Part shown: positions 1-64,000 of the stretch, piece by piece
Numbering within the stretch: position 1 is the first letter of the stretch
Layout: every line of letters begins with the position of its first letter
Origin: a virus
Strand: one strand, 5' to 3'
Length of the DNA: 64,000 nt
Virus record (IMG/VR): IMGVR_UViG_3300037840_000188
Span: 64,001-128,000 of that record
The notes under the pieces: model-generated
Seen by the model: only the letters and a program-made list of their open reading frames with translations
Databases searched by the model: none
Told to the model about the DNA's origin: nothing
Program-made: the position numbers and the translations under genes

Positions 1-126
1 TGCCGGATTTACCTGCACGTCGGCGCGGGATTCTATCGGCAGGACGACTTGTGGGACGCAGGCTGGACCGGTCCCGTCACATTCACCAGGGGCGTGAACG
101 AGGCACTGTGTCACTTTGCCATCTCC

Positions 127-426
127 TCACACAGCCGCCGTACCTCTTCCAGATCCGCCTGGCGGAAGATTCGAAAGATCGGTCACGTGAATCGCCTGGG
201 GCGAATTTCTTACGCGGATGATCCACGGATGAAATCCCTCACGCCGCAGTGAGTCTCCCAGGATATTAAGAACGCGACGACTGATTCGGTTGGCGTCAGC
301 TTCGATCATGATGTACTTATTCTGCTCGCCGGTGCTTCTGACTGCGTCTCCTGGCTTCGGCGCTACTAGCACCGGCGTCGTCGCTGCGCCGAAGATCGTT
401 GAGAGGATGGTGCGGCGGGAGAGCAT
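127..426 (-). CDS. hypothetical protein with Tat-like N-terminal motif
   Basis: ORF track; MLSRRTILSTIFG; abuts upstream gene. Confidence 0.55.
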   Translation of the reverse strand: MLSRRTILSTIFGAATTPVLVAPKPGDAVRSTGEQNKYIMIEADANRISRRVLNILGDSLRREGFHPWIIRVRNSPQAIHVTDLSNLPPGGSGRGTAAV

Positions 427-753
427 TTATTTCTCCTCCCTTAACTCTTTAACTATGGTCACCTTAATCTTCCCATATCGCTCCAGTAATTCACAGAAGT
501 CGCCCGTATACCGAAGCCCCGCCATAGTCAGAGCGCCACGAAAGAACTCACCGTGCTCTTTGAATGTGAAGATCTTCTCAAAGGCGAAAGCCGCAGACTC
601 GCCTTCGTATGCGGGATCTTTTTTTTCGGTGGAGAAGCCCCTGATAATCGCCCGCTGAAGCTCAGCCCCGTTAGTTCGGCAATCGTGAGATATTGTCCAC
701 GCTGGAATGACGGGCTCAGCTGTCATATCGAGCATCCAACGCATATAGCTCAC
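427..753 (-). CDS. hypothetical protein
   Basis: ORF track; GTG start overlaps the stop of the RHH gene, RBS GGAGG. Confidence 0.6.
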   Translation of the reverse strand: MSYMRWMLDMTAEPVIPAWTISHDCRTNGAELQRAIIRGFSTEKKDPAYEGESAAFAFEKIFTFKEHGEFFRGALTMAGLRYTGDFCELLERYGKIKVTIVKELREEK

Positions 754-902
754 TTCGCCTCCCTGTAATATTTATCCGCGTACTTCCTGATCGCCTCCAT
801 CGCGATCCGGCTAACGGAGTCGCCGTTCTTTTTTGCAGCGCGCTTGGCGACTCGCAGGACTTTCTGGTCAGCAGGTGATGTGTAGATTGTCAGGTTTGCC
901 AT
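750..902 (-). CDS. small ribbon-helix-helix DNA-binding protein (not in ORF track)
   Basis: Manual translation MANLTIYTSPADQKVLRVAKRAAKKNGDSVSRIAMEAIRKY; beta-alpha-alpha pattern. Confidence 0.6.
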   Translation of the reverse strand: MANLTIYTSPADQKVLRVAKRAAKKNGDSVSRIAMEAIRKYADKYYREAK

Positions 903-911
903 ACGTGTGAG

Positions 912-939
912 TGTATCACAGCTTTAAGTCTGATACAAT
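912..939. promoter_or_regulatory. inverted repeat TGTATCA-N12-TGATACA over divergent promoters (putative operator)
   Basis: Seen directly; overlaps TACAAT -10 box. Confidence 0.45.
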
Positions 940-1003
940 AGAAAAAGCCGCCAGCATTCGCGTGCCGACGGCCTGACATCGTGCCCTGAAAGGAGGGGCG
1001 CTA

Positions 1004-2293
1004 ATGCCTCAAGAAGAGTCTACCGCATCTGCATCACGAACGATCAAGTTTAATTCGACGGCGTTTGAGCGCTTCTGGTCCAAGGTCGATAAGAATGGGC
1101 CGGTGCCGGAACATCGACCGGATCTGGGGCAGTGTTGGGTTTGGACGGGGCAGATCAGTAGCGTTGGTTATGGCGTGCTCCAGCCTGCAAGTTATGTCCC
1201 TGAAGAAAAAGCGCATCGCGTATCGTGGATATTTGCGTATGGTGAAATACCGGATGGACTCCAAGTGCTGCATCGTTGTGATCGACGATCTTGCGTCAAC
1301 CCGGCTCATTTGAGATTGGGCACGCGAGACGACAACAGCAGAGATATGGCCACGAAGCTCAGAGCATCCAAAACGAAACTTGACATTGAGGCGATTAGAG
1401 ATATTCGCTCTCAATACGCTCACCGATATTACGGGACCGTACTTGAACTGTCAGAGAAATACGGAATCAACAGAAGCGAAGTCAGAAGAGTGGCAAAGGG
1501 GTTAATCTTTCGGGATGTAGATGCCGAGCGTGATCCAGATTCAGAATTTATTGCCGGAAGCGGCCTTGAGCGTCCACCAGCGATGGATGGATCGCAAATC
1601 AATTTCGTGCCGATAATCGTTAAGCCGCTGATGGACATCTCTGGACACACCTACGGGCAACTGACTGTTAAATACCTTATTGAAGCACTACCAAATGGTG
1701 ACGCTCGCTGGCTATGTGCCTGCTCTTGTGGTACCGAAAAGTCAATCAGGATGCAGAACCTGCGCAAAACTGGAGGGACGCGCAGTTGTGGGTGCTTATC
1801 CGATAAGGCTCGAAGGAATAATAAGCCACCGCTCGAAAAACGCTTCTGGGATCTCGTTGATAAGCGAGGTCCAGATGAGTGCTGGCCATGGAAGGGATCG
1901 CTCCGGGAAGGCTACGGACGAATTAAGCGCAAGGGCGTTCCGATGGGGGCGCATCGCGCCTCGTGGGAGATCGCTCACCCCGATGAACCACGCCTCGGGC
2001 CTAACGACTTTGTGTGTCATACCTGCAACGCGCCAACTTGCGTCAATCCTGCCCACCTCCTGCGCGGCAATGTGACTCTCAACAACTTCGATAGAGACAT
2101 CAAGGCTGCAAATAAAGATTGGACGTTCGATAAAACGGCAAATCTAATTTTAGAAATAAAAGGACTGCGCGCGAACGGCCTTAGATACTCCGAAATATCA
2201 GAAATAACCGGCGTGCATGAGATTTATATCAAGGAGGTGTTGACCAAGAAGCACGATCAAGAGTTCTCCAGAATACTTAAAGTTGAGCTTTAA
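1004..2293 (+). CDS. HNH endonuclease with two HNH_3-type domains
   Basis: Two RFW..VDK..CW.W.G...GYG...AHR.SW...H.C....CVNPAHL modules; RBS AGGAGG. Confidence 0.9.
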   Translation: MPQEESTASASRTIKFNSTAFERFWSKVDKNGPVPEHRPDLGQCWVWTGQISSVGYGVLQPASYVPEEKAHRVSWIFAYGEIPDGLQVLHRCDRRSCVNPAHLRLGTRDDNSRDMATKLRASKTKLDIEAIRDIRSQYAHRYYGTVLELSEKYGINRSEVRRVAKGLIFRDVDAERDPDSEFIAGSGLERPPAMDGSQINFVPIIVKPLMDISGHTYGQLTVKYLIEALPNGDARWLCACSCGTEKSIRMQNLRKTGGTRSCGCLSDKARRNNKPPLEKRFWDLVDKRGPDECWPWKGSLREGYGRIKRKGVPMGAHRASWEIAHPDEPRLGPNDFVCHTCNAPTCVNPAHLLRGNVTLNNFDRDIKAANKDWTFDKTANLILEIKGLRANGLRYSEISEITGVHEIYIKEVLTKKHDQEFSRILKVEL

Positions 2294-2308
2294 GTATTTC
2301 TTGTAAGT

Positions 2309-3574
2309 CTATACAAGGTAAGGTGCGTGGCTCGCACGCCACTTGCCGGTGTCCCATGGCGCTAAAATTTGTTCGAGTTGTTCGTAAGAAATATTCGTGA
2401 GGCCGACTTCCTCATCATTTCTCTCCATATCATTCAATAATCCCTCTGCCTTGATTTGGTGTTGCGTCGCGAGATTCAAATTAAAGTAGGGGTTGGGGTG
2501 ATCAATATCCGCGCCAGGATAACGAGCGCATTTCTCCAGTGCCATCTCCAGAAGTACTTCTCCACGGTTGGCGACGAATGGCGGTAATTGCGGTTGCTGA
2601 ACGGTGAGATCGCTTTCTTTCGCGATATAAATGTAAGGCAGGAGCGCGCTCTGAAACGAAGTCTGAAATGACGGCGCAGGCCAAATCTCGTATCGCGGTA
2701 CGCCGCTTGTGATTTGTGACTGTGCATTAATGACGAAAAGATCTCCCGAGATGTACGAGCCGCTCGTTGGAAAATAAATCTGAACACCATCCTGAAGATC
2801 TACCGGACTTCCGTCGGAAGGGGTCACGATAGGGCCAGTAAATGAAGTCTGTCCGGAGCGCATCCACTGAAATGCAGCGGTGCCAGGCGCGCCGGTCGTA
2901 GTGATCTGCACGATGTAAGTGGCGCTTGAAACATAAGAGTAGCCAAAGGTGGTTGTCGAGACTGGCGCGCTGCCCGTCGCCGCGACCGGAATCACTGGTC
3001 CAATCGTCCCGCCAAAGTTCGCTGTGTAATCCCTGAATGCAACCCCAATCGGGACTCCCTGGTTCGTACGCTGGGGGTCATACACCGCCAGTTCATTCTC
3101 GGTTATATTTATCCATAGGCGATAAGCTCCGCTTAGTGAAATAACTACGTACCAATAACCGAAATCCGCCGGGACCGGATAGTAACATTGCAAAATTTGG
3201 TACGGCACGTTGGTGATATCAGGCCCAGACCATGGTTGGTCGATTAAGATCGAAGTCGGTGATAGGTAGTTCTGGATCGTGTAATATGGATAGAGCAATC
3301 CAAATGCGCGAATCTGCTGTCCGACCATTTGCGGAGTCCAAGTGGTCCCAATACCGGTCAGGAGGTTCGGATTGCCAGTGCTGACATTTGTGGATATCGT
3401 GCCGGTATTGTAAATCGGAGGCGGGGCGAAAGTTCCGGACCTGCGGCGAAAAGACCATTCTCTCCGGCTTTGAAATGTGTGCCACGAATCCTGGATAAGC
3501 TGGGACGAAAGCTGCACCCCGACCGCTGGGCAACGATTTAAGAGGCGCTGGGTTAGTGTGTTATAGTCATCCAT
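2309..3574 (-). CDS. virion structural protein (head-tail adaptor/tubular-like)
   Basis: 421 aa, last gene of head operon, adaptor-like N-terminus with W.F motif and beta-rich insert. Confidence 0.55.
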   Translation of the reverse strand: MDDYNTLTQRLLNRCPAVGVQLSSQLIQDSWHTFQSRREWSFRRRSGTFAPPPIYNTGTISTNVSTGNPNLLTGIGTTWTPQMVGQQIRAFGLLYPYYTIQNYLSPTSILIDQPWSGPDITNVPYQILQCYYPVPADFGYWYVVISLSGAYRLWINITENELAVYDPQRTNQGVPIGVAFRDYTANFGGTIGPVIPVAATGSAPVSTTTFGYSYVSSATYIVQITTTGAPGTAAFQWMRSGQTSFTGPIVTPSDGSPVDLQDGVQIYFPTSGSYISGDLFVINAQSQITSGVPRYEIWPAPSFQTSFQSALLPYIYIAKESDLTVQQPQLPPFVANRGEVLLEMALEKCARYPGADIDHPNPYFNLNLATQHQIKAEGLLNDMERNDEEVGLTNISYEQLEQILAPWDTGKWRASHAPYLV

Positions 3575-3585
3575 TCAAAGCGACC

Positions 3586-3620
3586 CAAAACAAAGAACGC
3601 CGCCCCCAAGGAGCGGCGTC
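3586..3620 (-). terminator. Rho-independent terminator/attenuator
   Basis: GACGCCGCTCC-TTG-GGGGCGGCGTT followed by CTTTGTTTT on minus strand. Confidence 0.6.
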
Positions 3621-3642
3621 ATAAAATCGAGCACCAGTTACG

Positions 3643-3894
3643 CTACCCATAAAGAAACGGAGCTTCCCGCGACTTCTCGACCACTGGAGCCTCCCGCGAT
3701 TCAGGATTAATCCTCATCCCGGCACTCTCGGCAAAAATCAAAATCGCCTTCGCGCCTTCGATGTACCCGGCCTGCACCCGGCTATCGAGCCGATCCCATT
3801 CCGGAATCGCCTTCTCGGTCACTGGCGAGGTTGAGCCTACCGCCGAGCGGTATGCGGCGAAGAAAGCCTGGGCAGCCCAGAGATTAACGTCCAC
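3643..3894 (-). CDS. hypothetical phage protein
   Basis: ORF track; IPEWDRL motif; in operon. Confidence 0.6.
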   Translation of the reverse strand: MDVNLWAAQAFFAAYRSAVGSTSPVTEKAIPEWDRLDSRVQAGYIEGAKAILIFAESAGMRINPESREAPVVEKSREAPFLYG

Positions 3895-3897
3895 AAG

Positions 3898-4119
3898 CTA
3901 GTACTTCTTCGACATGCCCCTGGACTTCTCGTGTTCCTTGTGCTCTTTCTTCTTCATGCCGATGGACTCGTGCTTGCGCCCTTCCTTCTTGTGCGCCATT
4001 TCCTTCTTCATGCCCATCGATTCGTGCTCTTCGGCTTTCTTCATCGGAGATCTCCTTTTGGATTGCCCGCTGATGTAGCGGCGGGTTGTGGTTTCGATTT
4101 GTGAGAGTTCGTCGGGGAT
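3898..4119 (-). CDS. small Lys/His/Glu-rich protein (ATG at 4044) with in-frame upstream extension resembling the MCP N-terminus
   Basis: MKKAEEHESMGMKKEMAHKK...; RBS AGGAG before 4044; upstream PDELSQIETTTRRYI. Confidence 0.7.
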   Translation of the reverse strand: MPDELSQIETTTRRYISGQSKRRSPMKKAEEHESMGMKKEMAHKKEGRKHESIGMKKKEHKEHEKSRGMSKKY

Positions 4120-4127
4120 ATGCGTGC

Positions 4128-4403
4128 CTATTTGACGCTGCTGTGGCCCTGTGCAGCCTTATTCCCGATAGGTTTGAAACAATCCTCCATGGAAGTCATC
4201 AAGTGCTCTGCCGCGTCTTCCTTGGTGGCGTGGACGGCAGTGTGGGACTCCGAGGGTCCATACTCATCGCCCTCGGCACGATGACGGCTCCGTGAGATCA
4301 CACCGCCCTCAGCAGGTTCGAAGCTTATCTCGACGAGCTTCTTCTTGCCTGTCTTCGGCTTGTGTGCCTGTTCACGGAGAGCGATAGCTGAGGTCTTGGC
4401 CAT
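4128..4403 (-). CDS. hypothetical head-operon protein
   Basis: ORF track, operon context. Confidence 0.7.
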   Translation of the reverse strand: MAKTSAIALREQAHKPKTGKKKLVEISFEPAEGGVISRSRHRAEGDEYGPSESHTAVHATKEDAAEHLMTSMEDCFKPIGNKAAQGHSSVK

Positions 4404-4412
4404 TATCTGTGC

Positions 4413-4682
4413 CTAGCCCTCGTGTGCCCAGACCATGATCACTTCGTTGACCATTGGAGCGGACGAGGTGAAGGTAATCACGCCGGTAACCGCATTGACG
4501 GTCATGCCAGTGATGAGCGAAGCGGTCCCAGCCTGGCAAAAGGACTGTACGTCCGCCCAGAGGATGCCGATCATATTCGTGTTCAGCGTCGAGCCGGTGG
4601 GTCCATTAACCACAAAGATACGGCTGATGTAGTTGCCTTGCAGGCGCTGGTTCGTGGGTGTACCGAAGGTTACCTGAGCCAT
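4413..4682 (-). CDS. putative small virion protein
   Basis: RBS AAGGAG, beta-rich, follows cement gene. Confidence 0.7.
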   Translation of the reverse strand: MAQVTFGTPTNQRLQGNYISRIFVVNGPTGSTLNTNMIGILWADVQSFCQAGTASLITGMTVNAVTGVITFTSSAPMVNEVIMVWAHEG

Positions 4683-4707
4683 GAATTCTCCTTAAGTCCT
4701 GCGCCGG

Positions 4708-5301
4708 TTAGTCAACGAAGCCGATGTTGACGTCGACCGGGGTGGTGTTTCCAGCGCTCAGTACGGAAGATGCGCAGATACCGATCACCTGGCTCACCGG
4801 AGCGGTCGTAACTGTCGCCTGGCTGATACCGCGCGCCACGCTTGCCGTGGTGTCCGCAATGAAGGCGGTTCCCTGGAGAATGGTTCCAGTGGCGGCAACA
4901 GGATACGCGCGCTTCTGGATGACAAGATCCGTGTAATACGTCACCGGGTTACCTGTCGCGTCATTCACGCCAGGAGCGGTGGATACCGCGAGTTGGAAAA
5001 TACCGGCCACACGATTGATCGCGCCAGACGGGCCGACATCGCATTGGTTCTTGTCGTTGGTGACAAGGGCATTAGCCTGATCCTTCCAGAATGCGAGCTG
5101 GCCAGCAGCTACCGCACCGACCGCAGTCGCCGACGTAGCGCCAGAATCGAGACGGACGCGGAGGTAAGAGCCGCCCGTCGTCTGGTCGTTGAAGGCGCAG
5201 CCGATTTCGCCATTCGCGTATGCCGGAGTCGGAGCATTGGTCTTATCCGGGGTGCCCTGTGGCATATATGGGTTCGGAATCCGTGGATATACTTGAGCCA
5301 T
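4708..5301 (-). CDS. putative capsid cement/decoration protein
   Basis: Directly downstream of MCP, A/G/T/V rich, RBS AAGGAG. Confidence 0.65.
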   Translation of the reverse strand: MAQVYPRIPNPYMPQGTPDKTNAPTPAYANGEIGCAFNDQTTGGSYLRVRLDSGATSATAVGAVAAGQLAFWKDQANALVTNDKNQCDVGPSGAINRVAGIFQLAVSTAPGVNDATGNPVTYYTDLVIQKRAYPVAATGTILQGTAFIADTTASVARGISQATVTTAPVSQVIGICASSVLSAGNTTPVDVNIGFVD

Positions 5302-5347
5302 AAAGACTTAACTCTCCTTGTCGTTCTGAAATTCTGGTACTAAAGTA

Positions 5348-6454
5348 CTACGCCACAAATCCGAACCCGGACGCATGATATCCCGGTAAGACCGATAAAT
5401 TGTGCGCTAGCAACACTTTACCGACTATTTTGGTGTTTCCAGCGCTGGGGATAAACCCATCATCATCCAGCGTCCCGTTGAACGGCGCATTCTTCGAAAT
5501 GCGGTACTTGATGTTCGGCTTGCGGGCGTTCAGGAACCAGATCGATTCGCCGCCCTGAAGGTTGCCGGACGGATACGCGGTCACCGCGCCGCCAGTGGTG
5601 TAAGACAGGTACCTGGTCGCCACGCGGTCGTTGGTGCCGCCGCTGGCTGTCAGGTAGGAGCCGGGAGCGTAACGAGAAGCCAGGATCACCGCACCGTTGT
5701 ATTCGAGGCCACGGAAACCGCCCTTGGCGATAGTGACGTTCTGGAAGCGCTGCTGAGTCTGATAGTTCGAACGAATGTAGCCCTGACCCTTGGCAGTTGT
5801 CAGGATGATGTTGGGCTCGTACTCGCCAGAACCATAGTTGACCGACTGGTACATGTTCTCCATCACCGGGAGGGTGATGTTCGCACCGGCGAAGTTGACG
5901 GGCGCGGGAGCCAGCATACGGCCACCATACAGCGAGCGAGTCAGGGTGCCATAGATCGGATAGGCCGAACCGTCCCAGCCGGGCGTCACGCCGTCAGAGA
6001 GGGCTTCATCGAGGCCGTTGATGACCTTGACATACGCGCCAGTCTGGCCCTGGAGATAGAGCTGGAGTGCGGTCTGCGCGCCGAGTTGCATGTAGGCGGA
6101 GTCCACGCGCTCTTCGACGAGCTTGATTACCGCGAGCGGCCCGTTGTTCAGCACCTTGATGTCTTCCTTGTAGAAGGGGATCATCACGGTCTGGTACTTC
6201 GGATCGAAGCGCAACTGCTGCTCGATCTGGCGCTGGTCGGCAGGCAGATCCTGACCCTTCGAGTACGAACCGCCATCCTGGACGTCATACTCGATGTTGT
6301 CGTTCCACGAAGAGCCGCCCTCGACCTCATCGAGACAGTTCTCGTCGAGGAAGGACATGAGCGGATCTTTATTGAATACGAGATCACGGAGCTTTGGCTG
6401 TTCGTCGATGTAGCGGCGAGTCGTGACTTCGATTTGCGAAAGAGTGTCAGGCGT
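5348..6454 (-). CDS. major capsid protein (probable ACG start at 6454; first ATG at 6358)
   Basis: Follows scaffold; ~368 aa; open frame extends 32 codons upstream of the ATG as (M)PDTLSQIEVTTRRYIDEQPKLRDLVFNKDPL. Confidence 0.8.
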   Translation of the reverse strand, partial: TPDTLSQIEVTTRRYIDEQPKLRDLVFNKDPLMSFLDENCLDEVEGGSSWNDNIEYDVQDGGSYSKGQDLPADQRQIEQQLRFDPKYQTVMIPFYKEDIKVLNNGPLAVIKLVEERVDSAYMQLGAQTALQLYLQGQTGAYVKVINGLDEALSDGVTPGWDGSAYPIYGTLTRSLYGGRMLAPAPVNFAGANITLPVMENMYQSVNYGSGEYEPNIILTTAKGQGYIRSNYQTQQRFQNVTIAKGGFRGLEYNGAVILASRYAPGSYLTASGGTNDRVATRYLSYTTGGAVTAYPSGNLQGGESIWFLNARKPNIKYRISKNAPFNGTLDDDGFIPSAGNTKIVGKVLLAHNLSVLPGYHASGFGFVA

Positions 6455-6486
6455 ATAGGTACCCTACCTTTGCTAGCTTAAATTCG

Positions 6487-7419
6487 TTACTGAACCGACT
6501 GAAACGCATCCAACAGCTTCGACCGGTCGTAAACTTTCTTGTCGCCACCGATTCCATCGCGTGACAGCGGCGATGGTGTACCGGCTCCAGTCGACGACGA
6601 CGCGCCCTCGGCACCTGCCGGGAAATTCGACTGCAACATCCGCTTCTTCATCCGCTCATTAACCTGGTCTTCGATGCGCTTTTCATCGGCGGCCAGCCGT
6701 GCGGCTTCAGCAGTCTTCTGGTCTTCGAGCACATTTGGCGCATCCCACTCTTCGTAGGCCTTGACCACGTCGCCCGCGATCTCTGGCTTTGCGGCCAGTT
6801 CGTCGAGCTTCTTCCAGTCGATGGGAGTCTTTTTGCCACGCGCGATATTGCGCATGATGTTCATCTCGACCGCAGTTCCGACTCCAATAAGAGTGCCCGT
6901 CACCTTCGGCGCGTAGACATTCTTATATGCCTCTTCGACACTCTCCTTCGCAGCGCCAGTACTGATTTCTTTGGCGATTGCCTGGACTTCTTCCTTGGTC
7001 AGGCCGGGGATCGAACTCGGGAGAGCAGGCGGGGTGGTGGTTGCGCCAATCTTCCCGTACTTGGCCTCATACTCCTTGACAGAAGCTTCAAGCGCCTTAC
7101 TGGAATCTTCGAGTTCTTTCAACTTGTTTGCGTTCCCGGTGATCGTCGCGTAGTTCTCGGCGTACCATTGCTGGTACTTGCGGCTGCCGGGCTTCGCATC
7201 GGTACCGATCAGTTCGGCTTCGAGTGTGGCCTTCGCGGCTTCGATCTGCTGCTTCTCGGCGAGCAGAGCATTAGCACGCTGCTCGATAGCCTGATACTCG
7301 GTGGCTTGGCGAAGTTGAGTTACCTTAGCCATCGTACTTGCGTTGCCAGTGAGCTTGGCGACCTCTTCGGTCGTCAACCCGCCTTCAATCAAAAGAGCCT
7401 GGAATTCTTGTGCGGTCAT
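6487..7419 (-). CDS. putative scaffolding protein
   Basis: Coiled-coil, charged, low-complexity C-terminus, immediately upstream of MCP. Confidence 0.7.
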   Translation of the reverse strand: MTAQEFQALLIEGGLTTEEVAKLTGNASTMAKVTQLRQATEYQAIEQRANALLAEKQQIEAAKATLEAELIGTDAKPGSRKYQQWYAENYATITGNANKLKELEDSSKALEASVKEYEAKYGKIGATTTPPALPSSIPGLTKEEVQAIAKEISTGAAKESVEEAYKNVYAPKVTGTLIGVGTAVEMNIMRNIARGKKTPIDWKKLDELAAKPEIAGDVVKAYEEWDAPNVLEDQKTAEAARLAADEKRIEDQVNERMKKRMLQSNFPAGAEGASSSTGAGTPSPLSRDGIGGDKKVYDRSKLLDAFQSVQ

Positions 7420-7426
7420 ACGTTAG

Positions 7427-7801
7427 TTACTGTCCTTGTGGCGGCGCGCCCTGAGGTGGCCCACCTGGCGGCGGAGTCAGTGGTGCCTGGCCGCCCTGCT
7501 GCGGTTGATTTCCTTGTCCGCCCATCGCCTGCTGTACGGCCATGGGTACGAGCTGCTGAGCGAGCGCGATGATCTGCGCACAAATCTGTTCCGAGCCAGG
7601 CACTGCCCCCGAGGTCACGACCTGTTTGCAGGCCTGCTGGATTGAAGTAACTGCATCCTGGACCGGCTGCGTACCCTGAAGGATCGCTTTTAAAAATCCG
7701 CCCTGCTTCGCTGGCGCTGCTGCGGGCTGCGCGGGAAGATCCGGCAACGGAGGCAGCGGTGCGGTACCGGCGCTGGTCGCGGGCGTTGGAGAAGGCGACA
7801 C
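7427..7801 (-). CDS. Pro/Gln-rich hypothetical protein
   Basis: ORF track, between portal region and scaffold. Confidence 0.65.
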   Translation of the reverse strand: MSPSPTPATSAGTAPLPPLPDLPAQPAAAPAKQGGFLKAILQGTQPVQDAVTSIQQACKQVVTSGAVPGSEQICAQIIALAQQLVPMAVQQAMGGQGNQPQQGGQAPLTPPPGGPPQGAPPQGQ

Positions 7802-7969
7802 TCAACGTATCCCCGCCTTATTTGCATCGCATGCGGGCGACGCGATTTCCTTGCCCATTGATTTTTGGCGACCGACCTTCGCGGAGAACCCGGTTTCCTT
7901 CTTCGTGAGTCCGACACCCCGGCTGGAGCCGCGCTTCTTACTGCCCATTGATTCGTGTTCGCGCTTCAT
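7802..7969 (-). CDS. small basic protein (not in ORF track)
   Basis: MKREHESMGSKKRGSSRGVG...; shares HESMG motif with the 3898 protein; ATGA overlap. Confidence 0.55.
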   Translation of the reverse strand: MKREHESMGSKKRGSSRGVGLTKKETGFSAKVGRQKSMGKEIASPACDANKAGIR

Positions 7970-8166
7970 TTGGCTATAGCCCCTTTACCCCTGAGCTTCG
8001 ACAATGTCTCCGCAAGGCGGGACTGTTTGCCGAGTTTTCCCGGCGATCCGGCGTTCTTCGCGGCAAATGACTGTGTGCCCATCCCGGCCTTCTTGGCTTT
8101 GGCTCCGAAAGCGCCCTTGTTGAGATTGGCGTGTTCTATCCAATCAGGGTCTGGGTTTGTGGGCAT
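7966..8166 (-). CDS. small basic phage protein
   Basis: WI..A..KGAF.AKAKKAG...GKLGKQSRLAETL.KL. Confidence 0.7.
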   Translation of the reverse strand: MPTNPDPDWIEHANLNKGAFGAKAKKAGMGTQSFAAKNAGSPGKLGKQSRLAETLSKLRGKGAIAK

Positions 8167-8266
8167 CTAAGTGTGATGATGGACCTCGGAAAAGCGGGAA
8201 GTAAAGCGATCAAAGGGGTTACATCAAAGAAAGAACGACTGTGATAAACTGGGCGCAATCAGGACA

Positions 8267-8437
8267 ATGCTCATTACCGAGAGAGAGGTTGCCTCTATCA
8301 TGAATGTCTCCGTCAGCGTGGTCCGCAAATGGAGATGGAAGAATCACCCGCCAAGTTTTTTTAAAATAGGAAAATCTATTCGCTACGAAGAGAAAGACAT
8401 CTACGCTCTTAAGCAGAAAATGCGGGTAGAGCGATGA
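8267..8437 (+). CDS. AlpA/excisionase-like HTH protein (not in ORF track)
   Basis: MLITEREVASIMNVSVSVVRKWR...P.FFKIGKSIRY. Confidence 0.75.
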   Translation: MLITEREVASIMNVSVSVVRKWRWKNHPPSFFKIGKSIRYEEKDIYALKQKMRVER

Positions 8438-8804
8438 TCGACCTGCGCATCGAGAGCCGCTTTAAGAATGCTGCGCTATATAACGCGATGATCGCGTATT
8501 GCCTCCCTGAGGAACGAGGACCCGGAAGATCTTTTCCCTCGCCACATCTATCAACTTTCGCTCCCCAAAATCGCCGTCACGGAACCGGCAGTACAGGAGA
8601 AGCCGGGGCCGCTGTCTGCGCTGCGCCGTAGCTGGGCACCGCTCGATCCGGATAAGTTCTGGATCGGGTTGCAGAAGGATCTGTTTGATAGAGGCATCGC
8701 CTTTGAATGACAATTTTCCAGAGCGGATGTGTTATTACGGGAGATCCGTGATTGCCTTGTCTTTGGGGTCATGAATCACCACTCTGGAATTCAAGGAGCA
8801 TAAA

Positions 8805-8999
8805 ATGAAACAGGTTTTCCTTTCTCGCGGCAGCACGCATCAAGTAGTCTGCGTCCCCGCTCAATTCGCAATACGCGGCGCGTATCTTCGCATCCTCGAC
8901 GAGGATGGCTGGCGCGTGGACGAGGTGTATTCAGTCGGCGCGTCGCTCGCGACAAGCGATAGAAGAAATCTGAGGGGATTGTTCGGATCACTGGCATGA
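8805..8999 (+). CDS. hypothetical protein
   Basis: RBS AAGGAG; ATGA coupling to next gene. Confidence 0.6.
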   Translation: MKQVFLSRGSTHQVVCVPAQFAIRGAYLRILDEDGWRVDEVYSVGASLATSDRRNLRGLFGSLA

Positions 9000-9235
9000 A
9001 AATGTCCTCCATCCAACCCGGCATGCGCCTGCGCTCGACCATTTCGCGAGTGCCGATGGAGGAGTTCATCACCGTCACAGAACTGACGGAGTCTGGGTTT
9101 CGATTTTCTCTCGATGCCGAGTACGTGATGATTACACGCTGGGGAATGACAATGGCAAAGGATGGCCACGAACATTTCGGATTCAATGGCGAGGCGTTTT
9201 ACGAGCCAGTGTATCAGTGCGAGGGCGCAGATTGA
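8996..9235 (+). CDS. hypothetical protein
   Basis: ORF track, coupled. Confidence 0.6.
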   Translation: MKMSSIQPGMRLRSTISRVPMEEFITVTELTESGFRFSLDAEYVMITRWGMTMAKDGHEHFGFNGEAFYEPVYQCEGAD

Positions 9236-9404
9236 AGCCCAAGGTTAAATATCTGAATGGCTCCTGGTACGTCACCGGCGGCCTCGTGCCCATTGATTTA
9301 AGATTTGTCGCGCACGAGACATTAGGTGCGGCGGTTGAGGCGCTGTGTCGGTGGTATCGGGGTGGTGGTGGGGCAGCAATGATTCCATATGGAGGACAAA
9401 CGCA

Positions 9405-9851
9405 ATGAATCTGTCCCGTCGCGGATTTCTCGGTGGTGCTATTGCCGCTATCACCCTGCGGATACTCCCATCGCCGCTCGCCGCTCGCGAGCCACGCAAA
9501 TGGATCTGGCTGCAATTCCACACAGGATTTGATCCGAACTGTACGAGGGCTTGGGCGCGATGGGCCGCATGTCGCTCAGATGGCGTTTACTTTACTACCG
9601 CCGGGCCGATATTCCTTGAAGACGTAGGCACGTCCAGCATGGAATCTTCACCGGCGGTCCTTGCCGTAAAGCAGCAGACCCGCATTCTCCTGAATGAATT
9701 CCTCGATTCTCGCTGTGACTGCCATCCTGGCTATTGGTGCCAGATTCACGAGCACATGAGGCCGAAGGATTTTTCTGGATATATTCCGGACGATGAAGAT
9801 GAGGATGAGGAAGATACGCCTACAGCGATTTATGAGGTAGTCTCCGGATGA
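9405..9851 (+). CDS. hypothetical protein with twin-arginine signal-like N-terminus
   Basis: MNLSRRGFLGGAIAA; RBS GGAGG. Confidence 0.65.
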   Translation: MNLSRRGFLGGAIAAITLRILPSPLAAREPRKWIWLQFHTGFDPNCTRAWARWAACRSDGVYFTTAGPIFLEDVGTSSMESSPAVLAVKQQTRILLNEFLDSRCDCHPGYWCQIHEHMRPKDFSGYIPDDEDEDEEDTPTAIYEVVSG

Positions 9852-10354
9852 TCTCTTGCGACCAACTCCCACCCGACAATAAACTTGTCTTCTCCGACGA
9901 CAGAGCACTACTTCCACATGGCTTTAACTGGGACATTCAGAAATGGCTATCGGAGTGGAGGCCGCTTCCGTATTTAATGCTTCGCGAACCGCTGCCGTAC
10001 GCAGACTGGACCGAGCTTCCAGACTTCCTTAAGATGACCATCCGGCAAGTCTGCTTCCAGCGCCAGCACTGGCAATTAAATAATATGCAACGCCTTTTCC
10101 GCGCGGCAGTCTGCGTAGAACACGGCTGGCAGATTCTTGGCCCGGAGATCGACACCCAGCATGGTCACGTAATCGCCGACTCTCCTGTCGTGGATGTGAT
10201 CGTTCGCCAGGCAGACCAGCCACCAGCGTCGATCCAGAGCCTAGCCGAGTTATCCGCGCAAGTATGGGCTGGGATGACAGATGCCGAGCGCGAGAAGCAT
10301 CCAAGGATCGGCGAGGTCGCCGCGTGTGCGGATCTAGATGGACTTAGCTTGTGA
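9848..10354 (+). CDS. hypothetical protein
   Basis: ORF track, ATGA coupling. Confidence 0.6.
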   Translation: MISCDQLPPDNKLVFSDDRALLPHGFNWDIQKWLSEWRPLPYLMLREPLPYADWTELPDFLKMTIRQVCFQRQHWQLNNMQRLFRAAVCVEHGWQILGPEIDTQHGHVIADSPVVDVIVRQADQPPASIQSLAELSAQVWAGMTDAEREKHPRIGEVAACADLDGLSL

Positions 10355-10623
10355 GTATGTGTCGTGGCTGCGGTCAAGCAGATGGACGACCACGCCTCTG
10401 CCATAGTTGCACTGTGAGGCGTCAGGATCTATTTGCCGTTCAGGTAATGACTATGCAAGCGATGGGTATGAGCTTGAGAGAGATCGGCGAGAGGCTGGGA
10501 AAATCAGCCGAGCGCGTGCGGCAGATCCTGTACTTGGGCTGCCGACGGTGTTTTGTGTTGCGCGATGAACGAGGAGCAATTATCCCCTCCGAACGCAAAT
10601 CGAGATTTTACGGTACAATCTAA
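10351..10623 (+). CDS. sigma-70 region 4-like HTH protein with N-terminal Cys motif
   Basis: GMSLREIGERLGKSAERVRQI. Confidence 0.65.
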   Translation: MSMCRGCGQADGRPRLCHSCTVRRQDLFAVQVMTMQAMGMSLREIGERLGKSAERVRQILYLGCRRCFVLRDERGAIIPSERKSRFYGTI

Positions 10624-10625
10624 TT

Positions 10626-10774
10626 CTGCGAGCAAGTTGATAGATCGGGATCGCTTCGTCAACGTCGCCCCTGATCCTTGCGTCCCCGTAGTTGCTGGAA
10701 GGAAGCCTCGGCCACCGGGGTGATAACAAAGCGACGGAGCGGTGAATCCGGCCAGTTCCGGAACTTGCTCGCAG
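10626..10774 (+). ncRNA. candidate ~150-nt rod-like structured RNA (6S-like architecture) or leader
   Basis: Perfect 13-bp closing stem CTGCGAGCAAGTT/AACTTGCTCGCAG, two nested inner stems, TACAAT 7 nt upstream. Confidence 0.5.
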
Positions 10775-10793
10775 CGTAATATCATCGTAGTCA

Positions 10794-12413
10794 GTGGCCC
10801 AAAACCAAATCCCCGCCCGTCTGCCCGGCGCAACGCCACAGACGATCAGCGACCTTTACGACAAAATTAACTACCTCCTCTCAAAGCAATCCCCATCTTC
10901 AACCCCAACCACCACCCCAACTGCCCCCACCACTCCGACCACCTCCATAGTCGCTGATATCAGCGGCGCGAGCGGTCAGGCATCTGGTCCACAGTTCGCC
11001 GACATCCCGATCCTCGCCACCCTTCCATCTAATAACCCCGTGCAGGGCGCACCGTACGCACAAAATGGCCTGATGATCGACGTTGGCGGTCAACTGTATA
11101 TCTATGTCGCGGGGCCAACCTTTGCCTGGACTCCTGCCGTTGCCGAAGCCACGTTTCAGGCTGCCGAGACGCTGACCGTTGGCGGCACTGCCAATGCGAT
11201 CACTGGCACCACGCCGACCACCTACGCCGCACTCGCTACCGGTTACGTAATCCGCCTTATTCCGACCGCTACAAATACCGGGGCCGTGACTATCAACATA
11301 AATTCCATCGGCGCAAAAGCCATCACAAAGAACGGCACTGCGGCGCTCGTTGGGGGAGAACTGGTCAATGGCAATACGTATTTCCTCTTATACGATGGCA
11401 CTCGTTTTCAGATTCTTGGTGAAATCATCAACGAAGTCACCTTGGCGAACAGTGAATGGGTGACCGTCGGGGGGGCGGCAAACGCCATCACTGGCATTAC
11501 GGCGAATAAATACACCGCACTCGCGAATGGTTTTCTCCTGCGCCTTATTCCAACCTCCACAAATACGGGGGCTACGACACTCAACATCAACAGTATCGGC
11601 GCGCACGCAGTCACAAAGAACGGCAACGTCGCCCTGACGGGCGGAGAACTCACTTCCGGAATTGTTTATTTTCTGCTCTGGGATGGTACGGAATTTCAGA
11701 TCGTCGGATCGCAACCTGTTACCGAGGCCGCGATTGCGAACAGTGAGTGGATAACGGTTGGCGGCACTGCGAATGCGATTACCGGTGCTACGGCTACCCC
11801 CTACACCTCTCTCGCTCCTGGATTCCTTATCCGGATCATTCCGACCGCAAATAATACCAGCGCCACGACGCTGAATGTAAATGGTATCGGCGCACAGCCG
11901 GTAACGAAGGACGGTAACACAGCCCTCTCGGGAGGTGAACTGCTCAGCGGCGTAGCGGCCTTTCTATTGTGGGATGGAACAGAATTTCAAATAGTTGGAG
12001 CTGCTGCCGGAGTGACGCAGACTGTGGCTACTTTCACTCCTGCGCTTCTTATCGGCGGCTCTGGTACCGGCATCACCTATTCCAACCAGACCGGCGTTTC
12101 TATCCTGACCGGCGATCAGGTAGTACTGCTCGTATCGCTGACCCTATCCGGAATCCCAGCCCCGAGTGGTGGTGCGCTGACAATCGACGTATCTGGTGCC
12201 GCTGTTCCTGTGTCGGTCGCCCCTGGCGGCATCGTGACGATCTGCTACATGACAGGCTGGCAGTCATTAACGGGCGCGCCGAGCGGGCTCCTTCCCACCG
12301 GAACCGGGAGCGTGCATCTTTACCAGTGGGGTGCTACGGGCGTTTCTGGCCTCACTGACGCCAACATCACTGCTGCCAGTGTGATTTATCTGGCGGTGGT
12401 CTATGTGACGTAG
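10794..12413 (+). CDS. tail fibre/receptor-binding-like protein with three ~95-aa tandem repeats
   Basis: 3x TVGG.ANAITG...P..NTGA.T.NIN.IGA..TKNG..AL.GGEL.....L..DGT.FQI. Confidence 0.75.
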   Translation: MAQNQIPARLPGATPQTISDLYDKINYLLSKQSPSSTPTTTPTAPTTPTTSIVADISGASGQASGPQFADIPILATLPSNNPVQGAPYAQNGLMIDVGGQLYIYVAGPTFAWTPAVAEATFQAAETLTVGGTANAITGTTPTTYAALATGYVIRLIPTATNTGAVTININSIGAKAITKNGTAALVGGELVNGNTYFLLYDGTRFQILGEIINEVTLANSEWVTVGGAANAITGITANKYTALANGFLLRLIPTSTNTGATTLNINSIGAHAVTKNGNVALTGGELTSGIVYFLLWDGTEFQIVGSQPVTEAAIANSEWITVGGTANAITGATATPYTSLAPGFLIRIIPTANNTSATTLNVNGIGAQPVTKDGNTALSGGELLSGVAAFLLWDGTEFQIVGAAAGVTQTVATFTPALLIGGSGTGITYSNQTGVSILTGDQVVLLVSLTLSGIPAPSGGALTIDVSGAAVPVSVAPGGIVTICYMTGWQSLTGAPSGLLPTGTGSVHLYQWGATGVSGLTDANITAASVIYLAVVYVT

Positions 12414-12926
12414 TGGTTTGCCTCATCACAATTCCGAGACTGTCGAGCGGACTTACGTCAACGCCGAAGCCGAAGATTGCGGAGCCGTGGCTGGCGGCTT
12501 CCTGGCGGCGGTTTTCGCGGAGAACGCCGAACTTTAATCGGGATTTGACGAAGACCACGGAATCACAGGCACGAAGGGCGCGCTGGAAGATGCGCGTGTC
12601 GGTGTGTGAGGGGATCAGCAGGACCACTTTTCGTGATTGGCCTTCGAGGATGCAGCGCTCGACCCAGCGGCCCCTAACTTCGCCATACGGTGGGTTTATG
12701 AAGCAGGTAGGACTATCCCACGGCAATACGCAACCGTCTTGGGGGGGGTATAGAAGGACAGAGCGCCAGTCGGATTATCCGGTTCCGTGCACGGGTCGAG
12801 GCCGATACCTCCCAAAAGAGCACGGATGGGCTCCAGTACGTACTCTGGCGTCAGCATTGCCTGCCTGGCGTGACTCTCTGGTCTTCGGCGTTTGGTGTTG
12901 TCGAAGCGGTGGGAGGCGGTTGGCAT
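12367..12926 (-). pseudogene. phage N6-adenine DNA methyltransferase split by a frameshift in a C8 tract
   Basis: TP..V....LDPC in first ORF, FINPPY in second; one extra C at 12741-12748 fuses them. Confidence 0.75.
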
Positions 12927-12976
12927 TCTAGCCTAGGCAGGCGAATTCGCGGTGCAATTGCTTCAGTGGAGCAGCT

Positions 12977-13318
12977 TTACAGTAGGCCTCGTGAGCCAAC
13001 TCCGGAGTCGAAAAACACCCAAGATGAATTCTCTTTTTTGACTTCTGTATAACGGCACGCCAGCGATTGCCGATCTTGTGGACGCCTTTGTATCCGATTC
13101 ATGACGACGTTTTCCATAAGGATCAACTTTCCATCCCCATAGCGACAGGCGTGGTAGCTGGCGGTTCTGGCGAGCCAAATAGCTTGCCACTTCCACTGCA
13201 TTAAATATTCGTAGTTATGCTCGTCTACAAGCGATGTCATTCCGTTATCGAGCGGAATGCGGTACTCTTTTATTGGCTGGGTTTCCTGCTCATTCAGGTT
13301 CATGTGGTCGCGCTCCAA
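12977..13318 (-). CDS. truncated HNH/AP2-associated N-terminal domain protein
   Basis: IPLDNGMTSLVDEHNYEYLMQWKW motif typical of HNH-AP2 N-termini; no HNH core. Confidence 0.5.
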   Translation of the reverse strand: MERDHMNLNEQETQPIKEYRIPLDNGMTSLVDEHNYEYLMQWKWQAIWLARTASYHACRYGDGKLILMENVVMNRIQRRPQDRQSLACRYTEVKKENSSWVFFDSGVGSRGLL

Positions 13319-13354
13319 CGCGAGTTACAACTCAGCCATTATATCACACTTGGA

Positions 13355-15340
13355 TCAACCCGATGTTGCTATTGTGGGTCCATTTGCATTCTGCTTGAGA
13401 CTTGGTGGGGCTTGGTCTGTCTGCTTCCGACCCGCCGAGTTCGCGATTAAGCCTATCCCGAGTTGCTGCTGAAGTGCCAGCCGACCAATTTCATCAGCAG
13501 GGATTTTTAATCCAGGAGGAGAAAAATTATCTCTTCCCGCAGCTTCCATGAGAGAAAAAACGGATAAATATCCCATTTTAGCCAACATAAAGTCCTGAAG
13601 GAGCTCCTGCTGCCCGGCAGAATTAAGCAACGAAGATGGCGCGAATTTAAATGCAAACGACGCAAGCATTGCCTTCGCTCTTTCATACAGCGGTCGCGGT
13701 CCATCAGACATAAAAGCATCCAGCGTCGAGCCCACGTCACCAGGCTCCCCATCCGGCACATCATCTGGAATGAAGTTTCCAGCAGAGAAATCATAATCCT
13801 CTGCTGTTACTGCGTCTGGACCAAACTTCATTAACCGCTTGGAAAGTGTATCGAATTCAGCAATACAATATAAAAATTGTTCGCTAAATTCCTTCATAAA
13901 CCCTTCCAGAATCCTTGATCTTAAACGGATTCCAGGCGTTTGAAACTTGGCGATGGTATCGAGTGTATCGTCGGATGGTATCTGATTTAACGACGCCATT
14001 CCCTGAATATTCGCCGTCCCTGCCGCCTCCCGCATCCATTCTTCGAGCTTCTCGATATGCGTCCAGATTGACTGCGGAAGAGTAGGCGGATTAACGATCT
14101 GAATTCCCTTCCCAGAAGCCGGATTAGATCTCACTTTATATCCGGCGACCGCCGAATTAAACTTAGTAAACTCGCTGCGGGAAACATTGCGATCCGCAAT
14201 AGCACCAGGCTGCGCAATTTGAGCGGCATTATTATCCACCACTCGACACAGACCGTTCAGCGACTCATTAAGCGGAAGAAGGTCCCAGAGCGGGGCCTTC
14301 CCCAAGAACGACATCGGCCACGGATTCAACGTGAGCTTGATGAGGGGATATTGACCATGCCAGTACGGCGACGTATCGTCATAAAGCATGACGCCGTTTG
14401 ACCATACAATCATCCGCTTAAACGGGTAGAGCGGCATCCCGGGCTTGACCTTGTATGACCATTGATTCTGCCCGACTAGTTCGCCTTTTTCGTTTTTCTC
14501 CCAACCCCCCATGTAGACATCGTGTTTATATGGATTAGTGCGCGGGTCGTCCAGATAGAGGGTACGCAGAAAGCACGTGGGAGTCTTTGGAATTGGGGCG
14601 TCTGCATGCTTCCGGTCTGGAGATAACGGCCCAGTAACCGAACTCTTGCCGGTAACTGCCCCCACTGCGTGAAGAAACCACCCGAAGATAGATTGCCCGC
14701 CAACGTTAGGGGCTACGTCTTTTCCGTACTCTGATTTAATCCATGCTGGAGTTTTTGCCTGATTGAGGATGACGCCCTCAGCATCCTGAAGGGTGTGATA
14801 CGAGATGGGTCCGATTGGAATTACGTTTCGTGGATCGACGGCATCCACCATCATGTCATTCAGGCGGCGGGAGTAATACAAGTGGGCATAGCCCGTACCG
14901 CAACACGTGTAGTATCGAATTACATCACTGATCCGCAGGTCGATGCAGCGCTGCGTATACCAAGCCGAAGCTTCTTTATTGGATATTCTAGCCTGATTTT
15001 CGTACTTGGGATTATTCGTGGAGTAGTTCCAAAACACCCGTGCGTCGGTCAGCATCGCCGTGATATCTTCAGCGGTAATTGCCACCTTGTTGACCCGAGT
15101 GTTACTCAGGGGGCGCGGCGTCGGAGCATAACTGGCATTCGATGAGGTCTTTTCGTAAGCGAAAATCGCCCCGATGGTCTTGTCGATCTTGTCGTACCCA
15201 ACCTGCGCCTCAATAAACTCCTGCCCCTGTTTAAGGCGAGCCTCGCACCAGCTGATGATCGCGTAATCCCGCGTCCCCGGCTTAGCAGGATCGGGCTCAG
15301 GCAGAGGCGGCAAATCAAAGTCAGGCATTGCCTCTATCAT
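13355..15340 (-). CDS. portal protein (P22/podovirus-like size)
   Basis: 661 aa between TerL and scaffold/MCP; VDPRNV, SPYWHGQYP, DLLPLNESLN portal-like motifs. Confidence 0.8.
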   Translation of the reverse strand: MIEAMPDFDLPPLPEPDPAKPGTRDYAIISWCEARLKQGQEFIEAQVGYDKIDKTIGAIFAYEKTSSNASYAPTPRPLSNTRVNKVAITAEDITAMLTDARVFWNYSTNNPKYENQARISNKEASAWYTQRCIDLRISDVIRYYTCCGTGYAHLYYSRRLNDMMVDAVDPRNVIPIGPISYHTLQDAEGVILNQAKTPAWIKSEYGKDVAPNVGGQSIFGWFLHAVGAVTGKSSVTGPLSPDRKHADAPIPKTPTCFLRTLYLDDPRTNPYKHDVYMGGWEKNEKGELVGQNQWSYKVKPGMPLYPFKRMIVWSNGVMLYDDTSPYWHGQYPLIKLTLNPWPMSFLGKAPLWDLLPLNESLNGLCRVVDNNAAQIAQPGAIADRNVSRSEFTKFNSAVAGYKVRSNPASGKGIQIVNPPTLPQSIWTHIEKLEEWMREAAGTANIQGMASLNQIPSDDTLDTIAKFQTPGIRLRSRILEGFMKEFSEQFLYCIAEFDTLSKRLMKFGPDAVTAEDYDFSAGNFIPDDVPDGEPGDVGSTLDAFMSDGPRPLYERAKAMLASFAFKFAPSSLLNSAGQQELLQDFMLAKMGYLSVFSLMEAAGRDNFSPPGLKIPADEIGRLALQQQLGIGLIANSAGRKQTDQAPPSLKQNANGPTIATSG

Positions 15341-15373
15341 ACGGCAAGTCGTGCCGAATCACCCAATTGCGAT

Positions 15374-15706
15374 ATGCTGGAGAGAATGAACTGGCCAGTC
15401 ATCGGCTCATGGATCGTTGCGTTTGCCACGAAACATGAAGAAGCTCTCGGACTTTTCGCGCTCGCCATGGCTGTGACGATGCGGCCAAAATTACCGTGGC
15501 CTTTCGCCCTGATCGAGCCACTCGAATGGCTTTACGAATGGGTACGGGACGGCCTGCTCACATTCGTGTCGATGCGCGGCCCAGCGCATTCAGAAGCAAG
15601 CGTAGAGAAAACCACGAAGTCCATCATAGACCAAACTGGCAAGACAACCGAGGTCACCTCTTCAATCAAGGCCGAAGAGGGAACGCACGAGGAGTCAGCG
15701 AAATGA
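15374..15706 (+). CDS. membrane protein (holin-like)
   Basis: Hydrophobic segments, charged C-terminus. Confidence 0.5.
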   Translation: MLERMNWPVIGSWIVAFATKHEEALGLFALAMAVTMRPKLPWPFALIEPLEWLYEWVRDGLLTFVSMRGPAHSEASVEKTTKSIIDQTGKTTEVTSSIKAEEGTHEESAK

Positions 15707-16239
15707 TGCGATTGATTCTCATTCTGGCAGTCTCCTCAGTCGCCCTCGCCGACTCCAAATCAGACAGAGACCGCATTGCTGAACTCAATCGCCAGAACGC
15801 GGATCTGATCCAGCAGATAAAAGCCTCGATAGCAGGAAATCAATCCGAACTTCTCAAGCTCCGCGCCCAGGTCGCCGCGCGGTCGAAAGATGCTGCTTCT
15901 CTCGCGGCCTCCGGTCGCTCTGAGGCAAAGGCAACAGCGAGCGGCCAGTCCGATGCCATTGCAACCGTACAGCAGTCCACGGATGCCATCCAGCTCCAGA
16001 TCGCGCAACTGAAGGCAGCGAGTCCGGTCAATTCAGTTCCAGTGTGGCTCGCGGCAATAGCTCTGATCGGGACGTTTTTCGGAACGCTCGGCACCGTGAT
16101 ACTCGCAATCATCAATCACACGAAAACGAGCGTCATTGAACAGCATGTCAACGGCATGGTAGAGAAGATGGGTGCGGCACGGGAACAAAAAGGCCGTGAC
16201 GATGCGCGCGCCGAGGACAGAGAAGTTCGTGGTGGATGA
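15703..16239 (+). CDS. signal peptide + coiled coil + C-terminal TM protein
   Basis: MMRLILILAVSSVALA; WLAAIALIGTFFGTLGTVILAII; RBS GAGGAG. Confidence 0.65.
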   Translation: MMRLILILAVSSVALADSKSDRDRIAELNRQNADLIQQIKASIAGNQSELLKLRAQVAARSKDAASLAASGRSEAKATASGQSDAIATVQQSTDAIQLQIAQLKAASPVNSVPVWLAAIALIGTFFGTLGTVILAIINHTKTSVIEQHVNGMVEKMGAAREQKGRDDARAEDREVRGG

Positions 16240-16461
16240 TGGACGGCGACGAGATAGGGCGTGCGGAAGAGGTCTATCAGTTTGTGTCGGAGCTAGCGGA
16301 CGCGCTCCAGGACGCGCTGGAGATGGTGGATTCAGGACCACACAGCAGAGAGTCTGTGCTTCAGGAGTTTGCAGCACGGCTGGTGCTTATGATGCGCTCG
16401 AATAGCGAGTAGAATCAGCGGACGGGCAGTGGCGTGCTCTTAGGTGGGGGAGGTGGTGCGC

Positions 16462-16671
16462 ATGCAGACCAGGAAAGCCAGTCCTCCGGCTGAGCAAGCT
16501 AAGGAGTTAGAGCGTCGCGTCAAGGCTCTCGAAGATCGACTCGCAGCAGGGCCAGGCGCTCAGGGACGTCCCGGCGAGAAGGGTGCCCGGGGCGAGAAGG
16601 GCGACACTGGCGAGTCTGGAAATCGCGGAGCAGAAGGACCACGGGGTCCTGGGTTTTGGGGAGGGGAATAA
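16462..16671 (+). CDS. short collagen-like (Gly-X-Y) protein
   Basis: GAQGRPGEKGARGEKGDTGESGNRGAEGPRG; RBS GGAGGT. Confidence 0.7.
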   Translation: MQTRKASPPAEQAKELERRVKALEDRLAAGPGAQGRPGEKGARGEKGDTGESGNRGAEGPRGPGFWGGE

Positions 16672-16674
16672 ATC

Positions 16675-16890
16675 ATGGAAACGTTGATCTATGTATTGAT
16701 CTGTATTGTCATATTCTGCATTCTTGCCTATGGGCTGCTTTGGGTCTGCGGCAAATTCTTCCCGGAATTTCCGCCCGCCCGCTGGATTTGCGGAGCCATC
16801 CTACTGATCGTTTTGCTTATTTTTGCGGCCAGTCAATTTGGTGGTGGAAGCGGCGTTCACTTCCCTGAATTTCGACACGATTCGCGTTAG
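16675..16890 (+). CDS. two-TM small membrane protein
   Basis: Two hydrophobic helices; RBS GGAGG. Confidence 0.7.
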   Translation: METLIYVLICIVIFCILAYGLLWVCGKFFPEFPPARWICGAILLIVLLIFAASQFGGGSGVHFPEFRHDSR

Positions 16891-17153
16891 CGCGGCGCGA
16901 GGAAGCAGTGAATCTTGCGGCCTTCGGTGCGAGTGCAGAGACGCCAGTCGCCCTTGTGGATACGTTGACCGGCGGTGAGAATTGTGGAGCGGAAGGAGGG
17001 AACCGTGAGATTGGTGGGGGTAACGACTTCCAGTTGCTGGCCCGGCTCAAGAGCCTTTAACTGGGAATTCAAACCGGACCAGTCGGATCGTTGTCTGGGG
17101 ATATCCAGAAGTTCACTGACCCGACCGATCCTGGTTCGAAGAGGACTCGCCAT
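16887..17153 (-). CDS. hypothetical protein (TROVE operon)
   Basis: ORF track, abuts upstream gene. Confidence 0.6.
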   Translation of the reverse strand: MASPLRTRIGRVSELLDIPRQRSDWSGLNSQLKALEPGQQLEVVTPTNLTVPSFRSTILTAGQRIHKGDWRLCTRTEGRKIHCFLAPR

Positions 17154-17498
17154 CTACCGCCCGGTTTTCGCCGGTGTGAGGCCGAGCTTGTTCTGGAGAG
17201 CCGCCATCTTCTTGACAGCTTCAGTCTTGCGCTCGCTCGTGGTCTTGTAACCCTCAAGCTCTGCTTCGATACGCTTCAGCTCTGCCATATCGGCAGCGCG
17301 AGTGCGACGGTCGATCTCATCACGCAGAACGGTGGTCGACTTCTCCAACCATTCCGGCGCGGAGATCTGAAGGTGGCCGTACTCATTCTCCAGATTGCGC
17401 GCGTAGGCCGATAGCGTCACCGCTTCGTCCATATCAAGAACGCGATCCAGATTCAGATTCTTCAATGCCTGTAACATTGCTTTAATCCTTTCTACCAC
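17154..17498 (-). CDS. coiled-coil hypothetical protein (TROVE operon)
   Basis: ORF track. Confidence 0.7.
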   Translation of the reverse strand: MVERIKAMLQALKNLNLDRVLDMDEAVTLSAYARNLENEYGHLQISAPEWLEKSTTVLRDEIDRRTRAADMAELKRIEAELEGYKTTSERKTEAVKKMAALQNKLGLTPAKTGR

Positions 17499-17503
17499 GA
17501 AGC

Positions 17504-18097
17504 TCAGCGCGAGCGCGGCTTGGCAGTTATTTTTCGCAAATCATTCAAGCGCTCGACGAGCGCCTCGTTAGCCAGGTAAGTCTTGTAATTTATCTCATCC
17601 GGCTGATTTAGATAATGCATATCCGAGGAAACACGACCATATTCGGATGAGGCTATCCACGCCGAATATTCCATGCTCCCCCGAAGCTTATTACAGCGAC
17701 GGCAGGCGCTAACTAGATTGTCCTCAGCCGTCGCCCCACCATCCTCCCAGAGAATTACGTGATCCACCGTTAATGGCTTTTCTTGACCACAGTACCTACA
17801 CCGAAAGTGATCTCTCCGAAAGACATTCCAGCTGACGAACTGATCTATCTGCCGCTGGCTCTTTCGAAGAATCGCCTTTCCCGGCCCTCGCACATCGAGC
17901 ACGTCGGACTGATTCAGGAAGCGCTCCCACTGAGCGGTGTCCATCACGAGCAGTTCGTGCTCGCCCGCGAGGTCTTCGTCTGGTAACGGGACGAGATACA
18001 CTTTCCCGTTACCAGTCCAGATCGCACCGCCGAGTTGAATCGTGTGGCCGACTTCGAGGATGTCGAGGTCGGCTAACGTCACCTGAGTGGCGGTCAT
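17504..18097 (-). CDS. HNH endonuclease (McrA-like core) coupled to TROVE gene
   Basis: RDHFRCRYCG..LTVDHV....GG...DNLVSACRRCN; ATGA overlap. Confidence 0.85.
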   Translation of the reverse strand: MTATQVTLADLDILEVGHTIQLGGAIWTGNGKVYLVPLPDEDLAGEHELLVMDTAQWERFLNQSDVLDVRGPGKAILRKSQRQIDQFVSWNVFRRDHFRCRYCGQEKPLTVDHVILWEDGGATAEDNLVSACRRCNKLRGSMEYSAWIASSEYGRVSSDMHYLNQPDEINYKTYLANEALVERLNDLRKITAKPRSR

Positions 18098-19614
18098 GCC
18101 GCCACCAACTCACGAACGCCGAGCACCTGATCGAGGGTCAACAGAGGGCACGACATGATCTTTTCAACGACACCAAACCGAGAGGCGTTCATCGACTGTA
18201 CGAGGTTTGGCAGCGCATAGTAGTCGGTCCCATTCGTCAGATCATATTCCGTGAACTGCAACCCAGCCGCTGCCATTGCGGCTCCAAACAGACGCGGACT
18301 TCCATTGCCCATCGCGTACCGAGCATCAACAAATGTCCGGTACAGGTAAACCGGAACCTGCTTGTCCGTCTGGCGCTTGAAATGTTGATACGCCGTCGCG
18401 AACATCGGGTGACTGTTCTCGCCTCCATCGCCCACGATTGCGATCCCATCGATATTAAGCTTCTTGTCGAGCGCCCAAGCGAGGCCAACGCCATACGAAG
18501 TACCACCGCTGGCGAAGATGAACTTCGTCTGCCCTTTGATCTCGTCAAGCGTCTTGCCGGTTACCTCGATAGGAGTCACGTCCGTATTGCAGAAAACAAG
18601 CCATACGCGGCCCGTCACAAACTTCGCAATAGCAGCACCGATGTGCGCTCCGAGTTCAATAGCCTGCTCCTGCGACTGGCTGCGATCCACGATCACAAGC
18701 CAATCACCCTCAATCCCCCGCCCCGCATCCTTCTGAGCCTGAATCTGACGCTCCTGGAGTTCGCGAAGCATGGTCTTCAATCCCTTGTCCTCGACTTCAT
18801 CAGCCGCGACCGAGGTCTTGAGCGTTGCCTTATTGCTCTTCGTCGCCTTCGCAACTTTCTTTCGGAAGGTGTCCTTCAGCGCGGCATCTCGCGAGAGACC
18901 CTTCTTTTCGAGGCTCTTTGCCCGCGTCACGACCTCGGTATCGCTCATTTGGTCCATACCGGCCTGAACGACCTCTGAGGCCTGCTGCGTGGCCTTTGCG
19001 CCAGTCATGGCACCACTGACCACCAGTGGAGACAAATGCCACTTCTGGATCGTTGCAGCAACCTGTGCCGGGGTCATCTTCGAGAGATTCTTGATGTCGG
19101 CGAAGATCGTACCCTGCGCCGGATTGCCGTTGAACAGCACATCCGCAGCGAAAGCTGGAATCTTCGCATGAGTCAGCGCGTACAGCGACTTCAAACTGCG
19201 CCGGTGGCGAGCCGCGAGGCGGTTCCATTTGCCCGGCTCGGCAGCCTTGGCGTCGAGATAAGAATGGATCATCCGTTTGATCGCCGTATCGCGACGGCGG
19301 GCCAAATTAAGTGTGGCCGAGAAGCGGAGCGCGCGAAGAATTTCGCGCGGCGACTGCATCGCCAGATGCGCCAGCGAGTTCTCGACAAGCTCATCGGGAA
19401 ACTCACGCGTGGCCAGCGTGATCACTGGGAGAGCGATCTTTGTATCCTTTATTTGCCCGTTCGTGAAGTCAAAAGCGATTAAATGGGCGAGAAATTCCGG
19501 GTCCTGACGGCAGGCTGCGCCGATCACGTTCTGATAGGCGGCGAGGTCTCCGTGAAGGGAAAGATTTAACTTCCCTACGATTTCGTTGCGCGTGATTCCG
19601 AGTTCTTGTGACAT
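18094..19614 (-). CDS. Ro60-like TROVE + vWA domain RNA-binding protein
   Basis: 506 aa; helical N-terminal region with DPEFLAHL; C-terminal vWA MIDAS DRSQS, GGT, IVGDGGEN; Y-like RNAs immediately upstream. Confidence 0.75.
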   Translation of the reverse strand: MSQELGITRNEIVGKLNLSLHGDLAAYQNVIGAACRQDPEFLAHLIAFDFTNGQIKDTKIALPVITLATREFPDELVENSLAHLAMQSPREILRALRFSATLNLARRRDTAIKRMIHSYLDAKAAEPGKWNRLAARHRRSLKSLYALTHAKIPAFAADVLFNGNPAQGTIFADIKNLSKMTPAQVAATIQKWHLSPLVVSGAMTGAKATQQASEVVQAGMDQMSDTEVVTRAKSLEKKGLSRDAALKDTFRKKVAKATKSNKATLKTSVAADEVEDKGLKTMLRELQERQIQAQKDAGRGIEGDWLVIVDRSQSQEQAIELGAHIGAAIAKFVTGRVWLVFCNTDVTPIEVTGKTLDEIKGQTKFIFASGGTSYGVGLAWALDKKLNIDGIAIVGDGGENSHPMFATAYQHFKRQTDKQVPVYLYRTFVDARYAMGNGSPRLFGAAMAAAGLQFTEYDLTNGTDYYALPNLVQSMNASRFGVVEKIMSCPLLTLDQVLGVRELVAA

Positions 19615-19622
19615 AAAAATAA

Positions 19623-19793
19623 AGGGCGGCGTGTCGATGGACTGTTGCTTTTAGGCAATCACCAAATGATTGTGCCCCGCCGTGGAGCCTCTCCCCCGTA
19701 AGCGCTTTTCAGCAGTTTTATGGGTGGGGGAGGTCGGAATCGAACCGACTGTCTTCTTGCGAAGATGCGTGTAAGTCCGTCAGTTTCCGCCCT
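19623..19793 (-). ncRNA. Y RNA-like C (YrlA-type, T-arm first)
   Basis: Terminal stem ACTGACGGACTTACACG...GTCCATCGACACG; T-arm GTCGGTTCGATTCCGAC. Confidence 0.7.
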
Positions 19794-19828
19794 AACTTAG
19801 TGCCTCAATAAAACGGAGGCGAAATCAA

Positions 19829-19995
19829 AGGAAGCCATGTCGATGCGCTTTGCTGTTATTGGCAAGTCATGCGCTCTACCGCTGAGCTAATCGCTCACTG
19901 GTGAAATCGTTTCCGACTAGTCGACCAGTGAACGATTCTGGATTTGAACCAGAGACCTCATGAATTAAACGTGTATGCGCGTCAGTTTGCTTCCT
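19829..19995 (-). ncRNA. Y RNA-like B (YrlA-type circularly permuted tRNA module)
   Basis: Same terminal stem; T-arm TCTGGTTCAAATCCAGA, closed acceptor-like stem, then D-arm TAGCTCAGCGGTAGAGC. Confidence 0.8.
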
Positions 19996-20033
19996 GTCTC
20001 GATGAAAGCCGCGTCGTCAGACTCTCGAACTTA

Positions 20034-20157
20034 TTCCCGGCATGTCGATGCGCGTTGATCCCTTACGGGAACGGTTGGAGTTGAACCAACTACCTAAAGC
20101 GTTGAAGGCTTTTGCTCTACCAAATGAGCTACGTGTAAGCGCGTCAGTGTCCGGGAA
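20034..20157 (-). ncRNA. Y RNA-like A (non-permuted D-anticodon-T module)
   Basis: Same terminal stem; GTAGCTCATTTGGTAGAGC, AAAGC-CTTCAAC-GCTTT, GTTGGTTCAACTCCAAC. Confidence 0.7.
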
Positions 20158-20185
20158 AACCTTTCGAACTTGCGTCCGAAACATC

Positions 20186-20216
20186 AGACTACCACATTAC
20201 CCATGTTACCTGTCAA
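20186..20216 (-). promoter_or_regulatory. putative sigma70 promoter of Y RNA/TROVE operon
   Basis: TTGACA-19-TAGTCT with TG extension. Confidence 0.45.
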
Positions 20217-20236
20217 GTGATTTCTGAAAATAAATC

Positions 20237-20725
20237 TCAGACCTTAACAGTCAGCACCGGATCTGAATAAGCCTGATCCAGAATCTTCGTCTCCTGAATG
20301 GGCGACCCGACATTCGTCAGCAGCTCCCGCTCCGCCGTAGCCGACCCCTTATCGAAGTGCGACGCCTCATGTACGAGCCCGGTCTTACGCTCGAAGTCGT
20401 TCCGCTTCTGATGGGTGTCAAGCTCGACGCGCTCATATCCCTGCCGCCGGTAGACTTCAGGCATCTGAAGATCGGCACGTGCGGGAATGCGGCGCTCGCC
20501 GGTGCGGGGGTTCATATACACCACGGCGCGTTCGGATGGGTGGATCGAGGAGATGCGGCTTCCACCGTGGGGGGCCGTATGTCCGTGCTTCCCGGATTCA
20601 TCCTGGCAATATGGCCAGGACCCTACCGGGCGCGGTCGGCCACATGAAGGACACAGATCAACAACACCAGCAGGAGCAGGGGGAGATTCTCGCGATTGAG
20701 CAGAAATTTCATTGACGGAAGTCAT
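20237..20725 (-). CDS. hypothetical phage protein (Zn-ribbon N-terminus)
   Basis: CPSCG...WPYC; downstream of TerL. Confidence 0.6.
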   Translation of the reverse strand: MTSVNEISAQSRESPPAPAGVVDLCPSCGRPRPVGSWPYCQDESGKHGHTAPHGGSRISSIHPSERAVVYMNPRTGERRIPARADLQMPEVYRRQGYERVELDTHQKRNDFERKTGLVHEASHFDKGSATAERELLTNVGSPIQETKILDQAYSDPVLTVKV

Positions 20726-21069
20726 TAGATTAGCACGCACACTTCCCAAACCTCTCCGCACACCGACACAGATTGCACCTGCAATCCCGAGATCGCGCTA
20801 TCCACGGCGACATCAGGATGGCGCTGAAGAGCAACGCAAGACCGAGGAGAGCAAGTAACGTGGGGCGAGTCAGGGTCATGTCCGCGAAGGCGTAAGCCGC
20901 CCGGTGACCACGGCAAATGCCGCTAGATCGTCCTCGTCTTTGATCGAGACGTTCACGCCGCCGAGGTCCACATCCATGTAATCTTTCTTCGTTACTGGAT
21001 CGATCTGCGGGGAGACCCGTACGACTTGATCGAGATTCAGGAGTTGGCCGGTTTTTAGCTTAAAGAGGG

Positions 21070-21375
21070 TCAATACGTCGCTCCGTACAGCGCAGGCCGG
21101 ATCACAGTGCTCCACGTGAATTCGCTCACCGAGACGCCCTGCGAGCGGTTCTTTAGTCGCTTCAGTACGTCTGGCGGGATGATAATTCTCGCAACACCTT
21201 CGCCATTCGGCATTTCCTCGATAGAGCATTCAGGGCAGACTGGCTTCGGCTTCGCCTGGCGTGGGGCTGGTGCGCCCTCGGGGGCTTCTTCGACTCGCTC
21301 CGCTTGCGGGAGCGGTATTGCGGATTGCTTGACTGGGGGGCGGAGGACTGTTGGCTTTTCGGCTGCTGTACTCAT
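21070..21375 (-). CDS. hypothetical protein
   Basis: ORF track, coupled. Confidence 0.55.
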   Translation of the reverse strand: MSTAAEKPTVLRPPVKQSAIPLPQAERVEEAPEGAPAPRQAKPKPVCPECSIEEMPNGEGVARIIIPPDVLKRLKNRSQGVSVSEFTWSTVIRPALYGATY

Positions 21376-21641
21376 TATTTCTGATCTCCGATATTTTCTA
21401 TTCTGACACATCTTCCAGCGTATTCTTCATCGGTCTCGTTAATCCGGCGCGACGGGAGCGCGTACATGGTTCCGTCCGGCATCCATGGCGCTGAGCGGAT
21501 GTCCGGCATCACGAACTGGATATCGTCTGGTGTTGCTGGGATCGTCTTGATGTTGGCCACTTTTCGGTAGACCTCGTCTGCGGCCCGAAAGGCGGCTATG
21601 TGGAGTGGGTTGAAGGGGTCGAATTTAAAAGTATCGCTCAT
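21375..21641 (-). CDS. hypothetical protein
   Basis: ORF track. Confidence 0.55.
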   Translation of the reverse strand: MSDTFKFDPFNPLHIAAFRAADEVYRKVANIKTIPATPDDIQFVMPDIRSAPWMPDGTMYALPSRRINETDEEYAGRCVRIENIGDQK

Positions 21642-21644
21642 GAT

Positions 21645-22562
21645 TTAATCGTCAGACCAGTCGTCCACCGCCGCTGCCCAAGCCTCGCGATACGACTTTT
21701 GCTCGCCGCTCATCGTTGGAGCTAGGTGCTGCCAGTCTACATCGAGTCGCTCTGTGACAGGCTCGTCAGTTCGCTCTGGATTATCTGTCCAGCGATGACC
21801 AGCCCAGAATGCCAGGTTACAGGCCCGGAGGCGATCATCGTGGATTCCATAAGCACCACGAGCAGTCATTCTTTGCATGTCAACAACGGCATTAGCGTAC
21901 TCATCTACAGCCCACGGCGACATTAATTTCACCCTGCGAGACATCAGGTGCATGCGTGCCCTGGTCCACAGAATTCTCGTGCTCCTTGGCGTCGCCTGCC
22001 AGCCTATAACGTTCGTGTCTTCCGCGACGGTGTTGGCAAACTGCTGCCACATCCACATATTCCCGTACCCAAGTCGGATTAATTCCTGCGTCATTAGGGG
22101 ACCGGGGCCGGGGTATGACTCGTATATAAACTCGCACTGATCCCCTTCTTCTCCCGCGTACATGCGCCCCATGACATTGGCTACTTTTGCCAGCTCTGCA
22201 GCATCAACAGGAGCCGCGAACTCGGCCACCTGAAGATCCCGCATGACAAACGCTTGTGTGCCCGTAGCCTTGTCGATGACCGGCTTATTATTCTTGAATA
22301 GCGGCATCTTTATGGCATTCGGTCGGAAAATTTCGATCACGCCGTTATCGGTCTTATAGTCATCTTCGCGACGAGACCCTCGGCTCCAGTTCGTAATCCC
22401 CTCGGACGGGTCCGCCGCCATTATGTATTTGGCCCAATGTTTTGGCTCTTCCCAGACGAGCAGTAATCCCCTGGGGTCACCATTGACAGACTCGTCGGCT
22501 TCGCCAGTTCGCAAGAAGGAACTTCCAGATACGTGGAAGGCGGATTGGAATTCGTCGTTCAC
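21645..22562 (-). CDS. terL: terminase large subunit, nuclease half
   Basis: VWEEP...YIMAADPSEG, QVAEF, HDDRLRA RNase H-like motifs; in frame with ATPase half across one TAG. Confidence 0.85.
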   Translation of the reverse strand: MNDEFQSAFHVSGSSFLRTGEADESVNGDPRGLLLVWEEPKHWAKYIMAADPSEGITNWSRGSRREDDYKTDNGVIEIFRPNAIKMPLFKNNKPVIDKATGTQAFVMRDLQVAEFAAPVDAAELAKVANVMGRMYAGEEGDQCEFIYESYPGPGPLMTQELIRLGYGNMWMWQQFANTVAEDTNVIGWQATPRSTRILWTRARMHLMSRRVKLMSPWAVDEYANAVVDMQRMTARGAYGIHDDRLRACNLAFWAGHRWTDNPERTDEPVTERLDVDWQHLAPTMSGEQKSYREAWAAAVDDWSDD

Positions 22563-22568
22563 AATATC

Positions 22569-23825
22569 CTAGTTTACCGACAACTCATACTCATAACAGG
22601 CCCCTGGATTCATGCACTCGTTAGTTAGCTGCTCGATAAGCTCTGGCGACAAGGCCCCTTTATGTGGCGATTGAAAGGTCTCTCCGGGATCAGCCCCAAA
22701 ATTGGTCAGAAACTCTGGCAACTCTCCGTTACTTACATGCTCTGCCCGCGTGGACTCCCACCAATAAAGCTGCTCGCGAGTCGGTCGATATGTAATGCCA
22801 TCATTGAACTCCGGCGAAGTGCGCTCGATCTTCTCGGCGTGCTTACGTGTATGCTCTTCCGGAACCCAATCATCTGGCGCAATGGCTCGATATTTGGTTT
22901 TGTTATACCACCACGGAACGAAGCAATAAATCCAGTCCTCGTAACCTCGACGGTGCCACCTCGCTCCCTCCGAAGACTCATGCCAATAATTCCCCTTACC
23001 GTCAGACGTAGATTCCTGCACGTGGAGGGTCGTGATGGCTTTTGGAATCGAAGGAACGAAGCTGAACCTTATTTTTCCAGGCTGCTTGAATAACGCGACC
23101 TCAGTGAGGTGCGAAATATCGTTCTGCGTACCCGTGCCAAAGCCAGTTTCCGAATTCTCCGCCTGATAGCTGATACGACTTGATATCGGATCTTCAAATC
23201 CCAGTTCCGCATTCTGTTTGTCAGGATAAATGTTAGGCTTTAACCACCAGGCGAGCTTATCGAGAAAGAGATGATCACGAGCAAAAACTTCCGAAATGCG
23301 CTGATCGTCGAGAGTCGCGAACAGGCCGCGCACTGGATACCAGAAAAGCATCCGATGCCACATCATGCCGCGCACTGTCGCTGTTGCGGCGACCTGGCGA
23401 ACCTTGTGGATGTACGCCTTAATGCCTGTCGTGAACTTATACTTGCGCTGCTCTTCGTGGCACTCTACCTCGCGCTTGCCAAAAAGTTTGATATATCGAT
23501 GCTGAGATTCAAGCAGCATTGGCGGTCCGATACCGCTGCCACGCCCGACGCCGGGGTCGATTTCCAGATTGAAATATCTCGAAAAAAAATACTCGAAGTC
23601 TACCTTGCATAACAGGCGCTCACTATCCAGAAATTCTTCTTCCTCGCGGTTTAGTGGCCTGATTAATTGCCCCTGCGGTAGGAGCTTTCTTGTTTTCGGA
23701 TCGCGAATCAGCGTCTCTAGGTGCGTAGAAAATTCAATCGAACGGTCGCGGCTCTGGCGCTGGAATTTGAGACCAGCCTTTTTGGCCTTGTGTAAACGCT
23801 GGGCGATTATTTCCTGACTGTACGT
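22569..23825 (-). CDS. terL: terminase large subunit, ATPase half (probable ACG start at 23825)
   Basis: HKVRQVAAT Walker A-like, HLTEVA Walker B, ESTSDG coupling motif, FVPWW; frame open 102 codons upstream of first ATG with RBS GGAGA. Confidence 0.8.
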   Translation of the reverse strand, partial: TYSQEIIAQRLHKAKKAGLKFQRQSRDRSIEFSTHLETLIRDPKTRKLLPQGQLIRPLNREEEEFLDSERLLCKVDFEYFFSRYFNLEIDPGVGRGSGIGPPMLLESQHRYIKLFGKREVECHEEQRKYKFTTGIKAYIHKVRQVAATATVRGMMWHRMLFWYPVRGLFATLDDQRISEVFARDHLFLDKLAWWLKPNIYPDKQNAELGFEDPISSRISYQAENSETGFGTGTQNDISHLTEVALFKQPGKIRFSFVPSIPKAITTLHVQESTSDGKGNYWHESSEGARWHRRGYEDWIYCFVPWWYNKTKYRAIAPDDWVPEEHTRKHAEKIERTSPEFNDGITYRPTREQLYWWESTRAEHVSNGELPEFLTNFGADPGETFQSPHKGALSPELIEQLTNECMNPGACYEYELSVN

Positions 23826-24016
23826 AGCCGATTCTCCTGTGCCATCCCGACGCGCTCTGTATAACCCTGCCTGCTCTGCGCCTCGGTAGCCTTACGATAC
23901 TCCGCAGCATCCCGAGCCGTCCACTGCCTGTTACCGATGGCGCGCAGGGCGACTACGTTGTCAGTGGGACCGTCGCCGAAGAGGCGGAATTTTTTGGAGA
24001 GGATGGGTTCTGTCAT
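23807..24016 (-). CDS. hypothetical protein
   Basis: ORF track; overlaps TerL start. Confidence 0.5.
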   Translation of the reverse strand: MTEPILSKKFRLFGDGPTDNVVALRAIGNRQWTARDAAEYRKATEAQSRQGYTERVGMAQENRLRTVRK

Positions 24017-24095
24017 ACCGTGTTAAGCTAAGGGCTGACCGCCCAGTGCGTCAAACACTGAACGGCCAGCAAACGACCACGGGAGGGTCGCCGCA

Positions 24096-24710
24096 TTGCC
24101 CAACTTAAAGCCTACCGCACTTGAACGCCTGATGGCGAAAGTAATCGTACTGCCGAATGGATGCTGGCAGTGGACGGGCTCGCTGGATGATTGTGGATAT
24201 GGATTCTTTCGAATGGATCGAGGGGTAATGTGGCGAGCGCATCGTGCGTCGTATGTCCTGCGAAATGGACCAATCCTAAAAGGAGCGGAATTGGATCACT
24301 CGTGCCATGATCCTAAATTATGCAAGCTGGGGAATAAATGCCCTCATCGAGCGTGCGTAAATCCTGAACATATGGTCGTTTCAACTCACGCTAATAATTG
24401 TTCTCGCGAGCGAGCTAATAATGGCATGGAGGCAGCCCATGCCGCACAGAGAGCAAGGACACACTGCAAGCATGGTCACGAATTTACTCCGGAAAATACG
24501 TATAAAACAAAGAGCGGAAGAAGTTGCAGGCTATGTACATTGCTGAGTATGAGGGTAAAGCCACAGTTGAAATTAGAATGCATCCGTGGCCATATACTCA
24601 CCCCAGATAATCGATGCGGGAAAAGATCTAACTCATGCAAAATGTGCAGAAAGGAGCAGCTACACGCTAACTACATAGCGAGAAAAAATAAACATCAAGA
24701 CCTGATCTGA
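24096..24710 (+). CDS. HNH endonuclease with C-terminal Cys/His repeats
   Basis: CWQWTG...GYG...AHRASY...DHSC...CVNPEH; THCKHGHEFTPENT. Confidence 0.9.
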   Translation: MPNLKPTALERLMAKVIVLPNGCWQWTGSLDDCGYGFFRMDRGVMWRAHRASYVLRNGPILKGAELDHSCHDPKLCKLGNKCPHRACVNPEHMVVSTHANNCSRERANNGMEAAHAAQRARTHCKHGHEFTPENTYKTKSGRSCRLCTLLSMRVKPQLKLECIRGHILTPDNRCGKRSNSCKMCRKEQLHANYIARKNKHQDLI

Positions 24711-24955
24711 TCATCAAATTCATCGTCATTGACATCTGGTTTATCGAAAGCAAGAAAGCGTCGCCATGCAGGCTTTTCATCAGAGCCATCAAATACCTCA
24801 GTATCAAATCTTGGATTCGGCTCTTCGGTTCTTCTAATGATCGGCGGCATTCGTGAGCCAAGCTCCTCCTCGTAAAGCTCTCGAATGATTCGCAACTCTC
24901 GCGCAATCTCCTTCATGGGGGAAAAAATCAACCGCAACATCCGAAGGAGTTTCAA
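24695..24955 (-). CDS. hypothetical protein
   Basis: ORF track, coupled. Confidence 0.55.
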   Translation of the reverse strand: MKLLRMLRLIFSPMKEIARELRIIRELYEEELGSRMPPIIRRTEEPNPRFDTEVFDGSDEKPAWRRFLAFDKPDVNDDEFDDQIRS

Positions 24956-25152
24956 GCTCGATACTCCCTCTCCGCGTGATTCGGTTCCGCCAATTCTCGC
25001 CGATCAAAGCTGTTATGAACTATCACGTCAGCCGTAGTTTCAGGATGCCGCTCGGGATGGCAGTGGCAATCCGGTATCTCGAAATGGGGCTCCACGTCTT
25101 CTGTGGGGATGATATGCATGACACCGCTTACGCTGCGTACCTTCCACGGCAT
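24952..25152 (-). CDS. small His/Cys phage protein
   Basis: HIIP.ED..PH...CHCHP...IVHNSFDRRE. Confidence 0.65.
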   Translation of the reverse strand: MPWKVRSVSGVMHIIPTEDVEPHFEIPDCHCHPERHPETTADVIVHNSFDRRELAEPNHAEREYRA

Positions 25153-25927
25153 TACTTGAAGTCCTCGAAATAAACAGGCATGTACTTATCCTGCGTAACG
25201 TTCCTCAGGACGCCACAATAAATCGGCAGATATTTATTTTCGCGGATCGGAATCAGCGTGCTGCCAAATGCAGATTTATTCTCCTTCTCGGAGGCGTCAA
25301 AGAAGTCTCGATATCGATTCGGGCTCTCGGGGTGTACATGAAGCTCGATCACGTCCAGTACGGGCGGAAGGGAATTATAGAGCGCCTCTATATCTGCGAG
25401 AGTGAGACTGCCGGTCATAGCCGCACTCCATACCACCGCGCCACATTCCTCACCGCTGACGCCCACTCGAAATAATTACACGGAGGATCGTCGTCTGTCG
25501 ATACACGCCAGAGCCAGACACCGGGCCAGCGGCTCGGGGCGGAGAAGATGCGGGGTTTGATTTTCATACAGGCAGCCTCGCCGGAGTCGCAGGATATCGA
25601 AGACCGCCATCCATGCGCTTCCAACCCTCGCCGGGTTTTCGATAGTATTTGTCGCCAGGCGACCACCGAACGTCGGGATCATTCCTCAGAGCCCACTTCG
25701 CGTTCAGATACTCAAAGACGGGCGATGAGCAGAAGATCATATCAGGGAGTCCGGCGTCACTCATGTATTGCAGCGTGATCGAATTTATTTGATCGAGGCC
25801 CCCGTTCCATGTTGGGTTAATCTGCTCATTGATAAACGTCCCGATCTCTGGCTGTTTAATTGGCAGAAATCGAGCCGCCAACGGGGCAAGCACTGGCGCG
25901 AGAAGCGCAGCGAAAAATGAGTGGCGA

Positions 25928-26734
25928 TTATTCTCCATTTTCAACCTCGGATATGTCGGCGGGACCTTTATCAGAATGTTCGGGCACCTGATTCCAGTCC
26001 CGCTCCGCTTCGATTGCTGGATCACCCCCTTCTGTGATTGTGTCGGCACTTAAATCGAAAGTGACTCCCGCCAAGCGGTTCCCAGCCGCTTCAATACCGT
26101 GGCCGCCGTAATTATTATTTATGGCGACCGTCACACCAGCCGACTTATTGGAAATGCCGTTCATAAGGAGAATCTTCTCTCGCGCATGGCTATCGCCCGG
26201 CTTACTCAGCTTACCTTTACCGCTGCATTGTGGGCAGTCCCGAACAAACCTCGCTCCCATCGGACGAATACCTCCTGGTATTGGTCCGCCATCCTCAGGT
26301 AACGGTGGCATCTCCTGCTCTGACACATTCACAAACCCCCACCCGTCACACCGGCCACACGCCTCCTTCTGTGTGAGCGCATCGTCGGCCATGTGAGAGG
26401 TGATCTCGGGGAGTCGCTGCGCCGCTATGGAAAGCGCGCGGGTCCGACTGGCACTACGGAGGAAGTCTGTAAACTCTGCGAGCGAGATATCCATTATCTT
26501 CGCGAGAGTCGAGGCCTTTTTGTTGCGGTTCTTAGGGAGGTTTAGCTGGCGCAGGTACTCGCGGAAGCGCTTATCGGTTGACGCGGCCAGCGCCTGCTGC
26601 ATCTCCGGGCTCTGGAGTTTGGCTTCTTCAAGGAAAGCCTGGTACGGGACGTCGATCTCTTCAGCGTCCCACGCCGGAACAAGGCCGCGATACTTTTCGA
26701 GCATCATGCCGGGCGGGATGGGGGGTTTAGGCAT
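25928..26734 (-). CDS. putative terminase small subunit with DnaJ-type Zn-finger insert
   Basis: Upstream of TerL, helical; CGRCDGWG/CPQCSGKG; C-terminal VTVAINNN. Confidence 0.45.
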   Translation of the reverse strand: MPKPPIPPGMMLEKYRGLVPAWDAEEIDVPYQAFLEEAKLQSPEMQQALAASTDKRFREYLRQLNLPKNRNKKASTLAKIMDISLAEFTDFLRSASRTRALSIAAQRLPEITSHMADDALTQKEACGRCDGWGFVNVSEQEMPPLPEDGGPIPGGIRPMGARFVRDCPQCSGKGKLSKPGDSHAREKILLMNGISNKSAGVTVAINNNYGGHGIEAAGNRLAGVTFDLSADTITEGGDPAIEAERDWNQVPEHSDKGPADISEVENGE

Positions 26735-26913
26735 TACGCTACCCACATAGCGACGACGCCGGTATTTATACCCACAGCAGCCGCCGAAACAATATAAGAC
26801 CAGTATTTTTTCTGATTACCCATAGCGAAGGCCATGAGAGTAAATGCAATTGAAAGCGCAATAGCGGTAACCGCCAACTTCCATATGGGAATACAGATCA
26901 CGTGACTAATCGC

Positions 26914-27093
26914 CTATTTCTTCTTCGCGGTCGAGCGGCCAGACATCTTGGCTTCGTGCTTCTGATCCATCTTGCGGCCTAGGGCAGTTTCGTTGGGACC
27001 CTTCATCCAGCCTTTAGCGTTCGCGATCTTATACGGAATTTTGCTATCAGCGCCATACTCCTGCTTCAGCTTTTTTAAAAGGAATTCCGGCAT
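26914..27093 (-). CDS. small basic protein (not in ORF track)
   Basis: MPEFLLKKLKQEYGADSKIPYKIANAKGWMKG; RBS GGAGG. Confidence 0.6.
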   Translation of the reverse strand: MPEFLLKKLKQEYGADSKIPYKIANAKGWMKGPNETALGRKMDQKHEAKMSGRSTAKKK

Positions 27094-27375
27094 TACCCCT
27101 CCACCTTCCTCAGCCCCATCGGCGTCACCTGAAAAACCTTGGGATCGTCAGGATACTTACAGTCAGGGCAGTTATAGAGGTTCTCTCCAGTCCACTTTCC
27201 ATTCTCGGCGGTGCCAAGCTGCCGAAGTTCCGTGCTGTGGATCGGACACCTGTGCCCCATGCGTCCATCTTAACGCAAAGAGGGACCACACGCGGAGGAT
27301 GGGTTGCCCCTCTTCGTTGCACCCGGAAAAGCTTCCGGCGACTGATTCCCTTACCGCTAAAGCCGCTCGCGCGAG

Positions 27376-27654
27376 TTACGGAGTGGGCAGGCCGGTACGA
27401 AGGGCGGGTGCGATATCAATCAGATCTCTTCTCGACGTAGCGCCTGTCTTGTCAAAGATGTGGCGCATGAATGTCTTAATGCTTCCTTTCGCGATCCCGA
27501 GCGTGCTCGCGATCACTCTATCAGAACAGCCACGCGCCGCCAGTGCGGCTACCTCAGATTCACGCTGAGAGAGACCCTTGGAGGTGACCCCGCGCGGCTT
27601 GTAGTCGCGGCGTGGGGTGCGCTGGAGAGAGAAGGTGGAGAGGGCGGAATTCAT
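27376..27654 (-). CDS. LuxR-type HTH protein
   Basis: LSQRESEVAALAARGCSDRVIASTLGIAKGSIKTFMRHIFDKTG. Confidence 0.85.
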   Translation of the reverse strand: MNSALSTFSLQRTPRRDYKPRGVTSKGLSQRESEVAALAARGCSDRVIASTLGIAKGSIKTFMRHIFDKTGATSRRDLIDIAPALRTGLPTP

Positions 27655-27657
27655 GGG

Positions 27658-27900
27658 CTAGCCGATAAGCCTCGACTCTGGAATATATCGCTCGCGCCAA
27701 AGGAACTCTGCCTGCCTTGCGGTGAATCCAGCGCGCCTCGCGGCGGCGATAAAGTTCAGACGCGGAGCCTCTCGCTCGCGCACTCTCGCGGCCTCCTGCT
27801 CGACATGTACGCGTTTCAACGCCTCGTTTAACTTATTTAACTGTGCGGGTGATAGTCGCTTACCCATCTGATTGAGAGAGCGAGAGTGGATGACACTCAT
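27658..27900 (-). CDS. hypothetical protein (start lies in IS target duplication)
   Basis: ATG within duplicated TCATGAGT. Confidence 0.55.
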   Translation of the reverse strand: MSVIHSRSLNQMGKRLSPAQLNKLNEALKRVHVEQEAARVREREAPRLNFIAAARRAGFTARQAEFLWRERYIPESRLIG

Positions 27901-27950
27901 GAGGTGAAAATATACTTGACTCCTCAAATCAGTTCTCCTAAAATGGGTTT

Positions 27951-28934
27951 ATGGAAGCCGCCGCACCCGAACCAAAGACATTTCTGGAAGCCGTTCAGTA
28001 CTTCGCTAACATCGACAATTGCATCGCATACCTTGCTAACAAGCGTTGGTCGAACGGCATCGTAGAGTGTCCGACGTGTGGCCGTAAGGATGCGGCCTAC
28101 GTGCCGTCTCGTCGTTACTGGCAGTGCAAGACGCGGCACCCTAAGGCGCAGTTCTCGGTTAAGGTCGGGACGATCTTTGAGGACTCTCCTATCGGTCTCG
28201 ACAAGTGGCTTCCCGTCATGTGGCAGGTTGCCAGTTGCAAGAATGGCGTCTCGTCCTGGGAAATCAGCCGGAACCTCGGAGTAACCCAGAAGACCGCGTG
28301 GTTCATGCTCCATCGCATCCGGCTTGCAATGCAGGACGACTTCACGGGCGGAAAGCTTGGTGGCGAAGTGGAAGTCGACGAGACTTTCATCGGCGGTAAG
28401 GCACGGAACATGCACAAGGACCGCAAGTGGCGTGCGCTTGAAGGGGCTGGTGGTGGCCAAGTCGGAAAGACCGCCGTTATCGGGCTGCTCGAACGTGGCG
28501 GCAAGGTTCGCACTCAAGTCATCCCGAACCGGAAGCGGCCCACGATTCAGGCCGAAGTACGGAAGCACGTTGAGCCGGGATCGCCGCTGTACACGGATCA
28601 GCTTGAGTCCTATCGCGGCCTGAATGAGTTTGAGCATCAGGTGATCGATCACGCCGTGGCATACGTCAATGGGCAGGTTCATACCAACGGGCTCGAAAAC
28701 TTCTGGTCCTTGCTCAAGCGCGGATTGGGCGGCACCTATGTTTCCGTCGAACCGTTCCATCTGTTTCGGTACGTTGACGAACAGGCGTTCCGCTACAACA
28801 CGCGCAAGGACGCGGACGGCGAAGTGATCCCCGATGCAGAGCGTTTCGGCGAACTGTGTCGAAAGGTCGTGGGTAAGCGGCTGACGTATGCCGAACTCAC
28901 CGGCAAGGTGGGACAAAAACCGGAAGACTTCTAG
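27951..28934 (+). CDS. IS1595-family DDE transposase
   Basis: Zn ribbon CPTCG, VEVDETFIGG, LYTD, HTNGLENFWSLLKR, FRYN. Confidence 0.95.
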   Translation: MEAAAPEPKTFLEAVQYFANIDNCIAYLANKRWSNGIVECPTCGRKDAAYVPSRRYWQCKTRHPKAQFSVKVGTIFEDSPIGLDKWLPVMWQVASCKNGVSSWEISRNLGVTQKTAWFMLHRIRLAMQDDFTGGKLGGEVEVDETFIGGKARNMHKDRKWRALEGAGGGQVGKTAVIGLLERGGKVRTQVIPNRKRPTIQAEVRKHVEPGSPLYTDQLESYRGLNEFEHQVIDHAVAYVNGQVHTNGLENFWSLLKRGLGGTYVSVEPFHLFRYVDEQAFRYNTRKDADGEVIPDAERFGELCRKVVGKRLTYAELTGKVGQKPEDF

Positions 28935-29113
28935 GAATCTTCCCCGTGGTCCGAAGCGGAAGGCTTGACCCTCCGTTTTGGTCCGCGCCTGTTGGGGTTC
29001 GCGTCTACCTGTTTCCGATACTCCGCCTCGCGGCGCTGCATCTCTTCGCGCGATACAGACAGAACCCTTCCGACCAGCCCATCGAAGGCGTTGAACTCGG
29101 CAGAGTGTTTCAT
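28931..29113 (-). CDS. IS1595-associated small protein
   Basis: MKHSAEFNAFDGLVGRVLSVSREEMQRRE, convergent with transposase. Confidence 0.6.
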   Translation of the reverse strand: MKHSAEFNAFDGLVGRVLSVSREEMQRREAEYRKQVDANPNRRGPKRRVKPSASDHGEDS

Positions 29114-29165
29114 TCGTGCCCATCCTATCAATTTCCTCGCGGCGACGCGGTGATAGACTCCCCAG

Positions 29166-29606
29166 ATGGCGAAGCCGCGACCATTTGACCCTCAATACCC
29201 ACTCCTCTGCAAGGGTGAGGGTTGTTCGCAATATATCTGGCTCCCTCAAGGAATCCTCGCAGATATACTTGGCGATCCACTGGGCCGCCCAAAAATCCAG
29301 TATCCCGCCATAGCCGTTGTATGCCCTCACTGCAAGCAACTTCAAACGCTATCGAAGGACCAATTTGTCGCGGGTCACATGGAAGGGCGATACCTTGATG
29401 TGGCCACCGAGTTTTATACGTTGCTTCAATGCGACGAGGAAAAGTGCAGCATTCAAGTACCACTGTACGTGCAATGGAAAGCTCCCACATTTCCCTCCAC
29501 CGAAGCAGAGTTATTCGAAGAAACCGATACATGGAAATGGGGTGACCTGCGCTGTGCTGCTGGGCACTCAATTGTGAAACCACCCCATTGGCCGCTGGTC
29601 TCATAG
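29166..29606 (+). CDS. Cys-rich passenger protein
   Basis: Inside TIRs; several CxxC-like pairs. Confidence 0.6.
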   Translation: MAKPRPFDPQYPLLCKGEGCSQYIWLPQGILADILGDPLGRPKIQYPAIAVVCPHCKQLQTLSKDQFVAGHMEGRYLDVATEFYTLLQCDEEKCSIQVPLYVQWKAPTFPSTEAELFEETDTWKWGDLRCAAGHSIVKPPHWPLVS

Positions 29607-30473
29607 TTAGCCGCCGCCCTTCGCCTCGTCCAGACGCGCAAACATGTTATCCACGATCCCGGCCAATTGCTTGGTGGTCCACTTGTGCTCGTCAGGTTTA
29701 GCGGCACGACCATACAGTAATCGAAGTCGCTTAAGGTCCACCGTATCTGCTTTCCCTGAAAGCTTACGTTGGCGATGCCAGCACAACACGTCCGCAGCCT
29801 GTAACGGAAGACGGGTCTCCATGTCGCCAGGTATGACATCTCCGATGTAACGGTAAGCGTCTGGATAAAGGGACCCGAACCATTCCCTGAAGTCGTCCTG
29901 AGTCTTATCGAGTGTTTTGGAGATGTATTGCTTTTTGGAAACTACGAAGTCCACCTTGTCCGCATCTGGGAAGTGCCTGCGAACCGCTGCCACGACTCTT
30001 ACCATGTATGTCAAATAGCAGTAGTAATCCGGAAACTTTAAGCGGTCTGGAATATGCCTTTTCTTTTGAAATCGAGAGTGAATGAGATTCTTTATTTCAT
30101 CTTGGCTGATCGCCGATGTTGTTACCCGCAGCGAACCGCAACAAGACAGGATTCTGGCTGCTTGGTCGATTCTGTTCTGTGCCTCAATGTATGACATCCC
30201 GATTTTCTTAAGCCACTCCTCTGACATCTCGGACATGTGCAGATAAGGCAACGACCCAGTGCGTGGCGGTCCATCCAATACTTGCTCCTGCCACGCTCGG
30301 GCGATGTATGGCCAGTCATCCTTCGGGGCGATATAACCGCCAACAAAAAACTCGCTAGTATTTTTTACTTCCGACTCATCCGAATGAGAAATAAACACAG
30401 CCACTCGCTTATACCTCGGAGAGAAGCCAGAGAATAGCGAATCCGTGAGAGCCGCTGCTGTAGCTCCCCTCAT
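29607..30473 (-). CDS. DUF3800-like passenger protein
   Basis: HSDES...FFVGGY...LHM...PLQAADVLCW. Confidence 0.75.
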   Translation of the reverse strand: MRGATAAALTDSLFSGFSPRYKRVAVFISHSDESEVKNTSEFFVGGYIAPKDDWPYIARAWQEQVLDGPPRTGSLPYLHMSEMSEEWLKKIGMSYIEAQNRIDQAARILSCCGSLRVTTSAISQDEIKNLIHSRFQKKRHIPDRLKFPDYYCYLTYMVRVVAAVRRHFPDADKVDFVVSKKQYISKTLDKTQDDFREWFGSLYPDAYRYIGDVIPGDMETRLPLQAADVLCWHRQRKLSGKADTVDLKRLRLLYGRAAKPDEHKWTTKQLAGIVDNMFARLDEAKGGG

Positions 30474-30543
30474 GCGTAACCCCTGCGACTCTGTGAAAAA
30501 TGGTACCGCTCTCCGCTTGAGGAGTCAACGATATTATCACCAC

Positions 30544-30888
30544 TCATGAGCCGACCTGTTCCGTTGTCCCTTCCCACACGAACTGATCGAGAGGGTAATG
30601 CGCCCCGCACCGGCAGCAAAATGTCCCGCTATAAAAGCCGGGATCGCGGGCATAGGTTTCCGCCAGAGCGGTTCCCATTGTGGTTACGGAGCCGCATTTT
30701 TTATGAATATAGGAGCGTCGCACTGGCCGAACAAAACCCTTGGCGCGTTCCTTTTCACAGAGGACCACATATCCCTTCTGCTGGCCATCTGATCGCAACT
30801 CACGGTGATCTTCCGTCACGGGAGAGCCATCGGTCAGAACGCGACAACTGCGATCCACTGGCGGAATTTGATCTATTTCCATGTCCAT
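30544..30888 (-). CDS. conserved phage Zn-binding protein
   Basis: GFVRPVRRSYIHKKCG...AETYARDPGFYSGTFCCRC. Confidence 0.75.
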   Translation of the reverse strand: MDMEIDQIPPVDRSCRVLTDGSPVTEDHRELRSDGQQKGYVVLCEKERAKGFVRPVRRSYIHKKCGSVTTMGTALAETYARDPGFYSGTFCCRCGAHYPLDQFVWEGTTEQVGS

Positions 30889-30893
30889 TACCC

Positions 30894-31136
30894 TTAATTA
30901 AGCGGTGGCGCGACCTTTACTAAAATTGTTTCCGGTACCGGCCCATCCCCTTGATATATGACCCGAATACCAGGAAACCGCTCCTTTAACTTCGCGATGT
31001 AACGATCCGCTTTGCCTTCCTCGGAATCCGTGACGAAACCCACCACCAGCTTTTCCTGCATCGCCTTTTCGCCGATCTGACGAATACGCTCGTCTTCTTG
31101 CAGATCCGCTATATCTTTGTAGGGTATTGGCTTCAC
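30894..31136 (-). CDS. hypothetical protein
   Basis: ORF track; RBS GGAG. Confidence 0.65.
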   Translation of the reverse strand: MKPIPYKDIADLQEDERIRQIGEKAMQEKLVVGFVTDSEEGKADRYIAKLKERFPGIRVIYQGDGPVPETILVKVAPPLN

Positions 31137-31466
31137 GGCGTCGCTCCCATCTGCGCTCTCTCTCGGGGATTCGAGTCCACATTTAACCCAAGATCATCCG
31201 ACAGTCTGACGCCGAGCCAGAGGCCAACTACGGTGAGCGCCAGAGCGGAGATGATTACCCAGCGGCTCATAGATCGGCCATCCTCTCCAGCTCATCAACG
31301 GCCCGGCCTGCCCACAACTCCTCAATAAACATCTGGACCACGTGCTCGTTACTCACACTGCTCAGATCAGTCGCTCGGTCGGACCTATCCACTCGCAACG
31401 CAGTTCCATGCGGAGACGTAGACGCCTTGACATCAGAGTCCCTACCGCCTTGCGAGTAGAGAGCCA

Positions 31467-31931
31467 TCACTTGATCGCTTTCAATTTCAAACCGCACGCA
31501 ATCCAGTCCGTCGTCAGACAAGCTTGTCCATCATAGAGCGTCATCTTTCCAGAGCAGATTGCGCGGTTAACCGCCTTTTCAACCACGTCCTTGACGCGGG
31601 CGTTGTATTTACCGGAATACGGCTCTGCCCAGAGATTCTTGTCAGGATCGTTAGATCCACCGTTCTCCAGACTGAGGTAGTGATCTACTTCACAGCATCC
31701 GCTCTTCATCTGCTTGTCGCGAGCCAGGATTTGCTTCTTCGTCGCCTCGGTGACAGAGCGGACGGTCGCCGTGTATCCAACAACGCAGATCGTTGAATTG
31801 ATCGTCGCCTGCGTTACAGCCTTATCGCGGTCGCCAGTCACACCCACTGGCGGATAAGCCTCAGGAGGCCCAATCCGGTCGGCAGCGAAGAGTGCCACGC
31901 AAAGGCAGGAGACCAGTACGAGTGGCCGCAT
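31467..31931 (-). CDS. secreted HNH-like protein
   Basis: Signal peptide; EVDHYLSLENGGSND..NLWAEP. Confidence 0.7.
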   Translation of the reverse strand: MRPLVLVSCLCVALFAADRIGPPEAYPPVGVTGDRDKAVTQATINSTICVVGYTATVRSVTEATKKQILARDKQMKSGCCEVDHYLSLENGGSNDPDKNLWAEPYSGKYNARVKDVVEKAVNRAICSGKMTLYDGQACLTTDWIACGLKLKAIK

Positions 31932-32115
31932 TATGCCGCCTTCACGTACTCGCGGAGAAGTCCGACGATAAGTTGCGACATATTCTTATTTTCGCCCTCA
32001 GCCTTCTTCTTCGCTTTTGCACGGAGAGGAGCGGGAACGGATACATTGACCCGAGGGTCGGTTGCTGGAATTCGTTTTGACATGAGTTCAGATTAATTCA
32101 GGGCGGGGATTAATG

Positions 32116-32487
32116 TCAAATCTTCTGAAGGATGTGCTTGCCCTCTTCTGTCGTTAATCGATATATATGGCCGCTCACGGTATGCCTCAGAATGACACTG
32201 TCTGGAGTTTTCTCTTCAATCTGTTCCCAATCCACGCATTGACCGATGACCCAGGTTTTATCGTCCATCTGCCATAGGTCACGGATCTCCACTTTCTTGC
32301 CCTCGCCGAGTGGATAGCACGGATACGAGTAGAGTTTCGGCGGCGGAGCTTTAAGTGCGGGCTTGCCGCTTAACAGACGACGCAGGAGTGCGGAGTGATC
32401 GGCGTCTACATCGCGAGTGCCGCGTCCGTAATGCTCGCATATACGAAGCCATTCGGAAACGGCTTTTACTTGCTGCTCTATGTCCAT
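32116..32487 (-). CDS. hypothetical protein
   Basis: ORF track. Confidence 0.6.
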   Translation of the reverse strand: MDIEQQVKAVSEWLRICEHYGRGTRDVDADHSALLRRLLSGKPALKAPPPKLYSYPCYPLGEGKKVEIRDLWQMDDKTWVIGQCVDWEQIEEKTPDSVILRHTVSGHIYRLTTEEGKHILQKI

Positions 32488-33096
32488 CTACCGGCTTTCT
32501 CTCAGCCTCATTCCGATTCTCGCAAGTTCATCTTTTACCTCAGCGAGTGAGCGTTTTCCGAAATTCTGGATTCTCATGAGATCGCGTTCGGTCATGGATA
32601 GCAACTGCCCAATGGTTTGAATCCCAGCATTTTTCACACAGTTATACGCACGGACTGATAATTCTAATTCCTCTACTGATTTACTATTGTCTGGGGCAGC
32701 GATTTCTCTCCGCTCACCTCCCGGAATCTCCGCCGGATGCTAGCTCTTCATGTGCTCAGCAATATTCTCAAATGTGCGATTGCAACACGGGCAGACACCG
32801 TGCATGACACGATTTTTCAGTCTGGCCAGTTCTTGTTTTTCCTCTGCGAGTGCCTTCTCCGCAACTAAGCGCGCATGCCGCTCTTCATTGGCTTTCGCCT
32901 GAACCTGATTCACCTTCTCGCGCTCAATATCGAGATCCGTCTTCCCGGCATACTGCTGCTGATGGCCCATCGGACAATAAAACCAATTGTGCGACTTTAT
33001 TAATTCCGCCTTAAAATCTGAAGCAATAGCGAAATGCATGCCGCACTGGCAACATCGCAAAACGTCAAAACCAATCCCAAATACGATCTGGGCCAC
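32488..33096 (-). CDS. Zn-finger/coiled-coil protein fused across an in-frame TAG (32740-32742) to an RNA polymerase alpha-CTD-like domain
   Basis: CPCCNRTF...HMKS*HP then SVEELELSVRAYNCVKNAGIQTIGQLL...IQNFGKRSLAEVKDEL. Confidence 0.75.
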
Positions 33097-33099
33097 AGA

Positions 33100-33339
33100 T
33101 TACTCCTTGATCATCTTCTTCAACTCTTCCACCGTCGGCGTCCCCGGCTCAACTGCTTCCCAATCGAGAGCGTCGTAACGCCCCACGAATACACGCCAGG
33201 CGATCTTCCAGCGACGAGGATGGAGCAGCGATAGCTCAAAGCTGAGGCAGCGCGCAGGCCGATATTTACCGGATTCGTATTCCTCCCCAACGGGCCAGTG
33301 CTGGAGTTCGGACGGGGTGTGGATGGAGGGGGCTCTCAT
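33100..33339 (-). CDS. hypothetical protein
   Basis: ORF track. Confidence 0.6.
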   Translation of the reverse strand: MRAPSIHTPSELQHWPVGEEYESGKYRPARCLSFELSLLHPRRWKIAWRVFVGRYDALDWEAVEPGTPTVEELKKMIKE

Positions 33340-33342
33340 GTT

Positions 33343-33537
33343 TTATGGGCGATGCTGACCGACCTTAAAGTTCTTAGCTCCAAATCCAGGAGGATGCCAA
33401 TTGTGATAACCACCACAGAACCTACATCGATAATGATTCAGTCCGCGCATCTTTGTCCCAGCGGCAGCTTCAGCGGCTGTGTTGTAACGAATCTTTCCCT
33501 CACACGATCTTCGCCTGACGCGCCTCTTACTGCTCAT
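33343..33537 (-). CDS. small Zn-binding phage protein
   Basis: CEGKIRY...YRCRFCGGYH. Confidence 0.65.
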   Translation of the reverse strand: MSSKRRVRRRSCEGKIRYNTAAEAAAGTKMRGLNHYRCRFCGGYHNWHPPGFGAKNFKVGQHRP

Positions 33538-33538
33538 T

Positions 33539-33898
33539 TCACCAGTAATTCGCAGTAACGCTAATCTTCGCCTTACACCGATGCCGCATGCAGATATCAG
33601 AAGCCCACGATGCCAGTTCTTCTTTTTGCGCGGCCAGCTTCTCCCATGAGATCTGCTCGCCGTATCCGTACGTCACCAGATCGAAGATAATGATGTCGCC
33701 TTCCTGCGCACCGATCTGCCAGTCACTGTCGTAGCGGGATTCCATCACCTTGATGTTGTATTTCTCGGTGCCGATGGGAATCTGGACATCGTCGTCGAAC
33801 ACGACGCCGGACTCTACGATAATTTCACGGTGCGTCTTCCGCGCCAGATCATCTGGCGTGAGCGTCAGGAGGAGGATTACATTCGGATGCTGGCTCAT
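33539..33898 (-). CDS. hypothetical protein
   Basis: ORF track, ATG coupled to upstream stop. Confidence 0.6.
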   Translation of the reverse strand: MSQHPNVILLLTLTPDDLARKTHREIIVESGVVFDDDVQIPIGTEKYNIKVMESRYDSDWQIGAQEGDIIIFDLVTYGYGEQISWEKLAAQKEELASWASDICMRHRCKAKISVTANYW

Positions 33899-34108
33899 GC
33901 CGTCGCCGCCGGAGCAATCAGTTCCGAGATTTTCTTGTGTACGCAGGATTCCCCGCACAGATCGAATACGACAGCGCCATCGGAGCCTACAGCTCGTACA
34001 TCACCGTGAGTGAGGATATAAATGCAACCATCGCCAGTCTTGCCAACGACATACCAGTGATTAGTCTGCTGCTTCACGGCCCTGCATACATCGCACGTGA
34101 TGGCTTCA

Positions 34109-34864
34109 CTACGCATTATTCTTCGCCACCTGCTTCCGTTCCGCTGCCACCATCAGACCATCGAATACTGGCCCATCTATCAGTCGCTGGCAGGCCTCCA
34201 GTACGTGCCCGACCTTCTTCATATCCAGCCTGTCGTCAGAGTCGCGGACGCGTCCTTCCATATCGATCCAAAATGCGCCAGAACGAAACGCCATAATGCC
34301 GCCCACAGTCTCAGTCACGTCATCCGGCCCGATACCGCCCGCATAACCCACGTACTCAGAATCAACCATCCCATCCCACGCCCGCACCTGACGGCCTTCG
34401 CCGCCAGATTCGTCAAATAATGGAGCGCAGTTGAGGCCCTGTTCCTGACAGGCTCGCATATACTGACCCGCACGTGGATACTGAAAGACCAACTGTTGCT
34501 TGGCACCATACATGCTCATCTCTGCCGCCAACGCAGAAGCTGAGAGGCGCGTCCATAACGGTGTCTCGCCATTAATCTGCACTCGCTGGACGCCAGCGCG
34601 GATCGGAGGCAGCACATCCCACCTCATCTCCCCTGCCATCAGATCGCGAGCCCATTTCCCACAGATATGCATGGACAAGTTCATCCGGTGCGCGTACTTC
34701 AGGAGTTTCTCCTGCCAGGCGCGAGAAGGATAGCGCGGGGAGCCTTCTCTCTTATGGCTAACGAGAATTCCGAACTCCAACCACGGATAAGCCAACGCCA
34801 GATCGAGGAGTTCAAGTGGGTCGGTTTGGTCGTCGGAGCCGGTGATGGTTACGCGGTCAAGCAT
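34109..34864 (-). CDS. phage TrpF/PRAI-like TIM-barrel protein
   Basis: VTITGSDD, LFDESGGEG, GYAGGIGPDDV, WIDMEGRVR. Confidence 0.7.
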   Translation of the reverse strand: MLDRVTITGSDDQTDPLELLDLALAYPWLEFGILVSHKREGSPRYPSRAWQEKLLKYAHRMNLSMHICGKWARDLMAGEMRWDVLPPIRAGVQRVQINGETPLWTRLSASALAAEMSMYGAKQQLVFQYPRAGQYMRACQEQGLNCAPLFDESGGEGRQVRAWDGMVDSEYVGYAGGIGPDDVTETVGGIMAFRSGAFWIDMEGRVRDSDDRLDMKKVGHVLEACQRLIDGPVFDGLMVAAERKQVAKNNA

Positions 34865-35089
34865 GTTTACTCACTATAGACGCAGCGCTGGTTCTACGAT
34901 TCCTCCACTCACCAACCTCTCTCTCCTGTACCCGAATATTCTCGTAGCGCGGAGCCCGACCACTTACCATCAAGCGCTTATTCGCCTGCCTGGCTCGGAG
35001 GATAGCTTTATCGATCTTCTCCTGAAAGCGGAGCGCTGTACTGATCGGTGATAGTTTTCCATTGAGATCAGCAACTACGCGCAACTCAG

Positions 35090-35428
35090 TCATACGGACT
35101 CACTCCGTTGCAACCTATCGATTTCCGCCGCAATAAGCGCCCCAGCCTTCTCCAGCATTCGAATGCGCTCAGTCGAATTAGGTGTACCGGTCGTCCGCTT
35201 ATCCCAGTGCCGCTGCCATGGCCATGGATCGGAGAATTTATGAAATCGCTCTGTCCTGTATTCGTGACTCCGTAAAGTATAAACGCGATCCCCAACTGCG
35301 GCTGCGGCGTAACAAATAGCCGCCATCACCATCTCCCCGGCATCGTGCTTATCATCGTGCTCGGGCGTCCATCTCTCGACGGATATCTGGCGGTTGCGTT
35401 CGGCGGAGATTCTCTCGGAGCCGGTCAT
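35090..35428 (-). CDS. conserved phage protein
   Basis: ERNRQI...EHDDKH...WPW...LEKAGALIAAEIDRL. Confidence 0.75.
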   Translation of the reverse strand: MTGSERISAERNRQISVERWTPEHDDKHDAGEMVMAAICYAAAAVGDRVYTLRSHEYRTERFHKFSDPWPWQRHWDKRTTGTPNSTERIRMLEKAGALIAAEIDRLQRSESV

Positions 35429-35712
35429 GCGGTTGCCCTCAGAACATCCTCAGCGGTGGCAATAGAGGGAAGGCTGTAGCCACCCTTCAAATTTGAAAGC
35501 TGAACGAGCGAAATGTCCATCCGTTTTGCAATATTACTCAATTCCCCAGTGCCCTCAAACGACTGGAGATGATCCTGGAGAGCAGCCCGCATTTCCTCGC
35601 GCTTCTGGCGGAAGACTGCTTTGGCTTCTTTTAATTCCGCGACCTTAATGGTCAATTTTTTACCAGTGATCTTCACTGGTAGTACTGTACACGCTGCGCG
35701 CCAGCCTGTCAA
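35425..35712 (-). CDS. HTH-containing protein (start uncertain)
   Basis: LSNIAKRMDISLVQLSNLKGGYSLPS. Confidence 0.5.
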   Translation of the reverse strand: MTGWRAACTVLPVKITGKKLTIKVAELKEAKAVFRQKREEMRAALQDHLQSFEGTGELSNIAKRMDISLVQLSNLKGGYSLPSIATAEDVLRATA

Positions 35713-35718
35713 GAAAAT

Positions 35719-35754
35719 AAAAAGCCCGCCCTCCCCGAAGAGAGAAGCGGGCTC
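35719..35754 (-). terminator. Rho-independent terminator
   Basis: GAGCCCGCTTCTCTC-TTCG-GGGAGGGCGGGCTTTTT. Confidence 0.75.
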
Positions 35755-35786
35755 GTGGTGACAGTGGATTGGTCCGAGTATAGCAG

Positions 35787-36128
35787 TTACTTTGGCGTGC
35801 CGAAAGTAAACACAAGCGAAGCTGCGACCGACGGGGGTGGCGGAGGCGCGGCGGTCAATACGATAGTTGCGACGCCCTGAACCTGCTCAGTCGTCGTGCC
35901 GTCCGGCTCTAAAGCGGTTGCCACTTCTGTGAGCGTGGCAGTGCCAACGCCGACGCCGGTGATGATCGCTCCATTGGGAGTGCTGGGGTCCGGCGCAACA
36001 GTAAAGACTGTCGGGTCCGAACTCGTGTAAGAGGTACTCGAAAGAGTCGCCGTACTGGCTCCTCCCGAGGCGTTTACTGGCGAGCCGATCACACTGACCG
36101 ACTGCGTTGCGAGCATGGTGAATTGCAT
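35787..36128 (-). CDS. Ig-like (Big_2-type) domain protein
   Basis: YTSSDPTVFTV...IITGVGVGTATLT; RBS CAGGAG. Confidence 0.65.
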   Translation of the reverse strand: MQFTMLATQSVSVIGSPVNASGGASTATLSSTSYTSSDPTVFTVAPDPSTPNGAIITGVGVGTATLTEVATALEPDGTTTEQVQGVATIVLTAAPPPPPSVAASLVFTFGTPK

Positions 36129-36463
36129 TTGTTCTCCTGAAATTTGGTTTTGACCAAGGCTGAATGTAAATCTGATCCTGTGCGCGTGGTGGCGAAACCG
36201 GTGTTCTCTGAAGTACCGGGTTAGCGAGAACCAGTGACACTGGCTACGGTGGGACATTAGGCAACTTAAGTATGACAGAAGGCTGGTTAACGTCTGGTGT
36301 CCGTACTATGCGGCTTCCCATCACTATACGACATCGCGTTGAGTGTGGGCAGGGGGCTGCAATGCTACCCCACCCCCTCCCGGCTCGGAGATGGCCATCG
36401 TTGGCCTTGCTGCTATGCGGGTGGTTTAGTTAATCCCTGCCTGTACTCGGTTTAAAATTTCTC

Positions 36464-36491
36464 TTGACATGATACCTAGTTTTATGTCACA
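36464..36491 (+). promoter_or_regulatory. promoter with inverted repeat TGACAT-N13-ATGTCA upstream of recombinase
   Basis: TTGACA -35 embedded in the inverted repeat; near-leaderless ATG. Confidence 0.45.
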
Positions 36492-36499
36492 ATCAAATC

Positions 36500-37219
36500 A
36501 TGGAAACAATCAAGAAGGTCATCGGTTACTGCCGCGTGTCAACAAATCGACAGGAGCACTCTCGCGATGCCCAGGAGTTTCGCATTCGAAAAACAGCTGA
36601 AAGCCACCCGGAGTGGGAGCTTCAGGATGTGATTATCGACTTCGATGAATGCAGTGGAAATCTAAACCGACCCGGCGTTCAGCGAGTCTTGGAGATGGTT
36701 CGCAATAAGACCGTCGACGCGGTCATCATCTGCAAGATGGATCGCATAACCCGCTCAACCCGCGACGCCATCGATCTGATTGAGTTGTTTGCGAAGCAGG
36801 GTGTGACGCTCGTGAGTCTTAACGAGTCGCTCGACACCAGCAGTGCTATCGGTCGTTTCTTTGTGCGCACGCTTGCCAGTATTGCCGAGCTTGAAAGGGA
36901 GATCACGAGCGAGCGCACCACGGCGGTCCTGCGCTATCAAAAGTCGCAGGGGTATCCAGCCGGAGCGACGCCTTACGGATGGACGCGTCAGCCAAAGGTC
37001 GCCAATGTTAACGGAAGGCTGGTATCCCAGCCGCTGGTGATTAATGAATCCGAGCAGGAGATTTTATCTAAAGCTCGCGATCTGCGTGCCACCGGCCAGA
37101 GCTATCAGCGAATCGCGGCGGCCCTGAACGAAGGCGGCTATCGCACTCGCACTGGCGGCCAGTGGGTCAAACAGTATGTGATTGGAATCCTGAAGACTTC
37201 TGAGGTTGCGGCTGCGTGA
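36500..37219 (+). CDS. serine recombinase (resolvase domain + recombinase DNA-binding domain)
   Basis: GYCRVST, SG.LNRPG, KMDRITR, AELERE.TSERT. Confidence 0.92.
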   Translation: METIKKVIGYCRVSTNRQEHSRDAQEFRIRKTAESHPEWELQDVIIDFDECSGNLNRPGVQRVLEMVRNKTVDAVIICKMDRITRSTRDAIDLIELFAKQGVTLVSLNESLDTSSAIGRFFVRTLASIAELEREITSERTTAVLRYQKSQGYPAGATPYGWTRQPKVANVNGRLVSQPLVINESEQEILSKARDLRATGQSYQRIAAALNEGGYRTRTGGQWVKQYVIGILKTSEVAAA

Positions 37220-37827
37220 AGCACCCCAACCGAGCGCCCTTCGAGTCTGCATTCAAGGCCATACGTCCATTTGTAATTGAGCGCGATGGCGGTCGCTGTG
37301 TGAAGTGCGCGTCAGATGTGCGCATAGAGGTCCATCATGTAAATGGATACGAAGATAACGCGCCCGATAATCTTCAGACTTTATGCTATTTCTGTCATGG
37401 TGTCGCGCCAATGGGAGATGAATATTGGATATGGAAGCAGTCTGGCGCTGATGGATGGAATCACTTTTTCGCGGCGATGCGATTGTCGTTCCCGAATCTG
37501 ACGGAAGAGTATATGCGGTCCACGGCAGCAGAGATTGTCAAGTACCAAAAGATAATGGAATCTGGGTCGGCACGCGCGGCACGCGCGATCATCCGTCAAC
37601 GTTCTGGCCGTTGTGAGGGACCCAAGCCTTACGGGCACAGGCCTCATGAAATGTCATGTCTGCTAAAAATGCGTGAACTACGCGCCTCTGGCATGACCTA
37701 CGAATCAGTAGCTATGGCGCTGAATGACGGTGGTTTCGTCACTCGCTATGGCAAGCAATGGAGCAGGGCTGCTATCTATCAGATCCTCCAGCGTAACCGC
37801 GATGCCGCCACTCGCCCGCCCCAATAA
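37216..37827 (+). CDS. HNH nuclease fused to recombinase-type DNA-binding domain
   Basis: RDGGRCVKC...EVHH...NLQTLCYFCH; C-terminus parallels that of the adjacent recombinase. Confidence 0.75.
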   Translation: MKHPNRAPFESAFKAIRPFVIERDGGRCVKCASDVRIEVHHVNGYEDNAPDNLQTLCYFCHGVAPMGDEYWIWKQSGADGWNHFFAAMRLSFPNLTEEYMRSTAAEIVKYQKIMESGSARAARAIIRQRSGRCEGPKPYGHRPHEMSCLLKMRELRASGMTYESVAMALNDGGFVTRYGKQWSRAAIYQILQRNRDAATRPPQ

Positions 37828-38400
37828 GAAACGGCCCAATCATTCTCGGAGGAAGAAGTTGATCGGGCCGCCTCACGCGTCTCTAACTGTGCAGGGTAGT
37901 ATATCTCACCTGACGCAGTGAAACCACAACCCCTTGCGTCCACCGCCACGGTTGCCACTACGCCGCAAAATTCCTCACAATCCAGTTGCAATGTTCTGCG
38001 GTGCTCAGTATGATCGATTCTGTCCCGGCGAGCGGGCGGCACAGAAGCGACGGCTGATGTGTTCGGAAGGCGGCGGGTGCCACATACGCCCGCCGTCGCT
38101 CTTTTATGTGGAAAGGGTACGTGTGCAACGCAACGGCAGTCCATTCTCTGATCTCCAGAAATTCCCCCTCCTCCGCACTACCATCTGCCCCTGTGGCGAG
38201 TCCGTGCTCCACGAGTTCATCCAGCCGGGGACTGTTTACTCCCTCGACATGTCGACCCGGCGCGGTGGCTTCACTTATCGGTGCGGGAGATGCGGCGTTG
38301 AACAACCCGACGTTCAGGTCGTCAAGGCCAGCCAGCAGTTGAATCCTGACCTTGGAATGGGGTGGTTGCCGTGGGGGTTGTTCAGCGAGGCAGAAGCGGC

Positions 38401-39201
38401 GTGAATTACTACAACGACAATAATCCAGATTCAGTTGCATGGCTAAAGCAATTGATTCTCGCCAATTTAATCCCAAATGGAGATATCGATGACCGATCCA
38501 TCGCCGACGTTGCGGGCGACGACCTTAAAGGCTATACCCAGTGTCATTTCTTTGCCGGGATCGGAGGATGGGCGGAGGCCCTGCGGCTCGCTGGATGGCC
38601 ATCTGACAGACCAGTGTGGACAGGGAGTTGTCCCTGTCAGCCATTCAGCGCAGGCGGACAGCAAAAAGGATTTAATGACGAGCGCCATTTATGGCCGCAC
38701 TTCAGACGCCTCATCGCGGAGCGCCGTCCTTCAGTTATCTTTGGAGAGCAAGTTGCATCGAAGCTTGGACGTAAATGGCTCGCCTCTTTACGACTTGACC
38801 TGGAAGCATTGGACTATGCAGTGGGGGGGGCAGATTTGTGCGCTGCGGGCCTCTGTGCGCCACATATCAGGCAGCGACTTTACTGGGTGGCTGACTCCGC
38901 TAGCTCGGGACTGGAAGGGGTATACGAAGCGATCCGGGGAATCGATATGCAATCAACTATCACGGCTTTACGGTCGCAGTGGGACGCCGAACCCAAAATG
39001 GACCGCGTGGCTTATGGGATACCCGCCAAAGTGGGACGATTGTGCGGTTTTGGGAATTCCATCGTCCCGCAGATCGGGGCGGTCTTCGTGAGGTCCTGCA
39101 TGGAAGCCGTTAATCAACCAGTTATTTCCTGTCACATATGCGGTGACGTTACGTCTATCAATACTGCGTGCCCCTCCTGTGGCGAGGTCTGTACCGCATG
39201 A
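38401..39201 (+). CDS. DNA cytosine-5 methyltransferase
   Basis: FFAGIGG, GSCPCQPFS, GEQV, PHIRQR, GNSIVPQ. Confidence 0.9.
   Translation: MNYYNDNNPDSVAWLKQLILANLIPNGDIDDRSIADVAGDDLKGYTQCHFFAGIGGWAEALRLAGWPSDRPVWTGSCPCQPFSAGGQQKGFNDERHLWPHFRRLIAERRPSVIFGEQVASKLGRKWLASLRLDLEALDYAVGGADLCAAGLCAPHIRQRLYWVADSASSGLEGVYEAIRGIDMQSTITALRSQWDAEPKMDRVAYGIPAKVGRLCGFGNSIVPQIGAVFVRSCMEAVNQPVISCHICGDVTSINTACPSCGEVCTA
38477..39091 (+). CDS. overlapping alternative-frame ORF within C5-MTase
   Basis: 204 codons open; WLTPLARDWKG and NPKWTAWLMGYPPKW motifs. Confidence 0.5.
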   Translation: MEISMTDPSPTLRATTLKAIPSVISLPGSEDGRRPCGSLDGHLTDQCGQGVVPVSHSAQADSKKDLMTSAIYGRTSDASSRSAVLQLSLESKLHRSLDVNGSPLYDLTWKHWTMQWGGQICALRASVRHISGSDFTGWLTPLARDWKGYTKRSGESICNQLSRLYGRSGTPNPKWTAWLMGYPPKWDDCAVLGIPSSRRSGRSS

Positions 39202-39241
39202 TCTGGCACCTCTCCCACCGCGCGGATAAGCGAGCGCTGCT

Positions 39242-39793
39242 ATGAAGTTCGCCTACTGCGATCCGCCATATATCGGCCAAGCCGCTCGACACTACAATTG
39301 CGCTGAAGTTGATCACCCGAAATTAATCACGCGACTCGTTGACGAGTTTCCTGACGGATGGGCGCTGTCGCTTTCGTCCACAACGCTTCAACAAATCCTG
39401 CCTCTCTGTCCGGCTGATGTCCGCATAGCGGCTTGGTGCAAATCATTCTGCGCTTTCAAGAAGGGCGTGAGGCCGTGCTACGCGTGGGAGCCGATCATCT
39501 TCTGGGGGGGGCGTAATCCGATGAACGGCTACAAGCACGCGCCGCCACCTAAGAATGGCAAGCAGAATACACCGAAGGATTTTCTGGTCGAGCCGATCAC
39601 CATGAAGAAAGGATTAACTGGCGCAAAGCCGCAGAAGGTCTGCGCCTGGATTCTGGATCTTCTCAACTTCCAGTACGGCGAAGACGAGATCCACGACCTC
39701 TTTCCCGGCAGTGGCTCCATGGCGGCGACGGTTGCAGGGCGTTGCGCCGATGGCTATATCGGCTATACCGAACGCTTCGAGGTGGTAGCGTGA
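39242..39793 (+). CDS. putative amino (N6A/N4C) DNA methyltransferase
   Basis: YCDPPY catalytic motif; DLFPGSG SAM-binding motif. Confidence 0.75.
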   Translation: MKFAYCDPPYIGQAARHYNCAEVDHPKLITRLVDEFPDGWALSLSSTTLQQILPLCPADVRIAAWCKSFCAFKKGVRPCYAWEPIIFWGGRNPMNGYKHAPPPKNGKQNTPKDFLVEPITMKKGLTGAKPQKVCAWILDLLNFQYGEDEIHDLFPGSGSMAATVAGRCADGYIGYTERFEVVA

Positions 39794-40180
39794 GTGTCCT
39801 CTGCCCTGCGCCCGTCGTCGTCCACCTCGCCACCGCTGACCTGCCAGCGGCTCGGGCAGCGCTGCCTTATCTTGCCGTTTAAGAATTTTATGAAAATCAA
39901 CAATCAAAACGAACTCCTTTGTGCCGCGTGTGGGTACAACTACACCCACCTGATTTCCATCGAGGCTTTCGAGCGCGCCGAGGATGCTGTCTCGGGGCTT
40001 CATGTCATTATTGAAGGCCAATCAGCCATCACGAATACAGCCCTCGACGGCAATCCCAGTGATCGCCGAGATGCTGTTCGTCTTACTTATTCCTGTGAAG
40101 GTTGCGATAAGCTGACGGTTATTTCCTTTATCCAGCACAAGGGCAATACTTTTGTGGAGTACGGTATTCAAGTCTGATCT

Positions 40181-43165
40181 GTGTCCCCACTCCAGCCCGA
40201 CCTCGATACAATTCGCCGCTCCGTCGCTCTATTCCTTAAACCAGGCTCAGTAGCCGAACTGCGCGCCCCGAAATCCAGTCAGGGCGTCATTTCCGGTTAC
40301 TTTTCTGATCCCGAGGCTCTCGTCAAAGCGGCGGCCTCAGTTAGTGGGCGAGCGCCGGGCGTTTACGCCACGATCAACAAGGTCCATCCAGACGCGCTTA
40401 AAAAGAATACTCCAAACCAGGCGCGTGCCAACGCTATCGAGACCACAGCCGACCGCGAGATCACGCACCGCTGCTGGCTCCTTTTTGACTTCGATCCGAA
40501 CCGTGCCACCGGAACTTCATCCACAGACGCCGAACACGATGAGGCTCTGAAGGTAGCCGCCGAGGTCGGAAACGCCATTATCGGTGAAGGGTGGCCCGAG
40601 CCGATTTATGCGGACTCTGGAAATGGCGGACATCTTCTCTACCCGCTCGATCTTCCAAACACAGACTATACCCGCGATCTCATAAAAGCCGTCCTTAAAG
40701 CACTGGCGAAGCGCTACGAGACCACCTCGATCACCATCGATAAAACGGTATTTAACGCTTCGCGCATTTCGAAGATATACGGCACTGCGGCATGCAAGGG
40801 GCAGCATACCGAAGAGCGCCCACACCGCCTCAGCTCGCTGATCCACGTACCGTCCGATCTTAAACCAGTTACACAGGATCTTCTCGAAGCCCTTGCAGCG
40901 GAAGTGAAGCCTGAGCCCGCGCCTCCCGCGCCGGAAAGATACTCAAACGCGCCATCGAATTTCCGTCTCGAAGATTTCATGTCCCGTTACGGGATCAGAG
41001 TACATCGCGGGCCGATTCCTTATGACGGCGGAGAAAAATGGCAGCTGAAGAACTGTCCTTTCAATCCAGAGCACAAAGCTCCGGATTCGATGATTTTCCG
41101 CGCACCATCGGGACGTCTTGGATTCCGGTGCCTCCATAATTCCTGCGCGGATTACAACTGGACCAGCCTGCGCGATCTTTTCGAACCAGAGCGGCCAAAG
41201 GCCAAAGTCACGTCAATCACGAATGGCCATGCCGCTGATCACCCGCCCGCCGAGCCAGAACCAGAAGAAGATCCGGACAGTCATCTCCTCGCGTTATGCG
41301 ATGAGATCATCGCCTCAAAGCAGTCTCACCGGATATACGAGAAGAGCCTATTCGACCTGATCGGAAAAGCAGACAAGTACGTCGGTATCCAAGTCCGTTC
41401 CATGCTCCGAAAAGAGTTCGGGACCGATATGGTGATGACTGGCACTGGATCATGGCCCGAGCTTTATCGGGACGCGATTAAAACCGCCCCATGGCGAAAG
41501 AGAACTCCGGAACTGGAAGACAATCCATCCCCCGGCTCACTACTTCCGGTTCAGATAACCGACCGCCAGCTCCGTGATATATCGCTCGATGCGATCCGTC
41601 AGGTGAAAGCCAAGAACGACCCACCCAGCCTGTTTGTCCGCTCGGGCGCGCTGGTCCACGTCATTCAGGACGAGAAGGAACGCCCCAGCGTCTCCGTAGT
41701 TACCGAATCCCGGCTGCGAGGAGTCCTCGCCCGCGTCGCCAATTTCATGAAGACCGACCGAAACGGCGAGCAGAGAAACGCGTTCCCGCCGGTCGAGGTT
41801 GTGAAGGACATCATGGCCTTCAATCCCCAATCCTGGCCGTTCCCGCGCCTGATCAGCGTGGCTGAAGTGCCGACCCTCCGTCCGGACGGGACTATCCTCG
41901 ACCAGCCCGGATACGACGAGGACTCGGCTATTTTCTACGCCCCCGCCAGCACCCTGAAGCCTTTCCCGCTCCCGGAGTCTCCCACTTTCGACGATGTAGA
42001 GAGCGCGAAGTGCCTGGTAGAGGAGGCTATCGGAGAATTTCCTTATGCGGACCTAGCCAGCCACGCCAATACCTACGGCTTGCTTCTCACGCCAATCCTG
42101 CGCCCGGCATTCAGCGGCTGCGCCCCCCTCGCCGTGGTAGACGCGCCTCAGGCCGGAACCGGTAAGTCTCTCCTGATCGACGTCCTCTCGATCATCACCA
42201 CCGGACGCCCGGCGGCTATGATGCCATACCCATACAAGGAAGAAGAGATGCAGAAACAGATTGGCGCGTCGCTCTCCGCTGGACGCCAACTCATCGTCTT
42301 CGACAACCTGGAAGGTGAACTCCGGAGCCCGGCTCTCGCGCTCGCAATCACCGCCAAAGAATTCGAGGCCAGAATCCTCGGCGTCAGCCAAAACATGACG
42401 GTCGAGAATTCATCGACGTGGGTAGTAACAGGAAACAATATCCGGCCCGCTGGCGATATGCCCCGACGGTGCTATCAGATCCGGCTGAATGCACAGAGAT
42501 CAAAGCCGTACATGGACCGCCAGTTCAAGCACCCCAGACTGCTTAATTGGGTGACTGAAAATCGGTCACAGATCCTCCACGCTCTACTCGTTATCGCCAG
42601 AGCGTGGTTCGCTGATGGCCGAAAAGAAACGGTCCAAAAGACGCTCGGTAGTTTCGAGGAATGGCATCAGATTGTGGGTAGTGTAATTGAACATGCCAAG
42701 ATGCCAGAATTTTTGAAGAACTACTCCGACTTCATAGACCAGGAAGACGAGAGTCCTAGACAGTGGGAGGAGTTTCTTTTACAGATATTTACAATTTGGG
42801 GCGCTGCGAATGCCGAGAAAACTAATGAATTTACTATCGCCGACTTGATTATAGCGATCAATACCGATAAGACGGAACTTCGCACCGTCCTTCCAGCGGA
42901 GGTCGCTGACTGCCTCGAAAAGAAAATCAGTCACCGGATCGTGATCGGCAAGATGTTCCGCACCCGCCGACAACGCCACTTTGGCATCGGTGCACGTGAG
43001 TGCTGGCTTGACCGAGCCGACGACGGTACAGAGCACAAAGGCTCGGCTAAGTGGGTGGTCTGCCGATCCCTGAAGGGTGCTCAAGCTACGGTTGAAACTA
43101 ATCCCCAGATCGAGAGCAAGCCGCCCGACGAAGACCTAGAAGACCGGATGACGCTCTGGTCATAA
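40181..43165 (+). CDS. primase-helicase-like replication protein
   Basis: AEP-like FDFD and SGNGGH, Zn finger CPF..H...CLH.SC, P-loop APQAGTGKS, FDN, TGNN. Confidence 0.85.
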   Translation: MSPLQPDLDTIRRSVALFLKPGSVAELRAPKSSQGVISGYFSDPEALVKAAASVSGRAPGVYATINKVHPDALKKNTPNQARANAIETTADREITHRCWLLFDFDPNRATGTSSTDAEHDEALKVAAEVGNAIIGEGWPEPIYADSGNGGHLLYPLDLPNTDYTRDLIKAVLKALAKRYETTSITIDKTVFNASRISKIYGTAACKGQHTEERPHRLSSLIHVPSDLKPVTQDLLEALAAEVKPEPAPPAPERYSNAPSNFRLEDFMSRYGIRVHRGPIPYDGGEKWQLKNCPFNPEHKAPDSMIFRAPSGRLGFRCLHNSCADYNWTSLRDLFEPERPKAKVTSITNGHAADHPPAEPEPEEDPDSHLLALCDEIIASKQSHRIYEKSLFDLIGKADKYVGIQVRSMLRKEFGTDMVMTGTGSWPELYRDAIKTAPWRKRTPELEDNPSPGSLLPVQITDRQLRDISLDAIRQVKAKNDPPSLFVRSGALVHVIQDEKERPSVSVVTESRLRGVLARVANFMKTDRNGEQRNAFPPVEVVKDIMAFNPQSWPFPRLISVAEVPTLRPDGTILDQPGYDEDSAIFYAPASTLKPFPLPESPTFDDVESAKCLVEEAIGEFPYADLASHANTYGLLLTPILRPAFSGCAPLAVVDAPQAGTGKSLLIDVLSIITTGRPAAMMPYPYKEEEMQKQIGASLSAGRQLIVFDNLEGELRSPALALAITAKEFEARILGVSQNMTVENSSTWVVTGNNIRPAGDMPRRCYQIRLNAQRSKPYMDRQFKHPRLLNWVTENRSQILHALLVIARAWFADGRKETVQKTLGSFEEWHQIVGSVIEHAKMPEFLKNYSDFIDQEDESPRQWEEFLLQIFTIWGAANAEKTNEFTIADLIIAINTDKTELRTVLPAEVADCLEKKISHRIVIGKMFRTRRQRHFGIGARECWLDRADDGTEHKGSAKWVVCRSLKGAQATVETNPQIESKPPDEDLEDRMTLWS

Positions 43166-43199
43166 TCGAGCCCAACTTTAGGTTCATTCCGAGAATAAA

Positions 43200-43510
43200 A
43201 ACAAAAACACTCCCCATTGTTTTTTTGTGTACTACAGATGAAGTTTTTACGATTTATTCGGGGAGTCGCGGAAACTACTTAGATCTCCCCAGCAATTCCC
43301 CATACACACTCCCCAAATTTATAAGTCTGTATATATGTTATATTTATACGGATACTACGTTTATAGTATGGGGAGTTGGGGAGTCATATGGACTTCGTAT
43401 ATGAGAACAAAATAAAATACACATTTCCGCATATAATCTTTATTGCTGCATGTGTTCTCACAGCGCCGGGCGGCTCTACAACTCCCCCGACTCCCCAACC
43501 CCCCAAAAAA
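43200..43510. repeat. putative replication origin: (A)CTCCCC iteron-like repeats around an AT-rich core
   Basis: About 8-9 CTCCCC/GGGGAG-like copies in both orientations flanking AT-rich 43317-43368, directly after primase. Confidence 0.55.
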
Positions 43511-44432
43511 AATCAGCGCCCGATGGAAGGCGTTTTCCGCTCACCCCGCTCACCTCCGCCACGCACATTCGAAACTGCTCCTGTTCGCTCGGCTCTCGGG
43601 GGCGACTCCGTGGCGCTGGCGATCCGCCAAGCTCCGTGAGGTCGCCCAACCGCCGGAAATTCGCTGTAGGCCTCCCTAGCACGAAAGGAGGCCATCCCAC
43701 GAACCACTCACACAGCTCCATGGAGCCTAGCTTTACGGCCTTCCTAATTTTTTTTTGATTTTTTTTGGAATTTTACGGTGGTTCCTGAAAAAACCGTTAT
43801 TGGGCCTGAGCGTTCAGCGACGCGTCCGCGCGTGGCGTCCGGACCCATCAAACAATGTGGAAGTCTATTTAAGTCAATACTTTGAATGTCTTACGTGCGG
43901 TCTCCGGATACCATGAAAGGACACATAACCGCTCGGTTACGTGTCAACACGAGACGGCATAAACACAGCTAACAACAACAAAACAAACAACATAATAGCG
44001 GGATAATGGGATAATGGCCGCCGGAGAGTGGCGGTAGTGCCGGAGACCGCGTTACAGGCCGCGTGTAGGGAGTCCGGCGCGCCGATAAAGAGCTGCCACG
44101 CGTTCACTTGCCGCATGTTCACGCGCTAAATCTGCCAATTCCCGACGTGTGCGCCCTAGGTAATCCCGAGGGTGCGCGCAAACAGAACACGCGGTTTTAC
44201 TCCGTCGATTGAAGTGTTTACATTGACTGCATCGCCAATCTGAAGCGCCAATCAGCACGTAGACAATCTTACCTAGTCAATGAATATTTATGCAATCAGA
44301 TGACGGATTTAAGCATAGATCAAGTATGGACTCATGTTTCCCGAGTGACCGCGCGGAATGAATAGATATTCATCGCGGTGAATATTTATACATATTCGCG
44401 GGAGACCACAAACAGCACGGCGAAGATAGGTA

Positions 44433-44461
44433 TTGACGCCAGCAGTGGTACATGCTAACTT
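44433..44461 (+). promoter_or_regulatory. early promoter P1
   Basis: TTGACG-17-TAACTT, shared GTACATGCTAA. Confidence 0.8.
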
Positions 44462-44480
44462 ACATAGTGAGGTGATAGCC

Positions 44481-44702
44481 ATGAAACAGAGACAGATTAC
44501 AGTGCTGGCAGCTGAGAGTCAAGACATGTTGGAGTCTCACGGCGCTAGTGTAGAGCAATTATTCGATACCATCGGTGAAGCGAAGAAACGCGCTAAATAC
44601 TACCTCACTGAGGACTACATGAACGTTTGCGAGTCCAGTACGAAACTCGGGTATGCTCGGGTCCTGGTGAATGGTGATTGCGTGGCGGACTATGGCGAAT
44701 AG
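44481..44702 (+). CDS. early hypothetical protein
   Basis: RBS GAGGTG after P1. Confidence 0.7.
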   Translation: MKQRQITVLAAESQDMLESHGASVEQLFDTIGEAKKRAKYYLTEDYMNVCESSTKLGYARVLVNGDCVADYGE

Positions 44703-45006
44703 CTTGGAACGCGATCCGTTCGGAAAATGCGAGTGTGGCTGTAACCGCGCGCAACATTCAGGCGGACTTGGAATGTGCAATGGCTTCAAATGCCGTTGTG
44801 GACGTTACAAAAAACAGACTCGCGAGTTTCTGCATATGCAAATGATGCGAGACGCGCTGAATGCGGCAATCGAAATGATTGAAGATTTACCCGGCGATGG
44901 ACGGACTATAAAGGTATGCTTGCCGAATTACCAGGAACGTAATGATATGGTTCGGCAAATGAAGGCCGCTATCTCGGGTCCGGTGACACTCGAAAAAAAG
45001 TCTTGA
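44692..45006 (+). CDS. early Cys-rich hypothetical protein
   Basis: CECGC...H...C...C.C. Confidence 0.6.
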   Translation: MANSLERDPFGKCECGCNRAQHSGGLGMCNGFKCRCGRYKKQTREFLHMQMMRDALNAAIEMIEDLPGDGRTIKVCLPNYQERNDMVRQMKAAISGPVTLEKKS

Positions 45007-45031
45007 CTTGGTGCATCGTACATGCTAAGCT
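45003..45031 (+). promoter_or_regulatory. early promoter P2
   Basis: TTGACT-17-TAAGCT, shared GTACATGCTAA. Confidence 0.8.
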
Positions 45032-45037
45032 GGTTTC

Positions 45038-45635
45038 AGTTAAGGCGAGACACAAGCAAGCGGATAGAGTCACTCCAAGGATACTCACCGATAGCGCGGG
45101 AAACTGCAAGCTTTAACGAGACCACGGGTTACCACGGGACACGGGCAGGGGTTAAATGAGACCTGCCCGTATTACAGGTGCGCCATTCGTTTGCGGAATG
45201 CGGGTAAACTCCGATTCGTCAGCAAGCTTATACGCTCACTTGCGGGAGACACGGGAGACCAGCACGGCGAGACCTGACGCACGCGAGTGGCGACACTGGT
45301 AAGGGTCTCAAGAGTAGTAACCGCGAAACGCGTTCGAGTGGCGACACTGATATCGCGGAGACCACGGGTAGTCAGTTCATTGATATAGCGTCTCGGGACA
45401 AGCTTACGCTTGCTTCGGATGCAATCGGCCATGGGATACGCGGCCATGGCTATCGTCAGAGACACTGGCGATTCATAACCGGAAACATCAGGTTCGCAAA
45501 AACGTCCGGTTAACGTGCTGATAGACCGCGTGGCACGCGCGGGACTGTGACAGAGTCGGATAGGTGTCAACACACTACGGGAGACCGTAGACGAACATAT
45601 AGAGCCATGAGTGCTTACGCATTCGTGGCTCTTAG
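45038..45635 (+). ncRNA. candidate ~600-nt structured ncRNA / long leader
   Basis: Follows P2, no plus-strand ORF of 60 aa or more, many GNRA- and TTAC-capped hairpins, repeated GAGAC and CACGGG. Confidence 0.55.
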
Positions 45636-45649
45636 TGTTTGGAGATAAC

Positions 45650-46342
45650 ATGTCAAAACTGATTAAAGACGGCGATAGCCTGGTTTCCGCTAAGACGTCA
45701 GGCGGATATGAAATCCATGTCTATGATGACGGATTCGGCCCATTGTGGATATCCCGAAACTCAATCGGGATTAACGGTATCGTTCGCGCGCGGTCATGGG
45801 AAGACGCGTACTCGATTTGTGAAGACGAGTTTTTTCCGGAAGCGGACGAGACCATAGAACAGCTGGTTAAAGAGTACGGATTTAAGCGGGAGAATGTCAA
45901 AATCATTCATCCTGCGCACCGTAAGACTTCCCCAGTGACGTACGCCAATGGCCACGTGGAAGAATTCGACATAGAAACATCCGTCCAACGTGATGCGACT
46001 ATGGCGGATTACCAGCTAACCGGCGGTAGTCTATTGCCTGGCCAGTTCGTACGCTGGGAAACGCGGGAAACTCCGGATGCGGACGCGTGGTCCGAGAATG
46101 AACTGTTTTGTGAGGCGTACGGATTCCGTCCAAATGGCCGCAATGAACGGGATACCATCGGCCATGGGATTTACTCGAAAGACTTGAACGGCGATAGCCT
46201 GGATAGGCTCACTCCGGAATTGCTGGCGGATATCGGTATTGAACTGGTGATTGAGGCTGAAGAGTCCGAAGAATCGGACCCGCGCGACGATCCTGCAAAT
46301 AACCCGGATGACGGCGGACGCGAGACACTGGCGGACGCGTAG
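45650..46342 (+). CDS. acidic early hypothetical protein
   Basis: RBS GGAG; D/E-rich. Confidence 0.75.
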   Translation: MSKLIKDGDSLVSAKTSGGYEIHVYDDGFGPLWISRNSIGINGIVRARSWEDAYSICEDEFFPEADETIEQLVKEYGFKRENVKIIHPAHRKTSPVTYANGHVEEFDIETSVQRDATMADYQLTGGSLLPGQFVRWETRETPDADAWSENELFCEAYGFRPNGRNERDTIGHGIYSKDLNGDSLDRLTPELLADIGIELVIEAEESEESDPRDDPANNPDDGGRETLADA

Positions 46343-46660
46343 ACCATGGAAAAACGCAAAAAACACTCCCATCGTTGCGCGATATGCCGTCAAGGCGTGT
46401 GAGGGGGTGTGTGCGTGTATTGGGCGGGTGGCGGTGAGCTACCCGGATGGTACGGAGGCTAAAGGTGAAATATAACGACAAAACCACACGCGCAATCGCG
46501 CTTCGTGAGACATGGCCAGCCACCTATGGTGCGGAATTCGTATCTCGCATAATGCTCGACGATGAGAACGTGAGCACCGAGCAAAAGGCACTCATCCGCG
46601 AATGGCTGGAACGCGACACTACCGCGCGGATCTCTGGAGCATAAGTTTTGTCGAGTGCGC

Positions 46661-46689
46661 TTGACAGCGTACTTCGTACATGCTAAGCT
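46661..46689 (+). promoter_or_regulatory. early promoter P3
   Basis: TTGACA-17-TAAGCT, shared GTACATGCTAA; near-leaderless ATG at 46697. Confidence 0.8.
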
Positions 46690-47222
46690 ACAAACCATGA
46701 CAGAGACGCCCACGCAAAAACTACAGCGTCATACGGCCCTGAGCGTCGAGTACCGGCGCGAAGCCTGGGCAGCGGGCATTACGTCACCGTACCGCCTCGG
46801 GCGCTACGTTCAGGATCGCTTGTGTGGCGTGAGCCATGCACGGGCGATGGAGTTGCAGAAAGGGAAGAGAGAGCCAGTATGAGCAAACGGGAAGCGCTTG
46901 ACATTATCATGGACCTCGCACTCGGGAACATGTGCGACCGGGACAAGATGCCAGAAGAGCACACACGGCAGGCGCAGGCAATGGATATTGTGCTAGCGAT
47001 GGCGCAGGAGAGCTGAGGCATGCCCAAGCCAACCGAGAAAAGCGGCGACTGCTTTCTTTGCCGGTCCGCGCGTACTCAAATGCGGGGAATTATCCGCCGT
47101 TTGGAGATTTGTGCGCGAACGAATCAGAGCGAGCCAAGGGGCGAGATCGGGGCGCACGCGGTAGCGGCTGAGCAGTGGCGTGTCGCCGCGATCCTGAAAC
47201 ACTTCGTCGCGGAGTGTCTCTC

Positions 47223-47444
47223 ATGACCACCCAGACCCAGACCCCCGCCGAATGGCTGGCGGAATAGTTCGAATACGAGTATTGCGCCGAATGCGGCGGG
47301 GACGCGGAGCACCATACCGTTATCGGAGTGCTTGGCAATTACTTCGCGCGCTGCGATTATCCGCCATCGGAGGCTACGGGATTGGGGTTTGATCCGGTCA
47401 TCGTGGAATACAGGGCACAGAAAGAGAAGGCGACTTCGATCTGA
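47223..47444 (+). CDS. Zn-binding small protein with internal in-frame TAG (47265-47267)
   Basis: MTTQTQTPAEWLAE*FEYEYCAECGGDAEHH...; ATGA-coupled to upstream gene. Confidence 0.6.
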
Positions 47445-47471
47445 TGGCGAAGGAAGGGGATATTTAAGCGA

Positions 47472-47861
47472 ATGTCGACACGTTGCACGACTCATTTTAA
47501 GTACGGCGAACGCACGGCAGCAGTTGTCTTCCGGCATACCGACGGCTATCCGTCAGGCGCGGGCGTCGACCTGCGTAAGTTTCTGGTCGAATGTAAGGCG
47601 CTGGAAGATAGCAGACTAAGCGACCCCTCAATGCTGGCCGCAAGATATGTGGTTTACCTTGCGGATATGTTCAGGGAGCACGGTGCGTCGCGGTTAAACT
47701 TTCTCTCGGTGCGAGTGATGATGGACGATTCTGGAGACGCTCAGTATCGGTATGTCATCGACTGTGCAAAAATTGACGCGGACGGCCTGCCGGAGCTGAC
47801 CTGCCTGAGTGTTTACGACGATCACAAAGAGGTAGCGATACCGAAGGCGGTCGCACTATGA
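47472..47861 (+). CDS. conserved phage early protein
   Basis: MSTR...FRHTDGYPSGAG...YRYVID. Confidence 0.75.
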   Translation: MSTRCTTHFKYGERTAAVVFRHTDGYPSGAGVDLRKFLVECKALEDSRLSDPSMLAARYVVYLADMFREHGASRLNFLSVRVMMDDSGDAQYRYVIDCAKIDADGLPELTCLSVYDDHKEVAIPKAVAL

Positions 47862-48469
47862 CCGACGCCCTGATAGCAGGAGTCTGTTTCGCGGCCATGA
47901 TAATCGCGGTTATCATTGGGACAAGGAAGGAGTACTGATGCGCGCGTTAATACTCGGCTGTTTTCTATGCGCCTCTGCGCTGGGATGCGACTACACCCCT
48001 ATCGGCGACAACTGGCGGGAAATCAAGACCGCGCCTCACGTCAGCACGGTCGAGCTGTTCGATGCGACCCAGCCGTGGTATGGCCTTTACAGGTGGCGTG
48101 CTGGCCGGTGGGATCGGATAAGCGCGGGCGGCGATGGGCATTGGCGAATTAAAGAGAGCGGGTGTTTGTTCTGGCGTCCTTACGTTGGACGACTCGCGGA
48201 GTATAAAGATCCTACCGGCGGCGGGCAAGTGGGAAACCATCGACGGGATGCCGTGGGAATGCCGGGAACGAAGCGCACCGAAGCCATCAAAGAATTACGT
48301 TCTCGCTGAGGCCGGGAAGATGTTCATCAGGAAGGGCAGGGCGACAAGCGTGACGGCGGCTAAGCCTGCCTGCCTGTAGGTGATCTCTGGGCGCGAGTCG
48401 GGCGGCTTGCCCGACGCTGCAAGCAAAGCATTTGGTTTTGGTGTTTGAGTAGGGGAGGTAGAGAGGGAA

Positions 48470-48868
48470 ATGGAATTCGACACGAAAGAACTGGAGCGGC
48501 TGGAGGCAAAGGCCGCTTTGGACTTACAAGCTCATCGTATAGCCGAAAAGACGTGGCGTGAAACCTCGGAGGCGGAGGCATCTGAGCGATCGCGGCTACG
48601 CGCTCTCGGATATGGATCACCGTTTCCGCTTGGGAGCCGCGTTATCAAAACCTCATGGGGAAGAAAAAGCAAATCCATTAAAGGTGTCGTCGAATGCATG
48701 ACAAATGAGAATCGCCGCACTTATGCCGAAAACGGCGGCTCTGGTCATGGCGGTGTATTCGTGGTGCGTCATCTAAAGGCCGATGGAACACCCGGGATTG
48801 CGTTCACTTCGCTTGATCGGTGGGAGTTGGGGAATTGGTCGCTCGTGAAGTCCGAGGTATCTGCATGA
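48470..48868 (+). CDS. hypothetical protein
   Basis: ORF track, RBS. Confidence 0.65.
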   Translation: MEFDTKELERLEAKAALDLQAHRIAEKTWRETSEAEASERSRLRALGYGSPFPLGSRVIKTSWGRKSKSIKGVVECMTNENRRTYAENGGSGHGGVFVVRHLKADGTPGIAFTSLDRWELGNWSLVKSEVSA

Positions 48869-49608
48869 CCCCTCCAAAGACACCGCAGGCCGAAAGAGAT
48901 CCGCGAGTTAACCCGCGCGTCGGTGATGTCTGCTCGTTTCGGGACAAGCCGAGTCGAACCGTGACCAAGCGATTCACCGACGCCTGCGGCTCTGAATGGG
49001 TGGACTACACGATCACAAAGCAGATTCGCCTCGAAGGATGGAAGCGGACGATGAAGAACAGCCGCGTTTGGGTGGTTTCGGTATGAGCCAGTCTACCCGC
49101 AGGGAGCAGCACACGCCGAACCGCTTCCGCATTATCTTCAACGGCGAAGAGTATCGAGTTTCGATTCCGAACTACGAGGGCGGCGAGGTTGTTACGGCTG
49201 AGATCGCCGATCAGATGCTGGTGGCACTAAAATCCATCAACGAATGGATACTCGATACCGGACATCCGATTGAGCGTCGGGATTTGTGGAACGCGAAGTT
49301 TTTGAAGGCTCACGATCTCGCCGCCGCTGCGATCAAGAGAGCAGAGGGTACAGCCCGATGAGACAACCAAAACCGAAGATTGAGATCCGCGTCGGCCAAG
49401 TGTGGCGGGACAAGGACCGCAGACGGCAAGAGGATGGGAATGTGCGCGAGATGACGGTAGCCTTCGTAAACGAGACAATGATAACCGTTGATGTCCATCA
49501 CGGACAGGAGCCGGAACTCGACTGGCGCACGATGTTTCAGCGCTCACGTTTCGGCTCAGGCCGCGCGAACGACAGTTTTGAGCTTGTTTCTGAACCGGAG
49601 GCCACGAA

Positions 49609-50755
49609 GTCAACGACTATCGACCGAAAGTCGATAGCTTGTCCCGCCCGCTGAAAGCGGGCTGAAGACGTTCGGCGCGTTGACGTTGCGCCCTGCGGCG
49701 GTGATTTGCCGCAGCGTTGGTATCTGCATGGGCCTCGTGATGGCACGAGACGCAGCGGAACTTAGACTGGCTGGAGCGGTTGGATTTTGAGATATGACTG
49801 CAACGATTACATTCGCGGGACGAGTTTCGGGGATCGGTCACCTCGACCGGCACGCCCCCAATTCCAGCTTTGTAAGCCACGAACGATCTCAATTGCCTGA
49901 ACGCCCAACTTCGCAGAACTACCCGTTGCGACTTCCTAACCTTTACCCGGTCGAGAATACCGCCAAGTTCTTCGATGGCGATACCCCGACCAGTGCCTTT
50001 GGCTGTCGCAACGATCTGTTTGGATATGCAATGGTTAATGTCACGAGCAAAACGCGATTCTTTGCCCGCCAATTTACGAAGACGACGGCGTGCCGACTTC
50101 GTTTGAAGCTTCTGGAGTTTGGTTCTCAGTCGGCGCTGCCGATGCCGCACGGCTTTGACCGGCTTACCGCTGTAGTGCTTTCCGTCCGAGTCGCTGGCGA
50201 TATTAGTAATCCCGAAGTCGACGCCAAGGAAATCATCGGCGTCTCTCGGTTCGGGCTCCTCAACGTTACACGTGGCTGTCAGAAACCAGTTGCCGCGATG
50301 GAAGAGAAGATCAGATTCGCCCTGGCGGGATGCGAGCAGCGCCAGCTGCCTCTCTCCTGCGACAAAGTTGCATTTTATGCGCCCGTCGAGAGTGCTTATG
50401 GAAACTGTCTTCTTATCGACATGCCACGTCAGATTTCGGTCGTCGAATGCGAGGCTACCGAGCGGCTTAAATCGCCGCTTTGTTTTCTTGTCGAGCTTAT
50501 ATGCGTCCGCGACCTTCGCTGTGCATCGGACGGCCACTTGGGCTGGAATTCCGAAGGTCTCTCGCAGTTCTCGGTACGAGAGTTTCTGGAGCGCGTATTG
50601 GGCAAACGTCTTCTGTTTCCACGCTTGATCGCTCAGCCAATTGCAGGCTTTATTTGCCGTGCGCAGTAACTTATCGAGAGCCATCCGTTGCGCGGCGTCG
50701 GGGAGCAATTTAACTTTTGCGGAAAGCTTCAATGATCCAGTATAATCAAGTATTG
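49609..50755 (-). mobile_element. IS200/IS605-family (IS1341-type, tnpB only) element
   Basis: Right end hairpin CTATCGAC-TTTCG-GTCGATAG then TTGAC; left end preceded by TTCAT; removal restores GGAGG-N7-ATG and an ATGA junction. Confidence 0.75.
49617..50732 (-). CDS. tnpB: TnpB RNA-guided endonuclease
   Basis: GVDFG, IAIEEL, CNRC...CVSC, ADTNAA; probable TTG start. Confidence 0.92.
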   Translation of the reverse strand: MKLSAKVKLLPDAAQRMALDKLLRTANKACNWLSDQAWKQKTFAQYALQKLSYRELRETFGIPAQVAVRCTAKVADAYKLDKKTKRRFKPLGSLAFDDRNLTWHVDKKTVSISTLDGRIKCNFVAGERQLALLASRQGESDLLFHRGNWFLTATCNVEEPEPRDADDFLGVDFGITNIASDSDGKHYSGKPVKAVRHRQRRLRTKLQKLQTKSARRRLRKLAGKESRFARDINHCISKQIVATAKGTGRGIAIEELGGILDRVKVRKSQRVVLRSWAFRQLRSFVAYKAGIGGVPVEVTDPRNSSRECNRCSHISKSNRSSQSKFRCVSCHHEAHADTNAAANHRRRAQRQRAERLQPAFSGRDKLSTFGR

Positions 50756-51025
50756 ATGAAAAAAGCAAATCTCGACGGAAACTGGCAGTCGATGGGCGAC
50801 GAGAAGTTGGATGCCGTAGCCGCTGCCTTGGGCTGGGAAGATCCCGCTGGCTGCACGTCTGAGGCGAAGCAATGAGCGACCGCCTGAAAGGCTGCATTGT
50901 CAGTTTCGACCACGATATCCGCGAAGACGACGCCGAGTTTTACCTAAACGCCATCCGTGCAATAAAAGGGAATTATATACATAATTTCCCTTGACTCCTT
51001 TGGGGTAATCATCTACTATTGAGAC

Positions 51026-51349
51026 ATGGAGAGCAACACAATGACCTGCGAAAAATGTACCGAACAGATAACAATTCACGCCGACGGCACGGCTGCTTGC
51101 GGATGCGAACTTCGGAGTTTGGCCGAGTTGCTGGCGGGTAAAACCGACCCGGCGGGATGGGACGCGGAACTGGTGACGCGGGACGCGGCGAAAGAAGTCC
51201 TGATGTCCGCAATCGACGATGAAGAGTTGGCCGATTTCGTCCACGAATCGGTGGATGAGCCTGCTGTGCTTCTTCGTGCCAAGGGCGACATCGAACTCGC
51301 TATATCTTTGTGCCAGGCAGCTCTGGCCGATTTTAAGGCGGAAGCGTAA
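51026..51349 (+). CDS. IS passenger protein
   Basis: Inside TIRs, abuts transposase. Confidence 0.65.
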   Translation: MESNTMTCEKCTEQITIHADGTAACGCELRSLAELLAGKTDPAGWDAELVTRDAAKEVLMSAIDDEELADFVHESVDEPAVLLRAKGDIELAISLCQAALADFKAEA

Positions 51350-52273
51350 ATGTCGAAATCCACCATCTCCACCTTCCAACTTTTCGCGCTGTTTCCCGAC
51401 GAGGAGACGGCGCGAAAATATCTGGAGGGCCGTCTGTGGCCCAACGGGCTGGTTTGCCCGCAGTGCGGTAATGCCGCGTTGCTGACGCGCCCAAACGGCT
51501 TCTTTCGCTGCAATCCGTGTGGGAAGTACACGTTTTCTGTGCGCGAAGGCACAATCTTCGGACGCTCGAAGATCCCACTGCACAAGTGGATTTACGCGAT
51601 GTATCTGCTGGTCACCGCCCGCAAGGGCATCAGCAGCCTGCAACTCGCAAAAGAGATCGGCGTCACCCAGAAATCCGCGTGGTTCATGCTTCAGCGCCTG
51701 CGGGAGGCGTGCGGAGACTCTGACGACATCGACAAACTGCGCGGCGATATTGAGATCGATGAATGCTTTGTGGGCGGGAAAGAGGCCAACAAGCACGAGC
51801 GGAAGAAGCTCCACGCGGGACGAGGCGCGGTCGGCAAAGTCGCAGTACTCGGAATGCGGGAGCGCGGCGGCAGGACGCGGGCGCAAGTCATCGACCAGCG
51901 CACCATCGAGACGATCCAGGGCGCGATTCACGCTGGCGTTGAGGTTGGATCGCAACTCTACACCGATGAGCACGTAGCGTATACGGATCTGGACGGCCTG
52001 TTCTTCCGTCACGAGACAGTCAACCACGGCGCGGGAGAATACGCGCGGGGCGAAGCTCACACGAACAGCATTGAGAGCGTCTGGGCGGTCCTGAAGCGCG
52101 GGCTGCATGGCGTCTACCACCACGCCAGTCCGAAGCATCTCAGCCGATACGTTGACGAGTTCACATTTCGGCTGAACGAGGGCAAGGTGTCCCGGCACAG
52201 TCTGGAGCGGCTCGCGTCGTTTGTTGATCGCGTGGCGGGTAAGCGGATCACCTATGCGGAGGTCATCGCATGA
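51350..52273 (+). CDS. IS1595-family DDE transposase
   Basis: CPQCG, IEIDECFVGG, LYTDE, HTNSIESVWAVLKR, FRLN. Confidence 0.95.
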   Translation: MSKSTISTFQLFALFPDEETARKYLEGRLWPNGLVCPQCGNAALLTRPNGFFRCNPCGKYTFSVREGTIFGRSKIPLHKWIYAMYLLVTARKGISSLQLAKEIGVTQKSAWFMLQRLREACGDSDDIDKLRGDIEIDECFVGGKEANKHERKKLHAGRGAVGKVAVLGMRERGGRTRAQVIDQRTIETIQGAIHAGVEVGSQLYTDEHVAYTDLDGLFFRHETVNHGAGEYARGEAHTNSIESVWAVLKRGLHGVYHHASPKHLSRYVDEFTFRLNEGKVSRHSLERLASFVDRVAGKRITYAEVIA

Positions 52274-52551
52274 GCGAGACTCCCAAGGTGCCAGAGCTGC
52301 TCGATTTGATCGTTGACAAGGTGCTGGCATACAAGCCGAAGCCTGTGAGCGTGGCGCAAAAGCGTCTCGCCCGAAAAGCGAAGAAGGCAAAGGCGAAAGA
52401 TCAATGTGGGAAATCATCTATATAATTCCCCAATAAAAGGCGTCGTAGATGTGAAGCCGGTACTTGCCGACACGGACGACTGGATAGTACGGTCGCGAGT
52501 ACGACGTGATGTCAGTATGAAGCTATACGACGCCATCAAGAGCATTACCGA

Positions 52552-52896
52552 ATGACCCCCGACCCTCAGTCTAAATCCGAAGCCCGCGAAATGTGGCGCG
52601 AGCTGGAGAGCGCCCCGCGTGAGAAGGAGAGCGCCCCGCGACCACGCCAGATCGAGCGCCCCAACACCGGTTCGCCGTTCGATCTGATGAACGAGGCTCA
52701 CGACATTGAAATCACCCGAGTTATCGAGCACTACGAGGGCGCTGTACAGCACCTGGAGAATCGCATTATCGAAGCCGAGATCGAATGCGAGGATATGCGG
52801 GAGGAAAAGACGCGACAGAAGCAGAAAATCGACCGCCTGTGGCTCGGCATCTTCGCGGCGGGGTTGTTTATTTGCTATCTGGTGGGGAAGTCATGA
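52552..52896 (+). CDS. coiled-coil protein with C-terminal TM
   Basis: ORF track. Confidence 0.6.
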   Translation: MTPDPQSKSEAREMWRELESAPREKESAPRPRQIERPNTGSPFDLMNEAHDIEITRVIEHYEGAVQHLENRIIEAEIECEDMREEKTRQKQKIDRLWLGIFAAGLFICYLVGKS

Positions 52897-53113
52897 CTTG
52901 GGAGCACCAAACAGAGACCGAAAAGTACGGCGAGAGTTGGCGACTTCGGGACGCCGAGCTACCCTTGGCGCTGGTGGTCAAGCACCACGAAAAACTGTAT
53001 AGCGCCTGCATTTATTCGCTGGGTAAAAGCATCAAGGTCGGCGATGTTTACAGTTCGGCTGGCGGCGCGAAGGCCGCTTGCGTGAAGCGGTTGAGGAAGG
53101 CGGGGGTAATTAC

Positions 53114-53509
53114 ATGAAGTACAGATACGAATATAACGGCAATACCGAATACGTGACTCTGCATCTGACGGAGGCACTCATATCCTGTGATTTTCTGTCA
53201 AAATTTGCGAGTAATGCAACCGCTGAGGATAACTTTCGCCTCGGCCTCTTCGAAGTGGTTAAAGGGGTTACGGATATCACTTTACGGCGATATTCGGTAA
53301 CTGCCAAGCGCGGCGCAGCGTTTGATCGGGATGCGATTCTTGATAGTCTTCTTGAGATCGCCAGGATGATCTTTTCGTGGGAAGAGTCATGGACTGCTCT
53401 ACCCACCCTGCGGAGTGATATCAACTATCACATGTGCGAGCAATGCGTGGCCGAGCGAAACCGGGAAGCCGCCATCGCGATGCGGGACTTCGATGCGCTG
53501 GATTACTGA
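53114..53509 (+). CDS. hypothetical protein
   Basis: ORF track. Confidence 0.55.
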   Translation: MKYRYEYNGNTEYVTLHLTEALISCDFLSKFASNATAEDNFRLGLFEVVKGVTDITLRRYSVTAKRGAAFDRDAILDSLLEIARMIFSWEESWTALPTLRSDINYHMCEQCVAERNREAAIAMRDFDALDY

Positions 53510-53510
53510 T

Positions 53511-53873
53511 ATGACCACTGAACAGATCCAAGCCTGGCGTGCTGCCGCCGAGGCTGACGGCTGGGAAGTTAATCCGACCTATAGCCATGAGCCAGTCGAC
53601 CGGGCTGCAACAATGTCGCGCGAAGGTTTTCAGGCGCAGGCCATCACGCGCGGCAATCGCGGGGACGAACTGACAATCTGGGGTCCTGACAAGCTTCAGG
53701 TGACCGTACCTGACGCGTATTTATGGGCCACGCTCACGGAGAACCTGAAGCGGTGTATGGAGTGCGCTCGGGTAGTAGCGCACGTTCAGCGCGTTGGTTT
53801 TGCTGGCCGATGCTGCGATGCGTGTTTGCCTAGCGCGCGGAGACGGGATGAGTTTCCGGGGTGGACGAGGTGA
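53511..53873 (+). CDS. hypothetical protein with C-terminal Zn finger
   Basis: CMECA...RVGFAGRCCDAC. Confidence 0.6.
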   Translation: MTTEQIQAWRAAAEADGWEVNPTYSHEPVDRAATMSREGFQAQAITRGNRGDELTIWGPDKLQVTVPDAYLWATLTENLKRCMECARVVAHVQRVGFAGRCCDACLPSARRRDEFPGWTR

Positions 53874-53885
53874 GGGAGAGGGATT

Positions 53886-54269
53886 ATGGCGGAACTGAGT
53901 TGGAAAGCAAGACGAAACGGCGCAATCTACTGCGCACCTGCATGTGGCGCTCGCTGCACATGGGTCGCGCATCAACGGGCCGTGAAGGATGCGACAGCAC
54001 TAGCGAGGGAGCTTGGTAAAGGATGGAGCCCGCGCGTTCATGAGAACCTCGGGTGGCATTTCAGCGCGACTCGCGGCAAGGGATACTGTACCGTCTATCG
54101 CCATGGTAGAAACTATACGGCCTATATCGGTCCGAATCAACCCGGCGGTTGGTGGGTCGGTAGTGGCAAGACCGCGATTGAAGCGGTGCGTGATGGAGTT
54201 CGGCAGGCGCAGGATGAACTTGCGGAAATCAAGGCGGTAGTGGAGTTTGTCGAAGGAATGGCGGCATAA
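53886..54269 (+). CDS. conserved phage protein
   Basis: YCAPACGARCT...W.PRVHENLGWH. Confidence 0.7.
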   Translation: MAELSWKARRNGAIYCAPACGARCTWVAHQRAVKDATALARELGKGWSPRVHENLGWHFSATRGKGYCTVYRHGRNYTAYIGPNQPGGWWVGSGKTAIEAVRDGVRQAQDELAEIKAVVEFVEGMAA

Positions 54270-54270
54270 A

Positions 54271-54726
54271 ATGAGCCTCGATGTTTACCTGACATCCGAA
54301 GAGCCGGTCGCTGCGCCAGTGGGGCAGAGCGGTATTTTCATCCGGCATGAAGGGCGCACGGTGGAAATTACCCGCGACCAGTGGAATCTCATGAATCCTG
54401 GACGCGAGCCACTGTTCGCGCAGTCCACCGAAGAAACTACCACTTTATTCAGTTGCAATATCACTCACAACTTGGGGCGCATGGCTCGGGCGGCTGGTAT
54501 TTATGAGTTTCTATGGCGTCCCGAAGAAGTCAGCGTAACGCGAGCGGCACAGCTTATCGAGCCGCTACGAGCAGGATTGCGGCGGTTGGCCGTAGATCCG
54601 GATCGGTTCCGCCAGTTCAATCCTGCTAACGGCTGGGGCAATTACGAAGGGCTGGTGGACTTCGTGGGTAGGTATCTGACGGCATGTGAACATTGGCCCG
54701 AAGCCCTTGTGAGGGCTAGCCGATGA
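54271..54726 (+). CDS. conserved phage protein
   Basis: MSLDVYL...NITHNLGRMA...NPANGWGNYEGLV. Confidence 0.75.
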   Translation: MSLDVYLTSEEPVAAPVGQSGIFIRHEGRTVEITRDQWNLMNPGREPLFAQSTEETTTLFSCNITHNLGRMARAAGIYEFLWRPEEVSVTRAAQLIEPLRAGLRRLAVDPDRFRQFNPANGWGNYEGLVDFVGRYLTACEHWPEALVRASR

Positions 54727-54805
54727 GCACCCCGCGCTACAAGCGCACCGATAAAAACTTCCATGACGATATACTTCACACAAGGCGTGTGGTAGCATTC
54801 GGCAC

Positions 54806-55549
54806 ATGGATTTCAAGCCAATACGTTTTATCGCCACTGTATGGAATCACTGGGAGGCGCGCTTTGGCACGACGTTCGCCGTGCTTCTAGCGGTTATGCA
54901 GGCAGTAATAGTCGCAGTGGCAGATCCGGTGAAAGTTCCTGAATGGATCAAAACATTTCCACCTCTGCTATGGCTATCCATAGGAGCGGTGCTTTTATTT
55001 TGGTCATGCTATGCAGCATGGAGGGACGTTGATACTAAACTTGCAGTACTCAAAGCGACTAACTCGAAGCCTAGCTTTTCGGGAAAGATAAAACTACTCT
55101 CGTTTGCTTCTGGTGGACCGAATAACGAGTCGTCAATTGTAACGGCTGTACTATCTCTGAATAATCCAACTGGTCCACCGAGTATCACTGAGGACTGGAA
55201 AATATCAGTCATTATTGGAGGTGAGGAGATAGTGAGCAAGGCGATTCTTTCTCCAAAGGGCGATATTCGATTGGGGTTCGCGTCGGACCCGCAAAAGAAC
55301 ATTATTTTGGGTAATGACAACTGGCTACCACGAGCCGGGAAGATAACTCCGATACCTTCTGGCGGCGGAATAGACGGATGGCTGATGGGTCTAGTGCCAT
55401 GCCGCAGGGAGATTCTACAGAGGGCAGGTAATATGGTCCGGATTAGATTTAACGACGTTACCGGATATGAACACACAATTGATGAACCAATAACCGGTAT
55501 AACCAGTGACCCCCTAGGGATGGATGGGTTACAAAATAAAACCTCCTAG
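54806..55549 (+). CDS. two-TM passenger protein, lower GC
   Basis: Inside TIRs; two N-terminal TM helices plus beta-rich domain. Confidence 0.7.
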   Translation: MDFKPIRFIATVWNHWEARFGTTFAVLLAVMQAVIVAVADPVKVPEWIKTFPPLLWLSIGAVLLFWSCYAAWRDVDTKLAVLKATNSKPSFSGKIKLLSFASGGPNNESSIVTAVLSLNNPTGPPSITEDWKISVIIGGEEIVSKAILSPKGDIRLGFASDPQKNIILGNDNWLPRAGKITPIPSGGGIDGWLMGLVPCRREILQRAGNMVRIRFNDVTGYEHTIDEPITGITSDPLGMDGLQNKTS

Positions 55550-56454
55550 GCGATGAGTTCCCTATACTCCATCTTCTCGGTCTGTACCAACCGCGTGAGC
55601 GTGTCACGGAACAGGAACGGATTCTCCCGGTTGTTGAAACGAAACTCAAACTCTTCAAGGTAACGATCCAAATGCTTCGCGCTCACCTGATGATAGGAAC
55701 CGACGATAGACCGTTTGAACAGCGACCATGCGCCCTCGATGCCGTTCGTGTGAACGTCTCCCCTGACCCATTCTTCCGCGCTGTGGTTCACGCTGTGGTG
55801 CTCGGTGTCTGCGTCCGCGATCCCCGAGTATCCGGGGTTGTCATCAGTGACAATGCGCGATGTATCCGGCTTCGTGGTTTCCGCTACGAAGGCGTGCAGG
55901 GCTTTCTTGTTGCCCCGCTTCTTTTGCTTCTCGACGCGCAGCCGAATCTGTCCGCCGCGTTCGAGCGCCCCGAGGACCATTGTTTTGTTGTCGAGGTTCC
56001 CGCTGCCTACGTGCCGCTTGTGTCCGCCTACATAGGTTTCGTCCATCTCAACCGTTTTACCGATCCCGCCGATCTTGGTAGGACTCACTTCGGTCATAGC
56101 CTTGCGGATGCGATGACAGAGGTACCAAGCGGTCTTATAGGCCACTTTGATCGACCGGCCCAACTGATTAGCAGAGATGCCTTTCTTTCCCTCGCACATC
56201 AGATACACAGCAAGAAACCACTTCCAGAGCGGAAGGTGAGTGTCATTGAAGATCGTACCGGCGGTTACGGAGAACTGGTAGCGGCATGAGTCACAGTCAT
56301 ACACTCCGCGTTCTGCGATGCGGGAGACCGTCGTCTTGCCCGGGCAACGCGGGCAACGCGCGCCAGTGGGCCAGCGCAGCAACTCCAGGTATTCACGGCA
56401 GGCATCATCATTACCGCCAAACTGTTCAACTAGAGCGACAAGGTTAGTTTCCAT
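55546..56454 (-). CDS. IS1595-family DDE transposase
   Basis: CPRC, VEMDETYVGG, IVTDD, HTNGIEGAWSLFKR, FRFN. Confidence 0.95.
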   Translation of the reverse strand: METNLVALVEQFGGNDDACREYLELLRWPTGARCPRCPGKTTVSRIAERGVYDCDSCRYQFSVTAGTIFNDTHLPLWKWFLAVYLMCEGKKGISANQLGRSIKVAYKTAWYLCHRIRKAMTEVSPTKIGGIGKTVEMDETYVGGHKRHVGSGNLDNKTMVLGALERGGQIRLRVEKQKKRGNKKALHAFVAETTKPDTSRIVTDDNPGYSGIADADTEHHSVNHSAEEWVRGDVHTNGIEGAWSLFKRSIVGSYHQVSAKHLDRYLEEFEFRFNNRENPFLFRDTLTRLVQTEKMEYRELIA

Positions 56455-56987
56455 GAAAAAGCCTCAGAAGCATCCCGAGAAAATGACGACCCCAGAGGTC
56501 ATCCGGCACCTGTTCCATCCCAAGGTTGTAGAGGAAATGGAAAGGCACTCGAAGGAACTCAATGGGAAGCCGTCAAAGGTAAGAAAGGTCGCCACTAAGT
56601 AAATTCTAGCGGATCACATACCATGTGTCAAGTATATAATCATGAAAACTTCCATGCCTGCTTGCTGTTGGCTGGAATTGGCTGTTGCGCCCTCATGTAT
56701 CTGGTTGTCAGGTGGGTAGGGTGAGATACAACAAGAAGCACTGGTCAAAGATTTACTTTAAAGTCGGGACCATGCCGGGAGATCATTACTTTGTCGCCAC
56801 GTCCGACCTGCCAAATATGGTCATCGGTGGGCATTTGACCATACGACGTGACGATGGATCGACAAATCCAGCGTATCAACATGGAGAATCAGTGTTGATA
56901 GACGAAATTCGGTCGATTGGCCCTAGGCAGATACTGTACGTAGTTGAGAGGATGTAAGCACCGCGCGGTGCCTGTCAAAATAGATTA

Positions 56988-57314
56988 ATGCCCCGAAAAA
57001 ATATATACACCTCTCGCTCCGAAGCCAACCGCGCCAACGTCCTGAAGCGCTGGTCTAAATTAACGCCAGCCCAGCGCCGTGTGCAGATGCAACCCGCTAT
57101 CGACGGACATACCGAGGAATCCCGCGCCATGGCCGGGACCGCCGGAGGGTGGGCGACAGCTCGTGGGATGACCAAGGCCGAGCGTCGCGAACGCGGACAG
57201 AAGGGCGGCGAAGCCCGAGGTGCGGCGTGGGCGAAATTAACGGCGGGTGAGCGTAAAAAGCAGGCGCAGGTTATGCGGGCTGGTCGGGCGAAGAAAAGCA
57301 ATAAGGCGGCTTGA
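56988..57314 (+). CDS. basic repeat protein (KGG-like)
   Basis: 3x (W.K)LT.A.R(R/K) repeat, GQKGGEARG. Confidence 0.6.
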   Translation: MPRKNIYTSRSEANRANVLKRWSKLTPAQRRVQMQPAIDGHTEESRAMAGTAGGWATARGMTKAERRERGQKGGEARGAAWAKLTAGERKKQAQVMRAGRAKKSNKAA

Positions 57315-57642
57315 AAAAGGAAGGTGTTTGATGCCTGAAGACTCTGTACCGGGATCGGCGGAAGCAATAAGGGAGATCGCGGAGAAGATCATGGGGTGGG
57401 GTTGCGCGGCCTCCATACCAGACGGGCAGATTATATTCGCCTACCCAGATGACGGACCAGCTATTCGCGCATTTGATCCCTACACCAACCCGGCCCACTC
57501 TATGCTTAGTGGCGTTAGTGGGTAGCTTCGAGACAGAGCCGGTGAGATGGTGGGAGCCGTGGTTCATCAGGGCCTTGGGAATTTGTTGGGGATGGATGAG
57601 TTTTCTTCTGTTTAGATATTCCTTTACCGGAAAGGAGATCAT

Positions 57643-58095
57643 ATGACTGATCTCTCAGCAGCTCTGGAGCGGTGCTGTAAAGCGGCGGGGTGGACCTACA
57701 TCGAATACAACGGCTACCAGCACGTACTGGAGAAGCCAACAGGCACGACCACTAAAGCAACGTGGCACTTCGATGACTCGTCTCACGACGACGCCATAGC
57801 CCTTCAGTCCGCTCTGGTGAAGCGGTATCCACAGATGTGGCCTTCGTTCGTTTCCCAAGTAAGGGCACAAGCTCTGAGTGTTGTTGGGTGGGAACTGTTG
57901 GCGGTTCATCTGTTGACCCTTGCCCCCTCCGCCCGTATTCTGGCGCTTGAAGCTGCGTTGCCGAGATGTGGGGAGTGCGGGGGCAGCGGTGAAAAACCGA
58001 CGGAGCGCAGCATCAGGCTATGCCTTGAAACCGGCTCGCCGATGGAAACTGGTATGTGCCCCGCCTGCGACGGTGTGGGGATAGAGACGTGCTGA
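57643..58095 (+). CDS. hypothetical protein with DnaJ-type Zn finger
   Basis: CGECGGSG...CPACDGVG; RBS AAGGAG. Confidence 0.65.
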   Translation: MTDLSAALERCCKAAGWTYIEYNGYQHVLEKPTGTTTKATWHFDDSSHDDAIALQSALVKRYPQMWPSFVSQVRAQALSVVGWELLAVHLLTLAPSARILALEAALPRCGECGGSGEKPTERSIRLCLETGSPMETGMCPACDGVGIETC

Positions 58096-59201
58096 GAACG
58101 TATCAATTCAGGCTGCTTCCGAACGCCACCCAAACAGCGATACTTGAGCGCGTTCTTGCGGATAACTGTGAAACCTACAATGCTGCCCTTCAGGAGCGCA
58201 GGGATGCATGGCGACTATGCCGCGAGGGTATAACCTACCAGGATCAACAAAGGGAATTGACCGAGTTACGGAAAGACCCAAGTTTCAGTTGGATAGCCTG
58301 CAAAATTCAACGAGATGCCCTGCATCGAGTAGATCGTGCATTCAAGGCATTCTTCCGTCGATGCAAGGATGGGGAGAAGCCCGGATTTCCGAGATTTCGA
58401 TCCATCTACAGGTACAGGTCGTTCACAATTGAAAGCAAACCAAGCATCAAGCATCGGTCGATTCTTATCCCCAAGATAGGGTACATCCGGATGCGAGGAG
58501 GAAGGCCGGTAGCGGGGATCGTAAAAACAGCGACGATCAAAAAAGACGGAAGCATCTGGAATGCGAATATCGTGTGTGATATCGGGGCATCGCCGACCCG
58601 ACAACCGGTGTCACATCCGGTCGGAATTGACGTAGGCCTGACAAATCTCGCCGTTCTTAGCGATGGGACAAAAATCGACAACCCGCGCTGGACCAGGAAG
58701 CACGAAGCGAGGATCGCCGCCGCAAGCCGACGATTGGCCGTTAAACAGAAGCGATCAAAAAATCGTATCCGCGCACGAGAAGTTTTGCGTCGTGCCCACC
58801 AGCGAGCAGCAGATGCGCGTAAGAATTACCTGCATCATGTCTCTAAGTGGCTCATATTAAATTACGATCTGATCGCCCACGAAGACCTGAAGATCCGAAA
58901 CATGGTAAAGTCCCCGCGACTTGCCAAATCAATCATGGACGCCGCCTGGGGTATTCTCATCTGGCAACTGACGTACAAAGCTGAAAAGGCTGGGCGTTGG
59001 ATTGTTCCGGTGAATCCGCGCGGGACATCGATCCGTTGCTCTGGCTGTGGCGAGGCGGTCCCGAAGACACTGGCAGACCGTCAGCATACTTGCGTCTGTG
59101 GTGTGAGCCTCGGACGCGATCACAACGCAGCAATTAACATTCAAAGGCTCGGGATGAGCCTTGCGGGCTTTGGGCCTTCAGAACGTGAGGTCAACTCATG
59201 A
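58089..59201 (+). CDS. tnpB: TnpB-family protein embedded in operon
   Basis: RTYQFRLLP HTH, GIDVG, HEDL, CSGC...CVC, RDHNAA. Confidence 0.9.
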   Translation: MLRTYQFRLLPNATQTAILERVLADNCETYNAALQERRDAWRLCREGITYQDQQRELTELRKDPSFSWIACKIQRDALHRVDRAFKAFFRRCKDGEKPGFPRFRSIYRYRSFTIESKPSIKHRSILIPKIGYIRMRGGRPVAGIVKTATIKKDGSIWNANIVCDIGASPTRQPVSHPVGIDVGLTNLAVLSDGTKIDNPRWTRKHEARIAAASRRLAVKQKRSKNRIRAREVLRRAHQRAADARKNYLHHVSKWLILNYDLIAHEDLKIRNMVKSPRLAKSIMDAAWGILIWQLTYKAEKAGRWIVPVNPRGTSIRCSGCGEAVPKTLADRQHTCVCGVSLGRDHNAAINIQRLGMSLAGFGPSEREVNS

Positions 59202-59489
59202 GTTCCATAGAGAAGCCGAAGGAGAAAGCGTGACCAGCAAAGAGAAGCAGTATTTGGCAACGGAGCGGCAGAAGTCCGAAGCCATCACCAATCCCGTCGC
59301 TGGCGATGTCTGGGTATCGAAGCGGATGACGAGGATGGTGGTGTGGGCATACCTAGGTAATAGGATTCAAGTGGCACAGCCAAAGTCAATGTCTCTGGAT
59401 CGTTGTGATAAGTGGATGGAGCCGTGTGAGTTCCGCCGTTGGTGCCGCACGGCAACGCTTGTGTCTCGTGGGCGTGGGGATGAAAAACA

Positions 59490-60521
59490 GTGAACGTTGA
59501 GTTACTCCAGATCGACGGCAAGATTCCGAACATTGCGCTGATGCGCCTTGCGGCTCACCACAAGCAACTCGGTGATGACGTGGTGTATCACCGCGCAGAT
59601 TCGCTCGCGTCGGTCCATCCATTTCGTTTCCGGCCCGATGCGAAGGTTTACGCCAGTACGATATTTTCGCGGTCCGCGCCGGTCGTGAAGGAATTACTGA
59701 AGGGCAGGCCGGATGCCATTGTCGGCGGAACCGGCAGTGACGTTCCTCCATTGCAGATATCCCAACTCGAAAAACACGGCGTCACTAGTCTTGATCAGGA
59801 CTATTCGATCTACCCAAACTTCCGGCAGTCCATTGGATTCACGCAGCGCGGTTGCCGGTTGAAGTGCTCGTTTTGCGTCGTTCCTCAGAAGGAGGGACGC
59901 ATCCGCGAAGAGAAGACTATCGCGGAAATCTGGCGCGGCGATCCGTGGCCACGTGAAATCATTCTGTTGGATAACGACTTCTTCGGACAGCCAAACTGGA
60001 GAGGACGGATCGCAGAGATTCGTGACGGCGGATTCAAGGTCAGTTTCAATCAAGGCATCAACGCACGCTGCATCACAGACGAAGCGGCGGAAGCGATTGC
60101 CTCGGTTAAGTATCGGGATGACAACTTCAAGACGAAGACTATCTATACGGCATGGGATAGCCGGGAAGACGAGGAACGCCTTTTTACCGGCCTGGGCCGA
60201 CTGGTCAAGTACGGCGTGAAGCCCGACAACATCACCGTTTACATGCTGATCGGGTACTGGCCAGGTGAAACAGCCGAGGACCGCGAATATCGAAGGGCGA
60301 AGCTGAGAGCGTTTGGCGCTCGTCCGTTTCCAATGGCATACATTACAAACGACACGCCACCCGAGAAGGCCCTCGAACTCAGGGGTTTTCAGCGGTGGGT
60401 TATTCGCCGCGCAGATGTGGGGAAGAATCGGTGCTCGTGGGCTGAGTTTACGGCAGCGCGCTACCGGCCCGAGAAAATCGGCATGAGGGTTGGCGGGCGT
60501 GGGGATGAGGGAGGAAAATGA
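59490..60521 (+). CDS. radical SAM protein
   Basis: TQRGCRLKCSFC (CxxxCxxC), LLDNDFF. Confidence 0.88.
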   Translation: MNVELLQIDGKIPNIALMRLAAHHKQLGDDVVYHRADSLASVHPFRFRPDAKVYASTIFSRSAPVVKELLKGRPDAIVGGTGSDVPPLQISQLEKHGVTSLDQDYSIYPNFRQSIGFTQRGCRLKCSFCVVPQKEGRIREEKTIAEIWRGDPWPREIILLDNDFFGQPNWRGRIAEIRDGGFKVSFNQGINARCITDEAAEAIASVKYRDDNFKTKTIYTAWDSREDEERLFTGLGRLVKYGVKPDNITVYMLIGYWPGETAEDREYRRAKLRAFGARPFPMAYITNDTPPEKALELRGFQRWVIRRADVGKNRCSWAEFTAARYRPEKIGMRVGGRGDEGGK

Positions 60522-61432
60522 CGCTAACCGAAGCAAAAAGAGAGTTCTGTAGCGCATATCCAAATCTGCGCGTCAACGGCTGGGACGAGCGGGATTACGA
60601 TCTGTGGGGCAAGCTGCAAAGTCTACCTTCATGGGGGCTGATCGCAGGCGACGTGAATGACCCGATGATCTCGCGCAAGCACGTGATCGCCTTGTTGGAA
60701 GAGGCTGCTGAGGCACGCTTTGAACAGGATTGGAAAGCAAGATTCGGTCGCCCCACACCGGAGAAGGACACCCCATGGAAAGTAACCTGACACCTAGGCG
60801 GGCGATGGAACTGGCGAATATACAAGCTGAATTGCATCATGTCAGTGATGCGTCGCTCGTGGATATACGGAGGTTGGCCCGCTTCATCCTCTCCCGAGAG
60901 ACGGCGGTGAGGCCACAGCGAAAGGGTGGCACTGACGGCGACGACACCGAATGCACCTGTGGTGCCCACGTGGTTGGGTGGATGAGTTACTGCGCCGATT
61001 GCGGAAAACCCCTCGACTGGACCCCAGCGCCCGAGAAGGAGACAACGAAGTGACACCTATGGATCATAACGAGAACGTGACAATGGCGAATGCCGTCGAA
61101 CTGCAACGTCAGGAAATAGAATTTCTAGGGTCTGCACTTGAAAAGGCCGATGCGGATAAGACCCAAGCATTCTCTGAGATAATTCAACTCCGGGCCGAAC
61201 ACGACAATCTTCAGCGCCGATTCGATCACCACTGCGACACCATTCGTGCTTATGATGCCGTAATGGGCAGCATCTCAGCCCGCTGGCATGTGGACTTCAT
61301 CGGTGTCAATCCGCCAGAAGCGATGCTCCGCGCCATTGAGTTGCTGTGCTTATCTGCCATTACGCCAGTACCGAGGAGCGGTAATCGCGTGGATGCCGAC
61401 AAAGAACTGAAAGAAGCGATGGAGGCCTTGAA

Positions 61433-62059
61433 ATGGGACAAGTAGGCGGCGGTGGGGGTTGTGGCCCGATCAACTACAAACTGGAATTACGGGTGGCCAA
61501 CGAGCGCATCGCCACCCTGACCGCCGAACGGGATCGGGCGCGGGCCGCACTGTCCTTGGCTAAAGAGGCGGGGCATTTCTACCTTCGGAAAGCTGCCGAC
61601 GCCGGTATTCTGCGCAATTCAGCGGAGTCCGAACTCTCCACCATGCGGGAGCGTGCGGAGGGTGCTGAGTATGTCGGCTCTCTTTATCGTAGTCGTTTAG
61701 ACGAGCTTGAACCAATCGCCAGCTATCCCGGCCACTACGTCTCTAGTTCTTGTCAGGCCGGTCTGCATGGGCAGTGCCGGTGCGTCAGCAAGTACGGTGA
61801 GCAGTGTCAGTGCTCGTGTGGGCATACCGACGCATCCACAAAGCCGACGTATCGGGAACTGGAGCGGGAACTCGCGGAGATCAAGGAAAAGCAGGAGTGG
61901 GGTGTGGAATGCCTGACGGGCAACCTTTCGCGGAAAGGTAACGTACTGACCGCTCTCGATGAGGCTGATGCCAGCAGAATTGAATCACGGTTTCCAGATG
62001 AATACAGGGCTGTTTCCCGCCGCGCTCCCGGCCCTTGGGTGACAAAGGAAGATAGCTAA
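61433..62059 (+). CDS. coiled-coil/Cys-rich hypothetical protein
   Basis: ORF track; RBS GGAGG. Confidence 0.55.
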   Translation: MGQVGGGGGCGPINYKLELRVANERIATLTAERDRARAALSLAKEAGHFYLRKAADAGILRNSAESELSTMRERAEGAEYVGSLYRSRLDELEPIASYPGHYVSSSCQAGLHGQCRCVSKYGEQCQCSCGHTDASTKPTYRELERELAEIKEKQEWGVECLTGNLSRKGNVLTALDEADASRIESRFPDEYRAVSRRAPGPWVTKEDS

Positions 62060-62708
62060 TGTGGAAAACGCAATGCCGGTATTGCAAGGGCAGAGGATGT
62101 CCTATCTGCTGGCCGAAGAGTGGTGACATTCTACGCAAACGTGGGTGGGTTCGTATGGTCACGCGGACAAGCCCTAACGATGGTTTATTTGGCGTATTTG
62201 TCGATTACCGCGTTAGACGTACCAACGAACGTTTTTATCGCAGGACTGTTCGCTCGGCATGGTACAGCGATCTTGTTAAGTGGGCGGCAAATGCCGTGGT
62301 CGTAAAAGCAGCGAATCGTGGGTGACAAAGGAGAAATAAAAGATGAAACTGTTCCGTTGGATCGCAAAGATGATTCACAGGTTCGATGATTATGCAATGG
62401 GGAGGCGTTGATGCCTGAACCCGGAGCACCCATACCGACCGAAGAGAGCCTGACGCTCCGCGATCTGGACCGAAGCCATCCATTCGAGCGCCCCAAGGCG
62501 TACCGCGTATCCGGCGATACGATCTGCGATACTCTTTGCCTGTTGGCTTTGCTGGAAGCTGGGAACCGGCAACTGAAAATGGAAGCCCTCTCCAGCAGGG
62601 AGAGGATTGCAGCGCTGGAGAAAGAGGTAGAAGAGTTGACCGACGAACTGGGGTCAGCTGTGGCGAACGCCGAAGAAGATGAAGGCTACGCGATCATGCG
62701 CCACGGAC

Positions 62709-63509
62709 GTGGCGAGTAATCTGGTGCTTAATGCCCTTGGTCTCAGCGGCGGCAAGGACTCAACGGTTCTTGCGTTCCTGTTGAAAGAGCGCGAGCCCGA
62801 ACTGGACATGCAGTACATCTGCACGCCAACCGGGAATGAATTGCCTGAGATGGTTGAGCACTGGCTAAATCTTGGCGAAAAGCTGGGAAAGCCTCTCATT
62901 CGGATCACCAACCAAGAGCGCACGCTATACGACATCATCGACCTCAACGGAATGATCCCAAACTTTCGCGCCCGTTTCTGCACGCGCCAGTTGAAGATTG
63001 AGCCGACAATAGCGTGGTGCGTCCGCCACGCGCCGGTAACGCTGCACGTGGGGCTTCGTGCCGATGAAGAGACACGCGAGGGGATATATGGCGACCTAGT
63101 AAAGAGTCGGTTCTACTTCCGCGAGATCGGCTGGGGATTGAAGCAGGTTTTGGGTTATGCGGTGATGTTGCGGGAAAAATTCGGCATCGTGATACCAGAG
63201 CGAACGGATTGCGGGGATTGCTATCACCAGCGCATCCGTGAATGGTGGAATTATTGGCGAAAGTATCCAGATCGATTCTGGCACGCCGCTGCCAAGGAAA
63301 CGGCGATGGGGCATACATTCCGTTCACCTGGTCGCGACACATGGCCCGTGTCTCTGGCTGACCTCGGAGCCGAGTTTCAGCGCCTCTGGGATCTGGGCTG
63401 TCACGATTTCAAAGCGTGTCAGGATCGCCGGGACATCGAGCGCGGACGCAAGCCACGGAAAGAACGAGAGGAAAGGCAGGGCGAACTATGTCGAGTGTGC
63501 AGTCTGTAG
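62709..63509 (+). CDS. PAPS-reductase-family (PP-loop) protein
   Basis: LSGGKDS, TPTGNELP, RFCTRQLKI, GLRADE, RTDCGDC. Confidence 0.85.
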   Translation: MASNLVLNALGLSGGKDSTVLAFLLKEREPELDMQYICTPTGNELPEMVEHWLNLGEKLGKPLIRITNQERTLYDIIDLNGMIPNFRARFCTRQLKIEPTIAWCVRHAPVTLHVGLRADEETREGIYGDLVKSRFYFREIGWGLKQVLGYAVMLREKFGIVIPERTDCGDCYHQRIREWWNYWRKYPDRFWHAAAKETAMGHTFRSPGRDTWPVSLADLGAEFQRLWDLGCHDFKACQDRRDIERGRKPRKEREERQGELCRVCSL

Positions 63510-64000
63510 TTGAGATGGAACGACGAATCGCAGAATTGGAGGAGAGGATTGCAGCGGCACCGCACGCGCCGGATTGCGCAGCTTTCAATTACGATCACGA
63601 TTTTGTTCGTGTCGATGCGGATAAGGGTTGGTGCTTGAAGTGCTTCAACGGAGAAGATCATCCACAGCACATCAAGATTTGCAACTGCTGGAAATCAACT
63701 GGTATCCCTGACTCCCAGAAAGAGATCGACCGGCTCAACATGGTCATCCGCGATTTGCAACCGCACAAGTACCCGGTTGCTGTCGCCTGCGCGGTGATCG
63801 TGCGCGCCGGGAAAGTGTTGCTGGAGCGACACGCCCCAGTGGACGAAAAAGCCTACCTGTGGGACGTACCGGGCGGCAAGGTCGAATGCGGCGAGTCTCC
63901 GTCCGAGGCCGTAATACGCGAGATCCGCGAAGAGACCGGCTGTACGGTGCGCGTGCTGCGCGCTGGCAGCATCTACTCGTCGGTATGGGGAAACGACGGT
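63488..64000 (+). CDS. Nudix hydrolase domain protein (runs off window; not in ORF track)
   Basis: Nudix box GGKVECGESPSEAVIREIREETG. Confidence 0.85.
   Translation, partial: MSSVQSVVEMERRIAELEERIAAAPHAPDCAAFNYDHDFVRVDADKGWCLKCFNGEDHPQHIKICNCWKSTGIPDSQKEIDRLNMVIRDLQPHKYPVAVACAVIVRAGKVLLERHAPVDEKAYLWDVPGGKVECGESPSEAVIREIREETGCTVRVLRAGSIYSSVWGNDG

Follow-up and report, generated by a model that had tools for sequence, protein, structure and literature searches.

We analyzed a 64,000-nt window (bases 64001-128000) of the genome of an uncultured, soil-type phage, an IMG/VR virus record of 140,995 nt that is rated as complete. The large terminase of this phage shares only ~26% identity with those of cultured phages, and relatives of the genes neighboring the locus described here lie mostly on metagenome contigs. 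The locus, a ~600-nt stretch at 45038-45635 (hereafter the element), sits in an early-looking region on the + strand with the following features around it:

Ending at 43165: primase/helicase-like gene, 994 aa, assigned by PHROG matches
44481-44702 and 44692-45006: two small genes between a gene-free 1.3 kb and the 600-nt stretch
45003-45031, + strand: predicted promoter P2, with -35 box TTGACT (45003-45008), a 17-nt spacer and TG-extended -10 box TAAGCT (45026-45031)
45650-46342, + strand: ORF of 230 aa, the first gene 3' of the element

The gene-free 1.3 kb that follows the primase/helicase-like gene (43166-44480) contains T-runs, iteron-like repeats (among them a 16-mer in three copies, at 44279, 44357 and 44377) and the minimum of the cumulative GC skew, and is a candidate replication origin or regulatory region. 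It also holds a perfect 11-nt inverted repeat (43897-43907 / 44040-44050), its arms 132 nt apart, with GGTCTC in one arm and GAGACC in the other. Just 5' of P2, the gene at 44692-45006 encodes a cysteine-rich, zinc-finger-like protein of 104 aa that belongs to no Pfam or PHROG family and has almost no relatives in IMG/VR. Farther upstream, the region 38362-39793 contains a gene for a C5 cytosine methylase and, after it, an ORF that matches D12-class N6-adenine methylases weakly, below threshold. On the 3' side of the element, the 230-aa protein is a widespread early phage protein, with 765 homologues that are mostly metagenomic (phage contigs) and no match in Pfam, PHROG, the PDB or the ESM Atlas.

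A related element is present at ~1888-2530 of L020, a 2.9-kb Logan contig that encodes a homologue 74% identical to the 230-aa protein. There, the element lies downstream of the 230-aa gene, between two genes that have no relative in the window phage. Flanking genes are thus unrelated between the two phages except for the 230-aa gene itself, which is on the opposite side in L020; and as all loci were fetched through this gene, the apparent linkage between it and the RNA carries no weight. Homology between the two elements begins at the -35 box and ends at an 11-nt tail, and these limits show the unit to be a discrete cassette, one that has changed place in an early region of mosaic composition. 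Both elements have a 5' module, a 3' domain and a closing helix in common. They differ in the center, which is ~90 nt longer in the window and includes an internal 25-nt duplication, and before the closing helix, where L020 has ~90 extra nt.

A third phage, L018, has the 5' module without the rest of the element (nhmmer E=1.4e-5). In this case it makes up only a 5' UTR of ~130 nt, which leads from an early-type promoter to the ribosome-binding site of a gene of 97 codons (L018 3857-3996), and it may serve there in cis in its own right. L018 also carries, at 3035-3121, a non-coding piece 81% identical to an 89-nt piece of the gene-free region of the window (43752-43836), likewise non-coding. 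Two further contigs, L024 and L025, encode an identical 230-aa protein, and we set them aside as uninformative because their element is 100% identical to that of the window. Another related phage contig, L019, has 2.4 kb without a called gene (321-2690) 5' of its early genes, and other non-coding elements may be located there.

Covariance models of the 3' core (R1) and the 5' module (R2) delimit the family. R1 scores 188 bits on both the window and L020. For R2 the scores are 89-98 bits in the window, L020 and L018, and it has no other hit in 444 kb. Among nine whole IMG/VR records, 49 metagenome loci and the other fetched loci, R1 detected no further member. Blastn against 50,697 phage records and a look-up of the neighbors of the L020 element gave no further homologue, and no new member emerged from exact-pattern scans of IMG/VR (with the invariant loop described below and with a 5' motif) or of JGI metagenomes. 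A pattern scan of GTDB returned 13 matches where ~17 are expected by chance, and according to R1 each of them consists of the 18-mer only. Overall, the family is real but rare, with two full members among the collections searched.

The sequence upstream of the element resembles an early promoter. The core TTGAC-N10-GTACATGCTAA, in which GTACATGCTAA is 11 nt long, occurs exactly three times in the whole genome, at 44433, 45003 (P2) and 46661, always on the + strand. Together these sites read as a -35 box TTGACN, a 17-nt spacer and a TG-extended -10 box TAAnCT, and they look like a phage-specific early promoter class. P2 was missed by a simple consensus scan because its -10 box is weak. Boxes of the form TTGACA-17/18-TAAnCT precede both the L020 element and the L018 leader, and in all three phages the 5' module lies ~20 nt behind such a promoter; a search with the promoter 16-mer returned three contigs, all unrelated. 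The sequence-only reading had proposed that the element has an early promoter of its own, and P2 agrees with that proposal, with a predicted transcription start near 45038. The next promoter of the class lies at 46661, beyond the 230-aa gene, which has no promoter of its own and must therefore be read from P2 through the RNA.

The stretch is non-coding. On the + strand of 45038-45635 there is no ORF above 48 aa under table 11 or with TAG read as Q or TGA read as W, as the sequence-only reading had anticipated when it saw no plausible + strand gene; the two alternative codes were rejected, as neither gives a credible ORF. Those + strand ORFs that do exist start inside the promoter and lack ribosome-binding sites. 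The sole sizeable ORF is a frame of 159 aa on the - strand (45172-45651), which is uninterrupted and of which the gene caller took 91 codons in the identical contig L025. This ORF has no match to a Pfam family, however, and in L020 it is broken into pieces in different frames. Moreover, each of the three frames contains GAGAC copies (see below), the substitutions lack codon periodicity (40 columns differ in the best-aligned 158-column core, with no period of three; 15/11/11), and a protein search with the translated conserved block, aimed at spuriously called ORFs, retrieved no protein. A conserved peptide had been named at the outset as an outcome that would undo the RNA reading; with neither codon periodicity nor a preserved - strand frame, it is hardly credible that the 159-aa ORF or a small + strand peptide is what this stretch encodes.

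Folding instead points to a structured RNA. Compared with shuffled sequences, the window element has a fold z-score of -7.7 on the + strand and -3.1 on the - strand, and the L020 element has z-scores of -4.9 and -4.5 on its two strands. The predicted layout comprises a conserved 5' module, a variable center, a conserved 3' domain and a closing helix:

45036-45122, + strand: conserved 5' module (~90 nt), aligning with L020 1921-2008 and L018 3888-3982
45096-45107, + strand: hairpin GCGG-GAAA-CTGC
45123-45311, + strand: variable central domain without an alignable L020 counterpart; hairpins from the MFE fold
45141-45149/45162-45170, + strand: 9-bp stem in the central domain, with a 12-nt loop ending in GAGA
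45246-45273, + strand: three close GAGAC copies in the central domain
45284-45298, + strand: first copy of the GCGA-tetraloop hairpin, in the central domain (MFE fold)
45286-45297 and 45337-45348, + strand: hairpin AGTG-GCGA-CACT, inside a 25-nt direct repeat
45312-45592, + strand: conserved 3' domain (core ~280 nt), from alignment A2 with L020 2101-2388
45321-45326/45353-45358, + strand: helix in the 3' domain enclosing the GNRA hairpin 45337-45348
45388-45422, + strand: variable hairpin in the 3' domain
Near 45400, + strand: hairpin AAGC-TTAC-GCTT
45427-45434/45444-45451 and 45452-45459/45465-45472, + strand: two helices in the 3' domain
45476-45481/45507-45512, + strand: helix in the 3' domain enclosing a 25-nt loop
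45485-45503, + strand: invariant stretch of 19 nt within the 25-nt loop; no other run identical to L020 is as long
45526-45532/45536-45542, + strand: helix in the 3' domain
45548-45551/45566-45569, + strand: helix in the 3' domain
45575-45590, + strand: GAGA-tetraloop hairpin CTACGG-GAGA-CCGTAG in the 3' domain
45592-45645, + strand: closing helix (7 bp, 2x2 internal loop, 14 bp) with tail TAGTGTTTGGA

Every hairpin named in the sequence-only reading is present where that reading had placed it. The 5' module opens with a single-stranded, GAGAC-bearing leader (45042-45056) that is identical in L020, followed by a small multi-helix fold. The 25-nt direct repeat (45277-45301 and 45328-45352, 51 nt apart) is an internal duplication. 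Hairpins with GNRA tetraloops are enriched more than 10-fold, on the + strand only: the window element has four compared with 0.26 in shuffled sequences, and the L020 element three compared with 0.28. The invariant 19-nt loop is a candidate contact site; it holds GGUUCG, possibly a T-loop-like motif, and the helix that closes it has undergone one compensatory and one wobble change between the window and L020. The complement of this loop is absent from the phage genome, and it has no obvious antisense target.

Comparison of the two full-length elements shows that the helices have been maintained. In a 290-column alignment of the 3' domain, RNAalifold proposes 52 pairs, of which 13 have changes in both partners and four in one partner, with no pair broken, though these counts come from one sequence pair and are inflated because the consensus was derived from the same alignment. 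As a control, sliding the partners by 1-3 columns reduced the compensatory pairs to 0-1 and pairing to 31-39%. The same hairpins are predicted independently, at homologous positions, when each RNA is folded as a single sequence, and all 14 of the 14 differences in stems of the best-aligned core keep pairing. In the 5' module, across three sequences, three of 12 consensus pairs are changed on both sides. The homologue and covariation comparison that the sequence-only reading had put forward thus came out in its favor. Nine of the pair cells are G.U and would be A.C on the opposite strand, which identifies the + strand as the RNA.

The closing helix has a predicted stability of -32.6 kcal/mol (z -8.2) and contains a 14-bp hairpin at 45601-45632. 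L020 has the same closing architecture at 2472-2528 (7 bp, 2x2 loop, 12+4 bp; z -7.1), in which the upper stem is wholly different and the 11-nt tail TAGTGTTTGGA is identical. A terminator scan flagged the helix as terminator-like in the window and left its L020 counterpart unflagged. Since the basal stem takes up the U-rich tail in its own pairing, any termination at the helix would be leaky at best. In length and internal loop the helix is similar to the RNase III sites known from early transcripts of phages, and by this analogy it may be a processing site. The Shine-Dalgarno sequence GGAG of the 230-aa gene (45641-45644) overlaps the last pair of the helix by one base. Because the tail departs from a canonical U-tract and expression of the 230-aa gene needs read-through, the RNA must at least also be a leader. 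We rejected an identity of the closing hairpin as group II domain V: it has no bulge, no GNRA loop and no Rfam match, and its sequence is not conserved in L020.

The most conspicuous primary-sequence feature of the element is the motif GAGAC. There are nine copies on the + strand of 45038-45635 and two on the - strand, and these 11 GAGAC/GTCTC copies form the single highest peak in the 140,995-nt genome, where the mean is 0.96 per 600 nt. These figures match the roughly 11 copies against one expected that the sequence-only reading had counted, and the motif-bearing repeat it had noted is also real: a 12-mer starting with GAGAC occurs twice, at 45118 and 45358. In dinucleotide shuffles of the window element, GAGAC occurs 1.40 +/- 1.09 times (maximum 6), with none of 1000 shuffles reaching nine. 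The L020 element has six copies compared with 1.07 in shuffles (0/1000) and none on the - strand. CACGGG is also enriched in the window element (five copies compared with 0.43). Outside the element, both GAGAC/GTCTC and the 6-mers GAGACC/GGTCTC are as frequent as a Markov model predicts; the genome thus gives no hint of restriction avoidance, and the motif cluster is a feature of this locus. The additional cluster reported upstream, at 43899-44407, fared less well: its four copies exist, but the three on the + strand compare with 0.89 in shuffles, and 55 of 1000 shuffles reach three.

Between the window and L020, the number of GAGAC copies has been kept and their position has not. Only one copy, in the 5' leader, is positionally conserved; in the aligned 3' domain, each GAGAC of either RNA faces 1-3 mismatches in the other. 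In eight of the 15 copies in the two RNAs, GAGA is predicted to be unpaired and the C to start a stem. These copies include true GAGA tetraloops and larger loops ending in GAGA, and tetraloops alone account for 1-2 copies per RNA. Conservation of number without position is the pattern that redundant, multivalent contact sites would show. Equally, it could reflect decay from a richer ancestor, and the enrichment could in part be a by-product of GAGA tetraloops and internal duplications.

Two further GAGAC clusters were seen on related contigs. The coding part of L020 (1-1885) has ten sense-strand copies compared with 3.5 expected (1/1000 shuffles reaches this number) and none antisense; the part of the window that matches it (45650-47500) shows no GAGAC excess. 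The contig of another relative, L064, contains 28 tandem copies of the 7-nt CGGTCTC, which reads GAGACCG on the other strand (151-349), together with a 15-nt unit repeated 22.7 times (the two regions being 151-349 and 2933-3272). We rejected this cluster as a homologue, since a 7-nt tandem repeat is unrelated to the RNA.

The element belongs to no catalogued RNA family. We ran cmscan against Rfam 15 on the whole window at gathering thresholds, and on 43100-45700 and L020 permissively at E<=10; neither the window element nor the L020 RNA matched at the gathering score or at E<=10, which settles in the negative the search for GOLLD, ROOL and other families that the sequence-only reading had suggested. 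In particular, the models of ROOL (RF03087) and GOLLD (RF01998, including its conserved 3' domain) do not match. The only hit in the whole window at gathering thresholds is a tRNA at 20071-20134, 25 kb from the element, and ARAGORN finds no tRNA or tmRNA in 43000-46000. Group I and II introns, RNase P, tmRNA, 6S RNA and riboswitches gave no Rfam or ARAGORN match, and there is no split host gene around the element. A repeat search found only the two-copy 25-nt repeat and scattered short motifs, with no tandem array of 28-36-nt units.

We conclude with considerable confidence that the element is a functional structured + strand RNA. Judged from sequence comparison, it is very likely a large folded RNA that founds a new family, the kind itself (large structured RNAs of phages) being already known. 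The part of the sequence-only reading that proposed a large structured non-coding RNA thus finds support, with helices kept in L020 and a family new to Rfam. The protein sponge or anti-defense scaffold it put forward is a hypothesis, and its alternative of a DNA decoy is not supported.

For how such an RNA might work, we infer transcription, release of a stable RNA, action in trans and a binding partner. In the model we propose, host sigma-70 RNA polymerase would start at P2, near 45038, early in infection. The transcript would fold into a ~600-nt multi-domain RNA made up of the conserved 5' module, a variable center built partly by duplication, the ~280-nt 3' core and the ~23-bp closing helix. 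This helix would stop a part of the polymerases, or would be cut, as its size and shape are those of an RNase III substrate; either event would release a stable RNA, and read-through would supply the 230-aa gene. The RNA would then act in trans as a multivalent scaffold or sponge, with the many GAGA(C) loops, several GNRA tetraloops and the one invariant 19-nt loop as the points at which it would touch either a protein or RNA. Taken as a whole, this statement of a stand-alone early RNA acting as a multivalent scaffold or sponge is tentative, and we give it somewhat less than an even chance. A more specific version, in which the reiterated GAGA(C) loops soak up a host RNA-binding defense protein or RNA-processing protein in the first minutes of infection, appears unlikely.

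Several features of the locus would also fit a long structured 5' leader that acts in cis only, either in put/nut-like antitermination or in the processing, stability or translation of early genes. The RNA and the 230-aa gene have no promoter between them, the nearest one downstream being that at 46661; the closing helix reaches one base into the Shine-Dalgarno sequence; the tail is not a clean terminator, and that of L020 is unflagged; and the 5' module directly follows early promoters in three phages, forming a plain 5' UTR in L018. Against this reading, the Shine-Dalgarno sequence is left free. A gene-specific switch is contradicted by the genes 3' of the element, which are unrelated among the three phages (the window phage, L020 and L018); a length of 600 nt, 280 nt of it a conserved core, far exceeds the needs of known cis antiterminators; and the long early operon of this phage starts at the 46661 promoter without such a leader. 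We regard action in cis alone as a serious possibility that is nonetheless on the unlikely side. The RNA could instead be an ornate particle of the ROOL/GOLLD kind, consisting of RNA only, in which the GNRA, GAGA and invariant loops make tertiary or quaternary RNA-RNA contacts without a protein. Its ~600-nt length, its presence in phages, the more than 10-fold enrichment of GNRA hairpins and an evolution apparently by gain and loss of modules all agree with this idea, as does a conserved 3' domain joined to a variable 5'/central part, which parallels GOLLD (PMC12286853). We consider it improbable, however, as ROOL and GOLLD models do not match, no tRNA genes adjoin the element (the only tRNA match in the window being 25 kb away), no tetraloop receptor or kissing-loop pair was identified, and most GAGAC copies are not tetraloops.

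A further alternative is that the functional form is DNA, with the GAGAC/GGTCTC array serving as protein sites, as type IIS decoys (GGTCTC is a type IIS site) or as part of a replication origin or primer transcript. The 11-fold local excess of the motif, the location of the element 1-2.5 kb from the cumulative GC-skew minimum and the primase-helicase gene, and the C5 and N6 DNA methylase genes 6 kb upstream (the N6 match being weak) are all compatible with such a role. Against it, RNA is indicated by the compensatory changes and the G.U pairs, the motif favors one strand (9:2 in the window element, 6:0 in L020), and its sites are not positionally conserved. Elsewhere, 5-mers and 6-mers occur at Markov expectation, without restriction avoidance, and sequences better suited to an origin, AT-rich and iteron-like, are found upstream of the element at 43.2-44.4 kb. 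A functional DNA array is thus very improbable, and the type IIS decoy proposed in the sequence-only reading in particular is not supported, given the Markov expectation outside the element, the strand bias and the constraint on base pairing, with G.U pairs that work only in + strand RNA.

A stand-alone RNA of the kind we favor would add a new family to the large folded phage RNAs such as ROOL and GOLLD, which are few, striking and functionally unexplained. The element is experimentally tractable, as a compact cassette with a predicted promoter of its own, a sharply conserved 19-nt loop and a short motif conserved in number. If this motif proves to be a site of protein binding or assembly, the element would be the first RNA of a sponge or cage type to be linked with the early phase of infection, in which a phage takes over its host. 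Its rarity, with two full members, limits the general impact.

Known systems resemble the element in part. HK022 putL and putR RNAs are ~70 nt long with two stem-loops, and the lambda nut boxB is a single 15-nt hairpin. Like these, the element places a module (its 5' module) directly behind early promoters, contains GNRA-type hairpin loops and precedes genes that need read-through. Unlike them, it is 600 nt long and has its conserved 3' core at a great distance from the promoter, it lacks an identified N-like protein or boxA partner, and the longest early operon of this phage lacks it. RNA anti-CRISPRs and pseudo-ToxI decoys copy a defined host repeat of 28-36 nt in tandem. The element shares with these anti-defense decoys that it is a predicted early phage RNA whose repeated units could titrate a host protein, but it has no tandem array and its hairpins all differ in sequence.

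ROOL and GOLLD RNAs, the known kind closest to the element, often lie beside tRNA genes or islands in phages and prophages, although this is not obligatory. The element is likewise phage-encoded and several hundred nucleotides long, with many helices, no ORF, and one conserved and one variable domain. It differs in its position away from tRNA genes, in an early region behind an early-type promoter, in its reiterated GAGAC, in its occurrence in only two phage lineages and in the lack of a covariance-model match. In GOLLD, the 3' domain is conserved and the 5'/central part varies; the functions of both ROOL and GOLLD are unknown (PMC12286853). The protein sponges CsrB and RsmZ offer a functional analogy only: in these RNAs, as in the element, a short motif occurs in many copies, often placed in the loops of hairpins or in linkers, and copy number is kept while positions drift between homologues. 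Unlike CsrB and RsmZ, the element is phage-borne, repeats GAGAC rather than GGA, and combines its motif copies with a large conserved folded core in an RNA of ~600 nt.
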